In this document: in pieces, positions 1-64,000 of the stretch
How the letters are laid out: each line of letters starts with the position of its first letter
How positions within the stretch are numbered: the first letter of the stretch is position 1
Assembly: GCA_040753815.1 (NCBI GenBank)
Contig: JBFMDU010000021.1
Coordinates: 5,011 to 69,010 of the forward strand
Direction of reading: 5' to 3'
Length of the DNA: 64,000 bases
Source: Chloroflexota bacterium
Lineage (GTDB): Bacteria > Chloroflexota > Dehalococcoidia > GIF9 > JBFMDU01
Program-made: the position numbers and the translations under genes
Notes under the pieces: generated by a model
The model's input: only the letters and a program-made list of their open reading frames with translations
Databases searched by the model: none
Told to the model about the DNA's origin: nothing

Positions 1-1176
1 ACTGGCGAGTGGGCGCGGGAGGTAGTTGCGACATCAAGGAAAGCGGCCGAAGAAGCAGTAGCCGGGGTCGGGGAGGCGGCGGCTTCGGCCCAGCGGTTCG
101 CCACGGAATCAGCCAGACTGACGCGGGAAGCGATAGGCCGTACCGAGGAGATAAGCCAATCGGTGCAGGAGGCATTCGAAGCATCGAAAAAGGCCATCGA
201 AGAGATGATGGTCAAGCTTGAGGAGAGGGCCAGGTTGAGTAAGGAGGCGGCTGAGGCGTTGGTAGCGGTGGCCAACGATGCCGCTGAGTCGGCGATTAAA
301 GTATCTAGGGAGTCTGCCACGGAATCGGCCAGGCTGTCCCGAGAGGCGATAAGTCAGGCGGAAGCGATAAGCAAATCTACCCAGGAGGCGTTCGAGACAT
401 CCAGGGAGACGCTCGAGGAAATGATAGCCGGACTTGATGAAAGAAGCCGGCAAAGCAAGGAGACGGCCGAGGCTCTGGCAAAAGCGGCTGGCGACGCCGC
501 GGAGCTGGCGGTGAAGACCGCCAAAGAGTCCGCTGACATCGCGGCTAAAGCATCTGAGGAGGCCCTGGCCAGGGTCGATGAAGAGACCGACTCGGTCTCC
601 AATGCCCTCGAGGCCTCAGTAGCCGCTGTCAAAAAGGCCGCTGATAAGGCGATTGAAACCCTCAAGGAAACTTCCGCAGAAGCGGCGAAAGTATCTCTGG
701 AGGCAGTCAATCGGGTACAGGAAGAAAGTGAACTGGCTAAGGACAACCTTCAGGCAGCAACAGCGGCGGTACAGAAGGCCGTTGAGGAATCACTGAAAGC
801 GGTGGCCGAGTCATCGGAGACAGCCCAGAGGGCCTCGCGTGAAGCAATCGCCCAGGTTGAAGAAGAAAGCCGGTCGGCCAGAGATGTTGCCAGAGCATCG
901 GCGAAGGCTGCCAGGGAATTTGCTGACACAGCGGGCAAGCGGGCCGGTGACGCAGTGGAAAGAGCGCTCAAGGTCTTTGCAGAAACGCTGGAAGCGGCAG
1001 GTAAGGCTGCCGAAGAAAGGGCTGCCCGAAAATCCCAGGCGCGGGGTGAAGAAGAGCCGGGTCAGGTTATGGAAGACTACCAGGGTAAGATTGCCGAGCG
1101 CCTGCAGGGCCTGGTGAAAATGCATACGACCAGTGCTACTAAAGGGACGGGTGCGAGGAAGAGCACCAGGAAGTGA
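1..1176 (+). CDS. Ala/Glu/Ser/Lys-rich repetitive alpha-helical (coiled-coil-like) protein, 5' end outside window
   Basis: Frame 1 has no stop from base 1 to TGA 1174-1176, so the ORF-track Met at 163 is internal. The translation is low-complexity A/E/K/S with a degenerate 72-aa (216-nt) repeat starting near nt 106 and 322 (ESARL[TS]REAI...QEAFE.S...EEM...ER.R.SKE.AEAL). No catalytic motif recognised. Confidence 0.6.
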   Translation, partial: TGEWAREVVATSRKAAEEAVAGVGEAAASAQRFATESARLTREAIGRTEEISQSVQEAFEASKKAIEEMMVKLEERARLSKEAAEALVAVANDAAESAIKVSRESATESARLSREAISQAEAISKSTQEAFETSRETLEEMIAGLDERSRQSKETAEALAKAAGDAAELAVKTAKESADIAAKASEEALARVDEETDSVSNALEASVAAVKKAADKAIETLKETSAEAAKVSLEAVNRVQEESELAKDNLQAATAAVQKAVEESLKAVAESSETAQRASREAIAQVEEESRSARDVARASAKAAREFADTAGKRAGDAVERALKVFAETLEAAGKAAEERAARKSQARGEEEPGQVMEDYQGKIAERLQGLVKMHTTSATKGTGARKSTRK

Positions 1177-1229
1177 GACCCACACTAATTTGAACACGTA
1201 CTGCAGTGGGTCTGGCCCGGGTTTCCAAA

Positions 1230-2438
1230 CTACAGCAATAGCGGGATGCGCCCGAAGGCCTCTTCGTCGGGTTTGCTATAGCTCGCTTTTCGCTTGCGCC
1301 GGGTCGTATCGCCCGCCATGTAGTCAATTGCCTTGCTGAAGAGCTCGGTGACCCGGCCGACATCGCCCAGTTCGGACAGAATCAGGCTTAGCTCCATGGC
1401 GCGTCCCCGTCTGGGGTAGTCGCCGCCTCTTATAGTGGCTTCCGGAGCCACCCGTTTCAGAGAGCCTCCAAGTTCCTTGAGCAGGGATATGTGCATCGCT
1501 TCCGGCGGCGCTGTTAAAAGATAACACGCTCTGACGGCTTCCTGCGGGTTGCAGTCGAGCGATAGCTCGTCCAGGGCCTCACTTACCAGCCTGACCCCCT
1601 TTTCGACTGTGGCTAACTGGCTGCCGACCGGGTGTTTCTCACCTAACCCCAGCCCGGGAAATAAGGCTCGTCCTCTCTCTCCAAGCAATTTCCGTTCTTT
1701 CCGGTCGGTGCCGCGGCCAACTACCGTCCACCCCGCCAGGCTCTGAATAATATCTCCGGCATCCAGGACCTTACCCCCGATGTTGGCGGGGCTTCTCTCC
1801 TCGCCGGCGCATAGCAGGTTATAAAAAGGGGCGACTACGGTTTCGTTAATCTGGTTCAGAGTATCCTCCGGTGATGCGTTATCCGTAAAGTATCTCTGGT
1901 TGTCAACCAGGAATACCGCATCAGCCGCCAGATAGACAGACTTGAGACAGGCGCTGGCGTTGTAAACGGTCACCGGCTTTTCAATTTCCTCTCTCACGAA
2001 AGGAAGAACAATAAGGTTGTATGCTGGTTTGTTGGGGCAGTGTTCCTTCAAAGACCGTGTTAGCGCCGGAATCAAGCCGGAACCGGTGCCGCCAGCGGCG
2101 GCGGCAATGAGCATGAAGGCATCCATTTCGCCGCTGCGCAGGGTCGGCTCCACGGCTTCGATAACGCGCTCGCTATCTTCTCTTGCAATCTCGGCGGCAA
2201 GTTCGTTGGTCTCTCCCGGCTCGCGGCTGAATACTTCGTTGTAACCGAGAATTATCCTTGGGAGTATCTCGTCCGCGGCAGGTGACAGGCCGTCAAAATC
2301 AGCCGCACTGGTGGTTACGACAAGAGAGTCCGTAACTATTTCTATATGGCGCTCCGCGCGCGCTTTTCTGCCAAGCGCTGCGAAATGCTCGGCAATTCTG
2401 CCGCCGCATAGACCACAGCCTATGACCAGTAGTTTCAC
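1230..2438 (-). CDS. FtsZ/tubulin-superfamily GTPase, divergent (CetZ/FtsZ-like), not a canonical FtsZ
   Basis: 402 aa with a GTG start. Motifs: MKLLVIGCGLCGGRIA (N-terminal G-box), AAGGTGSG signature (nt 2076-2093), NLIVLPFVREE (FtsZ T5/H5-like), VFLVDNQ (cf. FtsZ IVIPND) and KVLDAGDI (T7-like LDxxD). A basic linker ends in the C-terminal peptide EEAFGRIPLLL. Confidence 0.7.
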   Translation of the reverse strand: MKLLVIGCGLCGGRIAEHFAALGRKARAERHIEIVTDSLVVTTSAADFDGLSPAADEILPRIILGYNEVFSREPGETNELAAEIAREDSERVIEAVEPTLRSGEMDAFMLIAAAAGGTGSGLIPALTRSLKEHCPNKPAYNLIVLPFVREEIEKPVTVYNASACLKSVYLAADAVFLVDNQRYFTDNASPEDTLNQINETVVAPFYNLLCAGEERSPANIGGKVLDAGDIIQSLAGWTVVGRGTDRKERKLLGERGRALFPGLGLGEKHPVGSQLATVEKGVRLVSEALDELSLDCNPQEAVRACYLLTAPPEAMHISLLKELGGSLKRVAPEATIRGGDYPRRGRAMELSLILSELGDVGRVTELFSKAIDYMAGDTTRRKRKASYSKPDEEAFGRIPLLL

Positions 2439-2456
2439 AGCTCACCCGCGATGCCA

Positions 2457-2704
2457 GGCGGTTCTCGAAACACCAATGATGTTAACATAATTTTCGAAAG
2501 GGTTTAGCCCTTTCGAGCTTTTCCAAAGGCGGTCTTTGAGACGCCAATGATGTTAGCACAATTTTCGTAAAGGGCTACGGCCCTTCGTCTTCTCCGAAGG
2601 CAGTCATTGAAACACCAATGATGTTGGTATAATTTTCGCAAAGACCAAGGCCCTTTCGGGCTTTTCCAAGGGCAGTCATTGAAACACCAATGATGTTAGC
2701 ATAA
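2457..2704. repeat. Tandem repeat, about 3.5 copies of a 71-72-bp unit
   Basis: Copies start at 2457, 2528, 2599 and 2671. The conserved core is GAAACACCAATGATGTT[AG][AG]CA[TC]AATTTTCG. It is followed by a variable GC hairpin (e.g. CGAAAGGGtttaGCCCTTTCG) and a T-rich run. The array fills the whole gap between the tubulin-like start codon and the SDR stop codon. Confidence 0.85.
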
Positions 2705-2724
2705 CCGATAGAGTTATGGTATCG

Positions 2725-3546
2725 CTATTGGCGGCTCGTTTTGAGCTTGCCGGTAAGGCGGTACCAGGTTAACAATACCATCCCGCGTACCAGCCGCCAG
2801 CCGCTGATGACCGCGTAGCTCTTGCCCGTAATCTTGCCGGGTCCCCGGGCGGCGGCACGGGCGACCATTTTGCCTACCGCTTCCGCCGGGACCCCCAGCG
2901 CCTTAAAGACGTACTCAGTGCTTTTCGGTTGTCCCTCGGGCCGACCGGTCTTATAAAAGTCGGTCCGCACCATGCCGGGTGAGATGACATGTATCGAGAC
3001 CGGGTGCCTGCGGTTTTCCTTGGCGAGGCTCCGCGTCAGGCTGACGACCGCCGACTTGGTCGAGGCGTAGGTGGCCATCATCGGGCTGGCGTCGCCTTTG
3101 CCGCCCTTGCCGCTCATGTTGAAGAGAGTCCCGCCCCCTTGCTTGATAAAGTAGGGGATGACCATGCGGCAGGCTTTGAGCAGTCCGGCATAGTTGATGG
3201 CGATGATGCGGTCGATTTCCGGCTCGCTCAGCGCCGGCAGTGGCCGAAAGCCTCCGGAAACCCCGGCGTTGTTGACCCAGATGTCTACTTTGCCCCACGT
3301 CTGAACAGCGTGCTGGAGCAGGGAATCGAGGTCTCTGGAGACCGAAACGTCACAACGGATACCGGACGCGGCTAGCCCCTGGTCATTGAGTTCGGCTACG
3401 GCTTTGACGACATCGGCTTCACTGCGCGAGCAGATGACGACCCTGGCGCCGTCTCTAGCCAGAGCTTCGGCAATGGCCCGGCCGATGCCCTTGGTCGAGC
3501 CGGTGACGACGGCGGTCTTGCTTTCCAGTGGCCTTGTACTACTCAT
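2725..3546 (-). CDS. Short-chain dehydrogenase/reductase (SDR) family oxidoreductase
   Basis: Motifs TGSTKGIGRAIA (TGxxxGIG), NNAG and YASTKSAV (YxxxK). I moved the start to ATG 3546, which has GGGAG 9 nt upstream. The ORF-track start at 3582 has no SD, so the alternative span is 2725-3582. Confidence 0.85.
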   Translation of the reverse strand: MSSTRPLESKTAVVTGSTKGIGRAIAEALARDGARVVICSRSEADVVKAVAELNDQGLAASGIRCDVSVSRDLDSLLQHAVQTWGKVDIWVNNAGVSGGFRPLPALSEPEIDRIIAINYAGLLKACRMVIPYFIKQGGGTLFNMSGKGGKGDASPMMATYASTKSAVVSLTRSLAKENRRHPVSIHVISPGMVRTDFYKTGRPEGQPKSTEYVFKALGVPAEAVGKMVARAAARGPGKITGKSYAVISGWRLVRGMVLLTWYRLTGKLKTSRQ

Positions 3547-3605
3547 GCTGGTCTTCTCCCTGATGGTAGCCGTAAGTGTCATTTCGAAAGGAGCGCTTTT
3601 TCTTA

Positions 3606-3699
3606 TGTCATTCCGAAGAAGCGGAGCGATTGAGGAATCTGGCGGTGGGGTGGAATTAACCCGGCCCCGCTAGATTTCTCACTGTCGTGCGAAATGGCA
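3606..3699. repeat. Palindromic intergenic repeat element (inverted pair of a ~35-nt unit)
   Basis: TGTCATTCCGAAGAAGCGGAGCGATTGAGGAATCTGG (3606-3642) faces a degenerate inverted copy, GCTAGATTTCTCACTGTCGTGCGAAATGGCA (3669-3699). Related units recur at 38248-38380. Confidence 0.6.
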
Positions 3700-3702
3700 G
3701 AG

Positions 3703-4830
3703 TTAGGTTTCATCGAGGCTGTTGAAAATCCTGAATGCCGGCAGGCCAAGCTCTTTCTTATACTCATGCCAGAACTTCACCCATTCGGCATTCTCCGGCG
3801 ATATCTGCATCTGTCTGGAATCAGCGGCTTCAACCGCTTTCTGGTAAGCCTCGCAATAGCGCTCTACCAGGGCGTTATTAGCCTGATTACGGCGCTCGTG
3901 GGCGTCAGTCCAGAGGTTCTTGTCTCTGAGGTAGGTGATCAGACCGTCATGGACCGGGATGTAAGTGAAGCTCAGTCCCCTTGCCAGCGTTTCGAGGTTG
4001 CGGGACTGGTTGTCCGGGTGAAGGTCTTTGTAGCGCGGATAGTTGGCGTCAAGCCATTTAACAAAGTTGTAAACGAAGTTGACGGAGTGCTCGCGGCGTC
4101 CGACCAGGTAGTTGATGCCCTCGGTGAGCCATTTACCGGTCGAAGATGCCGGACTGTTTGCCGGCATCGGGCCGAAGTTAATCAGCGGATAGAGCTTCTT
4201 GAAGCGCTTGGCCCCTTCGGGGTCTTTGTCCCAGTTGAGTTCAATCCAGTCGATGCCCTGCGGTGATTTGGCGGCTTCCAGTACCGGCGCTGACGACGGC
4301 ACGCCGAATGACAGGTCAATCTTTCCGGCCAGGATGCCTTCGGCGGCCTCTTTGGTGCTCTTCACCGGCACCCAGGTCACGTCGTTCATGCCAAGTCCGG
4401 CCCAGGAAAGCAGGGCTTCGACGATGCGGATACTGCTGAGGAAGGGCCGCATGTCGGCGATTCGGGTGCCGGGCTTGATGTCCTTGGGGGTACGGATTGT
4501 GGAACCGGCCCGGACGTAGAAACCAGATGCCGAGCGCGACCACGACCAGACTATCCGCACCGGGAACGGGCCGGAGTCACGGTAGACGAATTCCTTGTTG
4601 CCGGCGAGCATCTGGCTGGTCTCGTTGCCGAAGCCGGCGGTGAAGTCAAAGGTGCCGTACTTTACGCCCTGGAAGCGCTTGACGACGTCGTTGTCGGATA
4701 CGATGTTGATTTTGACGCCGGTGTCTGCGGAGAAGACTGACGTCCAGGTCTTGACCGACTCGGCGGCGCCCGGCCAGACGATGAAAGACAACTGCTCGGG
4801 CCATTGAAAACTGGTGTTTGGGTTTTGCAT
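3703..4830 (-). CDS. Periplasmic-binding-protein-like (TAXI/NMT1-type) solute-binding protein homolog
   Basis: 375 aa with a type-2 PBP-like pattern (IRTPKDIKPGTRIADM..., EALLSWAGLGMNDVTWVPV, ILAGKIDLSFG). I see no signal peptide or lipobox at the N-terminus. Family assignment is from pattern only. Confidence 0.5.
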   Translation of the reverse strand: MQNPNTSFQWPEQLSFIVWPGAAESVKTWTSVFSADTGVKINIVSDNDVVKRFQGVKYGTFDFTAGFGNETSQMLAGNKEFVYRDSGPFPVRIVWSWSRSASGFYVRAGSTIRTPKDIKPGTRIADMRPFLSSIRIVEALLSWAGLGMNDVTWVPVKSTKEAAEGILAGKIDLSFGVPSSAPVLEAAKSPQGIDWIELNWDKDPEGAKRFKKLYPLINFGPMPANSPASSTGKWLTEGINYLVGRREHSVNFVYNFVKWLDANYPRYKDLHPDNQSRNLETLARGLSFTYIPVHDGLITYLRDKNLWTDAHERRNQANNALVERYCEAYQKAVEAADSRQMQISPENAEWVKFWHEYKKELGLPAFRIFNSLDET

Positions 4831-4953
4831 TCGGGGTCTCCTTCTTATGGTGTTGGGTTCTCCACCATGCCGTGTGTCTCGTCATCGGCCGGTCCGATGC
4901 AGCGGAGTGTTTTGGGTGACCTATTATACTATTCCCGCCGCCTGTTGCAGAAA

Positions 4954-5697
4954 CTAAAACAGCTCTTTAATGTTACGCATTTGATCCTTACCCGCATTTA
5001 GCCTTTCGTCTTTGGCTACGTCATAATCATCAAATAAGCGGTCATACGTGACTATTTGTAGGCGCGGGTTCTGCGTGCAGATCTCTATTCGCCGACGATT
5101 GTCTGCGGAAGACATTGTTGCACGTCTACCTATGACTATAAAATAGTTGCATGGTCTCCGCAAAGAGCCATCTCTCTCGTAATCGCTCGAAAAGAATCCC
5201 AGTGCTGTAAGGCTATCTTCAGCTAACTTTGCTAGTTCAATTGATGCATACTGCGAATGATCCGTCATCCAAGATTGCCAGTCCAGAACTTGGCGTATTG
5301 AGTGCGTTAGTTTTTCAGTAGGATCACCTGCTTTTGTAAAAAGCAGTACATCCGCCCTTTCTATTTCAACGAAGGTCCACCACAAGCCCATGGAGTTCGC
5401 GTTACAAAAAGCAAAATCAACTTCATATTCTGCTCCTAGTGCCACTTTTGAATATAGTGCGGAACGAGTTGAGGCAGCTGGATAAAAACCGTCCAGCATC
5501 GCGTGCAACAATAACACCGGATGCCTCTCCAAAAATGCCTGAATTAGTGCTTCTTTCGGTTTAGCCTCTATCAAGTTTTTGAATGTTTGCCTGTCTTTTC
5601 CATATTTCTTCAATAGCAGGTTCGTACGCCCAACAGGATATGATTCATTGTCAACTCTTATGGCTAACTTTCTTAGGAGATCAACTTTCTTCTGCAT
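4954..5697 (-). CDS. DUF4263 / Shedu (SduA)-like PD-(D/E)xK nuclease-fold protein candidate
   Basis: 247 aa in a low-GC stretch. EALIQAFLERHPVLL ... YEVDFAF ... WTFVEIERADVLLFTK ... LTHSIRQVLDWQSW matches my memory of the DUF4263 pattern (E..lq.FLe.nPwll ... pDf ... vEiK ... Qv..Y..w). Confidence 0.55.
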   Translation of the reverse strand: MQKKVDLLRKLAIRVDNESYPVGRTNLLLKKYGKDRQTFKNLIEAKPKEALIQAFLERHPVLLLHAMLDGFYPAASTRSALYSKVALGAEYEVDFAFCNANSMGLWWTFVEIERADVLLFTKAGDPTEKLTHSIRQVLDWQSWMTDHSQYASIELAKLAEDSLTALGFFSSDYERDGSLRRPCNYFIVIGRRATMSSADNRRRIEICTQNPRLQIVTYDRLFDDYDVAKDERLNAGKDQMRNIKELF

Positions 5698-5934
5698 AAT
5701 CCACCCTCCGGCTAGGCGTATTCGCTAGCCTGTCACTTTAATTTCAGAATTTGACTCAATACCCTCTGCACCGGTTCCAGATTGAAAGACATTCCATCAC
5801 CCATTTTTTCAACCTCACTTTCCAAGCGGGATTATAGCATTCTTAAATGTAAGTACTGTGGCCTGACACTATCCTGTCGGAGTGCATTAAAGCGGCTATT
5901 GACTTTGTCGAATCGCTGAGAGACGTGGTGTCAG

Positions 5935-7062
5935 CTACGCGACGGAGTTCTCGGAATAGAAATCGTGGAACTTCTTAAGATTAGCCAGGGCCTGCCGACG
6001 GCGCTGACTGGAGCTTTCATCATGCGGCTGCGCCATGATACTGCTGTCGAGCCGGGTGTTGGGCGGGTAGATGGTGCGGTTGTAGTAGGGTGCATACAGT
6101 TCGGTGCGGGTATTGGCAAGGAAGTTACCGCCCTGACCGAAGGGGTTGGGTCGCCGCCACTGCTCGCGCTCCCGTCGCAGGGACATGACATCCACCGTGC
6201 CGAGCACCACCTGTGGAGTGTGTCCTTCCGCCTGGACGATGAAGTTGCCGTTGTAATCGATGATACAGCTCTGGCCGCCGCCGCGGCTGTTGGTAAAAGT
6301 AATTGGCGTACCGCCGAAGTTCCGTTCACTGACCGTCATCGAGCCCCAGTTCTCGTGAACGATATAAATAGTGTTGTCTACGGCACGGGCGCGGAGCAGG
6401 TTGATGGCCATCTCCCAGGAGTATCCGGAGGAAAGATGGAGCAGTACCTCGCATCCCTTCAGAGCATAGATACGCGGGATCTCAGGCATGCCCAGGTCGC
6501 CGCAGATGAAACAGCCGAGCCGGCCGATTTCGGTATCCACTACGGGGAAATAGTCTTTATTGCCGGTGATGGGGTTGACATAGCTATCCATGATGTCATG
6601 GGGGTTGAGGCCGAAGGCGATATTCATCTTGCGGTACTTGAGGATGATTTTACCCTTCGGGTTAATGATAAAGGCGGTATTGAAGAAGTTGTCCGGGTAA
6701 ACCGGGTCGTTCTCGGTATTCACCGCGGCGATGTAGATTTTGTACTGCTTCGCTTTAGCGGCCAGGGCTTCGGTCTCCGGGCCCGGGATGGAGATAGCCT
6801 GGTGCTTCTTGACCTCTTCGGTGGAATCCTGGAAGGAGTAGTGGCCGCCGATGCTGAACTCCGGGAAACAGAAAAGGCGTACCTGGCTTGGCAGGACCGC
6901 CGTCTGGAAGATGTGGTCGATGTAGTCGCACATAAGCTGGACGTTCCGCTGGCGGTGGTCCTTTTTGAAAGAGCCATCAAGATTGCGCGGGTTGAGGTCC
7001 CAGTTAGCCTGCACACAGCAGATACCGTAAGGCGGAATAGTCTTCGTGGTTTCTGAAGACAT
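5935..7062 (-). CDS. Nitrilase-superfamily carbon-nitrogen hydrolase (aliphatic amidase/formamidase-like)
   Basis: Glu-Lys-Cys triad contexts are present: CFPEFS, KYRKMN and CFICGD. I moved the start to ATG 7062, which has AGGAGG 6 nt upstream. The ORF-track TTG at 7179 adds an unsupported 39 aa. Confidence 0.8.
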   Translation of the reverse strand: MSSETTKTIPPYGICCVQANWDLNPRNLDGSFKKDHRQRNVQLMCDYIDHIFQTAVLPSQVRLFCFPEFSIGGHYSFQDSTEEVKKHQAISIPGPETEALAAKAKQYKIYIAAVNTENDPVYPDNFFNTAFIINPKGKIILKYRKMNIAFGLNPHDIMDSYVNPITGNKDYFPVVDTEIGRLGCFICGDLGMPEIPRIYALKGCEVLLHLSSGYSWEMAINLLRARAVDNTIYIVHENWGSMTVSERNFGGTPITFTNSRGGGQSCIIDYNGNFIVQAEGHTPQVVLGTVDVMSLRREREQWRRPNPFGQGGNFLANTRTELYAPYYNRTIYPPNTRLDSSIMAQPHDESSSQRRRQALANLKKFHDFYSENSVA

Positions 7063-7225
7063 GGCGTGCCTCCTGAGCAGTTCGTTCTGGTGTGTGGTGG
7101 GGTGGAGAACACGGCCATTATAACAGCCATCGCCGCTGGCGTTAAAATGCGGAGATCCCCAAGCATTGGAGAACTTCAATTGAGGGTGATACTGTTTGCT
7201 GTGGAAGACCAGGGAACTTGCCTTA

Positions 7226-7301
7226 TGGTGGGCGGTACAGGACTTGGACCTGTGACCTCCTGTGTGTAAGACAGGCGCTCTAACCGCTGAGCTAACCGCC
7301 C
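7226..7301 (-). tRNA. tRNA-Val (anticodon TAC)
   Basis: The reverse complement folds as a 76-nt cloverleaf: acceptor GGGCGGT/ACCGCCC, D arm GCTC/GAGC, anticodon stem CCTGT/ACAGG with loop CTTACAC, T arm ACAGG-TCCAAGT-CCTGT, and an encoded CCA. Confidence 0.9.
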
Positions 7302-7488
7302 CCGGCCAAAGCTATTTTAGTGACAAAACCCAGCTTTGTAAAATTAACGATTAGAGCGGCTCCGAGAATGGAATGTATCTTTGATACCTGCGGTTTGCCG
7401 TGGAAGGCTAATGCCGTTAGACTATAACCACAATCTTACGGACCGATGAGTTTCTGGCGCTTTTAATATTCCGTGAAAGGAGATAGAC

Positions 7489-9078
7489 GTGTCTGATTAC
7501 GATGTGATTATGGTTGGCGGCGGCCATAACGGCCTGCTGGTGAGCGCCTATCTGGCCAAGGCGGGACTCAACGTCTGCATCCTGGAAGCACGCGCCTTCC
7601 CCGGCGGTGGTGTCGTCACCGAAGAGGTGACGGCCCCGGGCTTCAAGCACGACCTGGCGTCAACTGCCGCCGGCTCTATCGAGTTCAACGCACTTATCAA
7701 GAATGACGAACTCGGCCTGGTCAAGCGGTCCGGCATCAAGTTCGCTGAAGCGCCCGAGGTGCAGGAGACTCAGCTATTCCCGGATGGCCGGTCGATTATC
7801 CTCTACCGCAGCCTTGACAAGACCTGCGCCAGTATCGCCAAAGTGTCCCAAAAGGATGCTGACGCCTTCCGCCGTTTGTATGATATCGGTTTCCCTATCC
7901 TTAAATATATACTTGCGGGAAGCACCTCTCCCCCAGCCCCTTTCAGCACTTCCCTCCAGGGGATGCTCTCCCGGCCCGGCGGTCTGGAAGACCTGCGCAT
8001 GACTTTCCTGAACGCCGTGGACTTCGTCGAAGAATGGTTCGAAAACGACCTGGTGAAAATTGCCATGACACGCCTTGCGGCTATCGCTCGCTTCAGCCCC
8101 TGGGAAGCCACCACGGCCGGCATTATCACCGCCACCATCCCCTTTACCATGAACTACGGCACGAAACCGGTAATCGGCGGTGTTGGCAAGTTCACCGAAG
8201 CCCTAACAGAGGCCATCAAGGCTTTCGGCGGCACCATCCGGCTCAACGCCCCGGTCAAAGAGATTATCGTCGAGAATAACCAGGCTAAAGGCGTCGTCCT
8301 GGCCGATGGCGAGAAACTGGGAGCCAACAAGTGCGTGGTGGCGGCGATTAACGTCAAGACCTTATTCCCTGACATGGTGCCGGGCGCACAGCTCCCTGGT
8401 GGTTTCGAAGACTGGATTAAGCGTCTCAAGCCCCAGCGTGTCCAGTACTTCACCACCCACTACGCGCTCCACCAGACACCGCAATATAAAGCCGACCCGG
8501 ACGTCAGCCGCAGTTACCAGGTGCACCTGACCGGCACTACCAGCTATGACGAGTACCTCAACGGCCTGCAGGCCATGTACCGCGGCATACCCCGGACCAC
8601 TTCACCTGGCATCCTCTGCCCCTCAATGTTCGACTCGAGCCGCGTCCCCCCAGGCAAGCATACCCTCTGGGTGAACAGCCAGGAGCCTTTCTACCTCAAG
8701 GGCGGCCCGCGCCGGTGGGATGAAATCAAAGAGCAGGTTGTCTCGGATATTTTGAAAGCCATCCGCAGTCACACCACCAACATGGGACCGGACAACATCA
8801 TCGCTGAAAAGACTTTCAGCCCGCTCGATTTCTCTCGTTGGAACCCGGCCTGGATTGAAGGCGACCCCAGCCACCTCGGCGGCTATATCCAGCAGTACTC
8901 GTCTTTCCGCCCTGTTCCCGGCTGGAGCGGCTACAAGATGCCCATCGACCGGCTGTACATGTGCGGGCCTTCGGCCCACGGCGGCACCGGGCTCGCCGCC
9001 GGCGGCCGCGCCCCGGCCAGCGTCATCATGACAGACCTGGGCATCGAGTTCGAAAAGGTCGCCGCCGCCCAGCAATAG
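7489..9078 (+). CDS. Phytoene-desaturase-like (CrtI family) NAD(P)/FAD-dependent oxidoreductase
   Basis: GTG start after AGGAGA. The N-terminal dinucleotide-binding fold reads YDVIMVGGGHNGLLVSAYLAKAGLNVCILE. Its length (529 aa) is typical of the CrtI-like family. Confidence 0.75.
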   Translation: MSDYDVIMVGGGHNGLLVSAYLAKAGLNVCILEARAFPGGGVVTEEVTAPGFKHDLASTAAGSIEFNALIKNDELGLVKRSGIKFAEAPEVQETQLFPDGRSIILYRSLDKTCASIAKVSQKDADAFRRLYDIGFPILKYILAGSTSPPAPFSTSLQGMLSRPGGLEDLRMTFLNAVDFVEEWFENDLVKIAMTRLAAIARFSPWEATTAGIITATIPFTMNYGTKPVIGGVGKFTEALTEAIKAFGGTIRLNAPVKEIIVENNQAKGVVLADGEKLGANKCVVAAINVKTLFPDMVPGAQLPGGFEDWIKRLKPQRVQYFTTHYALHQTPQYKADPDVSRSYQVHLTGTTSYDEYLNGLQAMYRGIPRTTSPGILCPSMFDSSRVPPGKHTLWVNSQEPFYLKGGPRRWDEIKEQVVSDILKAIRSHTTNMGPDNIIAEKTFSPLDFSRWNPAWIEGDPSHLGGYIQQYSSFRPVPGWSGYKMPIDRLYMCGPSAHGGTGLAAGGRAPASVIMTDLGIEFEKVAAAQQ

Positions 9079-9146
9079 AGAAGAAGTCGTTGCCATGCTT
9101 GCCGTGGCTATTAGTCTCGGGGCAAACTGCCCCGTGAGGACTACCC

Positions 9147-9347
9147 TCAGCCGAAGTATCTTGAAGGGGTGCTGGAGCAGGTGCTTCCAGAACTGCTTCC
9201 GGTACAGAACAATGGTGAATAGACACGTTCCGTGTCGGCGGAACCGCATTTAGGGCAGACCGCCTTGTCCTTACCACTGTCAAAGATACTGCGGCGTTGT
9301 TCGAATTTCTCACCGCATTCGGGGCATCTGTATTCGTAGACCGGCAT
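9147..9347 (-). CDS. FmdB-family zinc-ribbon regulatory protein
   Basis: MPVYEYRCPECGEKFE...CPKCGS (CxxC...CxxC). ATG 9347 is preceded by AGGAGG. The ORF-track start at 9365 is 6 codons upstream. Confidence 0.8.
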   Translation of the reverse strand: MPVYEYRCPECGEKFEQRRSIFDSGKDKAVCPKCGSADTERVYSPLFCTGSSSGSTCSSTPSRYFG

Positions 9348-9391
9348 TTGATCCTCCTGTTGCATCCGGGCTAATTTCGCTTCGTAGCCTC

Positions 9392-12300
9392 TTAATTCTT
9401 ATTCCCTCTAAGGTAGCTAATCATCGGACCAGTCACCAGCGGCACTACATCACCAATCATATGCGGCATCAGGTTGTCCATGACTTTTGGCATAAGCTCC
9501 GGCATCTGCTCCGCCATATAGTCCGGCATCGGTATCGCCGCCTTGACGCGCTCCAGCATTGTCGGCATGACCCTGGGCATCATCATCGGCAGGAGCCTCG
9601 GGAAGAGCACCGGGAACATCGGCTTCATGAGATTCAAAATGCCAGGCACCTTGCCCATGGCCCGCATCATGGGCCCCATCTTGAACGGCATGGCGTCAAT
9701 AAGCTCCGGCCACATCGTGCCCATCAGTTTAGCGAAGCCCTGGGGCGTCATCAGCGCAATCATCGCCTCGAACACCGCCCATTGCCGCTGGACCTCGGGG
9801 TTCGGGTCGGGGAAGTCATGACCGAGCGCCTGGCAGGCGAACCTCGCCAGATCAACAACCTCGACCGGTGCATTCTTCTTTTTGGCGCTGACTCTTAGCT
9901 GGAACTCACAGCACGGGCAGAGCGCCAGCACCTTCTGTGCGCCGGCTTCGACCGCTTCGTCAAGCCTTACCTTGCCGATATCAGCCGCTACCGGCGGCTC
10001 CTTGATCAGGGTCAACACACTGCCGCAGCAGTGGGCATTATCGTGGTGGTAGGCCATCTCGGCGAACTTGATACCGGGCACCGCTTTGATGACATCCCGG
10101 GGCGGCTCATAGACGCCGGATACCCGCCCGATATGGCAGGAGTCATGCCATGTCACCGTCTGCGGTTTCTGTCCCCGGTCCGGAAACTTGAACTCGCCTT
10201 TCTTGAGCTTCTCCGATACGACCTCGCTGTAGTGCCTGGTGGTGATAGCGTAGTCGATGCCGAGCTTTTCGGCCCATTGCGGATATACCTGCCGCCACAT
10301 CATATCGCAGGCGGGGCAGGAGGTGATGACAGTATCGGCGCCGGCGGCTTTGACCGCGGCGATATTGCTCTTCATCACCTCGGCGAAAAGGTCCCATTTG
10401 CCGGATACCAGCATCGGTGTGCCGCAACAGCTCTCCTTCTGGCCAAGATACGAAAAGTCCACCCCGGCGGCGTCAAGCAGGCGCACGCTGGCCATGCCGA
10501 TATCGTGCTCGACATAGCTGGCAGTGCACCCGGCAAAGTAGACTGCCTTGGACTTATGCGCCGGGCCGTGCTTCTCTTTGAGGTCGGCCGGGAACCAGGC
10601 GTCGCGGTCTTTGCGATAACCTGCCCAGATATTGCCCTGGCTCTTAAGGGCCGCGGTCATCATTTCAAACGGCGGGAAAGTCATCTTCTTTTGTTCACCG
10701 ATAAGCTGGCCACGGAGTTTCATCCACGACGACTCAATTGGTAGTGAGGCCGAACAGCGCAGGTTGCACAGCTCGCAGGTGGTGCAGGAAAGGATGGTGT
10801 CCACCATCTTCTGGTCCCACTTCTGCCGGCCCTCCATGTATTCCCTCAGCCAGTACCACTTGCCGCGCGGCGACTGGCTTTCCCAGCCGCGGCCGTAGAA
10901 CTGGTCACATTCTTCAACACAGTAGCCGCACTGGGAGCAGGCATAGGCGTACCAGGCTACGTCTGCTGGTATGTTACGGACGGCTCTGGTAGGGCGTTCG
11001 CCGACCTTGAGGATAACGCGGTTAGCCAGCGCCCGGACGACCGGTTCGAAAGTCTGAGCAATGCTTAAGATACCGCCAATCGCCCCGTTCTTGAGAACCT
11101 TGCCCGGATTAAGAATACCTTTTCGGTCAGTCCGGGCTTTGAACTCTTTGAGCCGCTTTAAGCGGTCAGCGCCGAGTACACTGGCCGCCTTGCTGGCGAA
11201 ATAAAGACCGGTGGAGTACTCACGGCCGCCGTTTCTCTCGGCGATGTCCGAAATCGTCAGCGCCAGGCTGAAGACGAAGTTGTAGTTGAACCGCCGCTGG
11301 TCGCTCGGTATGAAGCCGAGGAGCACCACTTCAGGCTTGCCGCCGGCGCCGTTGCGGATGACGATGGCTTCTTTGACAATAGGCTGGGCCACTTTTTCGT
11401 TGATTTCGTCCATGGTTGCGCCCAGCGATGAAAGCGGCACCACCACCTCAGCCGGCACCAGGCTCGGCCCCAGACGCTTTACCACCATAATCTTGAACCG
11501 TTCGTCCCATTCGTGCCTGGCGATGCGGTCGCTGAGCATCTCGGCCCGGTTGGCCTTAGTCAGCTCTGGCAGTTGGCTCATTATGACGCCGCGGTCTTTC
11601 TTTCGGTAAGCCAGCGTCATGATGTAGGCCGCCGGCAGGAGCAATTTCTCATGTCCGTTATGACCGTGAGCTTCCGAAGGGGCAACCTTGTTCTTAAGCT
11701 CGGCCATGCGCGGGTTGATAAAGACCAGCGACCAGATGGGTAGTTTTTCATCAATGATGGCCTGGACAAGTTTCTGAAGGTCATGCGGGTTGGGGCAACC
11801 TACCGCCGCCACTTCGATATCCTCAAGCGCCTGCACGCGGACGGTTACTTCGCTTATAAGGCCGGTGATGCCTTCGGCTTCTGAAATAAGCTCCAAATCC
11901 TTGCCACTGAAGTCTTTAACCGAGCCATCAGGCAGGACTACTTTAGCGCTTATCACGTTATCGCGGAACCAGCCGGCCTCGTATGAGCCGATGCCGGCGC
12001 CGCCCTGGGCCAGCCAGCCGCCGGCCGTAGAAGCCGGAGCGCTGGTGGGATAGAGGCGCAGGGTGAAACCGTGCCTGGCCAGCTCCATATCGAGCTTCTC
12101 CCAGACCACACCCGCCTGCACGGTAACCGTCTGCCTCGCTTTATCAACGGTGATAACTTTATCCATCCGGCGGAAATCAACGACGACGCCTTTCTTCACC
12201 GGTATGACGCCGCCGTAGCCGGATGATGCTTTGCCGCGGGGTGTGAGAGGAATACCTTTTTCGGAAGCCCAGCGTACCAGCTTGACCAGTTCCTCGGTGG

Positions 12301-12472
12301 TTTCTGGCTGGATGACGGCTTCCGGCGTAGTGTTGCCGATAAACGGCTTGACCAGCCCGGGAATGGCGGCAATATCGTGCCCGTAGAGTACCCGCTCTGT
12401 CTCACGGAAGCACGCCCGGCCGCCGAACTCCTTCTCCAGATAGCTCCTTTGCTTTGACGTCACTTTGGCCAT
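9392..12472 (-). CDS. Fused FAD-linked oxidase (GlcD/D-lactate dehydrogenase-like) and Fe-S/CCG-domain oxidoreductase (GlcF/HdrD-like) with Met/Pro-rich tail
   Basis: An N-terminal PCMH-type FAD-binding region is followed by ferredoxin motifs CSQCGYCVEEC and CTTCELCNLRC. Two CCG-type Cys-rich domains follow (FAGCTASY...CCGTP; WHDSCHIGR...CCGS). I moved the start to ATG 12472 (GGAGAGAGG upstream), which removes the overlap with the ArsR gene. Confidence 0.85.
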   Translation of the reverse strand: MAKVTSKQRSYLEKEFGGRACFRETERVLYGHDIAAIPGLVKPFIGNTTPEAVIQPETTEELVKLVRWASEKGIPLTPRGKASSGYGGVIPVKKGVVVDFRRMDKVITVDKARQTVTVQAGVVWEKLDMELARHGFTLRLYPTSAPASTAGGWLAQGGAGIGSYEAGWFRDNVISAKVVLPDGSVKDFSGKDLELISEAEGITGLISEVTVRVQALEDIEVAAVGCPNPHDLQKLVQAIIDEKLPIWSLVFINPRMAELKNKVAPSEAHGHNGHEKLLLPAAYIMTLAYRKKDRGVIMSQLPELTKANRAEMLSDRIARHEWDERFKIMVVKRLGPSLVPAEVVVPLSSLGATMDEINEKVAQPIVKEAIVIRNGAGGKPEVVLLGFIPSDQRRFNYNFVFSLALTISDIAERNGGREYSTGLYFASKAASVLGADRLKRLKEFKARTDRKGILNPGKVLKNGAIGGILSIAQTFEPVVRALANRVILKVGERPTRAVRNIPADVAWYAYACSQCGYCVEECDQFYGRGWESQSPRGKWYWLREYMEGRQKWDQKMVDTILSCTTCELCNLRCSASLPIESSWMKLRGQLIGEQKKMTFPPFEMMTAALKSQGNIWAGYRKDRDAWFPADLKEKHGPAHKSKAVYFAGCTASYVEHDIGMASVRLLDAAGVDFSYLGQKESCCGTPMLVSGKWDLFAEVMKSNIAAVKAAGADTVITSCPACDMMWRQVYPQWAEKLGIDYAITTRHYSEVVSEKLKKGEFKFPDRGQKPQTVTWHDSCHIGRVSGVYEPPRDVIKAVPGIKFAEMAYHHDNAHCCGSVLTLIKEPPVAADIGKVRLDEAVEAGAQKVLALCPCCEFQLRVSAKKKNAPVEVVDLARFACQALGHDFPDPNPEVQRQWAVFEAMIALMTPQGFAKLMGTMWPELIDAMPFKMGPMMRAMGKVPGILNLMKPMFPVLFPRLLPMMMPRVMPTMLERVKAAIPMPDYMAEQMPELMPKVMDNLMPHMIGDVVPLVTGPMISYLRGNKN

Positions 12473-12503
12473 GCCTCTCTCCTTAGTTGTTATCCGTTGC
12501 AGG

Positions 12504-12869
12504 TCATTTGCCAGCGCGCTTTCCCCGGCCGCCAAGTGAGTTTAGCGACCGCGCCAGCTCCTTCTTAGCTCCTAACTGCGTTTCCAGCATGTCCCGAACC
12601 AGGTCGCAGGCCTGACTGATTTTGAGGCTGGACAGGCTGTAATAAATAGTGGTGCCGGCGCGGCGCGCCTGGACGATATCTCGCTCACGCAGGACAGCCA
12701 GGTGGCGCGACACGTTGCTCTGGGGCAGGTCAAGCCTCTTAACTATCTGTCCCACCGACATCTCTCCATCCCTCAGTTCGTGGAGAATCATCAGCCGGTT
12801 AGGGTCGGCCATGGTCTTGCATATATCTGCCTGGAGTTTGAATAGCGCTACGGCCCGTTTATCAGCCAT
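12504..12869 (-). CDS. ArsR/SmtB-family transcriptional regulator
   Basis: Winged-HTH pattern: ICKTMADPNRLMILHELRDGEMSVGQIVKRLDLPQSNVSRHLAVLRERDIV. Confidence 0.85.
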   Translation of the reverse strand: MADKRAVALFKLQADICKTMADPNRLMILHELRDGEMSVGQIVKRLDLPQSNVSRHLAVLRERDIVQARRAGTTIYYSLSSLKISQACDLVRDMLETQLGAKKELARSLNSLGGRGKRAGK

Positions 12870-12996
12870 GTCATCTGTATCCTTATATGAATATATGCGA
12901 ATTAAGTAATATAATACCCTGGAAATGTCTCCCCGTCAAGACCTGGCTATGCCATCTTATTCCGGGGGCGTCTGCAGGCTGGCGCGAGTGCGTCAG

Positions 12997-13139
12997 TTGC
13001 ATTTGTCCCGGCAAGGGCGTATAATGTCACCAGGGTTTAAGTTCAGGTTATTCGCCGCTTAGCTTCACTGCCTCAGGTGTATTCAAGTTCCGGATGACCC
13101 AGATCGACCCTGTAATGCTATTCGAGAGGAGGTCATCCG
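12997..13139 (+). promoter_or_regulatory. Sigma70-like promoter (TTGCAT-N17-TATAAT) plus ~114-nt 5' leader with anti-SD hairpin
   Basis: TTGCAT lies at 12997-13002 and TATAAT at 13020-13025. In the leader, CGGATGACC (13091-13099) is the perfect complement of GGTCATCCG (13131-13139), which lies between the GAGGAGG SD and the ATG. The same architecture recurs at 53406-53541 (minus strand). Confidence 0.45.
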
Positions 13140-13328
13140 ATGAGTTACCAGGACAAGTCTCTCAAGTGCGCCGACTGCGGCGCTACGTTCACCTTCACCG
13201 CCCGTGAGCAGGAGTTCTACGCTTCCAAGGGTTTTACCAGTGAGCCCAGACGCTGCTATCCCTGCCGCCAGACGAGGAAGTCCGAACGCGGTGAGCGCAG
13301 CAGCGGCCGCTACGGCCGTTCCTACTAG
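13140..13328 (+). CDS. Small zinc-ribbon protein (CxxC...CxxC), paralog of 53100-53405
   Basis: MSYQDKSLKCADCGATFTFTAREQEFYASKGFTSEPRRCYPCRQ is near-identical in pattern to MAFQDKSLTCSDCGATFTFTAQEQELFQQRGYTNEPKRCPTCRQ at 53100-53405. It has a strong GAGGAGG SD. Confidence 0.7.
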   Translation: MSYQDKSLKCADCGATFTFTAREQEFYASKGFTSEPRRCYPCRQTRKSERGERSSGRYGRSY

Positions 13329-13507
13329 TCACCCCGGTCCTAATCACGGTCCTCGCCTTCCCATCCCCATTCACCGCCCGCTTTCTGAGGCATGACAAAG
13401 CAGGCAAGCCGCTCTTGCGGCATGCTTTTTATTGTCATTGGCCTGGTATTGAGACGGGACGGCCGGGGACTAAATACCCACAGCAATAATCCAAAGGAGA
13501 ATAATTC

Positions 13508-14752
13508 GTGAGTTTCGATTCATTCAAACTGCACCCGCAGGTCGCGGCGGGTGTCACATCGGCCGGCTATGTCGAGCCGACGCCGGTACAAATCCAGTGC
13601 ATTCCCCCCATCATGGAGGGCCGCGACGTCATGGGCCTGGCCCAGACCGGCACCGGCAAGACGGCCGCCTTCGTCCTGCCCATCCTTCACCGCCTATTGC
13701 AGGGGCCGCACGGCCGCGTTCGCGCCCTTGTCATCGCCCCCACCCGCGAACTGGCCGAGCAGACCAGCCATGCTTTCACTACCCTGGGCGTCCTGACGGG
13801 CCTCCGCAGTACGACCGTCTACGGCGGCGTTGACATCAACGCCCAGGTACGGGCGCTCCGCGCCGGGCCGGAGATCGTGGTAGGATGCCCCGGCCGTCTC
13901 CTCGACCACATGGGGCAGGGAACCATCAACCTGCTCCGGCTTGAAGTGCTGGTCCTGGACGAAGCCGACCGGATGTTCGACATGGGCTTCCTGCCCGATG
14001 TCCGCCGCATCCTTATGGCCCTGCCCACCAACCGGCAGACGTTGCTCTTCTCGGCCACCATGCCGGACGACATACGGAAGCTGACCCGGGAGGTGATGCG
14101 CAACCCGGTCATAGCGCAAATCAACCGCTCGGCACCAGTGGAGACGGTCTCCCACGCCATTTACCCGGTTGAACCGCACCTAAAGGGAGGCCTATTGAAG
14201 GTGCTCCTGCACCAGACTAACACCGACTCGGTGCTGGTCTTCACCCGCACCAAGAACCGTGCGGCGCGGCTGGCGGAACAACTCGCTAGAGTCGGGTACA
14301 AGGTCGGCTGTATCCAGGGCGACCTTTCCCAGTACCAGCGCCAGGCGGCGCTGGACGGCTTCCGCGATGGAAGGTTCAATATCCTGGTGGCGACCGATAT
14401 CGCCGCCCGCGGCATCGATGTCGAGGGCATCTCCCACGTCATCAACTACGATATGCCCGATACCGCCGACAACTACATCCACCGCATCGGCAGGACCGGC
14501 CGGGCCTCGCGTACCGGCGACGCCTTCACTCTGGTCACCCGCGATGACGAAGCCATGGTGCGGCAACTGGAGCGCATCCTCGGCTACTGCCTGGAACGGC
14601 GTATGGTGGAGGGGTTCAACTACTTCATGCCCCGGCGTGACCCGCCGGCAACCCATCCACCCCACCGCCAACCCCGAGCAACCGGCCGTGGCTGGTCGCA
14701 AAGACGGCCACGGGGACGCATTCCCGCCCGCCGGCAGCCGACATGGTCGTAG
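13508..14752 (+). CDS. DEAD-box ATP-dependent RNA helicase
   Basis: Q-motif region, AQTGTGKTAAF (motif I), LDEADRMF (DEAD), SAT and HRIGRTGRAS (motif VI). Arg/Pro-rich C-terminal tail. GTG start. Confidence 0.9.
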   Translation: MSFDSFKLHPQVAAGVTSAGYVEPTPVQIQCIPPIMEGRDVMGLAQTGTGKTAAFVLPILHRLLQGPHGRVRALVIAPTRELAEQTSHAFTTLGVLTGLRSTTVYGGVDINAQVRALRAGPEIVVGCPGRLLDHMGQGTINLLRLEVLVLDEADRMFDMGFLPDVRRILMALPTNRQTLLFSATMPDDIRKLTREVMRNPVIAQINRSAPVETVSHAIYPVEPHLKGGLLKVLLHQTNTDSVLVFTRTKNRAARLAEQLARVGYKVGCIQGDLSQYQRQAALDGFRDGRFNILVATDIAARGIDVEGISHVINYDMPDTADNYIHRIGRTGRASRTGDAFTLVTRDDEAMVRQLERILGYCLERRMVEGFNYFMPRRDPPATHPPHRQPRATGRGWSQRRPRGRIPARRQPTWS

Positions 14753-14862
14753 GTAAATCCCGCGTGGTGTAGTAAAACATCCCCGCCAGATCTCTCGCTT
14801 CACTCGAGATGATGTGGGGGTATGGCTTCGCTTCATTCCAGCATGATAGACCGGACTCCCCC

Positions 14863-14893
14863 TTGACTCTCCCCTAACAGGAGAGTCTATACT
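14863..14893 (+). promoter_or_regulatory. MerR-type promoter/operator: TTGACT-N19-TATACT with dyad in the spacer
   Basis: TTGACT lies at 14863-14868 and TATACT at 14888-14893, giving a 19-nt spacer. The spacer contains the inverted repeat GACTCTCC-cctaaca-GGAGAGTC. The site is 41 nt upstream of the MerR gene. Confidence 0.6.
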
Positions 14894-14933
14894 CTGATTG
14901 AAGGCCTTCGAAATAACGACTGGAGGAGGTTGA

Positions 14934-15752
14934 ATGCTCAAAATCGGCGACTTCTCACGGCTGAGCCGGGTATCGGTGAAAGCACTACGCTACTATGACG
15001 AGATCGGCCTGCTCAAGCCGGTGAGCGTCGACCAGTTCAGCGGCTACCGTTACTACTCGGCAGAGCAACTGCCGCGCCTTAACCGCATCCTGGTGCTCAA
15101 GGAGCTGGGCCTTTCACTGGAAGAAGTCGCCGTACTCGCGGCCGAAGACCTGCCGCAAGCCAGAATCACCGAACTGCTCCAGGCCAAGCAAACCGAACTC
15201 CGCCAGCGGCTTAATGAGGACCACAGCCGCCTGGCGCAACTGGAACAACTGCTGAATGCCATTGCAAAGGAGGGTACTATGCCAGCCTACGACATCACTC
15301 TCAAGAAACTGGACGCGCAGAAAGTCGCCTGCGTGCGTGCTATCATCCCAACCTACAGCGACATCCCGAAGCTTTTCGATGAACTTTTCGGTCAGATTGG
15401 CCGGTTCCAGAGCAAGTTCGCTGGGGCTCCGGTTGCCCTCTACCATGACCTCGAATTCAAAGAGCGCGATGCCGATGTCGAAATCGCCATGCCCATCCGC
15501 GGCGATATAACCGTGACCGGCCGGCTCAAGATGCACGAGCTCCCAGCCGTCGCCAGCGCTGCCTGCACCATCCATAAAGGTTCCTTTGACCAGGTCGGCG
15601 ATGCCTATAAAGCACTGATGTCCTGGATTGAGGCTAACCGCTACCAGATGGCCGGACCGGCTCGCGAAGTTTACCTGCAAGGGCCAGGCCCCGGAGTTGA
15701 CCCTTCGTCCTATGTGACCGAAATACAGCTTCCGGTTGAGAAGGCCAAATAA
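14934..15752 (+). CDS. MerR-family transcriptional regulator with GyrI-like effector-binding domain (BmrR-like)
   Basis: N-terminal MLKIGDFSRLSRVSVKALRYYDEIGLLKP (MerR HTH) is followed by a coiled-coil linker and a C-terminal ~150-aa GyrI-like region. Confidence 0.85.
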   Translation: MLKIGDFSRLSRVSVKALRYYDEIGLLKPVSVDQFSGYRYYSAEQLPRLNRILVLKELGLSLEEVAVLAAEDLPQARITELLQAKQTELRQRLNEDHSRLAQLEQLLNAIAKEGTMPAYDITLKKLDAQKVACVRAIIPTYSDIPKLFDELFGQIGRFQSKFAGAPVALYHDLEFKERDADVEIAMPIRGDITVTGRLKMHELPAVASAACTIHKGSFDQVGDAYKALMSWIEANRYQMAGPAREVYLQGPGPGVDPSSYVTEIQLPVEKAK

Positions 15753-15757
15753 GTGTG

Positions 15758-15796
15758 ATGTCCTGCGGCAGGCCGTGACGGCTTGCCGCAGGACAT
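15758..15796. terminator. Hairpin between convergent genes (candidate bidirectional terminator)
   Basis: ATGTCCTGCGGCAGGCC-gtgac-GGCTTGCCGCAGGACAT forms a 17-bp stem with one mismatch. There is no long T-tract. Confidence 0.45.
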
Positions 15797-15821
15797 ATAC
15801 CTCACCGCTGTACGGTAGAAA

Positions 15822-16766
15822 CTACTGGTACAGGTTCCCTGCTAGCCAGTACCGCTTCCGCTCCCGATCAGTAGCTATAACTTGAAGCCCAAGCGGCTTG
15901 ATAACTTCGTCCAGGTACTTCGTCAGACCTACCCGTGATAGCGTCGCTCCGATTCTCTCCCTCTTCTTTCCATTGCTTGCGTACCATTCAGTAGTTTTTC
16001 TAACGAGCTCCGGGACTTTGTCATCGCCAACGAAAATGGCGACCTCATAAGCCATGAGCGGATGCTTACCATGTTTACCGCCAACCCTCACGAGGTGACC
16101 TTTCCGTTTCTCCTGCCATGCCGATGACGGACATACTTTAATGCAGTCCCCGCAGTAGATACACTTCTCAGGGATGTGCCGCGGAAATCCGTCGTCGTCT
16201 TTGACTATCGCCCCATCTTCACAGGCTAGAATGCACGCTCCGCACTGGTCGCACAGTTCTCGGTCCCATACTGGCTCCACAACCCCCTGAAAACCGAGGT
16301 CCATTTCTCTGGTCCTGGCGCAGTCAATCGGACAACCGGAGAATGACACCTTGAACTTGTGGGGACATTGTGTCCCGAAAAAGAGCCGGTCAACCTCCAG
16401 GCTCATCTTAACCGTATCGGTAATACCGTTAGGATTGTAGTCACAGCCGCCGCAGGCGGTTGGGACACGGACTCTCGGCCCGCAGGACGCTATGCCCAGA
16501 CCGGCTTCGCCCAACTCCTTGCGGACACTGTCGATGACCGCCCGGTCGACATGAAGTATCTCCAGAGACTGCCGTACCGTAGTATGCAGGAGACCTGTGC
16601 CGTACCTCTCAGCTACCTCGGCCACTTTCCTCAGCTTCTCGGAAGTTATTCGCCCGGCCGGCACCCGTATCCTCAGGGTAAAAAGGTCGTCCTGCCTTTC
16701 TTTGATAAAGCCGCCTGATTTAAGCTCATTAATGTCAAGGGATGTCTTTTCTGCTGTATCTGTCAT
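15822..16766 (-). CDS. Small sulfite/nitrite-reductase-family protein with ferredoxin insert (AsrC/DsrAB-like)
   Basis: Siroheme/4Fe-4S-type Cys clusters are present (SCGPRVRVPTACGGC; SGCPIDCAR). An inserted 2x[4Fe-4S] ferredoxin motif follows (CDQCGACILAC ... CIYCGDCIKVCP). Confidence 0.65.
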   Translation of the reverse strand: MTDTAEKTSLDINELKSGGFIKERQDDLFTLRIRVPAGRITSEKLRKVAEVAERYGTGLLHTTVRQSLEILHVDRAVIDSVRKELGEAGLGIASCGPRVRVPTACGGCDYNPNGITDTVKMSLEVDRLFFGTQCPHKFKVSFSGCPIDCARTREMDLGFQGVVEPVWDRELCDQCGACILACEDGAIVKDDDGFPRHIPEKCIYCGDCIKVCPSSAWQEKRKGHLVRVGGKHGKHPLMAYEVAIFVGDDKVPELVRKTTEWYASNGKKRERIGATLSRVGLTKYLDEVIKPLGLQVIATDRERKRYWLAGNLYQ

Positions 16767-16819
16767 TGTTCAGGATGCTCCTTCTTTATTGGTCAAGCCC
16801 GTTACTCCCTTTTACCTGG

Positions 16820-18112
16820 CTACACAGGCGGCTTGAACAGCACGCCGGACCACAACAGCCACACAATCAGCAAGGCCCAGACAATGTTGAATGTCTGCCC
16901 GACCAGGAAAGCTGCGGCTGGCTTGCCTTTACCAACTACAACTAATTCCCTGAACCGGGTATCGAGCCCGATGCTTACAAAGGCCAGGGTGAAGAACCAC
17001 TCCCGATAGCCCTTAGTCAGACCTAAAACTGCGCTGGTTGCCTGAGTCCCTAATACCGGCTCAACTACCACGGAGAAGGCTACAGATGCCAGTACGAAAC
17101 CAATTATGAACTTCGGCAAACGGTACCATATTTCAATCAGGCGCGGCCGCTCGGAGCCGGCATTGTTCTCCGGAGAGAAGGTGGCCCAGATAGCCAGCAA
17201 GAACGCGGCAAAACCGATGAGGACGTTCTGCGCCATCTTCACCAGAGCCGCCGATTGGAGACCAGCATTGGGGTCAACCAGAGTACCGCTGGCAACCACC
17301 GCGCCGGTAGTGTCGATTGTGCCGCCTATCCAGGCGCCAGCCACCTGAGGAGCCATCCCCAGCGCCTTGGCCAGAAGCGGCATGGCAACAAGCATCGGCA
17401 TGGCAACCAGCAGGACCAGGGATATGACGTAACTTGTCTGCCTGGGATTACCTTTGACGGCACCGCCAGCCGCAATCGCCGCGGAGACGCCGCAGATTGA
17501 GACGCCGGATGCCATGGTGCTGGAAAAGGTCTTGGCCATCCCGAACCTGCGGGCGACCCAGTAAGTGAAGAACCACACCACCGGCACAACCAGAAGCGCC
17601 TGCCCCATTCCAATCACTCCACCCTTCACTATCGTGGAGAAAAGTATCTCGGCGCCGAGAAGCACCAGGCCTATCTTGATGAAGAACTCAGTCTGGGCTC
17701 CAGCCTTGAGCCACTCCGGCAAACGCCAGATATTGCTGATGATTAATCCAAGTATCAACGCCCACAGAACAGTCTCTAACCCCCAGCCGCTGAAAACGGC
17801 GTATTTTCCCACCCATGACGCTAAGAAGGCCAGACCGAAGACAACAGTAAAACCGGGTATGAACTGCCTGAGACTGCGGCCGGACAACTTGATCCCGGGC
17901 AGGGTGACGGCCAGCAGGAGTATGAACAACACGAGGGTTGGAAGTATTGTGTTAAGACCCGCAGGAAAAGCCTGAGTGACACCTGTCCACTGCTTGATTG
18001 AAGGTAATGAGGGGAGCCACCGAAAAACACCGAGAACCAGTATGATTCCGCCCACCCAAACCGCCCACCAGTCATCTTTTTTCCAGAGTGAAGACCAATC
18101 AGTCCTGTTCAT
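16820..18112 (-). CDS. YeiH/UPF0324-family membrane protein (putative sulfate/sulfite exporter family)
   Basis: 430 aa and polytopic. The LPKFIIGFVLAS motif and overall hydrophobic pattern are typical of the family as I recall it. Confidence 0.6.
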   Translation of the reverse strand: MNRTDWSSLWKKDDWWAVWVGGIILVLGVFRWLPSLPSIKQWTGVTQAFPAGLNTILPTLVLFILLLAVTLPGIKLSGRSLRQFIPGFTVVFGLAFLASWVGKYAVFSGWGLETVLWALILGLIISNIWRLPEWLKAGAQTEFFIKIGLVLLGAEILFSTIVKGGVIGMGQALLVVPVVWFFTYWVARRFGMAKTFSSTMASGVSICGVSAAIAAGGAVKGNPRQTSYVISLVLLVAMPMLVAMPLLAKALGMAPQVAGAWIGGTIDTTGAVVASGTLVDPNAGLQSAALVKMAQNVLIGFAAFLLAIWATFSPENNAGSERPRLIEIWYRLPKFIIGFVLASVAFSVVVEPVLGTQATSAVLGLTKGYREWFFTLAFVSIGLDTRFRELVVVGKGKPAAAFLVGQTFNIVWALLIVWLLWSGVLFKPPV

Positions 18113-18238
18113 GTTTCTCCTATCTTAATTTTGGTATGTCTAAACCGGGACCGCCTCGTTGATTGCCATCTGGTACACATGCACCTGTTCATGCCTTTTC
18201 TCCTTTTTGTTATTCTCGGTTACTGGATCCTGTCGGTT

Positions 18239-19483
18239 TTACCTGGTAACCATCAGGACGAAACGCCCTGCATCATCCCGTGATGAAGTCTGTTTGAGAC
18301 CCAGTCGATTGAATTCCTGGACAGTGTTCTTGAATGACTCCCGGTCGGCCAGAAGGAGCCGTGCCGTTTCACCCGGCGAGAGGTCATTAAGTGCTTCTAC
18401 GGCTTTTATTTTGGACAGCGGACATACGAGGTTACTGAGGTCAAACTCCTTAGTACGCTCGGCTGGCTTACCGGTCTCTGCTTCTAGAAACTCCTTATAA
18501 AAGCTCAGGTATTTGAGGGCATCGTCCGGGGAGATGACTACGGCCAGACCATGCCTGGTCTTACCGTAATTAAGCGCGGCAGCCAGCACGGCGCCGGTAG
18601 TCGGGCCAACCAGAATGCCATCACGCCTTGCCATCTCCAATGCCGTCCTGAACGCGGTGTCATCGGCTACTTCCACCACCTCGTCAAGGACAGAGCGGTC
18701 CAGTATTTTGGGGACGTACTCCGGAGCAAGGTTCGATATCTTCTTGAGCCCTGGCAGTTTGTGATTTACCACGGCCGGTTCCACGCCGATAATCCGGATA
18801 TCCGGATTCTGCTCCTTAAGAAACCGCCCGACGCCGGAAATGGTGCCGCAGGTGCCTAATCCGGCGAAGAAGTAAGCGACCCTGCCCTGCGTTTGCCGCC
18901 ATATCTCCGGTCCGGTATTACGGTAGTGAGCCTCGACGTTTAACGGGTTCTCATACTGGTTGGGGCTAACGAACCTGTCTTTTGTAGCCGGGCTTTTTAT
19001 GAGGGCGTTGACCAGACCTCTGGCACCCTCCGATGGAAACATGGGGCACAGGGCATCATCGGCCTCAAGCAACTCGGCACCAAGGAGCCTGAGGAGCAAT
19101 TTCTTTTCTTCAGGAATTCCACTGGGAACAGCGATCTGGACGGGTATGCCCATGGCGTTGGCCAGCCCCGTAAGGGCAATGCCGGTGTTGCCTGAGGAAG
19201 GCTCAACAATTGTCTTATCGCCGCGGTTGAGGCCGCGGAGCATTTCGAGGGCGATTCGGTCTTTTATCGACCCGAAGGGGTTGTATCTCTCGAGCTTGAG
19301 GTATATCTCAAATCCGGGCGAGGGATTGAGGCGGTTGACCCTGACCATGGGCGTTGGGTTATCCGTGCTGGCGATAAGCTGAACGACATCGGAATATACC
19401 CTGAGCCTGTGGTCTGTCGCCTCAGGGTTGCTCTCCCCCTGGAGTGTAGTAATCTGCTGTTGGACTTCGCTGATTGGTGTCAT
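18239..19483 (-). CDS. PLP-dependent cysteine synthase-like enzyme (CysK/CysM fold) fused to a C-terminal TusA/SirA-like sulfurtransferase domain
   Basis: KLERYNPFGSIKDRIA (PLP Lys) and EPSSGNTGIAL mark the CysK fold. The C-terminal ~75 aa reads DLSNLVCPLSKIKAVEALNDLSPGETARLLLAD, comparable to TusA LRCPEP...PGETLLIIAD. I moved the start to ATG 19483, with GGGAGGAG upstream. Confidence 0.8.
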   Translation of the reverse strand: MTPISEVQQQITTLQGESNPEATDHRLRVYSDVVQLIASTDNPTPMVRVNRLNPSPGFEIYLKLERYNPFGSIKDRIALEMLRGLNRGDKTIVEPSSGNTGIALTGLANAMGIPVQIAVPSGIPEEKKLLLRLLGAELLEADDALCPMFPSEGARGLVNALIKSPATKDRFVSPNQYENPLNVEAHYRNTGPEIWRQTQGRVAYFFAGLGTCGTISGVGRFLKEQNPDIRIIGVEPAVVNHKLPGLKKISNLAPEYVPKILDRSVLDEVVEVADDTAFRTALEMARRDGILVGPTTGAVLAAALNYGKTRHGLAVVISPDDALKYLSFYKEFLEAETGKPAERTKEFDLSNLVCPLSKIKAVEALNDLSPGETARLLLADRESFKNTVQEFNRLGLKQTSSRDDAGRFVLMVTR

Positions 19484-19539
19484 GGGCTGTTCTCCTCCCT
19501 GTGCTGAGCACTTGTACCGTTCCCGTGAAACGCGCAACT

Positions 19540-19569
19540 CCTTCCTGTCCCATGCATGGGACAGGAAGG
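19540..19569. promoter_or_regulatory. Perfect 30-bp palindrome in divergent promoter region
   Basis: CCTTCCTGTCCCATG|CATGGGACAGGAAGG: I checked each half as the exact reverse complement of the other. It lies between the cysK-tusA start (19483, minus) and the 5'-nucleotidase start (19727, plus). Confidence 0.4.
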
Positions 19570-19726
19570 GTACACACGCACGGAGTACCCCAAGGCATGG
19601 AGTAAGCCCGGAAATACATCTTGAGCATTTTAATCAACATTGTTAGCATTATATCCAGAACTTTGTACTCTGTCAAGGGGCGCAGGGCTCTATACTCCAC
19701 CAGGCCTGTGATAGAATCTCAGGGAG

Positions 19727-21250
19727 ATGAGAGTCCCACAGGTATTGATACTGGCGCTGGCCATTCTCGCTATTTCCTGCTTCGGTGGTCCGCCGCCGCC
19801 AGATACTTTATCAGCAGTCACCATCCTCCACAGTAACGATACCCACGCCTCGCTTGATCTTGTTGCCCAGCGAGCGGCGCTTATCAGCCAAGCCCGCTCT
19901 GAAGTGGGTAAAGACAACTTGCTTCTACTCGATGCCGGCGATGTTTTTGCCGGCACTCCTTATTTCACCCTCTACCATGGGCTGGCTGACCTGTGGTTTT
20001 TCAATTACATGGTTTATGACATAATGTGCCTGGGCAATCATGAGTTCGACGAAGGCCCGACCAGCCTGGCTAAGTTCCTTGTCGGGGCGAAGTTCTCGGT
20101 CATCAGCGCCAATGTCGACCTGTCACGTGAGCCGTTACTTGCCGGTAAGACGAGACCGTACGTCATCATCGACCGGGCCGGCCGGAAGTTCGGTGTCTTC
20201 GGGCTCCTTACCGAGGACACCAGCGAGATTTCCAGCCCCGGGCCGACGGTCAAAATCAACGACCACACTGAATCCGCACGGAACATGGTGGCCGAACTGC
20301 AAAAACAGGGACTGAACCGAATTATCGCCCTGACACACATCGGCTGGGACGTCGACCTGAAACTGGCGAAAGATGTCGAGGGCATCGACCTGATTGTCGG
20401 CGGCCACAGCCATACTGTCCCGGACAAGTACCCGACGCTCGTGAACAGCGATGCTACGCCAACCCTGGTCGTCCAGGCCGGGGCCTATAACCAGTACATC
20501 GGCCGCCTGGCCCTCAAGTTCGATAAGACCGGCATTATCCGCCAATGGCAGGGGAGTCAGTTAATCTCGATAACCGATAAATTGCCGGCCGACAGCGCCT
20601 GCTCCGCCAAGCTGAGCGAGTACTCCGCGCCGCTGGCACAGTTGAAACAGACCGTTGTCGGCAAGACGGCGGTGCTCCTCGACGGCGACCGCGAGCATGT
20701 CCGCAGTCAGGAGACCAACCTGGGGAACCTTATCGCCGACTCAATGCTCTGGCGCGCCGCTAGTTTGAAGCCGGACGTTGCTTTGATGAACGGAGGGGCT
20801 ATCCGCGCCTCAATCCCGCCGGGAGATATCAGCCTGGGGAACGTCCTCAGCGTCCTGCCCTTTAACGGCTTTTACATGGCGGTTGACCTTAGCGGCCGCC
20901 AGCTAACGGCGGCAATCGAGAATGGCGTCAGCCAGGTAGAAGAGCAGGCAGGACGCTTTCCGCAGGTGAGCGGTCTCCGCTTTACTTGGGACCCGAAAGG
21001 ACAGCCGGGCAACCGCGTCAGGAGCATCGAGATGAAAACGCCGGCGGGTTACAAGCTTATCGATACCAGCGCCACTTACCGGGTCATCGTCAGCAACTAC
21101 CTCGCTGGCGGTGGTGACGGTTACACCGTGTTCAAAGAGGCCGCCAACGTTATCAACCTCGGCTACCCCGATTATGATACCCTGGCTAATTACATCAAGG
21201 CCATGTCACCAGTCATCCCGCGGGTTGAGGGCCGCATCACGCGACTTTGA
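19727..21250 (+). CDS. Bifunctional metallophosphatase/5'-nucleotidase (UshA-like) lipoprotein
   Basis: Signal peptide plus lipobox (LALAILAISC). Metallophosphatase motifs HSNDTH, DAGD and GNHEFD. C-terminal 5'-nucleotidase domain. Confidence 0.85.
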   Translation: MRVPQVLILALAILAISCFGGPPPPDTLSAVTILHSNDTHASLDLVAQRAALISQARSEVGKDNLLLLDAGDVFAGTPYFTLYHGLADLWFFNYMVYDIMCLGNHEFDEGPTSLAKFLVGAKFSVISANVDLSREPLLAGKTRPYVIIDRAGRKFGVFGLLTEDTSEISSPGPTVKINDHTESARNMVAELQKQGLNRIIALTHIGWDVDLKLAKDVEGIDLIVGGHSHTVPDKYPTLVNSDATPTLVVQAGAYNQYIGRLALKFDKTGIIRQWQGSQLISITDKLPADSACSAKLSEYSAPLAQLKQTVVGKTAVLLDGDREHVRSQETNLGNLIADSMLWRAASLKPDVALMNGGAIRASIPPGDISLGNVLSVLPFNGFYMAVDLSGRQLTAAIENGVSQVEEQAGRFPQVSGLRFTWDPKGQPGNRVRSIEMKTPAGYKLIDTSATYRVIVSNYLAGGGDGYTVFKEAANVINLGYPDYDTLANYIKAMSPVIPRVEGRITRL

Positions 21251-21257
21251 CACCAGC

Positions 21258-22412
21258 TTATTTGTTAGAGACTGCTGGAATACGGATGGCCTTGTAAAAA
21301 CCCATCGCCGGACCGTCCTGCCGAGTAATGTCCTTATTAAGTTTCAGCCGCCAGGCTATTTGCCCGGCCCCCGTCACCTCTAACAGCACCGTGTGGCCGG
21401 TTATCAAGGTGTTGCCGTTGGGCAGTCGGTCGGCGTCCCTGAGCAATTGACGCGGCATGGTGAAGCTCCAGACTGTTTTCCCGGAAGCCGGGTCGATTTC
21501 AAGCGCCGTCTGGTCAGGCTGGCTGTGGTTGGCTACCAGCAGGTTGCCGTTGGCCTGCATCTCCGGGTCATGCTGGTCCTTGAACACTCCCTCGCCAATA
21601 AGTCTTAGCACCTTACCGGAGGGGTCAAGTTCGGCGACAAAATTAAAATTCCTCAAGCTGACCAGGGTGTTGCCGTTAGCCAATCGCGATACCGAGTTGG
21701 TATGGGTCCAGCCTTCATTGGAGATAGTGTTATACGGGGCACGGTTAAAATAGTCTCTGGCATACCACGACCAGACCACCTTACCCTGAGGGTCAACCTC
21801 CTGTATCTGAGCGTCACCGAGCTGGTCCATGGCCCCGTAAACAAATACGGTATTGCCGTTGGGCAGACGGTCGGCATCGTGGGACACTTTCGAGTCAAGG
21901 AATGACCAGACCACTTTGCCCTTCCGGTCAATCTCATAGATGCCGTTTCGGGGCAGGACGAAGATGATGTTACCATTGGTCAATGGCTCGACATCGAAAC
22001 CAGGGTTGTCGAATTGCTTCAGGTTTTCTGGGACGAGATACTCCCAGATTACCTCACCCAGCATATTGACCTCAACGATGCGCGGCCGGTCAGCAACGTG
22101 GTTATCAGCGAAGATAGTCGTTCCGGAGTATGCCAGTTCCGGGCGGTATACCTCGACAGTCCAGTCGGGGTCGGGAACACCGCGCTGCATGACTGGCTCG
22201 GCAGGCTTTGGCGTTGGTGTAGGTGTGGTTGGCGTTGGAGTCGCCGGCGTAGATACAGCGACAGGCGGCGTTGCCGTCGGTTGGGGCGTAGCCGGGATGG
22301 ATGGGGCGGGCAATGGCACCGGCGCGGCTGTCTGCCCGGCGCACCCGGCAAGGACTAGTGCAACAAGCAGAAGCGATGCCAGCAGTCCTCCGACTATTTC
22401 CATGCCTCTCAC
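21258..22412 (-). CDS. Beta-propeller lipoprotein, arylsulfotransferase (ASST)-like family
   Basis: Lipobox LVLAGC followed by a Pro/Thr-rich linker. Repeated blades carry [HD].....LPNGNT-type motifs (DADRLPNGNTLI, HDADRLPNGNTVFV, HTNSVSRLANGNTLVS). Confidence 0.55.
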   Translation of the reverse strand: MRGMEIVGGLLASLLLVALVLAGCAGQTAAPVPLPAPSIPATPQPTATPPVAVSTPATPTPTTPTPTPKPAEPVMQRGVPDPDWTVEVYRPELAYSGTTIFADNHVADRPRIVEVNMLGEVIWEYLVPENLKQFDNPGFDVEPLTNGNIIFVLPRNGIYEIDRKGKVVWSFLDSKVSHDADRLPNGNTVFVYGAMDQLGDAQIQEVDPQGKVVWSWYARDYFNRAPYNTISNEGWTHTNSVSRLANGNTLVSLRNFNFVAELDPSGKVLRLIGEGVFKDQHDPEMQANGNLLVANHSQPDQTALEIDPASGKTVWSFTMPRQLLRDADRLPNGNTLITGHTVLLEVTGAGQIAWRLKLNKDITRQDGPAMGFYKAIRIPAVSNK

Positions 22413-22580
22413 AGCACAAGGTTAGCATAGCTTTGTCAGTACGGCAAAGATTACTACCCTCAATCCTCACCTCTGATAAAATCAGGAGGATCGCAAACGA
22501 CTACCCTGAAAGAAACACTAAGATGGGGATGAAATTAAGCACCGTATGCTTGAACTGCGGCCAATCATTTACATTTCGCT

Positions 22581-22919
22581 TTGGCGGTGGCCTTGCTTTC
22601 CACCTTTCTACGTTGCAACATATGCAGTAATGAAAAGACAGTGACATTCAATGAAATCAAACGAGACCATGTCCGCTACCTTAAAGGACACGATATACTA
22701 CTGCAAGATATGATGTATTACATACAAAGAGCGGACGTACAAGCTGTTCGAGACTGCCAGGAGGAGCTAATTTCGTATAAGCTCTATATAAAAGCGGTGG
22801 GGAGAGCGGCGGGAAGATGCACGTGCGGCGGGCGTTATAAATACAATGCTAGGCCCAGGTGCCCATGCTGTAAATCTACACGGCATAGCAAGGGTAAAAT
22901 CATCGCCTTATACGACTGA
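22581..22919 (+). CDS. Cys-rich (zinc-ribbon-like) hypothetical protein, possibly the 3' part of a frameshifted gene starting at 22523
   Basis: TTG-start ORF in a low-GC stretch with CNIC ... CTCGG ... CPCC. An upstream 35-codon ORF in another frame (22523-22630, MGMKLSTVCLNCGQSFTFRFGGG...) supplies a CxxC at ribbon-like spacing. Confidence 0.4.
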   Translation: MAVALLSTFLRCNICSNEKTVTFNEIKRDHVRYLKGHDILLQDMMYYIQRADVQAVRDCQEELISYKLYIKAVGRAAGRCTCGGRYKYNARPRCPCCKSTRHSKGKIIALYD

Positions 22920-22939
22920 CGTGCTGCGACTTAGCCAAC

Positions 22940-23791
22940 TTAATGCTCGGCGATGAATTCACTCAGAAAGTCCTTGAATTTCCTTTTACGAACTGGGATG
23001 GGCAAAACTCTGCCCGAACCCAAGTAACAATTCGATTCTTTATCATCAAGAGTCTTGTCCCACCTACCCGAGCTTCCCATCCATAGAATCTTGTCGACCT
23101 GGGCTGTACTCCATTGGGTCAACTCTGACATACGCCGCATGATGCTGAAGCACCTAAATTCGCGGTTCTTCATGTTCTTAGGAAGCCATCCTACTCCTTT
23201 TTCGCCGAGAACGTTATCCATGACGTGAACATCAGGCTTACCGAAATTATCCATGCCAATCTCTTTCAGAAAGTCGCATGCTATTGCTGGGCCGATACCC
23301 CTTATATCGTCCAAATCGATTACAATACTCCAAGCAGACACGGTCTGCGAGCTCTTAGCATCGAGATGGCCGTATAACCCATCGATATTTACGAATTTGA
23401 GTAGCCACTTAGCACCACAAAACGCACCGTCGATAAAGACCTTCCATGACCTTTTATCAAGTTCTCTCGAAGACAAACCTGTTACATTTGCCACCAATTG
23501 TTTAACGACGTCTTTGTCACGCGCAATATTTCCCAAATTCGCATTGATCAATCGCTTTTTTATGGCATCAAATATGTTGTCATTTATGACCAACCTCATC
23601 TTTCCGCTATTGCGTATCGAATCACACATGCGAACGTGAACCTGAAGCAAGGTCGGGAATGCTGACCTGAGGTTTTCGCGTTTGTAGTAATCGATCTCGC
23701 AATTTAATGCCTCCCGACCTCCGATGCCTAGTAGAAGCTGATAAGCACCTTCGATAAGTTCTTTAAGGTTTTTATCGTTCAATGGCACCAT
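22940..23791 (-). CDS. Hypothetical protein with helix-hairpin-helix/GPD-like (DNA glycosylase superfamily) motif
   Basis: 283 aa, low GC. IRGIGPAIACDFLKEIGMDNFGKPDVHVMDNV aligns by eye with EndoIII [31 protein letters not shown], giving an HhH followed by the Asp position. The rest is unrecognised. Confidence 0.45.
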   Translation of the reverse strand: MVPLNDKNLKELIEGAYQLLLGIGGREALNCEIDYYKRENLRSAFPTLLQVHVRMCDSIRNSGKMRLVINDNIFDAIKKRLINANLGNIARDKDVVKQLVANVTGLSSRELDKRSWKVFIDGAFCGAKWLLKFVNIDGLYGHLDAKSSQTVSAWSIVIDLDDIRGIGPAIACDFLKEIGMDNFGKPDVHVMDNVLGEKGVGWLPKNMKNREFRCFSIMRRMSELTQWSTAQVDKILWMGSSGRWDKTLDDKESNCYLGSGRVLPIPVRKRKFKDFLSEFIAEH

Positions 23792-23961
23792 GTTGTCCTC
23801 CTCACGCTTCGATCGCTATTAGCGACATCCTCACGATGGCATTTTCGATGCTTGGAACCTTTATCCACCTACAACCGAATTATACTACGAGATGGTGAAA
23901 CCCAGACGATCCGCGTCCAAACCATCAAACAGCCAAGGCGGCAAAGTAGCTCAACGTAATG

Positions 23962-23982
23962 TATAATTGAGAACTCATTATA
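23962..23982 (+). promoter_or_regulatory. AT-rich inverted repeat overlapping a TATAAT (-10); candidate Fur/PerR-family box
   Basis: TATAATTGAG-aa-CTCATTATA sits 19 nt upstream of the rubrerythrin ATG. It resembles the TTATAAT-n-ATTATAA type of PerR/Fur half-sites. Confidence 0.3.
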
Positions 23983-24000
23983 AGTTGAAGAGGTAGAACC

Positions 24001-24576
24001 ATGAAAAGCATCAAAGGTACGAAGACTGAAGCCAACCTGCTGGCGGCTTTCGCCGGCGAATCGCAGGCAAGAAACCGCTACACCTACTTCGCTTCGGAAG
24101 CAAGAAAAGAAGGTTTCGAGCAGATATCGGCCATCTTCCAGGAGACCGCTGACAATGAGAAGGAGCACGCCAAGCGCTTTTTCAAGTTCCTCGAGGGTGG
24201 TGAGGTCCAGATAACCGCCAGCTACCCCGCTGGTGTCATCGGCGACACTAAAGGCAACCTGGCCGCGGCCGCCGCTGGTGAGCGGCTCGAACACACTGTA
24301 CTTTATCCCGGCTTTGCTGAGATAGCCGACCGAGAAGGTTTCCCCGAGGTTGCCGCCACTTTCCGCTACGTCGCAATGGTTGAGGTAGAACACGAGAAAC
24401 GCTATCTGGCCCTGCTCAAGAACCTGGAAAAAGGCCGGGTCTTCAAACGGGACGAGCCAGTGCGGTGGAAATGCCGCAATTGCGGCTACATCCATGTGGG
24501 TAAGGAAGCTCCGGTTAATTGCCCCTCATGCCAGCACCCGCAGGCATTCTTCGAACTGGCGACCGAGCCGTACTAG
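24001..24576 (+). CDS. rbr: Rubrerythrin
   Basis: N-terminal diiron ferritin-like domain ([26 protein letters not shown]). C-terminal rubredoxin-like WKCRNCGY...CPSCQHP. Confidence 0.9.
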
Positions 24577-24591
24577 TCAGCCGAGCTCTTC

Positions 24592-25293
24592 GTGACCAGC
24601 CGCCCGCTGTATACGATGTTTATGGCCGTCCCGCCGCGCTATGACATCGTCAACCACATTGTTACCCTCGGCCTTGACATCGGCTGGCGCAATCTAGCCG
24701 CTCGGGAATGCCTGGCGGCAGGAGCGAAGACGTTCCTCGACCTTGGTTGTGGTACCGGTGACCTGGCGCTGACGGTATCCCGAACTGCGGCAGGGACCGC
24801 CGCCATTGTGGGACTCGACTATAGCCGGCCGATGCTTGACCGGGCGGTCATCAAGGCACGCAGACGGCATGCCGTTGCTAACTTCATCCAGGGTGATGCT
24901 GCGGCCCTGCCCTTTCCCGATTCTTCACTAGAGTGCGTCGGCATCTCCTTCGCTTTCCGCAATCTGACCTACAAGAACCCCAACACTAGGCAATATCTGT
25001 CCGAGGTCCTGAGGGTCCTCCGTCCCGGCGGTCGATTCGTGATTGTTGAAAGCAGTCAGCCGCCCTCAGCCATCTTCAACTGGATATTCCAGCGATATGT
25101 CCGCTGGTTCGTTCGTCCGGCTGGCGTGATCGTTTCCGGCAACCCTGGCGCTTACCGCTACCTTTCAGAGTCGGTCGCTCGCTTCTACACTGCCACCGAG
25201 GCGGTGAAACTACTGCTTGATGCCGGCTTCAGCCAGGTCACTTTCCGCCGGCTTTTCTTCGGCGCCGCGGCCCTGCACATAGCGGTAAAATGA
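24592..25293 (+). CDS. Class I SAM-dependent methyltransferase, UbiE/MenG (demethylmenaquinone methyltransferase)-like
   Basis: YDIVNHIVTLGLDIGWR followed by the SAM motif FLDLGCGTGDLAL. GTG start. Confidence 0.75.
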   Translation: MTSRPLYTMFMAVPPRYDIVNHIVTLGLDIGWRNLAARECLAAGAKTFLDLGCGTGDLALTVSRTAAGTAAIVGLDYSRPMLDRAVIKARRRHAVANFIQGDAAALPFPDSSLECVGISFAFRNLTYKNPNTRQYLSEVLRVLRPGGRFVIVESSQPPSAIFNWIFQRYVRWFVRPAGVIVSGNPGAYRYLSESVARFYTATEAVKLLLDAGFSQVTFRRLFFGAAALHIAVK

Positions 25294-25307
25294 CCTGCAA
25301 AACAAAA

Positions 25308-25333
25308 AGAGGGAGGCCTAATGGCCTCCCTCT
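25308..25333. terminator. Hairpin between convergent genes (candidate terminator)
   Basis: AGAGGGAGGCC-taat-GGCCTCCCTCT forms a perfect 11-bp stem, preceded by an A-run. Confidence 0.5.
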
Positions 25334-25354
25334 CTGATTCATCCTGAAGTTAAA

Positions 25355-27061
25355 CTAGCGGTTGCCCAGCCATTTCTTGCGTGACTTGGCGACTTCCTTC
25401 TGCATCTTTTTAGTCTTCTGATTAATGACATCCGGATGGGACTCGTTGAGGAACTTGTCCACAAGGAACGGATGCCCCGGTGATGCCAGCCCGTTAGGGT
25501 CGAACTCTTTCTTGAACCGCTCCAGCCAGATACCGTAGTTTTGAGTTGTTTTGGCAATCTCACCAACCGGTTGTACCTGGCCGTCGAAGAAGCTCAGGGC
25601 TCCGGTCTCCATGGAAAGCTGAAGGCCGGTGTTGTAACGCCATTCCAGGTAGTGTTTGGCGTTGCCGGCGTCGTATTCGGGAGCGGTCGGGTCGATCTTC
25701 GGGCCATAGGGCCAGACCTGAAGCTCGCTGTAGTAAATCCGGCCGAATTCGACCGAAAGGTACCACGGATACTCGTTCTTCTGATGCAGGAAGTCATTGG
25801 GGTACTCCTGCTGGTACTGGTATGTCCGCTCACGGTAAAGGTCATCACATTTCTCAATGCATCGCGGGCTTTCCATGATGCCATTACATTCACCAAAGAC
25901 CTGGGTGGCCTTCCACATGCCCTGCGAGTTGGCAGCGAAAAAGACCGTCTCGTCAACCTGCCGCGACCGGAGCAGTGTGCCCTGGTTCTCCTTGATTATG
26001 TCCATGAGCACTCGCTCCTCGTACTGGAGCTGTTTCAGAGAAGTGTAACCGACGAGCAGGACACGGAGCATGCGGCTTCGGGCAACGTCCTCCTCGGTTG
26101 TCTTATTCCAGCCATCCCAGAAGGTGTTGACATAAGCGCGGTCACCGCGGGCGCGAGCGACATCACGCCAATATGCCGGAACGCGGTTGACACAGGCGCC
26201 GATGCGGGCCTTGGCCATTTCTCTTATTGCCTTGCGCACCGTCGGCTCGTTCGGGAAACTGACGGTGTAGAACTGGACCCTCGGTGGCAGTTTGACGCAG
26301 GCATCGCCGCCCATGCCGGTCGGCTCCAGTTTCTCCGTCTGGAAGGGGTAGAGCTTGTAGGAGATGCGAGTAACGATGCCCATGCTCCCAGCCCAGCTCG
26401 AAAGTCCTTTGAGGAAACCGGTGACATTGGGGCCGGGGCTGTCCTGCCAGAACCAGTTGTCATCACCAGAAGCCAGCGATCCCAGACGATATACATCACC
26501 CTCGGGCGTCACCCACTCGACGCCGTTGAGGCGGCGGCCGCTCAGGATGGTGATGCGGTAGTTATAGATGCTCATGCCGCAGAGGAAAGCATTCACCAAC
26601 GCTGAGACCTGCCCCCCACCTCCCGGCACCAGACTGCACAGGTCGCGCTTCAGTATTTCACCCTGGAGTTGGGCGTAAACCACGCCGGGCTCGAGGATGA
26701 CGTACATGTTCTTATCATCCACAATCATCTTGTCCATGCGCTTCTGGTCGATATAAACGACGTCGTCGCGCGCGTAGGCGCTGGAGAAGGCCATACCGTA
26801 GGTGCTAACCGGGATGAACGGTATCTTCCACCGGTTACAGGTCTTGACCAGGCGTACAACCTCATCCACCGCCTTGGGCATGAAGATGGCCGCCGGCATA
26901 CGGCAATCGCCCTGGAACCAGTAGACCTGGCGGTCGAAGCCGCGGCCAACATAGGCCAGTCGTGCGGCCTTATTGGCTGTAGCATGCTCGGGGCCGACAA
27001 TAGCCTCAAGCTCGCGGTATGCCTGCTCGGGTATATGGTCGAAAACATTAGGGCCGTTCAT
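25355..27061 (-). CDS. FAD-binding (PCMH-type) oxidoreductase, large subunit-like
   Basis: 568 aa with an FAD-binding-4-like N-terminal half. It is the last gene of a three-gene minus-strand cluster with an Fe-S/CCG protein and a GlcD-like protein. Confidence 0.7.
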   Translation of the reverse strand: MNGPNVFDHIPEQAYRELEAIVGPEHATANKAARLAYVGRGFDRQVYWFQGDCRMPAAIFMPKAVDEVVRLVKTCNRWKIPFIPVSTYGMAFSSAYARDDVVYIDQKRMDKMIVDDKNMYVILEPGVVYAQLQGEILKRDLCSLVPGGGGQVSALVNAFLCGMSIYNYRITILSGRRLNGVEWVTPEGDVYRLGSLASGDDNWFWQDSPGPNVTGFLKGLSSWAGSMGIVTRISYKLYPFQTEKLEPTGMGGDACVKLPPRVQFYTVSFPNEPTVRKAIREMAKARIGACVNRVPAYWRDVARARGDRAYVNTFWDGWNKTTEEDVARSRMLRVLLVGYTSLKQLQYEERVLMDIIKENQGTLLRSRQVDETVFFAANSQGMWKATQVFGECNGIMESPRCIEKCDDLYRERTYQYQQEYPNDFLHQKNEYPWYLSVEFGRIYYSELQVWPYGPKIDPTAPEYDAGNAKHYLEWRYNTGLQLSMETGALSFFDGQVQPVGEIAKTTQNYGIWLERFKKEFDPNGLASPGHPFLVDKFLNESHPDVINQKTKKMQKEVAKSRKKWLGNR

Positions 27062-27077
27062 TTCAGTCCTCCTGGTT

Positions 27078-28376
27078 CTACTTGCCGATAGCTCTGGCCA
27101 TGACTTCAGTGATGTCGAAGACTTTCATGCCGTCTTTCTTGGCGTCGTTGAAGTTGCCCCGGCAGTAGGGGCAGGCGGTAACGATAGCCTCAGCGCCAAC
27201 GTGAGCGGCCTCGGCCAGTCTCTCGGCGGCGGTTGAGATGGCAACATCGGGGAAGGCTTCCTTCACGCCGCCATCGGCGCCACAGCAATAGCCGTTATCG
27301 TGGTGTCGGACCATTTCTACAAGCTGTACGCCGGGGATAGCCTTGAGGATATCCCGGGGTGGCTCGTAGACGCCGTGAACGCCGCGGCGGACGAACTCGC
27401 GTGGCGGCACAAAAGCCCCGAACTTATTCTCGCGGATACCTTCCCACTTTACCCACTTCTCACCCTTCCGTCCGAGATTGCACGGGTCATGGTAGGTCAG
27501 CCGCATATCGAACCGCTTATTAAATTTAAGCCGTCCTTCTTTAACCCAGGGTGCGGCAAGCTCGGTAATGTGTACCGGCTCGAAGCCGAGGTCTTCGGTC
27601 GAAAAGCCGAGTAGTTTGGGATAGTCAACCTTGATCGTCTTATACCCTTCGGCACAGGAGAAGACAACCTTTTTAGCACCAGTTTTACGTATGGCATCGA
27701 GATTAGCCTTAGCCAGCTTCTTCGCTTTTTCCACCTGGCCGGTTATGAAGACGAGGTGACCACAGCATTGCTCGTCCTTCATTACCATATACTTCTCGCC
27801 GGCGGCGGCAATGATGCGGGCGGTCGCTTTGGCGATACCGGTATCGACGAGCGATGCACGGCAACCGACGAAGTAAAGGATATCGGCTCTGGAGGCAGGT
27901 CTGGCATCGGCCGGCACCCAGTCGAGCCGCCTCGTCTGGCTCTTGCCATAGCGGTTGCCGGTCTTCTCAATATTCTGAGTAATCTCAACATGCGCCGGCA
28001 TCGGCCCATAGCCCTTCTCCACCATCCGGGCGCGTAGGGACTCAAGCATCAGTTCGATTTCCAGGTCGAGGCACCGCTTGCAGGCGGCATCGCACCGGCC
28101 GCAGAGTGGGTCGCGGTAGACGATATCGCGCAGTCCCTCGTCGGCATAGTCGAGCTTACCCATCAACAGGTAGTAGACGATATTGCACTTGCCGGCCGCT
28201 CCGTAGGCATCGAAGCCCTGGTTTTTCCAGGCGGGACAGCCCCAGCTAAAGTCAACGCCCTGGACGTAGTTGTACTCAATCCAGCGGCAGGGGGTCTGGC
28301 CGTCGCAATGGCGCGCCTCGAAGTAGTAATCGTCGAGGTTCAGTCCCAGGCTTAGCTTTCTCGGTTTTCCAGCCAT
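27078..28376 (-). CDS. (Fe-S)-binding protein with two CCG Cys-rich domains (GlcF/HdrD-like)
   Basis: CGRCDAACKRC cluster motif. CCG domains: YFVGCRASL...CCGH and YHDPCNLGR...CCGADGG. Confidence 0.8.
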   Translation of the reverse strand: MAGKPRKLSLGLNLDDYYFEARHCDGQTPCRWIEYNYVQGVDFSWGCPAWKNQGFDAYGAAGKCNIVYYLLMGKLDYADEGLRDIVYRDPLCGRCDAACKRCLDLEIELMLESLRARMVEKGYGPMPAHVEITQNIEKTGNRYGKSQTRRLDWVPADARPASRADILYFVGCRASLVDTGIAKATARIIAAAGEKYMVMKDEQCCGHLVFITGQVEKAKKLAKANLDAIRKTGAKKVVFSCAEGYKTIKVDYPKLLGFSTEDLGFEPVHITELAAPWVKEGRLKFNKRFDMRLTYHDPCNLGRKGEKWVKWEGIRENKFGAFVPPREFVRRGVHGVYEPPRDILKAIPGVQLVEMVRHHDNGYCCGADGGVKEAFPDVAISTAAERLAEAAHVGAEAIVTACPYCRGNFNDAKKDGMKVFDITEVMARAIGK

Positions 28377-28420
28377 ATCATGTAACCTCCATCAAGGATG
28401 AATTGCCGACTGACCAGACA

Positions 28421-29893
28421 CTAGAAACACAGGTTGCCGGGATTGAGAATGCCGTTAGGGTCGTAGTGCTTCTTAAAACGCTTCAGCAGTTCGGCGTAGT
28501 TGCCGTATTTGGCGTAGACCGTGCTGGCGACGAGCGGGTACGGCCGGTTGAAGTAGGCGCCCTGTTTCAGGACTGCCGAGGCCGCTTCGAGGTACATCTC
28601 ACGGATGCGGTCCTTTTCCTGCTCATCAGCCGGGTTGTAATAGAACATGAAGTCGACCTGACAGGCGCGGCCGTCTTCTACCGGCTGGATGTAGACGCCC
28701 ATATCACTGGCGGCGTAGCCGAAGCGGTTAGCTATTTCTTTTACCGGCGCCATAAAGCTGCCGGCTTTTTCCATAGTGGTCATGAACATGAGTTCTTGGC
28801 AGGCGCCCTTCGGGGCATGTTTCCAGTAGGTCCTATTCTCTGGCCATGGCTTGCGGAGCATTTCAGGGAGCTTCCGCTCGAGCCCGCCAGCGCCGGGGAG
28901 GGCGGTTAGCGAATCGAGGTTGGTGAAGTACTGGGCCATGATTTCACGCAGAGCCTCTTCCTCGTAGGCCAGCTTCTCCTCGGGGTGGCGTTTGAGTGCC
29001 CGGCAGACCAGGACGACCGTCCAGGCCGGCAGCGAAACCTTGAGTTTAGAGAAATCGCCCGGCCACTTTTCGGCAAGGATGGTGGCTAGCGTGACGTTGT
29101 TGACCAGGAAGCATTCATAGCCGATACCACGGCGTATCAGCTTGTACATCGGCTCGACGGCTTTCTCGATGCTTGGGGCAGGGATGAAGAAAGCCTTGCT
29201 CATTACTGGCAGGTCCTCAATGTAGGTCACTGCCCAGGTGACGACGCCGATGGTCCCCTGGGCGCCGTAGAGGAAGGTGTCCCAGCTCATCGGGCCAGGG
29301 CCGGAGGCGAGGACACCGTCGGAGAGGACGCCCGGGGCGCGGAAGTTATCAACGCCGGCCGAGCCGGAAACGAACAGCTCGCCGTTGCCCCAGACCATCT
29401 GCAGGCTCCGCAGAGGGCCGGCGAACTCATGGCTATGAATGGCCGGCGGCTCGTACTCAAGCGAGTCTATTATGGCCGAGCGTGAGGCCGGGGGCAAGAG
29501 TGGGATGACGCTCATAAAACCCTTGATCTCAAGCGCTTTCTGGAGCTGTCCCCAGGTCACGCCGACCTGGATATTAGCCGTATTTGATTCGGGGACGATA
29601 TCGGTAATGCGGTTCATTCTGGAGCAGTCAAGGATGACGCCGCCGGCTTTTGGAACAGCGCCGCCATGGAAGTGAACACCCGATGTCTGCGGCACGATGG
29701 CAAACTTCATCTTGTTAGCCAGTTGCACAACCGCGGCTGTTTCCTCGGGGGTCTTGGGCCGGACAACGCAGGTGCAGGCGCCGGGCTTGACCAGGCTGTT
29801 GTCCTTTACGTAGCGGTTCAGGACCTTGGGGGAAGTGAGGACATTGGCTTTGCCGACTATCCCTGCCAGCTTTTCGGTGAGATTCATGACCAA
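28421..29893 (-). CDS. FAD-linked oxidase (GlcD/GlcE-like)
   Basis: 490 aa with a PCMH FAD-binding domain. The C-terminal ...HYDPNGILNPGN is typical of the FAD-linked oxidase C-terminal domain. Confidence 0.8.
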   Translation of the reverse strand: MVMNLTEKLAGIVGKANVLTSPKVLNRYVKDNSLVKPGACTCVVRPKTPEETAAVVQLANKMKFAIVPQTSGVHFHGGAVPKAGGVILDCSRMNRITDIVPESNTANIQVGVTWGQLQKALEIKGFMSVIPLLPPASRSAIIDSLEYEPPAIHSHEFAGPLRSLQMVWGNGELFVSGSAGVDNFRAPGVLSDGVLASGPGPMSWDTFLYGAQGTIGVVTWAVTYIEDLPVMSKAFFIPAPSIEKAVEPMYKLIRRGIGYECFLVNNVTLATILAEKWPGDFSKLKVSLPAWTVVLVCRALKRHPEEKLAYEEEALREIMAQYFTNLDSLTALPGAGGLERKLPEMLRKPWPENRTYWKHAPKGACQELMFMTTMEKAGSFMAPVKEIANRFGYAASDMGVYIQPVEDGRACQVDFMFYYNPADEQEKDRIREMYLEAASAVLKQGAYFNRPYPLVASTVYAKYGNYAELLKRFKKHYDPNGILNPGNLCF

Positions 29894-30116
29894 CCTCCGA
29901 ATCTTCGTTGGCCTCCGGTCATGCCCTCACCCGGCAAAATATCGTGGACCGGGAAAGGCGTGTGCTCCCGGGGCCAGCGGACTATGAACAAGGCTGTATG
30001 ATGGTGCGCCAAACGGGCGCCAAACGGGATGTGATTCTATCATTTCCCATTGTAAGCGTCAATTCGCGTAAATGCTTAAAATATTAAACGGATTATGCCA
30101 TGCGGAGGCCATTTCG

Positions 30117-30145
30117 TTGACCCCTCCAAGCGCCTAGAGTATAAT
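30117..30145 (+). promoter_or_regulatory. Sigma70-like promoter TTGACC-N17-TATAAT upstream of the tRNA pair
   Basis: TTGACC lies at 30117-30122 and TATAAT at 30140-30145. This is about 60 nt upstream of tRNA-Leu. Confidence 0.5.
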
Positions 30146-30204
30146 TCCACTTTGTTGCTGGGAAGCGGGGTGCCTTACGTAGCCGCCCGCGCCCACATTT
30201 ACCT

Positions 30205-30291
<87 letters not shown>

Positions 30292-30294
30292 CGC

Positions 30295-30371
30295 GCGCCT
30301 GTGGCCCAGTGGATTAGGGCGCAGCCCTGCGGAGGCTGATGTCGTGGGTTCGAATCCCACCAGGCGCGCCA
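30295..30371 (+). tRNA. tRNA-Arg (anticodon GCG)
   Basis: Acceptor GCGCCTG/CAGGCGC. D arm GCCC/GGGC. Anticodon stem CAGCC/GGCTG with loop CTGCGGA. T arm GTGGG-TTCGAAT-CCCAC. CCA is encoded. It starts 3 nt after tRNA-Leu. Confidence 0.85.
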
Positions 30372-30384
30372 CTTTTTCTTTCGA

Positions 30385-31443
30385 CTACCATCTCATTAAT
30401 GTTCGGTAGTGCTTGACAGCATCCCCGATGCTGTTAGGCAGGTACTTGGTAAAAGCGTTAGGCGGGAACTTGGCCGGGTACTCTTCCCAGAGGTGCATAT
30501 ACAACTCTTTAGGCACCTTGGGAATGGAATGTTTCTTGCGGTAAGCAGCGATAGGTATGACTGCTTCAACTACGGTTTCATTAGGAGAAATCGCCTCACC
30601 AAGAACCCGGCCGTCATTATCGAAGATAGTGGAATGACCGGCGCCGATATCGAACGGGTCTTCTGGCGAGAGGCTGTTATTGACGAAGATACCGTACATA
30701 CTGTTAGTCATGCAAACAGCCTGGAAATCAATCAGGAACGAATTAATGCCGCCTCCCCGAGCTGCCATTGGCTCGTTGCTCCAATAGCCGGCGCCGGCGG
30801 TCATGTACCGGATCATAATCTCAGTTCCCCGCATGGCGAAGGCGCGGCCAACTTCCGGTTCATATATCTCGGGTATAATCCCGAAGTTGCCGATATCTGT
30901 CATGGCTATAGGGAAAATGGCATCCCACCCGTATTTAGCCACGTACTCGTCAAGGACATCATGGACCGTAGTTGAGAAACCCATGCCGGAGAGGTTTCGT
31001 AGTTTCCAGCGCTTGTAAATCACCTCGCCGGTGGGCCCGATAATGATACCCATATTAGTGAAATGCCCCGGCCATTCCTTCAATTTGCCGTAACAGCCGG
31101 TATGGATATAGCAGTTGTATTGCCTGGCCTTCTCACCAATGGCCGCGGTCTCCTCGCCCGGAATATCGATCGCCATCTTGAGGGCCTGCTCTCTGGTCCA
31201 TTCGAAGCTGAACCCCTGCAATGGGTATTCATGGAAGACCAGCAGGTCCTTCTTCGGGCCGCCGGCGCCGATTTGTGCCCGGTCAATTAATTTCAGCATA
31301 TGGTTGAGGTTGTCTTTAATGTGCTGTTTATTGCCCGGGTCGATGGCCTTTATCTTCGACTGAACAATGCCAACCGTGATGCTTTCGCTCCTTAGCGGGA
31401 CGACTTCATAATTGGGCAGGGTCTTAGGGACTGACATTGACAT
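30385..31443 (-). CDS. Nitrilase-superfamily (aliphatic amidase AmiE-like) homolog lacking the nucleophile Cys
   Basis: DLLVFHEYPLQG (Glu) and YKRWK (Lys) are conserved, and IPGEETAAIGEKAR matches AmiE IPGEETEIF. Where paralogs read GCFICGDLGMPE, this protein reads GNFGIIPEIYEPE, with no Cys. Confidence 0.7.
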   Translation of the reverse strand: MSMSVPKTLPNYEVVPLRSESITVGIVQSKIKAIDPGNKQHIKDNLNHMLKLIDRAQIGAGGPKKDLLVFHEYPLQGFSFEWTREQALKMAIDIPGEETAAIGEKARQYNCYIHTGCYGKLKEWPGHFTNMGIIIGPTGEVIYKRWKLRNLSGMGFSTTVHDVLDEYVAKYGWDAIFPIAMTDIGNFGIIPEIYEPEVGRAFAMRGTEIMIRYMTAGAGYWSNEPMAARGGGINSFLIDFQAVCMTNSMYGIFVNNSLSPEDPFDIGAGHSTIFDNDGRVLGEAISPNETVVEAVIPIAAYRKKHSIPKVPKELYMHLWEEYPAKFPPNAFTKYLPNSIGDAVKHYRTLMRW

Positions 31444-31694
31444 GGCAGTGCTCCTTTCAGGGCTTTTTACGGGATTTCCGGGTGCGTAAAATTAGTGTAG
31501 CAGGGATTCCAACTTACGTAAAGACCTGTGATAGGGGTGGGTCAAAGAATACGAGCCGTTGACGAATGAACTACGTTAGGCTAAACTTGCCAGCCGTTGG
31601 TTGGATATGATTCAGGCCGTCAAGGCGGCGACCGTGTTGATGATTGCCTCGGGCGTATGAGGCCTGAGGTTTTTATTTAGCAGGATAAGTTGAC

Positions 31695-33446
31695 GTGACA
31701 GGTATTAGTGAAGAGCAGGCCAGAGAGCGGCTGGAAAGGATGCGTCACTCCGCCTCCCACATTATGGCGCAGGCAGTGCAGGCGCTGTTCCCTGACGCCA
31801 AGTTTGGCATCGGGCCAGCTATCGAGGACGGGTTCTACTACGACTTCGACCTGCCGCGGACGCTGACTCCGGAGGACCTGGTCAATATCGAAGCCGAGAT
31901 GCGCAAGACCATTGCCGCCAACATCCCCTTTCTCCGTCAGGAGCTCGGTAAGCGTCAGGCGCAGAGCCTCTTCGTTTCCCAGCCTTACAAGCTTGAACTT
32001 ATTGAAGAACTGCCCGATGAGACGGTCTTGATATATCGCCAGGGACCGTTCGTCGACCTTTGCCGCGGCCCGCATGTCAACTCAACCGGCGAGATAAAGG
32101 CTTTCAAACTGACCCATATCGCTGGAGCCTACTGGCGCGGCGATGAGAAGCGCCCCATGCTCCAGCGTATTTACGGCGTGGCGTTTGAGACTCAGGCTGA
32201 GCTTGATACTTATCTGGCTAAGATGGAAGAAGCCGCCCGGCGCGACCACCGCCGCCTGGGCAAAGACCTCGACCTTTTCAGTATCCATGAGGAAGCCGGC
32301 CCCGGATTAGTCCACTGGCATCCTAAAGGCGCTATGGTACGGCACATCATCGAGTCTTTCTGGAAAGATGAGCATTTCAGGCGCGGCTATGACATCGTCA
32401 ATACTCCCCACATAGCCAAGCTCGACCTATGGAAGACAAGCGGCCACTGGGACTTTTACCGTGAGAACCTGTACGCCCCGATGGAAATCGAAGGGCAGGA
32501 CTATATCATCAAGCCGATGAACTGTGTCTTCCATATCATGATATATAAATCGCACCTGCGCAGTTACCGTAACCTGCCCATACGCTACGCCGAACTGGGT
32601 ACGGTCTATCGCTACGAACGCTCCGGTGTTCTTCACGGTCTGGCCCGCGTCCGCGGTTTCACCCAGGACGATGCCCATATCTTCTGCCGTCCCGACCAGC
32701 TTGAGGGCGAGCTTAAGGGCACGCTTGACCTCGCGCGTTTCATGATGAAGACCTTTGGCTTCAATGAATACGAGCTTATTCTCTCCACCCGGCCCGCCGT
32801 CAAGTATGCCGGTACCATCGAGATGTGGGACCAGGCCGAGGGCGCTCTAAAGCGCGTCCTCGAAGGCTCGGGGTTGCCGTATAAAGTAGAGGAAGGGGAG
32901 GGCGCCTTTTACGGGCCGAAGATTGACATAAAGCTCAAGGATGCGCTGGGCCGTTTCTGGCAGGGGCCGACCATCCAGTGTGACTTCAACTTGCCCCAGC
33001 GCTTTGATGTCGCTTTCACCAATGCCGAGGGCAGGGAAGAGCGAGTGGTTATGATTCACCGGACCGTGCTCGGGAGCATGGAGCGGTTCATGGCCTCGCT
33101 ACTGGAGCACTATGCCGGTGCCTTTCCGGTCTGGCTGGCTCCGGTCCAGGCAGTGATTATTCCGATTGCCGACCGGCACGTAGCCTATGCCGCTCAGGTT
33201 GCCGGAGCCATGCGCGGCGAGAGCCTGCGCGTCCAGATTGACGACCGTGCCGAGCGCATGAACCTCAAGATTCGTGAAGCCCAGCTTGCCAAAGTACCTT
33301 ATATCATTATTGTTGGTGATAAGGAAGCCCAGGCCGGTACCGCCGCCCTCCGTCTCCGGACCGGTGATGACCTCGGCGCCCAACCGGTGGCTTCGGTTGT
33401 TTCACGAATCAAGAGTACAGCGGAGTCGCGGTCGCAGTCCTTGTGA
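31695..33446 (+). CDS. thrS: Threonine--tRNA ligase (lacks N-terminal TGS domain)
   Basis: GTG start. RHSASHIMAQAV...GPAIEDGFYYDFDL (editing/second additional domain), class II core (YRYERSGVLHGLARVRGFTQDDAHIF), and a C-terminal anticodon-binding domain. Confidence 0.9.
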   Translation: MTGISEEQARERLERMRHSASHIMAQAVQALFPDAKFGIGPAIEDGFYYDFDLPRTLTPEDLVNIEAEMRKTIAANIPFLRQELGKRQAQSLFVSQPYKLELIEELPDETVLIYRQGPFVDLCRGPHVNSTGEIKAFKLTHIAGAYWRGDEKRPMLQRIYGVAFETQAELDTYLAKMEEAARRDHRRLGKDLDLFSIHEEAGPGLVHWHPKGAMVRHIIESFWKDEHFRRGYDIVNTPHIAKLDLWKTSGHWDFYRENLYAPMEIEGQDYIIKPMNCVFHIMIYKSHLRSYRNLPIRYAELGTVYRYERSGVLHGLARVRGFTQDDAHIFCRPDQLEGELKGTLDLARFMMKTFGFNEYELILSTRPAVKYAGTIEMWDQAEGALKRVLEGSGLPYKVEEGEGAFYGPKIDIKLKDALGRFWQGPTIQCDFNLPQRFDVAFTNAEGREERVVMIHRTVLGSMERFMASLLEHYAGAFPVWLAPVQAVIIPIADRHVAYAAQVAGAMRGESLRVQIDDRAERMNLKIREAQLAKVPYIIIVGDKEAQAGTAALRLRTGDDLGAQPVASVVSRIKSTAESRSQSL

Positions 33447-33526
33447 GCCACAATGTCTTTGATTCCGCTGTTCAGATATGGTATATTCTCGCCGCTATTG
33501 TTTCGTGAAGGAGGGATAACTAACCC

Positions 33527-34105
33527 ATAGTTAAAGAATTGCGCGTCAACCAGCAGATCCGGGCAAGAGAGGTAAGGGTAATCGGGGAGAGTGGTGGGCA
33601 GTTGGGCGTTATGACAGTGGCTCAGGCACTCCAACTAGCCCAGGATCGGGGGCTTGACCTGGTGGAGGTTGCCTCTACGGCGGTGCCGCCGGTCTGCCGC
33701 CTTCTGGACTACGGAAAGTACCGGTACACGCTGGAGAAGAAGGAGCGTAAGGCGCGCAAAGGCCAGAAGTCTACCACTCTGAAAGAAATACGTTTCCGGC
33801 CAAGGATTAGCGATCATGACCTCATCGGCAAGGTGGGGCAAATCAAGAAGATGTTGGCCGAAGGCAATAAGGTAAAGGTCACCGTCTTTCTGCGGGGGCG
33901 TGAGAATACCCATCCTGAACTCGGGTGGAAAGCGATGAGGCGTGTCGCCGAATCGCTCAAGGAGCTGGCAGTGGTTGAAGGCTCCCCGGCTATGGAAGGC
34001 TCCAATATTAACCTGACGTTCTCGCCAAGTAAGAAACAAGCGCAGAAACCAGCTAAGGAACCGGACAAGGTGCCTGGTAAAGAAAAGGAAACCGTCAATG
34101 CCTAA
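33527..34105 (+). CDS. infC: Translation initiation factor IF-3
   Basis: (I/M)[27 protein letters not shown]...[20 protein letters not shown] (33508-33515) sits 11 nt upstream of ATA 33527. The ORF-track TTG at 33539 is about 24 nt from the SD. The frame opens after TAA 33521-33523. Confidence 0.85.
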
Positions 34106-34301
34106 AATCAAGACGCACAAAGGAGCGCAGAAGCGTTTTCACGTTACCGGCAGCGGCAAGATTATGCGCACCAAGGGCGGTAAAAGCCATCTGAGGCGGC
34201 GCAAGCCGGCCAACACCCGACGCCAGTACGACGAGATGCATCCGCTGGCCAAGGCTGATGTAGAGCGGATCAGCAAGCTTCTGCCAGCCGGTATACCCTA
34301 G
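34098..34301 (+). CDS. rpmI: 50S ribosomal protein L35
   Basis: [24 protein letters not shown]... It overlaps the infC end by 8 nt. Confidence 0.9.
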
Positions 34302-34322
34302 GACTACAATAGGAGACGACCC

Positions 34323-34676
34323 ATGCCAAGAGCAACCAGCGGGCCGACAACTCATCGGCGCCATAAGAAAGTTTTACAACTCACTAAGGGACATAAGGCA
34401 ACGTCACATATCCAGTACCGCCGTGCTCACCAGTCCATGCTGCATGCTCTTCAGTACGCTACTGAGCATCGGCGTGAGCGTAAGGGCGATATGAGGCGGC
34501 TCTGGATTACCCGCATCAATGCCGGGGTCCGGGTAGCCGGGCTCACCTATAGCCAGTTTGTAAAGAGTCTGGCATCAGCCAACATAATTATCAATCGCAA
34601 GATGCTGGCGGAGATGGCGGTCAAGGACCCGGCGAGCTTTAGCCAGCTTGTAGTCGCGGTGACTGCCAAGAGTTAA
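34323..34676 (+). CDS. rplT: 50S ribosomal protein L20
   Basis: MPRATSGPTTHRRHKKVLQLTKGH...RRLWITRINAGVR. Confidence 0.9.
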   Translation: MPRATSGPTTHRRHKKVLQLTKGHKATSHIQYRRAHQSMLHALQYATEHRRERKGDMRRLWITRINAGVRVAGLTYSQFVKSLASANIIINRKMLAEMAVKDPASFSQLVVAVTAKS

Positions 34677-34754
34677 TCCCGACCGGCGGTCTGAGCTTAG
34701 ACTTAACGACCGGGTCTTCTGAAGAGGCAGTGCCGCTTCGAAGCCCCGGTTTTT

Positions 34755-35816
34755 GTGTATTCAGGAATGAGTATGGCCCAGACATCTAATCTGGACGAAC
34801 TTCATAAACAAGCCCTGGCCGACCTTGCCCAGGCCGGTGATGCCGCCGCGCTTGAAGCATGGCGTGTCCGGTATCTGGGTAAGAAAAGCCTTCTCAATCA
34901 GGCCTTGCGCGCCCTCGGCGAATTACCGTCCGAGGAGCGCCGCACCGCCGGGGCTAAAGCCAACCAGCTTAAAATCTCCCTGGAAAGCGGCTTCGCCGAG
35001 AGGAAGCAGGCAGTGGAGACCGTAGTCCTGACGGTGGCCGCCGGCAAATCGGCGCTTGACGTCAGTCTTCCCGGCGAGCCAGCTTTGCTTGGCCGTCTTC
35101 ACCCGATTACCCGGGTCGTGCGCGAAATCTGCGGCATCTTTACCAATATGGGATTCGAGATTGCCGAAGGCCCGGACGTCGAGACCGATTACTGCAACTT
35201 CGAAGCGCTTAATATTCCTGCCGACCATCCCGCCCGTGATTCCTTTTCCACCTTCTGGATGGAGTGTCCGCCGGGTTCGGCTGAACCGCTACTGCTCAGG
35301 ACGCATACCTCACCCGTCCAGATACGGGTGATGGAGAAGCGCCAGCCACCCATCCGCATCATCGCCCCCGGGCGAGTCTATCGGTATGAGGCGACCGATG
35401 CCACCCACGAGTCCATGTTCTACCAGATTGAGGGTCTGGCAGTTGACCGCGGCATCACCATGGCCGACCTCAAGGGCACACTTGCCCAGTTCGCACGGCT
35501 TTTCTTCGGTCCAGAGCGGAAAACGCGCTTCCGCTGTGATTACTTTCCATTCGTTGAGCCGGGTATGGAATGCGCCATCGACTGCTTTGCCTGCGGCGGC
35601 AAGGGGTGCCGGATGTGCGGCAACAGTGGCTGGCTTGAAATCCTGGGGGCGGGTATGGTGCATCCCGAGGTACTGCGGCGCGTCGGCATTGACCCGGACG
35701 TTTACACTGGCTTTGCTTTCGGCATGGGGGTTGAGCGCATGCCCATCCTCAAGTATGGTATCGATGACATCCGGCTTTTCTACAGCAATGACCTCAGGTT
35801 CCTGAGACAGTTTTAG
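34755..35816 (+). CDS. pheS: Phenylalanine--tRNA ligase alpha subunit
   Basis: Class II motifs ([29 protein letters not shown]). The start is uncertain: GTG 34755, or ATG 34767/34773 after AGGA. Confidence 0.9.
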
Positions 35817-35824
35817 GCAGGACG

Positions 35825-38230
35825 ATGAAAATTAGCCTTAAATGGCTCCGCGATTACGTTGACCCGGGCCTCCCTCCGGAGGAGATAGCCGCCCGGCTAA
35901 CCATGGCTGGGCTAGAGGTCAAGGCTGTTCATAAGTCCGGCAGCGATTGGCAGAACGTCGTTGTTGCCCTGGTTACTGAAGTCAAGCAGCATCCGAACGC
36001 CGACCGGCTCAAGCTGGCTACGGTTGACCTTGGCGGGCGGAGTGTAACCGTGGTCTGCGGTGCTCCTAATGTTCAGGCTGGCCAGAAGGTGCCCTTCGCT
36101 TCGGTCGGCGCCTGGCTCAAGGATGGCCACACCGGCCAGCCCACTCAGCTTAAGCCAGCCAAGATACGCGGTGTCGTCTCCGAAGGCATGATTTGTGCTG
36201 AAAAGGAGCTTGGCATCTCTGAGGACTACAGCGGCATCATGGTTCTGCCGCCAGATGCTCCCATCGGAATGCCGTTGTCTGATTACCTCGGTGATGTCGT
36301 TCTTGACGTTGAAGTTACACCCAACCGGCCTGACTGTATGTCGGTCATGGGTATCGCGCACGAGGTCGCGGCGTTGACCGGCCGGGCGATGAAGTCTCCC
36401 GACCTGGACTATGAGGAAGGCGGCAAGCCGGTGGCTTCGTTGGCCTCGGTGGAGATAGCCGATCCCGACCTCTGCCCGCGTTACTGCGCCAGTGTTATCT
36501 CCGACGTTAAGGTGGTTCCGTCGCCGCCCTGGCTCCAGCAGAGGCTGACAGCCTGCGGGATGCGGCCAATCAACAACATTGTGGACGCCACCAACTACGT
36601 CATGCTGGAGTATGGCCAGCCCCTGCATGCCTTTGACTACGAGAGGTTGACCGAACATAAGATAATCGTACGGCGGGCGCGTGACGGCGAGGTTATCACT
36701 TCCCTTGATGGCTCGGAGCGTAAGCTCGGCGAGGGTATGCTTATTATTGCTGATGCCCGGCGGGCGGTGGCTGTAGCCGGTGTCATGGGCGGGCTTGACA
36801 GTGAGATATCGGAGGTTACCACTACTATCCTGCTCGAGTCGGCCAGCTTCAGTCCTGTCAGCATCCGCCGCACAAGCGCAGGGCTAAAACTACGTACCGA
36901 GGCATCGATACGCTTCGAACGCGGTCTGAGCCGCGAGCTTACTATGCCGGCCCTCCGTCGGGTCACTCGGTTGATACTGCAGTTGGCAGGAGGGACTGCC
37001 GCCAGCGGTGTTATTGATGTATATCCGGGCAAGCTCGGGGATAAGTGGATACGGTTGAGTGCAACGCGGGTGCACGGTCTTCTCGGAATGGAGCCTGGCA
37101 TTGAGTTGGTTGAGCGGATGCTGGGCCTGCTCGGCTTTACATGCCGCAAGACCGGTTCGCCTGACGAACTTGAAGTGATGGTGCCATACTGGCGGAGCGA
37201 TATTCAGGGAGTAGCTGACCTTGCTGAAGAGGTCGCCCGCATCATCGGCTACGATAAAATACCGGTGACGCAGTTAAGCGCCGCCCTGCCGGTCCATGAG
37301 CCAGCCCCGCGGTTGGCCTTCCGTGAGACCCTGCGCGATACAATGGTTGGTTGCGGATTCCAGGAGGTGCTCACCTATTCACTTACCAGCGAGGCGCTGA
37401 CCTGCAAGCTGACTCCGACCTGTCAGATCTACGGTCCTGAGCCGATGAAAGTGGCCAACCCGTTGAGTCAGGAGCAGAGTTCGCTCAGGACGACCCTGCG
37501 CGCTAACCTGCTGGCCTGCCTGGCGCACAATCAGAAGCACGAAGGGGGCGGTATCAGATTGTTTGAAATCGGCAAGGTCTTTCTTCCGCAGGAGAAAGGC
37601 CAGCCCAGAGAAATCGAGATGCTCTGCGCCGTTCTCGGTGGGTTAAAACAGCCGGTATCATGGCGTGGCCAGGGTAAAACTATCGATTTCTATGATGCTA
37701 AGGGGGTAATTGAAGCGGTCTCGGAACGTCTCGGCGTTGCCGTCGAGTTTGCTCCGGTGGTTGACGAGACCTTCCATACGGGCCGGGTGGCCGGGATTAT
37801 TGCCGACGGCGCACCCATCGGAGTTCTTGGCGAAGTGCACCCGAAAGTGGCGGAAGGCTTTGAGTTAGGCCGGACGACCTATTTGATTGAGCTTGACATC
37901 GAGGCGCTGTTGCCGCTAGCTTCGGCTGACCGCCGGTACCAGCTTTTGCCTCGCTTCCCCAGCGTCATTCGCGATATCGCAGTTGTTCTGGACAGGTCGG
38001 TTAAATGGGAGCAGGTCGAGCGGCTCGTTCACGGCTTACCGCTGGTGGCCTCATGCCAGCTTTTCGACCTCTACGAGGGTAAGCCGGTGCCCGAGGGCAA
38101 GAAATCGCTGGCCTTCCGCATGGTCTATCAGTCTCCCGACCGTACCCTAACCGACGAGGAAGCTGACAAGGTCCACCAACAGATAATCGACAAACTGGGG
38201 CAAGAGTTAGGGGCAGTTCTACGCGGATAG
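35825..38230 (+). CDS. pheT: Phenylalanine--tRNA ligase beta subunit
   Basis: MKISLKWLRDYV N-terminus, tRNA-binding, B3/4, B5 and FDX-ACB-like regions; 801 aa. Located directly after pheS. Confidence 0.9.
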   Translation: MKISLKWLRDYVDPGLPPEEIAARLTMAGLEVKAVHKSGSDWQNVVVALVTEVKQHPNADRLKLATVDLGGRSVTVVCGAPNVQAGQKVPFASVGAWLKDGHTGQPTQLKPAKIRGVVSEGMICAEKELGISEDYSGIMVLPPDAPIGMPLSDYLGDVVLDVEVTPNRPDCMSVMGIAHEVAALTGRAMKSPDLDYEEGGKPVASLASVEIADPDLCPRYCASVISDVKVVPSPPWLQQRLTACGMRPINNIVDATNYVMLEYGQPLHAFDYERLTEHKIIVRRARDGEVITSLDGSERKLGEGMLIIADARRAVAVAGVMGGLDSEISEVTTTILLESASFSPVSIRRTSAGLKLRTEASIRFERGLSRELTMPALRRVTRLILQLAGGTAASGVIDVYPGKLGDKWIRLSATRVHGLLGMEPGIELVERMLGLLGFTCRKTGSPDELEVMVPYWRSDIQGVADLAEEVARIIGYDKIPVTQLSAALPVHEPAPRLAFRETLRDTMVGCGFQEVLTYSLTSEALTCKLTPTCQIYGPEPMKVANPLSQEQSSLRTTLRANLLACLAHNQKHEGGGIRLFEIGKVFLPQEKGQPREIEMLCAVLGGLKQPVSWRGQGKTIDFYDAKGVIEAVSERLGVAVEFAPVVDETFHTGRVAGIIADGAPIGVLGEVHPKVAEGFELGRTTYLIELDIEALLPLASADRRYQLLPRFPSVIRDIAVVLDRSVKWEQVERLVHGLPLVASCQLFDLYEGKPVPEGKKSLAFRMVYQSPDRTLTDEEADKVHQQIIDKLGQELGAVLRG

Positions 38231-38247
38231 CGTCCTTAACCCCGCTA

Positions 38248-38380
38248 CCAGATTCCTCAGTCGCTTACGCTCCTTCGGAATGACATAGGAAAGAGCCGCT
38301 TCTTCGGAATGGTATGATAAGCTGCTTCCTCGGAATGACACGTTTAACGCATGTCATCTCGAGCGGAGCGAGAGATCTGG
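38248..38380. repeat. Cluster of four copies (both orientations) of the dispersed ~35-nt TGTCATTCCGA[AG]GAAGCGGAGCGA..GAGGAATCTGG element
   Basis: Inverted copies lie at 38248-38285, ~38295-38312 (16-nt exact match to 3609-3624 on the opposite strand) and 38321-38340. A forward copy lies at 38352-38380. The same family occurs at 3606-3699. Confidence 0.6.
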
Positions 38381-38401
38381 TGGGGTAGGGCAAAGCCGCC
38401 A

Positions 38402-40105
38402 CTACCTTCTTGACTGTAAGGCCTTCACCACTTCCTCAACGACCCCGTTTAACGGCACCAGCCGTGACTGTTTCTCTGACCGCCATTTCAGCTCTACTCC
38501 CTGTTTCTCCAGCGTCCGGGGGCTAATGGTTAATCTCAACGGCAGGCCGATGAGGTCGGCATCGTTGAACTTGACCCCGGGGGCGGCGTCGCGGTCGTCG
38601 TAAAGGACCTCGATGTTGCGGTCCCACAATTCCTGGTAAAATGGCTCTGCTGTCTCGGCCACCTTATTTTTATCCGGATACAGTGTGCACAGATGGACAT
38701 GATAGGGAGCGATGGAGACCGGCCAGATGATGCCTTTGTCATCGTGCTGTTGTTCAACCACAGCGGCCAGGAGACGGCCGATGCCGATGCCGTAACATCC
38801 CATAACCATCGGTCGGGAGGCGCCGTCCCTGTCAAGAAAGTAAGCGCCGAACTTCTCGCTGAGGAATATCCCCAGCTTGAAGATATGGCCGGCCTCGATA
38901 CCTCTCAGAGACTTTAACGACGCACCGCACTTTACGCAGGCATCGCCGGCCCGGGCCAAGGCGATGTCCGCCATCAGGTCTACTTTGAAGTCGCGCGGGT
39001 AATTGACGTTCTTGAGATGGGTATGCGGCTTATTGGCACCGGCAATGAAGTTCGTACCCAGCATGATAGAGTCGTCGGCGACAACCTTAATACTCTTGAC
39101 ACCTACCGGCGAGGCGAAGCCGGCAACGATTCCGGCGGCCGAGACCTCAGCTTCGGTAGCCAGCCTGAGGTCAGCCGCCTTGAGCAGGTTTTTGAGCTTG
39201 ACTTCGTTGACGGGCAGGTCGCCCCTGATGACGACAAAGATGAATTCACCGTCGGCTATGTAGAAGACGGCTTTGATAGTCTGGCCCGGCGGTACCCCGA
39301 CGAACGCTGCTACCTCTTCGATGCTCTTCATGCCCGGCGTGGCGATTTCCTCGACGGATTTCTGGGGATCAGTCTTCGCTTTTGTCTTGGCTGACTTGGC
39401 CTTTTCGATATTAGAAGCGGAACCGCACTTCTCACAGCATATGATTTCGTCCTCGCCGGTCTCGGCGATAATCATGAATTCGTGGGATGTCTTGCCGCCG
39501 ATAGCGCCGCTGTCGGCCTCGACCATCATGGCTTCAATGCCGCAGCGCCGGTAGATATTCTGATAGGCATTGACCATTTTATCGTAGCTGACATCCAGCC
39601 CAGCCTCGTCGGCATCGAAGCTATACAGGTCTTTCATTATGAATTCCCGCACCCGCAGGAGGCCGCCGCGCGGTCTTGGCTCGTCGCGGAACTTCACCTG
39701 TATCTGGTAGGGGAGGACCGGCAGGTCGCGGTAGCTCTGGACGCTCCGTCGCACCGTATCGGTGATAACTTCCTCGTGGGTGGGGCCGAGGACAAGGTCG
39801 TGCTCTTTACGGTCCTTGAGAGTGAAGAGGATTTTGCCGAAGGCGTCAAAGCGCCCAGATTGTTGCCACAACTCGAGCGGCTGGAGTGCCGGAAGCTGTA
39901 GCTCCTGCCCGCCGACGCGGTCCATCTCCTCGCGGACAATCCGGGCAATTCTGGTAAGCGTCCTCCAGCCGAGCGGCAGATAGGAATAGACACCGGTGGC
40001 TAACTGCTGGATAAAGCCGGCCCGCACCAGAAGCTGGTGGCTGATGCTGTCTGCTTCTGCCGGGACCTCTCTGAGAGTTTTACCGAGGAGCTTTGAAAAA
40101 TACAT
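38402..40105 (-). CDS. proS: Proline--tRNA ligase (bacterial type with INS editing domain)
   Basis: MYFSKLLGKTLREVPAEADSISHQLLVRAGFI... 567 aa with class II motifs. Confidence 0.9.
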   Translation of the reverse strand: MYFSKLLGKTLREVPAEADSISHQLLVRAGFIQQLATGVYSYLPLGWRTLTRIARIVREEMDRVGGQELQLPALQPLELWQQSGRFDAFGKILFTLKDRKEHDLVLGPTHEEVITDTVRRSVQSYRDLPVLPYQIQVKFRDEPRPRGGLLRVREFIMKDLYSFDADEAGLDVSYDKMVNAYQNIYRRCGIEAMMVEADSGAIGGKTSHEFMIIAETGEDEIICCEKCGSASNIEKAKSAKTKAKTDPQKSVEEIATPGMKSIEEVAAFVGVPPGQTIKAVFYIADGEFIFVVIRGDLPVNEVKLKNLLKAADLRLATEAEVSAAGIVAGFASPVGVKSIKVVADDSIMLGTNFIAGANKPHTHLKNVNYPRDFKVDLMADIALARAGDACVKCGASLKSLRGIEAGHIFKLGIFLSEKFGAYFLDRDGASRPMVMGCYGIGIGRLLAAVVEQQHDDKGIIWPVSIAPYHVHLCTLYPDKNKVAETAEPFYQELWDRNIEVLYDDRDAAPGVKFNDADLIGLPLRLTISPRTLEKQGVELKWRSEKQSRLVPLNGVVEEVVKALQSRR

Positions 40106-40190
40106 AAGGGCCGTCCGTTGCTGTTTTTCAGTCAGCGGAGTATATCACAGGAAGGTACTCGAAAAAACGGGAGAGCTACCGTAGAAAACA

Positions 40191-41255
40191 TCAATGGCCG
40201 CTGGAGCCTGCTTCTTTATCTATGGCCTGGAAGAGAGCGGAAAGCGCGTCTTTCTCGTCGACGGTAGCAACGACTTTGCCTCTCCGGAAGATGGCACAGC
40301 GCCCTTTACCGCAGGCGATGCCGACATCGGCGTCCCGGGCCTCGCCGGGACCGTTGACGACACAGCCCATCACAGCCACTTTAATTGGTTTGTTTATTCG
40401 TGTCAATACCTTATCTACGGCCCGGGCCATAGCGGTAACATCGGCCTCGGTGCGGCCGCAGGTGGGGCAACTGACCAGCGTCGGGCCGTGCTCTCGCAGT
40501 CCCAGGCTCTTAAGGATTTCGAAGCCGACTTCGACCTCTTCCACCGGCGGGCCGGTTAGTGAAACGCGGATAGTATCGCCGATGCCTTGATAGAGGAGTA
40601 TCGCCAGTCCAACGGCGCTCCGAACCGTGCCAGCTCGCGGCAGACCGCTTTCGGTGATGCCGAGATGCAGTGGGTAGGGTACTTGCTTCGCCATCATCTG
40701 ATAGGCTTTAATTGTGGTCTCGACATCAAAGGCTTTTAGCGAGAGCTTGACCAGGTCAAACCCCATATCTTCTAGGAGCCAGACCTGCTCCATGGCCAGG
40801 TCTACCATACGCCGGGCTATCCCCAGCCGCGGCTTGTAGTCCGTCGGGACGCTCCCGGCATTGACGCCGATGCGGATAGGTACCCGTCTCTCCTTTGCCG
40901 CTCTAACAACGGCTTCGACGTGCTCGCGCTGGCGGATATTCCCCGGGTTGAGGCGCAGGCCGTGGACGCCGGCCCTGAGCGCCGCCAGCGCCAGACGGTA
41001 ATCGAAGTGGATATCGGCGATGACCGGAATCCGGGCTGACTTAACAATGTGGCCGAGCGCGCTTGATGCCTCCGTGTCGGGTACGGCCACCCGTACAATT
41101 TCACAGCCGGCGGACTCGAGCTCGTGTATCTGCCGGACGGTCGCCCGTATGTCACGGGTGTCGGTCTTGGTCATGGACTGGACGCTGATGGGAGCGCCAC
41201 CGCCTACAGCTACACTGCCGACCATAATTTGTTTAGAAATGCGACGTTTAATCAC
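40191..41255 (-). CDS. ispG: 4-hydroxy-3-methylbut-2-en-1-yl diphosphate synthase (flavodoxin)
   Basis: VGGGAPISVQSMTKTDTRD, VRVAVPD and CPTCGR...MGCVVNGPGE. Confidence 0.9.
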   Translation of the reverse strand: MIKRRISKQIMVGSVAVGGGAPISVQSMTKTDTRDIRATVRQIHELESAGCEIVRVAVPDTEASSALGHIVKSARIPVIADIHFDYRLALAALRAGVHGLRLNPGNIRQREHVEAVVRAAKERRVPIRIGVNAGSVPTDYKPRLGIARRMVDLAMEQVWLLEDMGFDLVKLSLKAFDVETTIKAYQMMAKQVPYPLHLGITESGLPRAGTVRSAVGLAILLYQGIGDTIRVSLTGPPVEEVEVGFEILKSLGLREHGPTLVSCPTCGRTEADVTAMARAVDKVLTRINKPIKVAVMGCVVNGPGEARDADVGIACGKGRCAIFRRGKVVATVDEKDALSALFQAIDKEAGSSGH

Positions 41256-42310
41256 GGCAGAAGGCTACCTCCCTGTATGACGCGCATGATATCGAAGTAG
41301 CTGACGATGGTGATAAGAATGATGAGCGTCACGAAGCCGATGAAATGGATAAGCCCTTCCCTTTGTGGTGAAACGCGTTTGCCGCGCCTCAGCCATTCCA
41401 GAACCACAAAAATAAGACGGCCGCCGTCCAACCCCGGGATGGGGAAGAGGTTAAGGATGCCCAGGTTGATGCTTATCAGGGCGGTGAACTCAAACAGGGG
41501 GCTGATGCCGGCCTGGGCGACCTCGCCGGTCATCTGGACGATGCCAATGGGGCCGGTCACTTGGGGTGTACTGCCACCGGTAATCCACAGGAAGACTTCA
41601 TTGCGAAACAGCACCAGCATTTCCCAGGCGCGAATTGCACCATTCGGGATAGCTTCCCAGAACGGCTGGGACTCAGTAACGCGCTGGGTATTCTGCGGCT
41701 GGATGACGATGCCGGCGGCGCCCTGTCCCGCCGGCGGCTTCCAGCGGGGAGTCACGGTAACGAGCTTTTCCATGCCATCGGTGGCCTTGAGCACCACGCT
41801 TACCGGGTGGCCGAGGTTAAGACGTATCTGGTAGCTGACATCGAGCCGGCTGGTGACGGCACGTCCGTCAATCCGGACGAGCTGGTCGCCGGGGACGATG
41901 CCAGCCGACTGCGCCGGCGAGCCGGGCGCGACTTCTTTGATGAAGATGTCCTCCCTGATGGTGTCATGGGGAATCATCAGGGCGGTGGCGAACAGCAGGA
42001 TGGGTATCAGCAGGTTCATCAGCGAGCCGGCACTGAGCACCAAGAAGCGGATGCCCCGGTTTTTAGCGGCTAGGCTCCGCGGGTTGCCCGGGTCTTCCTC
42101 GCCAAGCAGTTTCACAAAGGCCCCGAATGGCAGCCAGTTCAGTGAATATATAGTCTCGCCGCGCTTGAAGCCGTATATCCTTGGGGGAAAGCCGAGACCG
42201 AACTCTTCTACCTTGACGCCGCAGGCCTTGGCGGTGATAAAGTGGCCGAGCTCGTGGGCGATAATCAGCGCCACCAGAATAAGCACAAAGGCGACGATGG
42301 TCAGAATCAC
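41252..42310 (-). CDS. rseP: RIP site-2 metalloprotease RseP
   Basis: HELGHFITAK (HExxH), a PDZ region and a C-terminal NLFPIPGLDGG. I placed the start at GTG 42310, overlapping the dxr stop (GTGA). The ORF-track start at 42355 would overlap dxr by 49 nt. Confidence 0.85.
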   Translation of the reverse strand: MILTIVAFVLILVALIIAHELGHFITAKACGVKVEEFGLGFPPRIYGFKRGETIYSLNWLPFGAFVKLLGEEDPGNPRSLAAKNRGIRFLVLSAGSLMNLLIPILLFATALMIPHDTIREDIFIKEVAPGSPAQSAGIVPGDQLVRIDGRAVTSRLDVSYQIRLNLGHPVSVVLKATDGMEKLVTVTPRWKPPAGQGAAGIVIQPQNTQRVTESQPFWEAIPNGAIRAWEMLVLFRNEVFLWITGGSTPQVTGPIGIVQMTGEVAQAGISPLFEFTALISINLGILNLFPIPGLDGGRLIFVVLEWLRRGKRVSPQREGLIHFIGFVTLIILITIVSYFDIMRVIQGGSLLP

Positions 42311-43431
42311 CGGCAGGCCTCCTTCGCGGTCTGGGCGGCAACCTGCCGCGCCCATTCGTCAGTAGCCATGATTTCATCCAGGTCCGGGTTCGCAATGCCC
42401 TCATGCTGTTCCAGGACGTTGTATACGATAGCCGGGATATCGGTGAAGCCAATGCGCCCTTTAAGGAACCAGTCAACCGCCACTTCATCGGCGGCGCAAA
42501 GTACGGTGGGATGGGTGCCGCCAGCCCGGGCCGCGCCAAGCGCCAGTTTGAGGCAGGGGAACCGGTCGAGGTCGGGAGTTTCGAATGTTAATGAGCCGGT
42601 CCTGGTCAGGTCAAGCCCGGGTAAAGCGGTGTTAGTTAGCCGCTTGGGATAGGTTAAGGCATACTGTATCGGCAGACGCATATCCGGCACGGCCATCTGA
42701 GCCTTGACCGAGCCGTCGGCAAACTCGATTAGAGCATGAATAATGCTTTGCGGGTGTATTACCACCCCGATGCTCTCTACTGGTATCTCGAAAAGCCAGT
42801 GCGCCTCGATGACCTCAAGACCCTTGTTCATCAGCGTCGCCGAGTCGATGGTGACCTTCCTGCCCATCTTCCAGGTCGGGTGTTTGAGCGCCTGCTGAGG
42901 CGTGACCGTGGCCAGACGGGAGGTAGGATAGCGATAAAAGGGTCCTCCGGAGGCGGTGAGAGTCAGCCGTTTTGCCTTGTTCTTCTCGCCGGTGAGGCAT
43001 TGCCACACGGCGGAATGCTCACTGTCAACCGGCCTGATTGAGGCGCGGTGTTGTTTTGCCTCAGCCATGACCAGTTCACCGGCCATGACCAGCGCTTCCT
43101 TATTGGCTAGAGCCACAGTCTTGCCGGCCCTGAGTGCCGCCAGGGTCGGGGCCAAACCGGCTTTCCCGGCGGTGGCGACCATAACCAGGTCGGCGCGGGT
43201 ATCGGCCGCCATCTCTTCCAGGGGGACCATCCGTGTGCCCTGTGGCAGTTCGATTCTGGAGAGAGAACTGACTAGCCTCGGCTTGAACTCGACTATCTGT
43301 CTGGTCAGCAATCTCTGGTTGTTGCCCGCCGCCAGTCCAAGGACGTTGAATCTGTCCGGAAAGGCCCGGACGACGTCCAGTGTCTGCCGGCCGATGGAGC
43401 CGGTCGAGCCGAGTATCACCAGATTTTTCAT
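42307..43431 (-). CDS. dxr: 1-deoxy-D-xylulose 5-phosphate reductoisomerase
   Basis: MKNLVILGSTGSIGRQTLDV at ATG 43431, plus ...NKGLEVIEAHWLF. The ORF-track start at 43545 adds 38 non-homologous residues. Confidence 0.9.
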   Translation of the reverse strand: MKNLVILGSTGSIGRQTLDVVRAFPDRFNVLGLAAGNNQRLLTRQIVEFKPRLVSSLSRIELPQGTRMVPLEEMAADTRADLVMVATAGKAGLAPTLAALRAGKTVALANKEALVMAGELVMAEAKQHRASIRPVDSEHSAVWQCLTGEKNKAKRLTLTASGGPFYRYPTSRLATVTPQQALKHPTWKMGRKVTIDSATLMNKGLEVIEAHWLFEIPVESIGVVIHPQSIIHALIEFADGSVKAQMAVPDMRLPIQYALTYPKRLTNTALPGLDLTRTGSLTFETPDLDRFPCLKLALGAARAGGTHPTVLCAADEVAVDWFLKGRIGFTDIPAIVYNVLEQHEGIANPDLDEIMATDEWARQVAAQTAKEACR

Positions 43432-43598
43432 GAAAGCCTTACCAAAACAATTACCGTGGAAATGGTCTTTATGATACACCAAGATAGTAAGCGCCCGATA
43501 ATCGGGCGCGGTCGCGCTATGTATGCTCTGAAAAGTGACTTCCATTAGTTCGTTCCAGGTGAAAGAGTAACCGAAACGTTACCTGAACGGCGCAAATT

Positions 43599-44081
43599 GT
43601 GAGGTCGCCGCGACTTCTATTTGGTAGTCTAAAATTTAGACCTGTTATGGGTAGGAAAGAAGTGTCTGAGCGAACATTGAGTCATGGGGGCAGCGACCAG
43701 CCGCTGACGGTACTTATCGTGGATGGTAGTGCGTCAGAACGGCGTATGCTGTCTTATGTGGTCCGAGCACAGGGCTGGCGTGTGGTGGAAACAGCTTACG
43801 GGCAAGCGGCTGTCGATATGGTAAGGAGCCAGTCTCCTGGACTTGTTCTCCTTGAGGCAGCTCTCCCGGACATGGACGGGCTTGGCGTCTGCCGCTGTAT
43901 CCGCGAGTTCTCTGTTGTCCCTATTATCATGGTGACATCCCGGCGCGCTGAGAGTGATAAGGTGACGGGACTCGCCTGCGGTGCCGATGACTATGTGGTC
44001 AAGCCGTACTCGCCCAGTGAGCTTGCCGCCAGGATGCGGGCAGTAGTGAAGCGGTCAGGGGGCATGTGTGGCAAACAATAG
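43599..44081 (+). CDS. Single-domain response regulator (receiver only)
   Basis: VLIVDGS...LLEAALPDMDG...GADDYVVKPYSPSELAARMRAVVKR, with no output domain. The start may be ATG 43647. Confidence 0.75.
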   Translation: MRSPRLLFGSLKFRPVMGRKEVSERTLSHGGSDQPLTVLIVDGSASERRMLSYVVRAQGWRVVETAYGQAAVDMVRSQSPGLVLLEAALPDMDGLGVCRCIREFSVVPIIMVTSRRAESDKVTGLACGADDYVVKPYSPSELAARMRAVVKRSGGMCGKQ

Positions 44082-44176
44082 CCGCGCCACTATTTACATT
44101 GTTTACTGAGGGGGTATGATTGAAGTAGTCCGGAGTCCATGGGAGAGGCCGCCTCACTGCGGCCGGGGAGGATGCT

Positions 44177-46429
44177 ATGAATACTCAGAGTAATTCATCT
44201 GGTGAGACTACCGCATCCGGCAGGACGCAGCTTCTTATGGGCCGCCTTAACATCCTGCTCCGGCTCTTCACGCAGGTGGAGACGCGCAAGGAGTACCTTG
44301 ACCGTGCCGTGCGTCTTATCAGTGAATGGACAGGCTTTCCCAACGTTGGCATCAGGGCACTTAATCTGGAGAACGGCATCCCGTACGAGGCAGCTATCGG
44401 CTTCTCCGGGGACTTTCTAAAGGCGGAAAACGAGCTTTCGATAACCCAACCGGACTGCATATGCAGCCGCGTTATCGCCGGGAAAGAGCATATTCCTCAG
44501 GATGCTCGATGCTTGACACCGTCCGGGACGTTCCGGTGCGGCAGTATCGGACGGCATCTGGCGAGCCTTTCTGAGTATGTCGCCTTGTTCAGCAAGGACG
44601 GCACCAGCACGGAAGTGCTGTTCGTTGATACCGGCGGGTTGCCGTGCACAGTCAGCCATACCAAGCTGATGCCCCTGCGGGGGCTCCGTGCCGAGGCTTG
44701 CCGCGCCAGACGGGCGCTGTTTGAGAATAACTTTCAGGGAAGCGCCTGGCTGGCCGGGATACCCGAAGGGCATGTCCGGCTACAGAACGTGCTGTTTGCA
44801 CCGTTCATGGTCGATGGCAGGCCGGTTGGTCTCCTGGGATTAGGCAACAAGCCCGGTGGCTTCACTAACAACGACGCCCGCGTGGCTGAGGCCTTCGGCG
44901 AACTTGCGGTGGTAGCCCTTCTTGACAGCCGGGCGATGGAAAACCTAAGGACGAGCGAGGAGCGCTTCCGGGTGGTGGCTGAGACGGCTGGGGACGGTAT
45001 CGTCACCATCGATAGTCAGGGGAAAGTCGTCTACTGGAACCGCGCCGCCGAGGGTATGTTCGGCTATTCAGCCTCAGAGGTGGTTGGCAAGCCGCTGGAT
45101 GACATCCTGTCTGAGGAGTGCCTCTCAGGGCACCGCGGGGCTATCCGCCAGGCTGTCGACACCGGAAAACTAAAATATGGCGGGCATGTCGTCGAGCTGC
45201 TCGGGACGAGAAAGGACAGGAGCCGCTTCCCGATTGAAGTTACCCTTAATTTGTGGAAGGCGCGCGAAGAGATGTTTTTCACCGCAATTGTCCGCGACAT
45301 CACCGAGCGCAAGCGGATGGAAGACTCCCTTAAAGAGTCGGAAGAGAAGTACCGCACGCTGGTGGAGAGTGTCAACGACGTGTTATTTTCACTTGATATG
45401 AAAGGCCGTGTTACCTATATCAGTCCGGTTATCGAGCGGGTCACCCGGTACACGGTGAATGATATTGTCGGTCAGCACTTTACGCGGTTCGTATCTCCCG
45501 AAGATATTCAGGGCATAGTCCAGGTTTTTCGAGGCAGGCTGGCAGGGAGCGTTGAGCCTTTTGAACACCGGATGCTGGACAAGAACGGGGAAATTATTTA
45601 CGTCCGCACCTCCAGCCGGCCTCTGGTGAAGGATGGCAAAGTAGTCGGGGTTGTCGGGGTTATGACTAATATCTCTGCGCTTAAACTGGCCGAGAAAAAG
45701 AGCGAGGAGTACGAGAGGCTGAGCAAGGTAAAAAGCAACATGATGAACATCGTCGCTCATGAACTGCGCAACCCTCTGGCCAGCATCAGGGGCTATAATT
45801 CGATGTTACTTGACTACTGGGACAGGATGGGCGCCCGCGAAAAGCGACAGAACCTAAAGTCCATTGAAGCATCTACCAACCGGCTGAACGATATGGTGGA
45901 ATACCTTCTGGACACGTCCCGTCTTGAAGCGGGACTGTTGAGACTGAAGAAGGAGCGCTCCAGCCTTGTCCGGCTGGTACGCGAGACGGCGGCTGACGCC
46001 CGGGTTCGCTATAAGCGCGAGATTTCGGTTGGGGTCAGCGGGCGCTTGCCCTCGACAGAAATTGACACGCGGCGGATAAGGCAGGTGCTGGACAACGTTA
46101 TTGATAACGCTGTCAAGTACTCGCCGGAGGGCGCACTGGTTTCAGTGCAGGTCACACGGCAGGTGGGCGAACTTGTGGTCAGCGTGGTTGACCGTGGGAC
46201 TGGCGTTTCTAAAGGGGACCTTGAGCGTGTTTTTGATCCGATGTTCCGCATTGAGCGCAAGCTGAACCCGGAACTTGGCGGAATGGGGCTGGGTCTGCCG
46301 CTGTGCAAGAAGCTGATCGAAGCCCATGGCGGCCGCATCTGGATGGAGAGCGAGCCGGGTAAAGGCAGCCGTCTTTCGTTTACTATACCGCTGGCGGTTC
46401 CGGCGAGGAAGGAGTCCACAGCCCCCTAA
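44177..46429 (+). CDS. Cytoplasmic sensor histidine kinase (GAF, two PAS, HisKA, HATPase_c)
   Basis: PAS blocks ([17 protein letters not shown]..., [16 protein letters not shown]...), H-box [11 protein letters not shown], and N/G boxes ([21 protein letters not shown]). Confidence 0.85.
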
Positions 46430-46842
46430 CTGTTTGCTTCCGTCTCCTTAATCCCAGGCCGGTTTTCTCCGTACCAGCGCGCTTCGATTTCATCCATCTT
46501 CTCATCGCTGATGCCGAAGAAATGGGCGATTTCGTGCATGACGGTGAGGCGTATCTCCTCGGCGATTTCTTTATCAGAGGAACATTCGGCCTCGATAGGT
46601 TTCTGGAAGATGGTTATCTTGTCCGGCATCACCAGGTTATAGTCGTGAGTTCGTTCGGTCAGCGGGATGCCCTCATAGAGACCGAAAAGCGTTTCTCCGG
46701 TCTCCATGCCGGCGTACTCGATATGTTCCGGTGAGGGTTCGTCCTCGACGCATACCTCAACGTTTTCCAGTCTTGAGGCAAACTCCGGGGGAAGGCTGGA
46801 CAATGCTTTCTCCACTAGACGCTCGAACTTTCTGCGGTCCAT
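46426..46842 (-). CDS. Zinicin-like metallopeptidase family protein (DUF1025-like)
   Basis: 138 aa with MHEIAHFFG (HExxH). The overall pattern matches small metallopeptidase family proteins as I recall them. Confidence 0.6.
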
Positions 46843-46859
46843 TATGCTTCGCGGCTATT

Positions 46860-47240
46860 TTAAGCGCTGCCGGTGCGCCGTAGCACGGCCTTGACCCGCG
46901 CTGTCAGCTCTCTGGCGCCGAATGGCTTGGTGATATAGCCATCGGCGCCGGCGGCGAAAGCCGCAGACTTTTCCTCCGGGGCATCCCTGGCGCTTACCAT
47001 AATGACCGGGACTTTCGAGGACTTCCGTATGCGGCGGCAGGTCTCGTGGCCGTCGATGCCGGGCAGGGCGATATCGAGCAGGACAAGACCGGGACGTTTC
47101 TGGTGCAGTAACTCCAGCGCCCTCTCACCGCTGTCGATGGCGATGACGGGATATCCCTCCATCTCGAGCGTGCGCTTCATGATGTTAAGCATGTGCGGGT
47201 CGTCGTCAACGACCAGTATGACGGGCTTAGAAGTTGGCAT
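46860..47240 (-). CDS. Single-domain response regulator (receiver only)
   Basis: VILVVDDDPHML...LLDIALPGIDG...GADGYITKPFGARELTARVKAVLRR. I chose ATG 47240 as the start; the ORF-track start is 47303. Confidence 0.75.
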   Translation of the reverse strand: MPTSKPVILVVDDDPHMLNIMKRTLEMEGYPVIAIDSGERALELLHQKRPGLVLLDIALPGIDGHETCRRIRKSSKVPVIMVSARDAPEEKSAAFAAGADGYITKPFGARELTARVKAVLRRTGSA

Positions 47241-47381
47241 CAGACAGGCAGACCTTTCTGCAGAGATTGCGGCGAGTCTGCCGCCACGGGCAGGGCCAAG
47301 CAAACAATCAATAGGCGGCGGTCAAGCCGAGTGAATATTAAGAGTATTGAAGTGAAGTGTCAATCGGCGGGTTGGTCGGTT

Positions 47382-48245
47382 TCACTGGGTATGTGTGTGG
47401 GAGCGGGGTGTACCCGGGACATGCCCGCTGCCTCTTCTGGATTGAGCCGCAGGTGGCAGAAAGTATACGGTGAGCGCCGCTATTAGATAAGACCAGTAGA
47501 CCGTAACTTCGGTCAGTGACGGGTTGCCGTTGTATCCGAACATCGCAGTTAGAAAGCGGCCGAAGGTCGATTCCTCGGGGAGGAACGCATTTGTGTTCCA
47601 GACGTGCTCAATCAATGGGGGGATAAGAGCAGCCTCGTGGAATTCGTGGATACCGTGGGCGATAAGGCCGGCGGCGAATAGTACCAGCAGTATGCCGGTG
47701 ACGTTGAAGAAAGCTTTGATGTTCAAGCGTCCGGCGCCGCGGTAAATAGCGTAACCAAGACCCGCCGCTGTAGCCAGCCCGATCAGGCCTCCGAAGAAGG
47801 ACAGCGCCTGCGATTCGGCAACGCTGGTAGTAGCGAAGAGAAACAGGACTGTCTCAATGCCTTCACGAACAACGGCGGTGAAGGCGAGCGCAAACAGTCC
47901 CCATCCCGAGCCTTTGCGGGCTGCGGCGTCTGTTCGGGTCTGGATCTCACTTTTCAGGCTGGCCGCGTTGCGGCGCATCCAGAGTATCATCCAGGTGAGA
48001 ACTCCGGCGGCCAGGAACATCGCCGAGCCTTCGAAGACTTTCTCCGCCGTCCCTTCCAGCTTGCCCGTGCTAAAATAGACCACGGCCCCGACAGCTACGC
48101 TTAGCAAAACCGCCAGCCCGGTTCCCAACCAGACTTGCCTGAAGAGTCCTCGCTGGCTGGTTCTGGCCAGGAAGGCGAGAATGATCCCGACAATCAGGGA
48201 TGCTTCAAGACCCTCTCGCAGTGTAATCAGCATTGAACTGAGCAT
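47382..48245 (-). CDS. FTR1/EfeU-family high-affinity iron permease
   Basis: Two REGxE motifs (REGLEASL, REGIETVLF) in a 7-TM-like protein. Confidence 0.8.
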   Translation of the reverse strand: MLSSMLITLREGLEASLIVGIILAFLARTSQRGLFRQVWLGTGLAVLLSVAVGAVVYFSTGKLEGTAEKVFEGSAMFLAAGVLTWMILWMRRNAASLKSEIQTRTDAAARKGSGWGLFALAFTAVVREGIETVLFLFATTSVAESQALSFFGGLIGLATAAGLGYAIYRGAGRLNIKAFFNVTGILLVLFAAGLIAHGIHEFHEAALIPPLIEHVWNTNAFLPEESTFGRFLTAMFGYNGNPSLTEVTVYWSYLIAALTVYFLPPAAQSRRGSGHVPGTPRSHTHTQ

Positions 48246-48413
48246 GTGTCACCTCCACATAGACTTAATGTGTGCGAAAGCAAATTCACCACCGATTACT
48301 CTGACGGTAATTATAAGTAAGATTATCAAGAAAGTCAACAATGAGATTATAAAGGAGGGAATCCAACCTTTGTTTTCCGTCACATTCCGGCGACAAGCAC
48401 TAATCCGCACGCC

Positions 48414-49598
48414 ATGTGCTATCATCTGATTCTGATGAGCATGACGAGGGTTGCCATTGTCGGGGTTGGTGGGAGTTGCAGCGTCGCCTTTAACCGGGCG
48501 ATGGAAATAATTAGCCTGGAGCCGGTGAAGCGTGGTGACACCGTTCTTGTCAAACCGAACCTGGTGGAGCCGGCGGCTCCGGACATCGGCCAGATAACCA
48601 GTCTCCGGGTCATGGAGGGCGCTGTTCGCTACTGTCTTAACCATGGCGCGCGGCGCGTTATTATCGGTGAAGGTCCTGGCTACTATCAGCCCAAGTCCTG
48701 TCTCCGGGAGTGCTTCACAATGACTGGTGTTGACGAATTTGCCAGGCGGCTTGGCGTCGAATGGGTGCTCTTTGACGAACACCCGTTCCGGCGTATCAAG
48801 GGCATCCCCGGGGTTACCCCGGACGACTTTCGGGTAACCCGGTTTGCTTTTGAGTGTGATTGCCTCATAAATCTGCCGGTGCTCAAGACTCATTACCTGA
48901 CCGGCGTCAGTCTGGCCATGAAGAACCTCAAAGGCTGTCTCAAGCGTGAGGATAAGCCGCAGTTCCACTGGCACGACCTTAGCCGGGCGGTGGTCGAACT
49001 CTGCCGTATCATCAGACCTGCTGTAAGCGTGATCGATGCCACGGCGCCGGTCATCGTGCGCCAACTCGGGTCAGGTTGCGATGTCGAAGACCAAAATGCC
49101 GCCGGCGGCCTGCTTATCGCCAGCTCTGATATCGTTGCCGTGGATACCGTTGGCTCAGCCCTGATGGGGCTGGATCCCACCGGTGTACGTATGATTAGTG
49201 AGGGTGCCCGTGCCGGGCTTGGCGAAGCTGACCTGGCTAGGATTGAGATTGTCGGGGAGGATCTGAAGAAGCTCAAGTTCCGTATCCGCCTGCCGGTGGA
49301 GGAACTCAGGCGCTATTTCCCTGGACTCATCGTAGCTGGCGCTGAGAAAGCCTGCAGTGGTTGTCTTCAGCCGGTGGTCTCGGAACTTCTGGCGCTTGGA
49401 GAGAGTGGTTGCAGGCTCGGGGAGCCGCTCACCATTGGGTTCGGCCAGTACCTGGAGGTTCCCTGCGGGACGAATGCTCTACTCGTGGGTGATTGTGCAG
49501 CGGATATACCGGGTGGCCATCACGTGGCTGGCTGTCCACCGGCCCGCGATGAAATCAGGATTGAGCTTCTCAAGCGCCTTGTTCCCGGCGGTGCTTAG
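48414..49598 (+). CDS. DUF362 domain-containing protein
   Basis: GDTVLVKPNLVEP..., ...LPVLKTHYLTGVSLAMKNLKG and ...VIDAT match the DUF362 pattern from memory. The start may be an internal ATG, 7-9 codons downstream. Confidence 0.55.
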   Translation: MCYHLILMSMTRVAIVGVGGSCSVAFNRAMEIISLEPVKRGDTVLVKPNLVEPAAPDIGQITSLRVMEGAVRYCLNHGARRVIIGEGPGYYQPKSCLRECFTMTGVDEFARRLGVEWVLFDEHPFRRIKGIPGVTPDDFRVTRFAFECDCLINLPVLKTHYLTGVSLAMKNLKGCLKREDKPQFHWHDLSRAVVELCRIIRPAVSVIDATAPVIVRQLGSGCDVEDQNAAGGLLIASSDIVAVDTVGSALMGLDPTGVRMISEGARAGLGEADLARIEIVGEDLKKLKFRIRLPVEELRRYFPGLIVAGAEKACSGCLQPVVSELLALGESGCRLGEPLTIGFGQYLEVPCGTNALLVGDCAADIPGGHHVAGCPPARDEIRIELLKRLVPGGA

Positions 49599-51016
49599 CG
49601 CTCTATGATAAATGTCTTCAATGCTCTGCTGTCGGCGTCACGGAAGATGAGCTCCGCCCTATCGCCGAGAGTTGCTTCAACGAAGCCGTACTGGCCGCCA
49701 GCATACCAGACGCTGGCGGGTGAAGTGTAGGTCGCCGGCGGGTCAGGTATGCCGCCGAAGGCACCGCAAATGACATACGTGATTTTGTTCTTCTGCAGGA
49801 GCTCAAGCTGGTGGTTGTGGCCGGAAAAGACCAGGTCGACATCGTACTTTTCGAAGAGCGGCACCAACTCCCGGATCGCGGTCTCGTCGTCATACCATGG
49901 GTACCAGCCGTAGACGCCGCCGGAGGCGTAGTAGTAGGCATGGCTTATCACAACTGTCCAGTCAGATGGTGGTATCGACCTCAGCTCTCTTTCCAGCCAC
50001 GTCTTGCGCTCCGGCGGGATGCTGTCGTCATTCCATTCCCGGTCGAGCAGGAAAAAATGGACACCACTGACGTCCACCCGCCGCCAGAGGGAATCAGTAC
50101 GGTTGGCCGGGGTCAGGTATTCCTGGAAGCGTCTCAGGCCGCCCATGATGGTATCGTGGTTCCCCGCCGCGAACAGCGACGGGATAAATGACGTGCCGGA
50201 CGTAATTGTCGAGAGAGCCTCCTGCCAGTGGCTGTCGTTGTAACCGTGTTCGACAAGGTCTCCAGTGAAGATGAACACCGAGAACCGGTTCTGAGGGCTG
50301 GCTATTTGCCTTAGCATCTTCGCGGTGAGGTCTGGCCTGGCATCGCTGGCGCCAAAATGGGCGTCAGAGGTAACAGTAAAGCGGAACTGTTGTCCCGGCT
50401 TCGGCGGAGTGCGGAATCGCCGTGTTTCACCCTGGTTCACCTGGTAGTTTACCTCTGTGTCCTGCGGCAGGTCGCGCAGGACGAAGTAATGGGACCTGGA
50501 TGGGGTGTTTTCAGTGAGTCTCCCGCTGGATGTGCCTGCATCCCATTTCAGCGTGTTCTGAGTGGACTGTTTTGTCCAGAAGGTTACCGCGATGCCAGGT
50601 ACGCCGTTGTTGCCCGTCCGGTCGAGTACGAGCAACTGCACCGGTTTGTTGCCAGCCTCAATGAGGCTGTAGCCGCCGATATAGGAAAACCCGGCGACTG
50701 GCATCATGACGCCGAAGACGGCTAATATCGCGGTGAGCAGGCTCAATCGGGAACGAAGTGACAGATTGCTTTTCAAACGGGCGTTAACACCTGTCAGGAT
50801 GGCCGGTGCGAGGCTGACAAGTATCATAAAGGCTAGCGCCGGCTGTACCGGCCTGATGACCCGGAAAAAGCCGTCGGTATTGTGGAAGTTGAGCGACCAT
50901 ACCAGCATTGCCGCGGTAAATATCGGGGCGGCAATGACAATAATAAGCCAGATAGGGTGCTGGCATATGCGTGAAGGGCGTGCTCCGGTCATGCGGAGCA
51001 TTGTATCATGGTTCAT
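49595..51016 (-). CDS. Membrane-anchored metallophosphoesterase (purple-acid-phosphatase-like)
   Basis: Several N-terminal TM helices. Metallophosphatase motifs SDAHFG, TGDLVEHG, AGNHD and SGHNHQ. Confidence 0.7.
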   Translation of the reverse strand: MNHDTMLRMTGARPSRICQHPIWLIIVIAAPIFTAAMLVWSLNFHNTDGFFRVIRPVQPALAFMILVSLAPAILTGVNARLKSNLSLRSRLSLLTAILAVFGVMMPVAGFSYIGGYSLIEAGNKPVQLLVLDRTGNNGVPGIAVTFWTKQSTQNTLKWDAGTSSGRLTENTPSRSHYFVLRDLPQDTEVNYQVNQGETRRFRTPPKPGQQFRFTVTSDAHFGASDARPDLTAKMLRQIASPQNRFSVFIFTGDLVEHGYNDSHWQEALSTITSGTSFIPSLFAAGNHDTIMGGLRRFQEYLTPANRTDSLWRRVDVSGVHFFLLDREWNDDSIPPERKTWLERELRSIPPSDWTVVISHAYYYASGGVYGWYPWYDDETAIRELVPLFEKYDVDLVFSGHNHQLELLQKNKITYVICGAFGGIPDPPATYTSPASVWYAGGQYGFVEATLGDRAELIFRDADSRALKTFIIER

Positions 51017-51032
51017 TTTAAAGCTGCCGTGG

Positions 51033-52307
51033 TCAGGTTGTCTGCGGCGGCGCAGCCGGCGTTTGGCGCTCTGCTTTCCCGACGCCGTTGGGTCGGAATC
51101 CCCGGGTGAACCATCCGAAAAGCCCGATTCCCAGCGCTACCATGAAGGCGGCGAAGTAGAAGACCGGCTCGGTGCGGCTGGCAATCTGCTGGATGACACC
51201 GCCAAGGAATGGGCCTCCGGCTTGTCCGATACTGATAGCTACCGAAGTCAGCGCCATGACTGAGGCCATGCCGTGACGGCGGCCCTCGCCGACCGAGAGC
51301 GCCGATGATGCTGGCGTCATCACCGAGGAGGTGAGACCGGCGATTACAGCAATTACCATTAACTGCCAGAAACTCCGGGCGAACGGGGCTGAAGCCATGA
51401 AGGCGACGATAACACAACCGCCGCCGATAACTAGTGTCCGCCGGCTTATCCTGTTGCGGAAGCGGTCGGTAAGCCTGCCGAATGGCGCCTGGAGCAGGGC
51501 GGATAAGGCAACCTGGGTGGTGAGGATGGCGCCGGTCTCGCCGGTACTGAGTCCCAGCGTCAGGCCACCATATATCGGGATGAAGGAGAAGAAGGCGGTG
51601 CGCCCTAGATGCTCGATAGCGTTCAGGCTGAGGATGCCGCGCATCATGCCGCTCTGCCACATGCTCCGGAATGACGGCCTGGGCCGTCTCATACCGTGGG
51701 CCAGGCTTTCCGGCAGGAAAACGAAGACAGCGATAGCACCCATCAGGTTGAGGAAGCTCATCGCCCCGAAGGCGGCGACGATGCCGGTATCAAAAGCTCC
51801 GAAGAGCGGCGGCACCTTTGAAAAATACTGGTAGAGGAGGCCGCCGATGAGCGGTCCTCCGGCAATACCCCCGAAGAAAGCGGTATTGTAGTAGCCCTGC
51901 CAGGTACCCTCCTCGCCTTTGGGCGACATTTCCCCGACGTAGGCTTTGGCTACCGGAATAACCAGTCCACCAGCAGCGCCGTGGACTACCCGTACCAGCA
52001 TCAATTGCCACGTATCCTGCACCACCATATAGAAAAGCGACATGAAAGCATAGAAAAGGAGGCCGCTTCCGAGGACAACCTTCCGGCCGTGTTTATCGGA
52101 GAGACGGGCAATGAATGGCATGAATACCGCTTTGGAGGCGGCATAGCCGGCCATGAGTGCGCCGATCCAGATGCCGGTGGCGCCGAGGTCTCGGGCATAG
52201 ACCGGCATCAGCGGTGAGATGATGCCCATGCCCAGCATGGCGGCAAAGACCGAAAGAGCAATAACCGGAAAAACGCGTTTGATGATGGGTGTTTGTTCGC
52301 TATTCAT
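51033..52307 (-). CDS. MFS transporter
   Basis: 12-TM-like pattern. The loop 2-3 motif ARLSDKHGRKV matches D-R/K-x-G-R-R/K. Confidence 0.8.
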   Translation of the reverse strand: MNSEQTPIIKRVFPVIALSVFAAMLGMGIISPLMPVYARDLGATGIWIGALMAGYAASKAVFMPFIARLSDKHGRKVVLGSGLLFYAFMSLFYMVVQDTWQLMLVRVVHGAAGGLVIPVAKAYVGEMSPKGEEGTWQGYYNTAFFGGIAGGPLIGGLLYQYFSKVPPLFGAFDTGIVAAFGAMSFLNLMGAIAVFVFLPESLAHGMRRPRPSFRSMWQSGMMRGILSLNAIEHLGRTAFFSFIPIYGGLTLGLSTGETGAILTTQVALSALLQAPFGRLTDRFRNRISRRTLVIGGGCVIVAFMASAPFARSFWQLMVIAVIAGLTSSVMTPASSALSVGEGRRHGMASVMALTSVAISIGQAGGPFLGGVIQQIASRTEPVFYFAAFMVALGIGLFGWFTRGFRPNGVGKAERQTPAAPPQTT

Positions 52308-52435
52308 GGAGTATTCAAATATGTCAGGTGGATTATAGCTCCAGTGGAACTGAAAGAGAAGGGCGGCATATGCTTCCCTCTCCCCTAAAAAGGGGGTTAG
52401 GGTGAGGGTGCCCTCATTGACAAGACCTCTATCCC

Positions 52436-53023
52436 ATGCCTAGAATTCCCCCGATGGCTGTGAACAACAAATTGCTGGAAGCTCTCCGTGTCGCCGAGCA
52501 GATGGAGATTGATGGCAAGGCCTTCTATTTGAAGATGGCCGAAGCCAGCGTTAACCGCCGTGGACGGGAACTGTTCCGGGTACTGGCCTCCGAGGAGGAT
52601 GTCCACCGTGACGATTTCAGGCGCATTTATGAAGCGTTCAGGGATGGAAAGCCAGCGCCATCATCAGGAACAGAATGCGCCGGCTGTACCAGAATCCGTA
52701 AGCTGTTCTCCCAGGCGGTTCCGGATCTGGAGGCTGATATTAAAGCTACACCAGCTGAGGTCGAGGCGATTGACACCGCGGTTGGGATGGAGCAGGGTGG
52801 CATTGACTATTACAGGAACCTGAGTGCCGGGGAAACCGACCCGGTGGTCAAGCGCTTCTATGAGGCATTGGTTGAGCAGGAAGAGAGTCACAAGGCGGCA
52901 CTGCTGGACTATCGCAAATATGTGCTCGATCCTGAGGGCTGGCTGGTGAGCAAGACCAGACCTTCAGCGGGGTCGTGCTTCACGCCCCGCGCTGCAGGCG
53001 AAGCCTCTGAGATGGAGTGGTGA
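52436..53023 (+). CDS. Ferritin-like/rubrerythrin-family diiron domain protein
   Basis: AEQMEIDGKAFY ... SEEDVHRDDF ... GMEQGGIDYY ... EQEESHKAAL (ExxH pairs). The start may be ATG 52454. Confidence 0.6.
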   Translation: MPRIPPMAVNNKLLEALRVAEQMEIDGKAFYLKMAEASVNRRGRELFRVLASEEDVHRDDFRRIYEAFRDGKPAPSSGTECAGCTRIRKLFSQAVPDLEADIKATPAEVEAIDTAVGMEQGGIDYYRNLSAGETDPVVKRFYEALVEQEESHKAALLDYRKYVLDPEGWLVSKTRPSAGSCFTPRAAGEASEMEW

Positions 53024-53045
53024 GCCGGGCTGGCCTGCTGGAAAT

Positions 53046-53082
53046 GAAACGGGGGCTGGAATCTTCCAGCCCCCGTTTTTTA
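53046..53082. terminator. Rho-independent terminator-like hairpin between convergent genes
   Basis: ACGGGGGCTGGAA/TTCCAGCCCCCGT forms a perfect stem (53049-53076), followed by TTTTT (53077-81). Confidence 0.6.
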
Positions 53083-53099
53083 TACCTTAGTCCCGGCGT

Positions 53100-53405
53100 T
53101 TACCTGGCCGGTCTGACCTTGCGGTAGCAGTCACTGCAGTAAACAGGCCTGCCGGTCCGCGGCTCGAAGGGTACTTCGGTGTCCTTACCGCACTGGGCAC
53201 ACTTGGCGGGATACATCTGGCGGTTGCCTCTGGATGAGAAACCGCTATCGTTTCCACGCTGTGACTTCTTTGCCTGGCGGCAGGTGGGGCAGCGCTTTGG
53301 CTCATTGGTATAGCCGCGCTGCTGGAAAAGCTCCTGCTCCTGGGCCGTGAAGGTGAAGGTGGCGCCGCAATCGGAACAGGTGAGTGATTTGTCCTGGAAA
53401 GCCAT
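53100..53405 (-). CDS. Zinc-ribbon protein (two CxxC...CxxC ribbons), paralog of 13140-13328
   Basis: MAFQDKSLTCSDCGATFTFTAQEQELFQQRGYTNEPKRCPTCRQ plus a second ribbon, CAQCGKDTEVPFEPRTGRPVYCSDCY. Confidence 0.7.
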   Translation of the reverse strand: MAFQDKSLTCSDCGATFTFTAQEQELFQQRGYTNEPKRCPTCRQAKKSQRGNDSGFSSRGNRQMYPAKCAQCGKDTEVPFEPRTGRPVYCSDCYRKVRPAR

Positions 53406-53541
53406 CGGATGACCTCCTCTCTTTTATACTAGTTTGAGTTTGGTCATCCAATACTGGTGGAGCCCAAATGCGGGACACGGGGTATCTGACAACCTAAACT
53501 TCGACCTCAGACATTATACGGATGCCCTGCTGTCAATGCAA
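53406..53541 (-). promoter_or_regulatory. Promoter (TTGCAT-N17-TATAAT) plus ~107-nt leader with anti-SD hairpin, paralogous to 12997-13139
   Basis: On the minus strand, TTGCAT lies at 53541-53536 and TATAAT at 53518-53513. In the leader, GGATGACC pairs with GGTCATCC next to GAGGAGG-ATG. Shared blocks with the first locus: CGTATAATGTC, AAGTT[CT]AGGTT and GAGAGGAGGTCATCCGATG. Confidence 0.45.
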
Positions 53542-53542
53542 G

Positions 53543-54676
53543 TTAAACAGCTTTCACATCATCCTCGGAGTAGAATTCGAAGAACGTCTCACGGTTTTTA
53601 AGAGCCTGGTTGCGGCGCTTGGTTACCGTAGCGTCGTTGATGCGGGTAATCGGCCCCTCGACAAACACTTGATTAGGCGGGAAAAGCGTCTTGTTGTAGA
53701 AAGGCGCGTAGACCTCGGTCCTGGTGCGGGTCAATGAATCACCGCCGGCAACCCCCATACGGAACTTCTTCCTCGTTTCCCTCAAGGCCATGATGTCAAT
53801 CATCCCGAAGACGAGCTGGGGTGTTTTGTCTCCGGCTTCGGCAACGATGTTGCCCATGTAATCAACAATCATTGCCTGTCCGCCGCCGCGGCTGTCGACC
53901 GCAGTCGGTATCTTGGTGGCGCCCAGTACTTCGGTGCTGATAATCCGGGCCGCCCAGTTCTCTTCCACGATGTAAACGGTGTTGTCCCAGGCGCGGGTGC
54001 GCAGGACGTGCCGTGGCAGTTCACCGGCGAAGCCGGAGTTGAGGTGGCAGACGACCTCGGCGCCCTTCAGGGCACTGGCCTTGACGATTTCCGGAATCAT
54101 GAGGTCGCCGCAGATGAAGCAGGCAAGACGGCCGATTTTAGTGTCCACTACCGGGAAGAAGTCGCGGGTGCCGGTAATCGGGTTGACATACTTATCGAAT
54201 ATGTCATGGGGATTGAGACCGAAAGCCACGTTCATCTTACGGTACTTTAGAATAATCTTACCTTGGGGGTTGATGATGAAGGCAGTATTGAAGAAATTGT
54301 CCGGCCAGGCCGGGTCGTTTTCATGGTTGCAGGCGGCGATATAGGTGCCGTACTGCTTGGCTTTGGCGGCGAGAATGTCTGTCTCCGGACCGGGAATAGG
54401 GATGGCCTGATATTTCTTGACTTCCTGCACCGTAGTCTGAGTGTTATACAGGCCGCCGATTGAAAATTCCGGGAAACAGACCAGCTTGACATCAGGTTTA
54501 TTGGCGCCAACAGCGAAAATGGCGTCGATGTAGTCGCACATGCGTTGGAGGTTCCGCTTCATCAGGGTTTCCCGTTCAAATTCGCTCCGAATATTGGGGT
54601 TATAGTTCTCAACGTAGGACTGGACGGAGCAGGCGGCATAAGGCGCGATAACTTGGTTCTTCGCTTGCGTGGTCAT
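53543..54676 (-). CDS. Nitrilase-superfamily carbon-nitrogen hydrolase (amidase-like), close paralog of 5935-7062
   Basis: CFPEFS, KYRKMN and CFICGD. Long collinear identical stretches with the first paralog (e.g. DNFFNTAFIINP.GKIILKYRKMN.AFGLNPHDI). Confidence 0.8.
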   Translation of the reverse strand: MTTQAKNQVIAPYAACSVQSYVENYNPNIRSEFERETLMKRNLQRMCDYIDAIFAVGANKPDVKLVCFPEFSIGGLYNTQTTVQEVKKYQAIPIPGPETDILAAKAKQYGTYIAACNHENDPAWPDNFFNTAFIINPQGKIILKYRKMNVAFGLNPHDIFDKYVNPITGTRDFFPVVDTKIGRLACFICGDLMIPEIVKASALKGAEVVCHLNSGFAGELPRHVLRTRAWDNTVYIVEENWAARIISTEVLGATKIPTAVDSRGGGQAMIVDYMGNIVAEAGDKTPQLVFGMIDIMALRETRKKFRMGVAGGDSLTRTRTEVYAPFYNKTLFPPNQVFVEGPITRINDATVTKRRNQALKNRETFFEFYSEDDVKAV

Positions 54677-54787
54677 GCTTTCCTCCTGTCATTCGGAATG
54701 ACTTAATTTAATGGTACAACCCTGGCAAGAGTGTAGTGCTGTCACTGGAAGAGTGTATCATCGCCTGTATGTTAGCACTTTTCTGTC

Positions 54788-54828
54788 TTGACATTAATCT
54801 TTCCCGAGTGTTATAGTACAATCGTTCT
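54788..54828 (+). promoter_or_regulatory. Candidate promoter TTGACA-N18-TATAGT with overlapping LexA-like (GAAC-N4-GTTC-type) imperfect palindrome
   Basis: TTGACA lies at 54788-54793 and TATAGT at 54812-54817. AGTACaatcGTTCT (54815-54828) has one mismatch to an AGAAC-N4-GTTCT dyad. Confidence 0.3.
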
Positions 54829-54852
54829 ATTGGTGGAATCGGTAGGCCGAAA

Positions 54853-56037
54853 ATGGATACATCCAGACTGGAGACGCTCGCCGCCGCGGCGCAGTTCGAT
54901 GTCTGCGGCTATAGCGGTCTCCGTTCTGAAAGCGACCTAGCGCATTTCCTGTACCGGTCGACTTTGCCTGACGGCAGGCCGGTCTGTCTCTTCAAAGTCC
55001 TCCTGACCAATGTCTGTGTCAATGACTGCGCCTATTGCGTGAATCAGGTTGGACGGGACTGTCCGCGCAGTACGATGTCTCCCGATGAGCTTGCTCGGGC
55101 TTTTATGGGACTGCATGCCCGTAACGTGGCCCATGGCCTATTTCTCAGTTCCGGGATCGCTGGCAGTGCCTCGCGTACCATGGAGTCTATGATTGCCGCC
55201 GTGGAAATCCTGCGCCGCCACTACCAGTACCGGGGCTATGTTCACCTAAAGATTCTGCCCGGGGCCACTCTGGACTGTGTTGAAGAGGCTTGCAAGCTGG
55301 CCAACCGGGTCTCAGTTAATATGGAAGCGCCAACGGTGCATCATCTGGCCCGCTTAAGTTCTAAGAAGGACCTCCACAGCGATATCCTGGAACGCATGCG
55401 CTGGGTAAAGCGGTTGGCCGCCGCTGATGAGAAGCTTGTCCCCTCCGGGCAGACTACCCAGTTCGTCGTTGGCGCTGCTGGCGAGACTGATCGGGAGATA
55501 CTGTCTGCTGTTTCGGACCTTTATCGTGAAATGCAGTTACGCAGGGTGTACTTCAGTGCTTTCCGCCCGGTGAGTCGGTCACGGCTGGAGGGGATAGTGC
55601 CCACCTCACCGATGCGTGAGCACCGCCTCTATCAGGCAGACTGGCTGATGCGTGTGTATGGCTTTCCTCCCCATGAGGTTGAGCTGGCTCTGGGGAAGAA
55701 AGGCGAGTTGTCTCTCAGGAAAGACCCCAAGTCTATCATCGCCTTAAAACAGCCATGGCTCTTCCCGGTGGATGTGAACCGGGCAAACTATGAACAGCTT
55801 CTCCGTGTCCCCGGCATCGGGCCGGTCTCGGCCCGGAGGATAACTGAAGCCCGCCGGCAACACAGTATCTTCTCCACTTTGCAGCTTAAGAAAATGGGAG
55901 TAGTTATAGGACAGGCGGTGCCATTCATCTGGTTTCAGGGTTTGACGGAGCGACCCAAGCAACAGTCGTTCCTCGGTGATTTTGAGGATAGTGAGGCCGC
56001 CTTGCCAGAACCTTCTTTAGCTGGAGCTGTGACGTGA
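54853..56037 (+). CDS. Putative DNA modification/repair radical SAM protein (with C-terminal HhH)
   Basis: CVNDCAYCVNQ (CxxxCxxC) and a C-terminal VNRANYEQLLRVPGIGPVSARRITEAR helix-hairpin-helix. It resembles the TIGR03916-type family as I recall it. Confidence 0.75.
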   Translation: MDTSRLETLAAAAQFDVCGYSGLRSESDLAHFLYRSTLPDGRPVCLFKVLLTNVCVNDCAYCVNQVGRDCPRSTMSPDELARAFMGLHARNVAHGLFLSSGIAGSASRTMESMIAAVEILRRHYQYRGYVHLKILPGATLDCVEEACKLANRVSVNMEAPTVHHLARLSSKKDLHSDILERMRWVKRLAAADEKLVPSGQTTQFVVGAAGETDREILSAVSDLYREMQLRRVYFSAFRPVSRSRLEGIVPTSPMREHRLYQADWLMRVYGFPPHEVELALGKKGELSLRKDPKSIIALKQPWLFPVDVNRANYEQLLRVPGIGPVSARRITEARRQHSIFSTLQLKKMGVVIGQAVPFIWFQGLTERPKQQSFLGDFEDSEAALPEPSLAGAVT

Positions 56038-56061
56038 ACCGCCACTTAGACCCCCGGCCAG

Positions 56062-56529
56062 CTAGACGTCGGCTATGAGTTGAGGATACCTGTCGAACCA
56101 GGTTGACTGCCAGTCGCACGACTTCCGGGGGCAGTACCAGTTGCCTATCTTTTCGATGTCCATCCGGAGCCGTTGTACCGGGGATGTACCGCCGCTCTTA
56201 GTCGGGACTTCTCTGACGCCATCCAGCTTAATTTTGCCTTCGATGATGACCGAGCGGCATCGTATGCCTTTTTTGACGATTTCGGGTTTCTCGCGCCGTG
56301 ACTCGTATATCACGAAGCAGGCGTTGGGGTTTTTCTTGATGCACTCGATCTTCCTCTGTCCTTCTCTTGGGCTGACCATGATGTATAAACGATTGTCCTT
56401 GAGGTAGTGTTCCACCGGCACGCCGTAAGGTTTGCCGTCATCTACCAGCGTCAGTACTCCCACTCGGCTGTTCTTGATGAACTCGGTTGCCTCCGATTCG
56501 CTCATGGCTCCGACACCTTGTGTTGGCAT
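56062..56529 (-). CDS. Pyridoxamine 5'-phosphate oxidase-family (FMN-binding split-barrel) protein
   Basis: ATEFIKNSRVGVLTLVDDGKPYGVPVEHYLKDNRLYIMVSP pattern. AGGAGG lies 5 nt upstream of ATG 56529. Confidence 0.65.
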   Translation of the reverse strand: MPTQGVGAMSESEATEFIKNSRVGVLTLVDDGKPYGVPVEHYLKDNRLYIMVSPREGQRKIECIKKNPNACFVIYESRREKPEIVKKGIRCRSVIIEGKIKLDGVREVPTKSGGTSPVQRLRMDIEKIGNWYCPRKSCDWQSTWFDRYPQLIADV

Positions 56530-56558
56530 GTTTACCTCCTTTATGGCTTATTTGACTT

Positions 56559-56981
56559 CTATCTGATTATGAAAGGAATAATGATAGCCACCAGGCCGGT
56601 GCACAGGACTGCCAGCATGAACAGATTATATCTGGTCTTGTAATCGCCGAGAAGCGAGGCATCGTAGTAGCTGTCTACGCCATGGTCTTTGTACATCCTG
56701 ATAAGACCAGTCAAAATCTTTGTCCTCGTTTGTCTTCCCCGTATCAGACCCACCTCGGCGACGAAATTGATGATGACTGTGAGGATGACAAAGGTCAGCA
56801 TAACGATAGTCCTAGTGCTGCTGCCGTCCCCCCCTCCGGCGACCGCTGAGTTGATGGCAAGCGTAAGCAGGTTAAGTACGATGGCCGTGATGACGAAAAC
56901 GGTATCGGTGCGTGTGTTGGTCCGGAGCTCTTCTATCAGGTGTTCATGAAGACGTTCAAGCATGCGGTCTCCTTCTGGCAT
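56559..56981 (-). CDS. Hypothetical membrane protein (3 predicted TM helices)
   Basis: Hydrophobic stretches VFVITAIVLNLLTLAINSAV, IVMLTFVILTVIINFVAEVGL and LFMLAVLCTGLVAIIIPFII. No family recognised. Confidence 0.5.
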   Translation of the reverse strand: MPEGDRMLERLHEHLIEELRTNTRTDTVFVITAIVLNLLTLAINSAVAGGGDGSSTRTIVMLTFVILTVIINFVAEVGLIRGRQTRTKILTGLIRMYKDHGVDSYYDASLLGDYKTRYNLFMLAVLCTGLVAIIIPFIIR

Positions 56982-57139
56982 AAATTAACCGGTACAGGGT
57001 GATTGTACCATCAATGCGGGTGGCTTAGTCAGTCGCGCTTGCTGGCGGAAGCGTAAAAGCGGTTTGAGGGCGTTGCCGCTCTGGTTTATCTAAGGCGCAG
57101 TCTTTGAACTGGCTATACTGCTGGCGCTTTGCGGATGGT

Positions 57140-58276
57140 CTAGTATGTTACTTGCTCTACGAGAAGGTTGGCTGCCGTGTCGATTTCCTCCTGAGCGCTC
57201 CAGCGTCCCAGTGTAAGGCGTAATGCGCCGAGAGCCAGTTCCCGGCTGAGTCCCATTTCCAGAAGCACTCCCGATGGCTCGGTAGACCCGGCATGGCAGG
57301 CGGCCCCAGTGGACGCGGCGATTCCTGGAATTCGGCTAAGCAACCCATCGCCGAAGATACCCTGGATGCTGATATTAAGAGTGTTCGGCAGTCTTTTCTC
57401 AGGATGACCGTTTAAATGAACCCTGCCTTTCCCCAGCCCATCAATGATTCTCTGGTGTAGCCTGTCTCTCAAGCCTTTGACCTTTGTTCCATACTCTGAA
57501 AGATTTTGCCCGGCAAGCTCGCAGGCTTTCCCCAGTCCCACCATGTAAGGCACATTCTCGGTGCCGGCCCGCCGGCCTTTCTCCTGCCCGGCCCCGTGGA
57601 TGAATGAGTCGATTTGCACACCCTTTCTTATGAATAATGCCCCGATTCCTTTAGGGGCATACAGCTTATGTCCGGCGATGGTCAGTAAATCCACTTTTAG
57701 TTCATTGACAGCCACCCTGACTTTACCGCAGGACTGGGCGGCATCGGTGTGAAAAATAATCCCCTGCTCTCGGGCAATCTGGCCAATTTCCGCAATCGGC
57801 TCTATGGTACCAACTTCATTATTGGCGTGTATGATGGTAATCAGGATGGTCTCTTTGGTAATAGACCGTCGGATATCGTCCGGGTCAACCAGTCCATATC
57901 TGTCCACGGGGAGATAGGTGACTTTAAAGCCCAGCCTCTCCTCAAGATACCGGCAGGTGTTGAGCACGGCCGGGTGTTCTATGCATATGGTGATGATGTG
58001 CTTTCCCTTATGCGAGTTCGCCAGCGCTGTACCGATAATGGCGTGGTTATCGCTCTCGCTCCCGCCGCTGGTGAAGATAACTTCTTCTGGCACAGCGCCG
58101 ATTAGAGAAGCCACCTGCTGGCGGGCGTGTTCTAACGCCTCTTTAGCTGGCTGTCCATAGGTATGGGTAGTTGAAGGATTGCCAAAATACTCACCCAGGT
58201 AGGGGAGCATTGCCTCCCGTACGGCGGGGTCAATTGGAGTGGTGGCATTGTAGTCAAGATATATCGTTTTACCCAC
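57140..58276 (-). CDS. Cysteine desulfurase (NifS/IscS-type class V aminotransferase)
   Basis: IYLDYNATTP, HANNEVGT, IAGHKLYAPKGIGALF (PLP Lys) and SSGAACH-like TGAACHAGS (active-site Cys loop). Confidence 0.85.
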   Translation of the reverse strand: MGKTIYLDYNATTPIDPAVREAMLPYLGEYFGNPSTTHTYGQPAKEALEHARQQVASLIGAVPEEVIFTSGGSESDNHAIIGTALANSHKGKHIITICIEHPAVLNTCRYLEERLGFKVTYLPVDRYGLVDPDDIRRSITKETILITIIHANNEVGTIEPIAEIGQIAREQGIIFHTDAAQSCGKVRVAVNELKVDLLTIAGHKLYAPKGIGALFIRKGVQIDSFIHGAGQEKGRRAGTENVPYMVGLGKACELAGQNLSEYGTKVKGLRDRLHQRIIDGLGKGRVHLNGHPEKRLPNTLNISIQGIFGDGLLSRIPGIAASTGAACHAGSTEPSGVLLEMGLSRELALGALRLTLGRWSAQEEIDTAANLLVEQVTY

Positions 58277-58285
58277 TTCTCCATC

Positions 58286-59446
58286 TCACACTAACGCTTC
58301 CAGCCGCTCCCGCTCAAGTTCCCGGCGTTCTTTCAGGAAGTGTTTTGAGGGTGGCTCCATGTATACACGGGGAGCTGGGTAACTGTAGAAATTTCCTGAG
58401 CCGTAGGCTGCCATCTCATCGCCGGTCTCCAGGTAGCAGGAGCCGGTGCCATCGAACTTGCTCGCATTGGAGTCGGTAAGAATCTCACTGGCTATGTTCC
58501 GTGCTACTATCCGCGCCTCCTCGTCGGCGAATACCCATGCCTTAGGCAAGAAAAAGCCAGTAGGGTTGGGCTGGCGGATAGAGGTAATATCGCCAATGGC
58601 GAAAACACCGGCAAAAGTTGTCTGGAGTGTTTGAAGGTCAACGGGAATCCATCCTATCCCGTCAGTAAGGCCAGCATCCCGCACGACACGCGGCGAGGCA
58701 TGGGGAGGTACGCCAACCAGAAGGTCGAAATGGGCTTCGCCAGCTTCAAAGATAACCTTGTGAGCGTCGCCGTCTATCTTCCGGGTTTTGTGTTGCGGAT
58801 GAAACTCAATGTTTCGCTCCTTGAACATGCTCAGGACAGCTTCCCCCATAACGGTGCCGGTGGATGGGAGAGGTCTCGGCTCCGGCGTGTAAAGGGCTAT
58901 CTCTACTGTGTGGCGCTTTTGCTGGCTGCGGAGTATCGAATCCAGGAGGAAGGCTGCCTCGTAAGGAGCTCCGGGGCATGAGAACGGTGTGGCACAGCAT
59001 ACGATAACAACGCGGCCCTCCTCAAACTTCTGGAGAGCTTCCCGCAGTTGGACAGCCCCCGTAGCATCATATAAGTTGCAGGCCGATTCGGCAAAGCCGG
59101 GCATAGCCTCCGGATGCTTATCGGCCCCAAGGGCAATAATCATGTAATCGCCTTCGAGAGTCCCGGAAGACGTCTGCACTCTCTTTGCCGCGGGGTCGAT
59201 CCGGTCAATCTCTGCATGGACCCAATCAATATCCTTGCGCACCAGCTCTGAGAGGGCCCGCTGGCCTTCACGAGGGTCTTTCATTTCCCCGGTAATCAGC
59301 TGCATGTTGAAGGCGTTTATGTAGAAGAAAGTTTTCTTCTCTATCACCACGATGCGGTGCTCGGGAGGCAGGAGCCGCCGCAGGTGCTGAGCCGCTGCAA
59401 GGCCGCCAAAGCCACCCCCCAGGATAAGAATCTTTTTGCCCGTCAT
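58286..59446 (-). CDS. FAD-dependent pyridine nucleotide-disulfide oxidoreductase, sulfide:quinone oxidoreductase (SQR)-like
   Basis: KKILILGGGFGGLAAA (FAD fold). FSCPGAPYEAAF and GTGSCYLETG are Cys contexts resembling the SQR redox cysteines. Confidence 0.65.
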   Translation of the reverse strand: MTGKKILILGGGFGGLAAAQHLRRLLPPEHRIVVIEKKTFFYINAFNMQLITGEMKDPREGQRALSELVRKDIDWVHAEIDRIDPAAKRVQTSSGTLEGDYMIIALGADKHPEAMPGFAESACNLYDATGAVQLREALQKFEEGRVVIVCCATPFSCPGAPYEAAFLLDSILRSQQKRHTVEIALYTPEPRPLPSTGTVMGEAVLSMFKERNIEFHPQHKTRKIDGDAHKVIFEAGEAHFDLLVGVPPHASPRVVRDAGLTDGIGWIPVDLQTLQTTFAGVFAIGDITSIRQPNPTGFFLPKAWVFADEEARIVARNIASEILTDSNASKFDGTGSCYLETGDEMAAYGSGNFYSYPAPRVYMEPPSKHFLKERRELERERLEALV

Positions 59447-59469
59447 TTATTGTCTCCTTATCTACTTAG

Positions 59470-59790
59470 TTAACCGAGAGTTACTATTCTGTCCGAGGCA
59501 GAAATCATCTCCACCAGTTGTGCCATGGTTGAGACCGGGCATACGCCGGCCTCTTGATGTCTTAACTTGAGACATGTTCCGCAGGCCAGAAGACTGCCAT
59601 TCTTGCTAAGGAAATCCTCCATGGCGCCGGTAACGTCGAAGGTTCCGTCTTTGATATTAACGATTTCCACTCCAATGCCAAGGAGGAAGATACTTACGGA
59701 GTTGCCCTTGTCCAGGGCTGTCTTGCCCAAGCGAAAGGCGTTCCAGGCCGTTTCCGGGTTATTGGTGTTCAAAACGATGCCCAGTTTCAT
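59470..59790 (-). CDS. DsrE/DsrF-like sulfur-relay family protein
   Basis: 106 aa: MKLGIVLNTNNPETAWNAFRLG...SIFLLGIGV...LACGTCLKLR. Confidence 0.65.
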   Translation of the reverse strand: MKLGIVLNTNNPETAWNAFRLGKTALDKGNSVSIFLLGIGVEIVNIKDGTFDVTGAMEDFLSKNGSLLACGTCLKLRHQEAGVCPVSTMAQLVEMISASDRIVTLG

Positions 59791-59877
59791 TTTCTGACCT
59801 CTTGAAAGATATTCGCCTGTTTGAATGCGTCTACATTAACATTGTTCGTTGAGCTTATTGGTTCTCTCCGTAACCGT

Positions 59878-60198
59878 TTATCGTTGCTTGATGAGGCCGG
59901 CATCCTGCCGGATTTGTTCGAAGAGTATGTCGCGCAGTAAATCGAAAGCATCGAGGAGTCGATGATTGGTAATCCGGTAAAAGACGACGTTCCCTTCTTT
60001 TCGTGAGATAAGGATATGGCGCTCCCGCATCATGGCGAGGTGCTGGGACAGGTTGGCTGCGGTCATTCCCAGCCTTTCGGCCAGGTCGCCAACGCTCATT
60101 TCCTTAGCTCTCAGCACGTTTATGAGCTCCAGTCTCTTCGGGTGGGAAAAGACCTTGCACATCTCGGCATGGTAAGCATATATCTGGTCTTCCATCAT
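59878..60198 (-). CDS. ArsR/SmtB-family transcriptional regulator
   Basis: MCKVFSHPKRLELINVLRAKEMSVGDLAERLGMTAANLSQHLAMMRERHIL. Confidence 0.85.
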   Translation of the reverse strand: MMEDQIYAYHAEMCKVFSHPKRLELINVLRAKEMSVGDLAERLGMTAANLSQHLAMMRERHILISRKEGNVVFYRITNHRLLDAFDLLRDILFEQIRQDAGLIKQR

Positions 60199-60204
60199 TA
60201 AGTC

Positions 60205-60230
60205 CTTTAGTATATTGGAATATTCTAAAG
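60205..60230. promoter_or_regulatory. 12-2-12 imperfect inverted repeat, candidate ArsR/SmtB operator
   Basis: CTTTAGTATATT-gg-AATATTCTAAAG has arms complementary at 11 of 12 positions. It sits 7 nt upstream of the ArsR start, in the divergent region shared with the MFS gene. Confidence 0.45.
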
Positions 60231-60276
60231 TATTGTAATCACTATAATCATCGACCTGCTATTTGTCAAGTACGGT

Positions 60277-61584
60277 ATGGTTGTGTTTTTGCGCCAGCTT
60301 AGACCAAGTGGTAGCATGGCGCTGTTTAGTATCTTTAGGGAGATGGGCCGTTTGTTTCGGAAACATATTTTCTACGGGTGGTGGATCTCCGTCTCAGCCT
60401 TCGTGAGCATGAGCGTCTGCGGCGCTACCGGGGTTTACGCCTTCAGTCTCTTTGTAAGGCCCCTTGAGGACAGCTTCCACTGGACACGCGCCGAAATCAT
60501 GCTGGCTTTTGCCGTCTGGTCCGTGGCTTCGGGGACTTCAGCTCCTTTCGTCGGCCGGCTGGTAGACCGCTTCGGACCAGTAAAAGCCATCATAACCGGG
60601 GCGATAATTGCCGGTGTAAGCTGTCTGGCACTTGGCTATATGGGTCAGCTCTGGCAGTTCTATGTTGCTTATGCGCTTCTAGGCGTGTCGGCGGCGGCTA
60701 CTGGCTCGGTTCCTTTGAGCGCCATGGTCTCTAACTGGTTTGTGAAGCGTCGAGGGTTAGCTATAGGCATCATGTCAGCCGGCATTGGTGTTGGCGGCAT
60801 GGTCTTTTCTCCGTTTTTCGGCGGTTTGACGATACCCGCCCTGGGCTGGCGCCCGACCTATCATATCGCCGGTGCTGTGGTGGTGGTTGTGCTTGTGCCA
60901 CTTGCCATGCTGGTCATGAAAACCCGTCCGTCAGGCATAGGACTCAGTCCGTATGGCGGTGAAGGCAGTATGCCGGCTCCTGTGGTACGCCATGTCGCTT
61001 CCTGGAAGGCCGGTCTTGGTCCGGTGATTCGGACGAAGCTGTTCTGGCTGGTTGCGGTGTCGTTTTTCTTCGGTGCCTTTAGCCAACTTGGCTTGCTCCA
61101 GAACCAGATGCCCTATCTCGGCGATATCAGCGTTCCAGTGATGACCGCTGCTGGTGCACTCGGCGCCGTTGGCTTGTTCAGCACTGTGGGCAAACTCGGA
61201 GTAGGTTGGCTCTGCGACCACATCCCGGCTAGAGTAGTCTGGGCAGTATCGGTGGCCCTTCAAGCAAGTGCTACCGTCATGCTTATGTCGTTGAGGCCGG
61301 ACTCAGCCGGCTGGGTACTGTGGCTCTATGCAGTGGCTGCCGGGCTCGGTATGGGCGGCTGGCTGCCTACGATGTCGTTATTGGTGAGTTCAAGCTTCGG
61401 TCTGGCGGCCTACGGGGCCATCTTCGGCGTCATTGCCTTTGTCTTTGCCCTCGGTCAAGCGCTGGGGCCGTTTATCGCCGGCTGGATTGTCGATACCACC
61501 GGCAGTTATCAACCGGCATTCATCATGTTCCTTGCGGGCTATCTTGTGGCTGGAGTTTCCATCCTTCTGGTGCGCCGGCATTGA
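60277..61584 (+). CDS. MFS transporter (oxalate/formate antiporter-like)
   Basis: 12-TM-like pattern with GRLVDRFGPVK in loop 2-3. The start may be ATG 60316 (MALFSIF...). Confidence 0.8.
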   Translation: MVVFLRQLRPSGSMALFSIFREMGRLFRKHIFYGWWISVSAFVSMSVCGATGVYAFSLFVRPLEDSFHWTRAEIMLAFAVWSVASGTSAPFVGRLVDRFGPVKAIITGAIIAGVSCLALGYMGQLWQFYVAYALLGVSAAATGSVPLSAMVSNWFVKRRGLAIGIMSAGIGVGGMVFSPFFGGLTIPALGWRPTYHIAGAVVVVVLVPLAMLVMKTRPSGIGLSPYGGEGSMPAPVVRHVASWKAGLGPVIRTKLFWLVAVSFFFGAFSQLGLLQNQMPYLGDISVPVMTAAGALGAVGLFSTVGKLGVGWLCDHIPARVVWAVSVALQASATVMLMSLRPDSAGWVLWLYAVAAGLGMGGWLPTMSLLVSSSFGLAAYGAIFGVIAFVFALGQALGPFIAGWIVDTTGSYQPAFIMFLAGYLVAGVSILLVRRH

Positions 61585-61751
61585 ACCGGACTGAATAATC
61601 GCCAACATGCCGGCCTCACCAGAGTTAAGCTTTCAGACTCGTGTCAACGCCCGGGAAAAGACCTGTTTACGGAACATAACCACGGGCATGAGGGTTTCCT
61701 CTTAACGATTTCTTAATAATCAAGTTATACTCTGAGCAGGGGATACGAACT

Positions 61752-62444
61752 GTGCCCAATAAAACTGTCCTCCTGGTGGACGATGATGTCAAAATCGTCG
61801 AACTCGTCGCCCTTTATCTCAGAAGGGATGGTTACCGTGTGCTCGCCGCTCACGATGGTGTTGCCGCTCTTAAGGTCGCTCGTGAATCGCATCCTGATCT
61901 TATTGTTCTCGATCTGATGCTGCCCGGTGTACCGGGCCTGGATGTGTGCCGTGAATTGAGGGAGGAATCAAACGTTCCCATTATCATGCTTACGGCGCGG
62001 ACAACTGAACAGGACCGTCTCATTGGTCTCGATTCTGGAGCGGATGACTATGTCACCAAGCCATTTAGTCCGCGTGAGCTGGCGGCGCGCGTGCGCGCCG
62101 TATTGAGGCGTAGTTCCATCGAGGAGCGCGAGCGCGGGCCGGTCGAGATACGTCAGGGAGACCTCCTAATGAATCTGCTGACCCGGGAGGTCGTAGCGGC
62201 AGGACGGAACGTGAAGCTTACTCCGATTGAGTTTGAACTGCTCGCCGTCTTAGCCAGGGAGCCCAACCGGGTCTTCAACCGTGCCCAGCTCATTGAAAAG
62301 GCGATCGGCTATGACTTTGAAGGTTTTGACCGTACTATTGATGTGCACATCCTGAATTTGCGTCGTAAGATTGAGCCTGACCCAAGGCATTCGCGCTACG
62401 TCAAGACCGTGTACGGCGCCGGATATAAGTTCGTCAAGGAGTGA
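61752..62444 (+). CDS. OmpR-family response regulator (receiver + winged-helix)
   Basis: VLLVDDD...DLMLPGVPG...[25 protein letters not shown] plus the C-terminal [13 protein letters not shown]...[15 protein letters not shown] start. Confidence 0.9.
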
Positions 62445-63988
62445 TGGTTGTGCTGTACAGCCTTCGGGTGCGTCTCCTGCTCGCCTTCGCGCTCGTTATT
62501 GTCGTCACCGTTGGGACGGTTGCCTTCTTCGCCAGTCGAGGCGCCTCTGATGAAGTCCAGTTGTTTGAACAGCAGAGTCAGGAAAGGCGGACCTCCAGAC
62601 TCCAGCGCTTTCTGGCCGGCCATTATGCTTTTACCGGAAGCTGGCAAAATGTCCAGTCCCTGGTGAGTCAGGTTGCTTCCAGTGAGGAAATGCGCATTGT
62701 ACTTACCGACCCGACCGGTGTCGTCGTCGCTGACTCGGCAAATCTTCTGGTCGGCAAGCGCTATAGCCCGGAATCGGGCGGTACTCCAATCTATCCTTCA
62801 TCTTTGTCGTCCAGAAGTTCCAGCCGCTCTCAAGCTCCAGGTGAGCTGTCCGGCCAATCAAGTTCACCTCCGGCTTCTGGAAGTCAGCCGGAGGCACCGC
62901 CTGGACCTGGGCCAGTCCCACCCCAGCCAGTCACCGGTACCCAACCAACGGGTCAGCCTCCGCCTGCGCCAACACCTGCTGTGACGCTTCCCGCTGACCA
63001 GTTACTGGGCACTCTCTATGTCGGGCCGGAGCGCCCTGACACTGTTATCTACCAGCGGCTGGCCGAAAAGATTAACTCCTTTTTACTCTGGGGCGCCTTG
63101 CTGGCAGTGGGTATTGCCATGGTACTTACCTTCCTGCTGTCGAGGCAGATTCTTTCGCCGGTCAAGTCGCTTACTGTTGCAGCCCGTAGGCTGGCGCGGG
63201 GTGACTTTTCCCGACGGGTGCAGACGAAGGATCGGGGTGAATTTGGTGAGCTGGCGCGCACCTTTAACTCGATGGCGGTGGAGCTGGAGCAGTCGGAGAA
63301 GATGAAACGGGACATGATTGCCGACTCCGCTCACGAACTGCGGACTCCGCTCTCCAACATCTGCGGTTATCTTGAGGCTATCAGTGATGGGCTGCTTAAG
63401 CCTGACAGTAAGACAATCAAGTCGCTCAGCGAGGAAACCGCAGTGCTCTCGCAACTGGTCGATGACCTGCAGGAGCTGAGTCTGGTTGAAGCCGGTCAGC
63501 TAAAGATGGTCCGTGAAGCGGTAGATGCAGGCTCTCTGGTTAGCGGCGCGGTGGTCGGGCTTGAAGCTGCCGCCCGTTTGAAGGGAGTGGTTCTCAAGGT
63601 TGAAGTTGCCTCCGGGCTGCCTATGGTCGATGTTGATGTACAGCGTATCGGTCAGGTGCTGCGCAATCTTCTTACCAACGCACTTGCCCACACGTCTGGC
63701 GGCGGCAATATAACTGTGAGTGCTGTTCTTGAAGGATCGGCTGTACGTTTATCGGTGACTGATACCGGTGAGGGAATTGCCCCGGAGGACCTGCCCTACG
63801 TTTTCGAGCGGTATTATCGGGCAGATAGGTCACGTGGTCGGAGTACCGGCGGTAGCGGACTGGGATTGACCATTGCCAGACGGTTTGTCGAGGCGCATGG
63901 CGGCACGATAGGTGTGGAAAGTAAGTTAGGGGAAGGCAGCGGCTTTTGGTTCACGGTACCCGTAGCCCGGGAACCGGCCAGTGGCTAG
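62441..63988 (+). CDS. Membrane sensor histidine kinase (HAMP, HisKA, HATPase_c)
   Basis: It overlaps the RR stop by 4 nt. Two TM segments, HAMP, H-box [12 protein letters not shown] box LTNALAHT, and G boxes DTGEGI and GGSGLGL. Confidence 0.85.
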
Positions 63989-64000
63989 ACCACAGGTCTC

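Follow-up and report, generated by a model that had tools for sequence, protein, structure and literature searches.

A gene labelled ftsZ in a Dehalococcoidia bacterium encodes a probable CetZ-like protein and is paired with a long coiled-coil gene

Introduction

A gene of the FtsZ/tubulin superfamily that lies outside any cell-division cluster raises the question of which branch of the superfamily it belongs to, and whether its product serves in division at all. The gene considered here is carried by a 64-kb stretch of Chloroflexota DNA, referred to below as the window. The exact protein is on record from a Chloroflexota MAG, and NCBI and JGI call it and many of its homologues "cell division protein FtsZ." Publications on the CetZ family, to which we compare it, still call that family archaea-specific, with the Thermococcales CetZs marking the boundary of the canonical clade (Brown and Duggin, 2023). 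CetZ-like proteins of Dehalococcoidia were noted in passing by Santana-Molina et al., who called the group "CetZ-like," found it paraphyletic and reported a CetZ_C match (Santana-Molina et al., 2023; PMC9871819). Since such proteins are already on record, the window protein is a further member of a known family, and a rather divergent one.

Results

The gene occupies nt 1230–2438 on the minus strand, as do all of its features given below; it starts with GTG and encodes 402 aa, the stop codon being included in the coordinates. The first-pass annotation had listed a set of FtsZ/tubulin landmarks in this ORF, and each motif was found where it had been placed. The N-terminal GTPase domain (residues 3–183; 1890–2432; PF00091, 75 bits), modeled with pLDDT mostly >85, contains VIGCGLCGGRIA (nt 2391–2426), which holds the T1 motif GCGLCGG, followed by T4 AAGGTGSG (nt 2076–2099, with the GGTGSG core at exactly 2076–2093), T5 NLIVLPF (nt 1998–2018) and VFLVDNQ (nt 1896–1916). 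The T7, or synergy, loop KVLDAGDI (nt 1749–1772) carries D226 and D229, both invariant in the family, the latter aligning with E218 of CetZ1. T1, T4, T5, T6 and both acidic residues of T7 are intact. The T3 loop, located by alignments as SREPGETNELA (residues 71–81; 2196–2228), is degenerate. A CetZ-type C-terminal domain (residues 191–372; 1323–1868; PF21011, CetZ_C) includes a long M-loop whose tip is hydrophobic (..RALFPGLGLG.., residues 244–270; 1629–1709). The protein ends in a disordered basic linker and a conserved C-terminal peptide (1233–1316), comprising TTRRKRKAS (nt 1281–1307) and EEAFGRIPLLL (nt 1233–1265).

Profile, structure and fold searches agreed with the earlier suggestion of a superfamily GTPase of CetZ/tubulin flavour. 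The protein matched Pfam Tubulin (PF00091) at 1.2e-20, with its 75 bits above the gathering score, and CetZ_C (PF21011) at 1.7e-13 (50.8 bits vs. a cut-off of 21.6), whereas neither Pfam FtsZ_C nor NCBIfam FtsZ (TIGR00065) matched it. In a phmmer search of PDB, CetZ1 (4b46) was found at 1.8e-34 over residues 1–374, CetZ2 at 3e-18 and a Methanosaeta CetZ at 1e-9, followed by tubulins at ~1e-5, TubZ (4xcq) at 1e-4, BtubB at 2e-4 and true FtsZ at 0.011. A tblastn search with Haloferax volcanii CetZ1 likewise retrieved the gene (31% identity over 380 aa, 2e-30), while one with E. coli FtsZ returned nothing at this gene at E<10. The Tubulin, CetZ_C and CetZ1 matches are far beyond chance. An AF2 run with 51 sequences left the C-terminal domain unusable (pLDDT 58.7), and a run with 118 sequences was used instead; it gave a model with pLDDT 77 and pTM 0.82, in which residues 248–269 fall below 50 and the tail (378–402) is also of low confidence. 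Foldseek placed 4b45 and 4b46 (CetZ2/CetZ1) first, with TM 0.88 and an rmsd of 3.2–3.3 Å, as compared to a TM of 0.67–0.79 for FtsZ structures.

More than 3,400 homologues were found; those with names come from Dehalococcoidia, frequently as two paralogs per genome, and CetZ_C was present in 120 of the 120 top homologues. Among the named representative clusters, Dehalococcoidia stand at 34–40% identity and Nitrososphaerales at ~30%, and none of these few clusters could be identified as an archaeal donor. All trees were built by neighbour-joining and have no support values; in this rough form, one of them sets the bacterial clade beside the acidic archaeal one, not within it. As the host is a bacterial Dehalococcoidia chromosome, we therefore file the protein as "CetZ-like, bacterial clade" and not as a canonical CetZ. 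The family would stem either from archaea by horizontal transfer or from an old ancestor shared with CetZ.

Within this family, the window subclade has departed from an otherwise conserved nucleotide-binding region. Residues G71, H72, G73 and V74, conserved at ≥90% among 118 family members, are altered in the subclade, and where the window protein reads SREPGETNELA, the rest of the family has GHGVGKINELG, CetZ1 GHGVGADNELG and FtsZ GLGAGANPEVG. The loop varies even in the closest relatives (NRNRG, SYADG). In T2, N42 and D44 are changed (NTD to TTS); CetZ1, which reads NSA, also lacks the aspartate. The M-loop, which aligns with GLLSRL of the CetZ1 M-loop, holds an 11-residue insertion specific to the subclade. 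In spite of these changes, dN/dS of the window gene vs. its orthologues is 0.14–0.17 (about 0.15), and the subclade is under purifying selection. Since the glycines of T3, the loop that senses the gamma-phosphate, are missing, the nucleotide switch is probably altered, with slower or uncoupled hydrolysis, and judging from these substitutions the window copy may hydrolyse GTP poorly or not at all. The FtsZ-like C-terminal peptide that had been pointed out earlier was borne out by the family alignment as a conserved motif: E-E-A-F-x-D-I-P-S-L-L, the tail shared by the family, hardly varies, and E392, F395, I398, P399, L401 and L402 of the window protein are invariant or ≥90% conserved.

The gene's neighbours are those reported at first pass, namely an SDR gene (2725–3582, minus strand), a repeat array and a coiled-coil gene. 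The array, 3.3–4 copies of a 71-nt tandem unit at 2447–2704, lies upstream of the CetZ-like start, in a spacer of 286 nt. In each unit there is a near-palindrome, AACAYCAWTGRTGTT, together with a stem-loop, CGAAAGGG..CCCTTTCG. No Rfam match at E≤1 and no sigma-70 promoter match were found in the spacer, and the one hairpin flagged there as terminator-like was not above chance. In the loci of the 77% and 87% orthologues (L080 and L081), which served as closest relatives, the array persists as 2 to 2.5 diverged copies; it was absent from the other 79 loci and is lineage-specific. At a distance of 2.5 kb from the CetZ-like gene there is a Shedu-type defence gene. The window carries bacterial thrS, pheST, proS, dxr, ispG and rseP, and the named matches of its PheS are from Dehalococcoidia or Chloroflexi; the host is a bacterium of the phylum Chloroflexota, class Dehalococcoidia.

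Downstream and convergent with the CetZ-like gene lies the 3′ part of the coiled-coil partner gene (CC; 1–1176, plus strand, 391 aa), cut by the left window edge. The encoded cytoplasmic protein consists of Ala/Glu-rich helical repeats and ends in the conserved family motif GKIAERLQGLVKMH; from its full-length orthologues, which have 748 aa in L080 and 731–757 aa in L081, a length of ~730–760 aa is expected. A 25-residue repeat with a hydropathy period of 3.57 was detected, and a search for a transmembrane segment or signal peptide found neither. Pfam gave only a sub-threshold Phasin_2 match, and a homologue search with the full protein returned only four spurious histidine kinases, the word index probably being swamped by low-complexity words. 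At loci chosen for carrying a CetZ-like gene, so that linkage is counted from one side, 59 of 62 CC genes (for products of 500–800 aa), the window copy included, are convergent with the CetZ-like gene within two genes, an arrangement in which the two are not co-transcribed. The genes flanking these pairs are highly varied, with 26 different families upstream and 27 on the far side of the partner. The co-conservation that was suggested for testing at first pass holds class-wide for the coiled-coil gene, but the array and the SDR gene are kept only in the closest relatives. This pairing of a CetZ-like gene, almost always, with a long coiled-coil gene across the class is the new observation of our study.

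In at least 37 cases, a helical protein of ~130–190 aa (fam2) is encoded between the CetZ-like and CC genes. Pfam had no match for it, PDB returned only designed helical bundles, a compositional similarity, and its profile HMM revealed no fusion to the CC protein. A CC-type partner was also sought in archaea: neither of two haloarchaeal cetZ loci inspected has one, the convergent neighbour in one of them being a polytopic membrane protein, and none is reported in the literature for archaeal cetZ neighbourhoods.

True ftsZ genes are found elsewhere in this lineage. Neither ftsA, ftsZ nor a second tubulin homologue occurs in the 64-kb window, in keeping with the initial view of a gene outside any division cluster, and ftsA, mraZ and mraW are absent from the vicinity of the CetZ-like gene in the window, L080 and L081. 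In two related Dehalococcoidia contigs (L017 and L043), a true ftsA–ftsZ pair and a CetZ-like gene lie no more than 10 kb apart, and in L043 a transmembrane-anchored member of the CC family lies directly upstream of ftsA–ftsZ. In Dehalococcoides mccartyi, ftsA and ftsZ (DET0342/0343) are accompanied by two further FtsZ-annotated genes, DET0589 and DET0636, of which DET0589 adjoins the gene gap (DET0590), an arrangement also seen in the syntenic loci of our analysis. The cluster mraZ-mraW-ftsA-ftsZ was found in every high-quality genome of Dehalococcoidales and SAR202 that a previous study examined (PMC10608941), and members of both groups are reported to lack peptidoglycan-synthesis (dcw) genes. 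The proposal that the window gene represents a second tubulin-like element is therefore sustained at the level of the lineage, through ftsA–ftsZ pairs in related contigs and genomes, while the "non-division" part of that proposal is our inference.

Discussion

In the current study, we analyzed a gene that public databases attribute to cell division. The name "cell division protein FtsZ" mislabels this gene, and we consider its likely product to be a bacterial CetZ-like protein acting in a second cytoskeletal system beside FtsA/FtsZ. Its putative function is most likely that of a filament system distinct from FtsZ and working with the coiled-coil partner. By analogy with archaeal CetZ1, the protein would bind GTP and form dynamic, head-to-tail protofilaments in which T7 of one subunit completes the active site of the next, and the M-loop tip and C-terminal peptide could make lateral or partner contacts. 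The coiled-coil protein may scaffold or anchor such filaments beneath the membrane, and together the two could organise cell shape or envelope. Rod formation requires both the M-loop tip of CetZ1 and its C-terminal LESLF peptide (bioRxiv 10.1101/2024.04.08.588506). A proteomic study of D. mccartyi BTF08 reports expression of the "FtsZ/tubulin GTPase" btf_0551 and of a hypothetical protein encoded nearby, and both are more abundant in disc-shaped cells of pure cultures than in barrel-shaped cells of co-cultures (PMC8163811).

A broader hypothesis, which we put forward tentatively and with somewhat less than even confidence, is that of a dedicated, hitherto undescribed cytoskeletal module of Dehalococcoidia, which would combine a small helical adaptor with one or two CetZ-like paralogs and a 75–110-nm coiled coil of 25/7 repeats. 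The CetZ-like tail would dock on the coiled coil, and the resulting membrane-proximal lattice would set cell shape, such as the Dehalococcoides disc, independently of FtsA/FtsZ; the module would be a bacterial counterpart of archaeal CetZ, probably exchanged between domains. Dehalococcoides, the cultured members of the class, lack peptidoglycan, are disc-shaped and have an S-layer, which is archaeal-like in D. mccartyi. In Chloroflexota, the archaellum has been exchanged between domains.

It could be argued that the window protein is simply the genome's ordinary, if divergent, cell-division FtsZ. The database label says so, the tail (..DIPSLL/..RIPLLL) resembles an anchor-binding peptide (DIPAFL in E. 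coli; AVPAFL in Dehalococcoidia FtsZ), and the 64 kb of the source genome that were seen contain no canonical ftsZ. We nevertheless regard this as very improbable and reject it, as had been anticipated at first pass: the FtsZ profiles and E. coli FtsZ itself do not match, T4 reads GGTGSG and not the GGGTGTG of canonical bacterial FtsZ, the best matches, whether by sequence or by fold, are to CetZ structures, the gene context has no ftsA, mraZ or mraW, and CetZ-like genes coexist with ftsA–ftsZ pairs in related genomes, D. mccartyi among them. A division-associated paralog that co-assembles with FtsZ or assists it at the septum, in the manner of archaeal FtsZ1/FtsZ2, is less easily dismissed, but we consider it rather unlikely. 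FtsA could bind the FtsZ-like tail, the transmembrane-anchored CC-family protein is encoded next to ftsA–ftsZ in L043, and in BTF08 the abundance of the GTPase drops together with that of FtsZ in the abnormally shaped cells of co-cultures. On the other hand, CetZ-like (A-type) genes never adjoin ftsA/ftsZ, save for chance proximity in two loci, and their dedicated partner, the coiled-coil protein, is no known divisome component. Archaeal CetZ1 is known for a role in shape and motility; according to work by Duggin et al. in 2015, it is reportedly dispensable for division and controls shape.

The changes in the nucleotide-binding loops suggest yet another possibility, that in the window subclade the protein is a GTPase-impaired pseudo-enzyme and serves as a static structural or regulatory subunit instead of a dynamic polymer. 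T3 has gone from GHGVG to SREPG, with a variable loop in the closest relatives, T2 from NTD to TTS, and the subclade forms a long branch in the NJ tree without support values. However, CetZ1 too lacks the T2 aspartate, neither the remaining loops nor the two acidic residues of T7 are altered, dN/dS is low, and the partner gene and tail have been kept; we therefore hold this possibility to be unlikely, though not negligible. Lastly, we attach next to no probability to a plasmid or phage DNA-partition tubulin of the TubZ/PhuZ type or to a misbinned archaeal contig. In favour of the former are a weak TubZ similarity (4xcq at 1e-4; phage c-st at 4e-4, a partial match) and the nearby Shedu-type gene. 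Against it, Tubulin_2 scored 12.6 bits vs. a cut-off of 27, the gene sits among chromosomal housekeeping genes, with a synteny that holds in L080, L081 and throughout the class, and the sole matches in a plasmid collection were haloarchaeal genes of the "tubulin/FtsZ family," with no bacterial plasmid among them. Archaeal misbinning is at odds with MEP-pathway and aminoacyl-tRNA synthetase genes of bacterial type and with a PheS that matches Dehalococcoidia. Both versions were rejected, being effectively refuted by gene context.

The preferred reading, a CetZ-like protein of a second filament system, has several consequences. Although CetZ is called archaea-specific, a clade beside archaeal CetZ occurs widely in a major class of bacteria, and the "FtsZ" annotation both hides this family and inflates apparent ftsZ copy numbers. 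The coiled-coil and small helical proteins are concrete candidates for scaffolding a tubulin-like filament in a bacterium, with the invariant tail peptide as a candidate interaction site. The family is also a further case among the growing number of archaeal systems of the cell surface and cytoskeleton found in Chloroflexota.

Compared with known systems, the window protein is closest to the group of Santana-Molina et al., D. mccartyi DET0589/DET0636 and btf_0551, which belong to the same family; that group, too, is a Dehalococcoidia-dominated clade annotated as FtsZ or tubulin/FtsZ. It differs from the bulk of the family as a basal, long-branch subclade (~50% identity) with its M-loop insertion and changed T3 loop, and its locus lacks the small helical gene between the CetZ-like and coiled-coil genes and has the lineage-specific array upstream. 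With archaeal CetZ (H. volcanii CetZ1/CetZ2, 4B46/4B45; Methanosaeta CetZ, 3ZID), it has in common the two-domain fold with CetZ_C, the tubulin-like T4 GGTGSG, the long M-loop whose tip is hydrophobic and a disordered tail that terminates in a short, conserved hydrophobic peptide, and most of the bacterial family also has T3 GHGVGxxNELG; in contrast, the host is bacterial, identity is only ~30%, the tail reads ..DIPSLL/..RIPLLL instead of ..LESLF/..EPLF, and T3 is degenerate in the window subclade. Bacterial FtsZ belongs to the same superfamily, follows the same GTPase-domain logic and has a superficially similar C-terminal peptide (DIPxxL), but it is a separate gene in related genomes, and the window protein differs from it in profile matches, T4 and the absence of an ftsA/dcw context. 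The tubulin superfamily has other non-canonical members in prokaryotes, namely TubZ, PhuZ, BtubA/B and FtsZl1/FtsZl2; the similarity of TubZ and BtubB to the window protein is far weaker than that of CetZ, and membership in FtsZl1/FtsZl2 (Makarova and Koonin, 2010) is unlikely because of the strong, full-length match to CetZ.

Results

The intact, GTG-initiated ORF at 1230-2438 (-) encodes a 402-aa protein that the first-pass annotation had read as a divergent FtsZ/tubulin-superfamily GTPase with a tubulin/CetZ-type T4 signature. The G-box VIGCGLCGGRIA (nt 2391-2426), the T4 signature AAGGTGSG (nt 2076-2099; core GGTGSG, 2076-2093) and the T7 loop KVLDAGDI (nt 1749-1772), all on the (-) strand, were located in the ORF, as were NLIVLPF, VFLVDNQ, the basic linker TTRRKRKAS and the terminal peptide EEAFGRIPLLL, each at the position originally quoted. 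In Pfam, the protein matched Tubulin over residues 3-183 (1.2e-20) and CetZ_C over residues 191-372 (1.7e-13; 50.8 bits against a cut-off of 21.6), and the TubZ-type model Tubulin_2 scored far under threshold. Since no NCBIfam model matched, the FtsZ equivalog is among those unmatched. Among all PDB sequences, the best match was H. volcanii CetZ1 (4b46; 1.8e-34, residues 1-374), followed by CetZ2 (3e-18), Methanosaeta CetZ (1e-9), tubulins (~1e-5), TubZ (1e-4) and, lowest, true FtsZ (0.011). A tblastn query with H. volcanii CetZ1 recovered the gene (2e-30; 31% identity, 380 aa aligned); one with E. coli FtsZ gave no match there, even at E<10.

A first AlphaFold model, built from 51 sequences, had a poor C-terminal domain; the second, from 118 sequences, reached a pLDDT of 77.4 and a pTM of 0.82, with disorder limited to residues 248-269 (M-loop) and 378-402 (C-terminal linker plus tail). 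The fold search that had been proposed with the original reading favored CetZ as well: Foldseek placed CetZ2 and CetZ1 at the top of the PDB (target-normalised TM 0.88, rmsd 3.2-3.3 A), with FtsZ structures ranking below (TM 0.67-0.79). The first-pass reading stands, and the gene product can be named a CetZ-like GTPase of bacteria, misannotated as FtsZ; the public record for the exact sequence, on a 330,802-bp contig, is titled 'MAG: cell division protein FtsZ [Chloroflexota bacterium]'.

The window is bacterial chromosome. Its genes include thrS, pheS, pheT, dxr, ispG, rseP, one for a PAS histidine kinase, and a proS of bacterial type whose product has an editing domain. PheS shares 65-94% identity with proteins that, where an organism is named, are from Dehalococcoidia or Chloroflexi. 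In an annotated plasmid collection, only 'tubulin/FtsZ family' genes of haloarchaeal replicons matched the CetZ-like protein (25-30% identity, >90% of length), and the only phage match was a partial one to TubZ (4e-4). Elsewhere in the window are two sets of FAD_binding_4, CCG (HdrD-like) and Fe-S genes (9392-12535 and 25355-29893, both -), which resemble glycolate- or lactate-oxidase/heterodisulfide-reductase modules, and a dissimilatory-type NIR_SIR gene (15822-16766), all ordinary anaerobe metabolism. The tRNA genes comprise tRNA-Leu(CAG) and tRNA-Arg(GCG), 3 nt apart at 30205-30371 (+), and tRNA-Val(TAC) at 7226-7301 (-).

More than 3,400 homologues of the CetZ-like protein were scored, and the best 120 all carried Tubulin and CetZ_C. 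With one genome scanned for each species, at least 375 CetZ-like loci were confirmed. The 79 loci kept all came from Dehalococcoidia, Dehalococcoidales or unclassified Chloroflexota MAGs, save one titled 'bacterium', and several genomes contributed two loci each. Searched exhaustively with HMMER, 1.84 billion cluster representatives yielded 365 clusters at E<=0.001. The small number with an organism name were Dehalococcoidia at 34-40% identity and Nitrososphaerales archaea near 30%. The outlying sequences of a rough neighbour-joining tree were E. coli FtsZ and one Dehalococcoidia FtsZ. One clade held the Dehalococcoidia-type sequences, with tails ending ..IP[S/L/T]LL, and a separate clade held acidic archaeal sequences together with CetZ1 and CetZ2, with tails ending ..EPLF or ..SLF.

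Flanking the gene we found the three neighbours described in the first-pass annotation: an SDR gene (2725-3582, -), a repeat array, and a convergent helical repeat protein (1-1176, +) that is cut by the window's left edge. ORFs were called in 81 related loci and the window and clustered by BLASTP, giving 112 CetZ-like genes and two conspicuous neighbour families. The helical repeat, or coiled-coil, family comprises 62 genes, and 59 of them converge on a CetZ-like gene no more than two genes away. Because the genes flanking these pairs belong to 26 families on one far side and 27 on the other, the pairing is more than inherited synteny.

In Dehalococcoidales the locus typically runs ligA, pth, SLOG, eno, gap, CetZ-A (forward), a gene of the small helical family (reverse), one of the coiled-coil family (reverse), CetZ-B (forward), dnaX, ybaB and recR. 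A-type and B-type paralogs separate in a tree of the CetZ-like genes. The CetZ-B position, directly ahead of dnaX-ybaB-recR and co-oriented with them, is occupied by 29 of the 112 CetZ-like genes, as at related locus L078 (10001-13948) and 28 others (e.g., L029, L060, and L075), and in a rough NJ tree these cluster together, away from most coiled-coil-linked A-type genes. The window gene and its 77% and 87% orthologues (L080 and L081) are long-branch A-type genes that directly abut the coiled-coil gene. Upstream, the window has SDR, NMT1-like and CN-hydrolase genes that recur in L080 and L081 only. In both of these loci the last two adjoin each other; in the window they are separated by a gene (4954-5697, -) whose 247-aa product carries a Shedu SduA_C nuclease domain (4.9e-16). 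This gene lies in a GC dip (0.51) and looks like a small defence-gene insertion.

The coiled-coil proteins are 500-800 aa long, rich in Ala (22%), Glu (17%), Lys (9%) and Ser (9%), and have no Pfam domain. They are built on a 25-residue sequence repeat: in 51 of 60 proteins, lag 25 ranked among the top three by autocorrelation. Hydropathy varies chiefly with a period of 3.57 residues (25/7), which fits a long, nearly straight coiled coil. C-terminal to the repeats is a conserved motif, K-I-E-x-R-L-[D/E]-x-L-[A/T]-[K/R]-M-[Y/F], and then a charged tail. This tail is acidic in most of the family; that of the window clade is basic. A signal peptide or transmembrane segment is absent from 60 of the 62; in the two outliers (L043, 1727-3667, -; L051, 6902-8566, +) a C-terminal transmembrane helix replaces the usual motif. 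The L043 copy immediately precedes ftsA-ftsZ and shares their orientation, a hint that this membrane-anchored relative is connected with the divisome. The second family, 42 genes encoding all-helical proteins of ~130-190 aa, lies between CetZ-A and the coiled-coil gene (L078, 6992-7516, -, and 41 other loci). It has conserved blocks ..AYAAYxEAQRQVAxAYK.. and ..ETIEQAWxIFxK, no relative in Pfam or the PDB, and is missing from the window clade and several other lineages.

The SDR stop codon and the start of the CetZ-like gene are separated by a 286-nt spacer, which contains a 71-nt tandem array (2447-2704; 3.3-4 copies) directly upstream of the start. Each unit combines a 15-bp near-palindrome, AACAYCAWTGRTGTT, with a GC-rich stem-loop, CGAAAGGG-loop-CCCTTTCG; on the + strand it reads TTGAAA-N15-(C/T)ATAAT, then the hairpin and TTTT. 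Compared with shuffled sequences, the spacer has a somewhat more favourable fold (z = -3.1); it matched no Rfam family and gave nothing in a promoter scan. L080 and L081 retain 2-2.5 diverged copies, the best conserved being nearest the start codon, and the motif was not found elsewhere in the window or in 79 more distant loci. Of the co-conservation to be checked for gene, array and coiled-coil partner, that of the partner held class-wide and that of the array did not; the latter is lineage-specific and outside the family-wide module, and its units are possibly repeated operator sites.

Discussion

In the current study, we characterized a CetZ-like protein whose clade is recorded in the literature and has never been studied. 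The separation of Dehalococcoidia-type from archaeal sequences is consistent with Santana-Molina et al. 2023 (PMC9871819), who noted a CetZ-like group in Dehalococcoidia; CetZ is otherwise still termed archaea-specific (PMC9856176, PMC11621097), and our literature search found no paper on the study of bacterial CetZ-like proteins. New here is the class-wide coupling of the CetZ-like gene to 25-residue-repeat coiled-coil and small helical proteins, to which we add the A/B paralogy, an invariant tail peptide and a degenerate T3 loop in the window subclade.

Neither ftsZ nor ftsA was present in the 64-kb window. At related loci L017 and L043, a canonical ftsA-ftsZ pair lies within 10 kb of the CetZ-like gene, and the L017 FtsZ has 47% identity to that of E. 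coli, a GGGTGTG T4 and a C-terminal end ..LAVPAFLRQRR. Previous studies have described mraZ-mraW-ftsA-ftsZ in D. mccartyi and all high-quality Dehalococcoidales/SAR202 genomes examined (PMC10608941). In D. mccartyi, DET0342/0343 are ftsA/ftsZ, and DET0589 and DET0636 are further 'FtsZ' genes (PMC5102406). DET0589 adjoins gap (DET0590), with enolase at DET0593 (PMC3986231), the same synteny as that of A-type CetZ-like genes in related loci. Proteomics of D. mccartyi BTF08 quantified the 'FtsZ/Tubulin GTPase' btf_0551, the 'FtsZ' btf_0595 and btf_0548, a hypothetical protein encoded near the btf_0551 tubulin, and all three were higher in pure culture (disc cells) than in co-culture (unusual barrel cells) (PMC8163811). 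This pattern fits a shape role or a division role alike and does not separate the two. Judging from homology and gene linkage, the CetZ-like protein may form GTP-driven filaments scaffolded by its coiled-coil partner, and these could act on cell shape or the envelope alongside FtsA/FtsZ.

Residues invariant or at least 90% conserved across 118 family members include G7, G9 and G12 (T1), G116, T118, G119, S120 and G121 (T4), N141, L145, P146, D179 and N180, D226 and D229 (T7), and E392, F395, I398, P399, L401 and L402 at the tail end. The window subclade has SREPG in T3 vs. GHGVG in the family (NRNRG or SYADG in close relatives) and TTS in T2 vs. NTD, and gamma-phosphate sensing is probably altered. 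The dN/dS of the window gene against its orthologues is only 0.14-0.17, so the protein is functional.

D229 aligns with CetZ1 E218, reportedly identified by Duggin and colleagues in 2015 as the catalytic T7 residue, mutation of which blocks GTPase activity. CetZ1 rod formation is abolished by mutating the terminal peptide LESLF or the M-loop tip LLSRL (bioRxiv 10.1101/2024.04.08.588506). The window sequence ..ALFPGL.. aligns with that hydrophobic tip, and the M-loop of the window subclade carries an 11-residue insertion. MAFFT aligned the family tail DIPSLL with the E. coli FtsZ C-terminal peptide DIPAFL, a resemblance that makes binding to FtsA or SepF conceivable. Published analyses of archaeal cetZ neighbourhoods make no mention of a coiled-coil partner, and none was seen at the two haloarchaeal cetZ loci inspected.

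Follow-up and report, generated by a model that had tools for sequence, protein, structure and literature searches.

The spacer upstream of a CetZ-like gene in the DNA analysed here (a stretch of 64,000 nucleotides, hereafter the window) is filled by a tandem array. We do not take it for a plasmid-style centromere or a mobile repeat, and read it instead as a short stretch of promoter-region DNA that has been duplicated ahead of a single tubulin-like gene and whose copy number varies; we consider the chances of this promoter reading to be about even. Four things are established: the repeat itself, the fact that it is unique, the variation of its copy number among orthologous loci and the conservation of a motif within it.

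A minisatellite upstream of a CetZ-like gene

The array extends from 2457 to 2704 with a period of 71-72 nt, and consists of three full units and a 34-nt core. Tandem Repeats Finder places it at 2467-2704 (period 71, 3.3 copies, 78% matches, score 295), and a search for direct repeats gives start-to-start spacings of 71, 71 and 72 nt, with three 71-nt copies and a 55-nt family spaced 71 and 72. The 71-72-bp repeat described in an earlier reading of the sequence only is real: the unit starts that it gave (2457, 2528, 2599 and 2671) are all correct, the last copy is indeed partial, being limited to the 34-nt core, and the array fills the spacer between the SDR and tubulin-like genes, starting 19 nt from the GTG at 2438 and ending 21 nt from the TAG of the SDR gene. 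The core that was quoted is exact in copy 1, whereas copy 2 has GAGACG and in copy 3 TA replaces CA. Head-to-tail units of at least 10 bp in non-coding DNA make a VNTR, and this is what the spacer contains. Since the array is confined to one junction, is vertically inherited and changes in unit number, it is a locus-specific intergenic minisatellite (VNTR).

In the orientation of the genes (minus strand), the order is SDR stop, core 4, hairpin 3, core 3, hairpin 2, core 2, hairpin 1, core 1, leader and GTG. Core 4 (2671-2704), the distal one, is the partial unit that adjoins the SDR stop, and its sense-strand motif is TATGCTAACAT (2693-2703). The motif is degraded to TATACCAACAT in core 3 (2599-2632) and reads TGTGCTAACAT (2550-2560) in core 2 (2528-2561). 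Core 1, the proximal one (2457-2490), has the sense-strand sequence TTATGTTAACATCATTGGTGTTTCGAGAACCGCC, with TRTGnTAAYAT at 2479-2489, and its -10 hexamer ends 40 nt before the GTG. These cores are 79-94% identical to one another. They are followed by a non-repeated leader of 18 nt (2439-2456, minus strand) with the Shine-Dalgarno-like sequence GGGTGAG, which is kept at orthologous loci (23/24 identical between the window and the related lineage L122). Regarding the inverted repeats, hairpin 1 (2494-2516) is TCGAAAGGG-N5-CCCTTTCGA, with a perfect 9-bp stem, and is the ortholog of the single hairpin of L122 and L123 (33-34/38 identical). Hairpins 2 and 3 are more diverged than hairpin 1, and in units 2 and 3 the stems are shorter or register-shifted: hairpin 2 (2569-2586), AAAGGGC-TACG-GCCCTT[C], is shorter, and hairpin 3 (2637-2665), GCCC-GAAA-GGGC on the sense strand, is decayed and register-shifted.

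The gene directly downstream of the array (1230-2438, minus strand, GTG start) encodes a CetZ-like tubulin/FtsZ-family GTPase of 402 aa (Pfam Tubulin, 1.2e-20; CetZ_C, 1.7e-13). Its best solved relative in the PDB is Haloferax CetZ1 (4B46, E = 1.8e-34, full length), while TubZ (4XCQ) matches at 1e-4 only, and over the GTPase motif only. The gene on the other side (2725-3546, minus strand, stop at 2725-2727) codes for an SDR-family oxidoreductase of 273 aa (Pfam adh_short, 5.5e-51), a form also found in the orthologs, and is the last of an NMT1_3-SDR row. The locus, within a conserved catabolic gene row, belongs to a 330-kb chromosomal contig (genome size 1.98 Mb); its neighbours are the SDR and NMT1_3 genes, a Shedu nuclease, a coiled-coil protein, which has no match to a DNA-binding domain, and an ECF sigma/anti-sigma pair. 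CetZ-like proteins have been noted previously in Dehalococcoidia (PMC9871819). The family occurs widely in the order; genomes have 1-3 paralogs, and the window's genome has three.

The analogy with the tubC centromere

Tandem repeats stand directly upstream of a tubulin-family gene, and array and gene occur together in six lineages, which could be expected if the array were a centromere-like or anchoring site, a tubC analogue bound by the CetZ-like protein or by a coiled-coil partner, either directly or via an adaptor. We find this barely credible. Both Pfam and the PDB comparison indicate that the filament protein is CetZ-like, not TubZ. According to Pfam and the gene lists, there is no TubR-like gene near the locus, in the window or at the orthologous loci, as had been observed earlier, nor any other gene for a DNA-binding adaptor at the locus. 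The context is chromosomal and catabolic, with no similarity to plasmids or phages, and the units of 71-72 nt are not short iterons. Moreover, all the other CetZ-like loci examined lack the array, including those of the two paralogs of the same genome, and so does one ortholog, L124, which has a single decayed core. The array fails each of the defining features of tubC that were tested (TubZ family, TubR gene, short iterons, plasmid or phage context), and the analogy drawn in the sequence-only reading is not supported: the protein is CetZ-like and without TubR, the setting is chromosomal, the units are 71 nt long, and CetZ-like loci of 57% identity or less have no array. It is also highly improbable that the core-plus-palindrome units are a cis-acting protein-binding platform of a bacterial CetZ-like/coiled-coil cytoskeletal module, either as an autoregulatory operator array or as a chromosomal anchoring site for the coiled-coil partner or an adaptor; if this were true, the platform would be the chromosomal counterpart of tubC/parC for a CetZ-type filament.

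Occurrence in the genome and in related lineages

In the window's own genome (1.98 Mb), BLAST detects only chance-level matches of 14-23 nt outside the locus (best E = 0.019), and a position-weight scan exceeds 14 bits only at the four cores. No match to a 20-base core pattern, with up to 2 mismatches allowed, occurs in 202 genomes of the order, and a sequence model derived from seven units scores 16-20 bits at only four places in the same 202 genomes, where about two are expected by chance. The plasmid and phage collections contain no BLAST match to the unit, and the search of the array region against Rfam 15 gives no family match (best 10-11 bits, E = 5-10). The earlier remark that the core does not recur in the window holds, and it extends to the whole genome (BLAST, position-weight scan). 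The unit is not of the REP/MITE type, since it is single-locus in the BLAST, position-weight, pattern and model searches; the generic scattered element against which the sequence-only reading had advised checking is found neither in the own genome nor in the 202 genomes of the order.

Several resemblances were discarded. The core pattern matches viral contigs nine times, in each case within the stretch of a picorna-like RdRp gene that codes for YGDDNIMGVSK, and the position-weight matches in the loci of relatives lie in DnaJ N-terminal coding sequence; both are due to chance. The unit has only short chance words in common with the dispersed TGTCATTCCGAAGAAGCG family of the same genome. Compared by their consensus sequences, the dif/Xer site and the Fur, DnaA, CtrA and LexA boxes fit as half-sites at most.

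Five further lineages, represented by MAGs from Dehalococcoidales/Chloroflexota, have the same SDR-tubulin junction; their tubulin proteins are 72-87% and their SDR 78-85% identical to those of the window. The order NMT1_3-SDR-tubulin is kept in 5/5 of them, and the convergent coiled-coil gene comes next wherever the contig extends past the tubulin gene (for L220 it is on a separate contig, L208). The number of cores is 1, 2, 2, 2 and 3 in the five relatives, compared to 4 in the window. The spacer of L124, 69 nt from stop to start, has one decayed core and no hairpin. Those of L122 (144 nt), L123 (147 nt) and L220 (about 181 nt) have two cores and one hairpin each, that of L125 (about 205 nt, annotated 178) has three cores, of which the middle one is decayed, and two hairpins, and that of the window (286 nt) has four cores and three hairpins. 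L126, L218 and L219 are near-identical copies of L125 and were counted with it. The direct repeats are spaced by 72 nt in L123 and by 71 and 135 nt in L125, and the L220 spacer is collinear with those of L122 and L123 (63-68% identity, z = 8-9 over shuffles).

On the contrary, the array is absent from L206 (a 57%-identical homolog with another upstream gene), from about 160 CetZ-like loci at 43-52% identity and from the loci of the two other CetZ-like paralogs of the window's genome. The array occurs only at this locus and the flanking junction is conserved; therefore, it belongs to this junction and is vertically inherited. The link with the tubulin-like locus proposed from the sequence is confirmed by the presence of the module, in varying copy number, at the same junction in five other lineages, and the comparison of related MAGs that had been suggested shows that copy number does vary (1, 2, 2, 2, 3 and 4 cores across six lineages with conserved flanks).

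Regarding the origin of the array, a 71-72-nt module would have been duplicated head to tail, after which unequal recombination or slippage between the 34-nt cores would add or remove whole units. This would explain the gains and losses of units, because the 34-nt cores are direct repeats one unit apart. An identity matrix places the window cores nearer to one another and to a consensus-like core than to the orthologs in the same position; this pattern suggests a degree of concerted evolution among them. Separate histories of proximal-type and distal-type cores were considered and dropped, the matrix showing a concerted-evolution-like similarity rather than clean orthology.

A putative promoter on the gene-sense strand

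Read on the gene-sense strand, the least variable stretch of 12 cores is A-T-G-y-T-A-A-y-A-T-C-A-T and, with the preceding bases, the heart of the core is TRTG-n-TAAYAT. It reads TATGC-TAACAT in core 4, TGTGC-TAACAT in core 2, TATGT-TAACAT in core 1 and TATGT-TAATAT in the distal core of L220. Cores 1, 2 and 4 have the make-up of an extended -10 (or -16-region) promoter, that is TRTGn and then a TAnnnT hexamer, and their distance from the gene downstream is suitable. This promoter-like motif is kept in the distal cores of all module-bearing lineages, and it persists in comparisons where four-fold identity in the adjacent gene is only 49-77%. TRTGNTAAYAT occurs 17 times genome-wide, counting both strands, and 3/17 of these occurrences are in the array.

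The motif is not intact everywhere. The A at position 2 of the hexamer is lost in the proximal core of L125 (TGACAT), its first T is lost in core 3 of the window and in the proximal core of L220, and L124, with its one decayed core, has another -10-like hexamer, TACAAT. Between the window and L122 or L123, the identity is 0.82-0.91 for the distal core, 0.89 for the hairpin and 0.74-0.76 for the proximal core, compared to 0.73-0.77 for four-fold sites; between the window and L125, it is 0.74 for the hairpin and 0.76 for the proximal core, compared to 0.58 for four-fold sites. These values, which are small in number, suggest a modest constraint on the module. The proximal cores of L122, L123 and L125 are identical to each other at 25-26/34 positions (four-fold identity 0.58-0.77); selection on every core is unproven, since these proximal cores diverge at about the neutral rate.

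The promoter scan, in which a spacer of 16-18 nt was required, finds no canonical -35/-10 pair on either strand of the array, so that the sense-strand promoter is putative and is read from the extended -10 only. Distant CetZ-like genes commonly have a strong TTGACA-N17/18-TAAAAT promoter, with T and G at -4/-3, whose -10 element ends at a median of 29 nt before the start codon. The -10 region of one of them (L089) is AATTATGCTTAGAAT, compared to AATTATGCTAACAT in the array, and the core resembles the -10 half of this family promoter or, failing that, an element of the same kind. Another CetZ-like paralog of the window's genome has the extended -10 TGATATAAT without a good -35, and for this reason it is plausible that the organism uses extended -10 promoters that have no good -35.

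The inverted repeats were also considered at the RNA level. That the stem varies while pairing is kept, as the sequence-only reading had it, does not stand: over 7 units from 5 lineages the covariation is not significant, because 82.5% of the cells are paired compared to 81.0% in shuffles, 122/500 of which score as high, and there are only 2 double-sided changes. By fold energy, four units prefer the plus strand and three the minus strand, L220 again being opposite. The TCATTG/CAATGA mini inverted repeat that had been pointed out is present in copies 3-4, but is not conserved at orthologous loci. A scan for terminator-like sites retains the hairpin of unit 1 only, on the minus strand only, and such sites are not enriched in the genome (20 found, 20.0 expected). 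Two other pairings were examined by eye and rejected: a small RNA hairpin within the core (AACAUC/GGUGUU) is not kept in the orthologs, and an inverted repeat across the SDR stop (2687-2705 / 2713-2731, 74% complementary) is not conserved in L122 and L123.

We propose, with equal weight for and against, that the array may consist of tandem promoter plus inverted-repeat modules feeding the CetZ-like gene, the number of units being an evolvable dial. The heart of each 34-nt core would be an extended -10 (-16-region) sigma-70 promoter, TRTGnTAAYAT, on the strand of the CetZ-like gene, and the GC-rich inverted repeat, flanked by A-runs, would lie at the place of the -35 element of the next core downstream. 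Transcription would begin at the intact cores 4, 2 and 1 (core 3 being degraded) and continue in each case into the tubulin-like gene, with longer, hairpin-containing leaders from the upstream copies, and the copy number would tune the expression of the third CetZ paralog. For the inverted repeat, possible roles are that of an operator at the -35 position and that of a stem-loop of the leader or of a terminator. Promoter activity, its strand and the effect of copy number are inferred from the conservation of the motif in six lineages.

Alternative readings

Transcription in the opposite direction had been suggested for copy 3, where the plus strand of core 3 does read TTGAAA (2607-2612), 15 nt and then TGGTATAAT (2625-2633). 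Each core would then act as a TTGARA-N15-CATAAT promoter directed away from the tubulin gene, with transcription entering the hairpin and a T-run, and each unit would make a 30-40-nt antisense RNA or interfere with sense transcription. In addition to this copy of TTGAAA-N15-TGGTATAAT, 8/11 cores have TTGAGA, the hairpins of the window, L122 and L123 are followed by GCTTTTCC on the plus strand, and hairpins fold slightly better on that strand in four units. However, the spacer of 15 nt is sub-optimal and the consensus scan returns no match, neither core of L220 retains the -35/-10 pair, which is also destroyed in the distal core of L125 (12-nt spacer), the T-run is 4 T, 2-3 nt from the stem, and is missing after the hairpin of L220, none of the plus-strand hairpins passes the terminator scan, Rfam has no match, and the RNA predicted would hardly exceed the stem of a terminator. 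Of the unit seen earlier as promoter, hairpin and U-tract, what remains is that each unit has promoter-like and hairpin elements, but the plus-strand pair and the T-run are not conserved; what all the lineages keep is an element that, read as a promoter, lies on the gene-sense strand instead. We hold plus-strand transcription units to be very improbable. An element acting in the sense-strand RNA is extremely improbable. It would be the SDR terminator or attenuator stem-loop, in favor of which the scan for terminator-like sites retains the hairpin of unit 1 on the minus strand and the hairpins of L123, L125 and L126 fold better on the sense strand via G-U pairs; but no U-tract follows the stems on that strand, terminator-like sites are at their expected number in the genome, and the L220 hairpin has the opposite strand preference. 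Or it would be an upstream ORF of 16-18 codons, beginning at the ATG of the core and translationally coupled to the tubulin start by a GTGA/ATGA overlap. From the proximal core this ORF is open and in frame with the overlapping TGA in 5/6 lineages, with +3 and -3 indels that keep the frame. On the contrary, L220 has lost the frame, the ATG has no Shine-Dalgarno sequence before it, codon periodicity is absent from the cores, the period of 71 is not a multiple of 3, and 5/7 codon differences between the window and L122 are non-synonymous; as a coding sequence or leader peptide it is rejected, for lack of codon periodicity and because the changes are mostly non-synonymous.

It may also be that the array is a functionless minisatellite, born from a chance duplication, whose copy number undergoes drift through slippage or unequal crossing-over while expression stays unaffected, the motif reflecting shared ancestry and partial homogenisation. 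The copy number differs freely between close lineages, the module is almost wholly lost in L124, the middle unit of L125 and unit 3 of the window are decaying, the proximal cores evolve at about the rate of four-fold sites, and the window cores are nearer to each other than to positional orthologs, as in concerted evolution. However, ATGyTAAyAT is kept in distal and proximal cores where four-fold sites are 49-58% identical, as well as in L220 in spite of a spacer that is only 63-68% identical to those of L122 and L123; the hairpin and the distal core are somewhat more conserved than four-fold sites (0.82-0.91 compared to 0.73-0.77, window against L122 and L123), and the tubulin gene requires a promoter within the spacer, unless it is read through from the SDR gene. 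We regard drift of this kind as unlikely, although deserving attention. A set of operators is quite unlikely. A dimeric transcription factor would bind the 14-bp near-palindrome of each core, T(T/G)ATG-TTAA-CAT(C/A)A, and/or the 9-5-9 inverted repeat, at sites about 7 helical turns apart, and would cooperatively repress or activate the tubulin-like gene. Consistent with this, ATGTTAACAT is a perfect 10-bp palindrome in core 1, the arms of the L220 proximal core (CCATG-TCAA-CATGG) form a perfect palindrome, the inverted repeat is at about -44 to -22 of the putative start of the next core, a typical operator position, and the fold energies, which have no consistent strand preference, fit a role at the DNA level better than at the RNA level. 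But the symmetry of the core palindrome is imperfect in most copies, neither palindrome nor inverted repeat has other genomic sites, so that there is no regulon, and the only transcription-factor genes conserved beside the locus are the ECF sigma/anti-sigma pair, whose upstream autoregulatory-type motif, AAAC-N16-CGT, is not in the array. A promoter recognised by this ECF sigma factor was rejected for the same reason, AAAC-N16-CGT being absent from the array at a workable spacing.

Significance and comparison with known systems

The tandem promoter reading would mark a probable promoter region for one of three CetZ-like paralogs in an uncultured Dehalococcoidales lineage, and its practical value is small. 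The natural series of 1-4 units could be used to test how the number of promoter copies relates to the expression of a bacterial CetZ homologue, and the array could serve as a strain-typing marker for this lineage in metagenomes. A link with TubZRC-type DNA segregation, which was tempting but is unsupported, is removed.

The array shares with tubC and parC (TubZRC, ParMRC) direct repeats that stand immediately upstream of the gene of a cytoskeletal filament and overlap the promoter region; the short iterons (about 11-12 bp), the adjacent TubR/ParR gene and the plasmid or phage context are missing. Like BOX, REP and MITE repeats, among which is the TGTCATTCCGAAGAAGCG family of the same genome, it is non-coding, contains hairpins and varies in unit number; unlike these dispersed multi-copy families, its unit is single-locus and is vertically inherited with the flanking genes.

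The MIRU-VNTR loci of Mycobacterium tuberculosis are an example of bacterial intergenic VNTR or minisatellites, and one study reportedly dealt with the copy-number variation of the tandem repeats of this species. As in MIRU-VNTR, head-to-tail units of 40-100 bp lie between co-directional genes, the copy number varies among close relatives, and what sets the units apart is point changes and small indels. MIRUs, however, are dispersed over tens of loci in each genome and often have small coupled ORFs; the unit of the window is single-locus and has no coding signal.

Last, tandem or duplicated promoters before one gene are well known, as in the case of rrn P1/P2, and tandem duplications of promoter regions have been selected for higher expression. 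Unlike promoters of the rrn P1/P2 type, the units of the array have an inverted repeat instead of a -35 hexamer, and their activity is suggested by motif conservation only; like them, the array would present serial sigma-70-type -10 elements that run into one gene and that would have arisen by duplication of the promoter region.

Small open reading frame and inverted repeat at the ends of the array

A small ORF of 16–18 codons overlaps the start of the CetZ-like tubulin gene, on the minus strand, at 2436–2489 of the window and at the orthologous loci L122–L125 of related lineages. It begins with an ATG inside the proximal core (the copy of the 34-nt repeated part of the unit that lies next to the tubulin gene), and it ends with a TGA that overlaps the tubulin start (GTGA/ATGA). 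This ORF is open in five of the six lineages, and the indels in it, of +3 and −3, preserve its frame; the changes are mostly non-synonymous and no codon periodicity is seen in the small ORF of the proximal core.

At the other end of the array, core 4 forms an imperfect inverted repeat (19 nt, 74% complementary, 2687–2731) with the last codons and the stop of the SDR gene. L122 and L123 show this inverted repeat only weakly or not at all, so it is probably incidental.

Neighboring elements

A dispersed REP-like family is based on TGTCATTCCGAAGAAGCG (18 nt) and the reverse complement of this sequence. When at most 2 mismatches are allowed, the genome has about 30 copies, of which one is in the NMT1_3–SDR spacer (3580–3625) and three are in tandem near 38.3 kb (38268–38340). 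The 71-nt array is unrelated to this family.

The amidase–NMT1_3–SDR gene row is broken by a gene (4954–5697) encoding a Shedu (SduA_C) nuclease, in a low-GC patch; there is no such gene in the orthologous rows of L122, L125 and L218, the last being a near-identical copy of L125.

Just left of the window (positions 2321–3761 of the same contig), and at 7661–9122 of L125, a gene for an ECF sigma factor is paired with a DUF5667 anti-sigma gene. The pair is divergent from the coiled-coil partner gene, a layout that is kept in at least two lineages, and AAAC-N16-CGT occurs beside a TATAAT upstream of the pair itself.

Comparison with more distant CetZ-like genes

At loci L039–L205 of relatives, the more distantly related CetZ-like genes have in common a strong and conserved promoter 30–60 nt upstream, which reads TTGACA-N17/18-TAAAAT with a preceding TATG; the median distance from the end of its −10 element to the start codon is 29 nt. 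Such a promoter suggests that this family of cytoskeletal genes is expressed constitutively at a high level.
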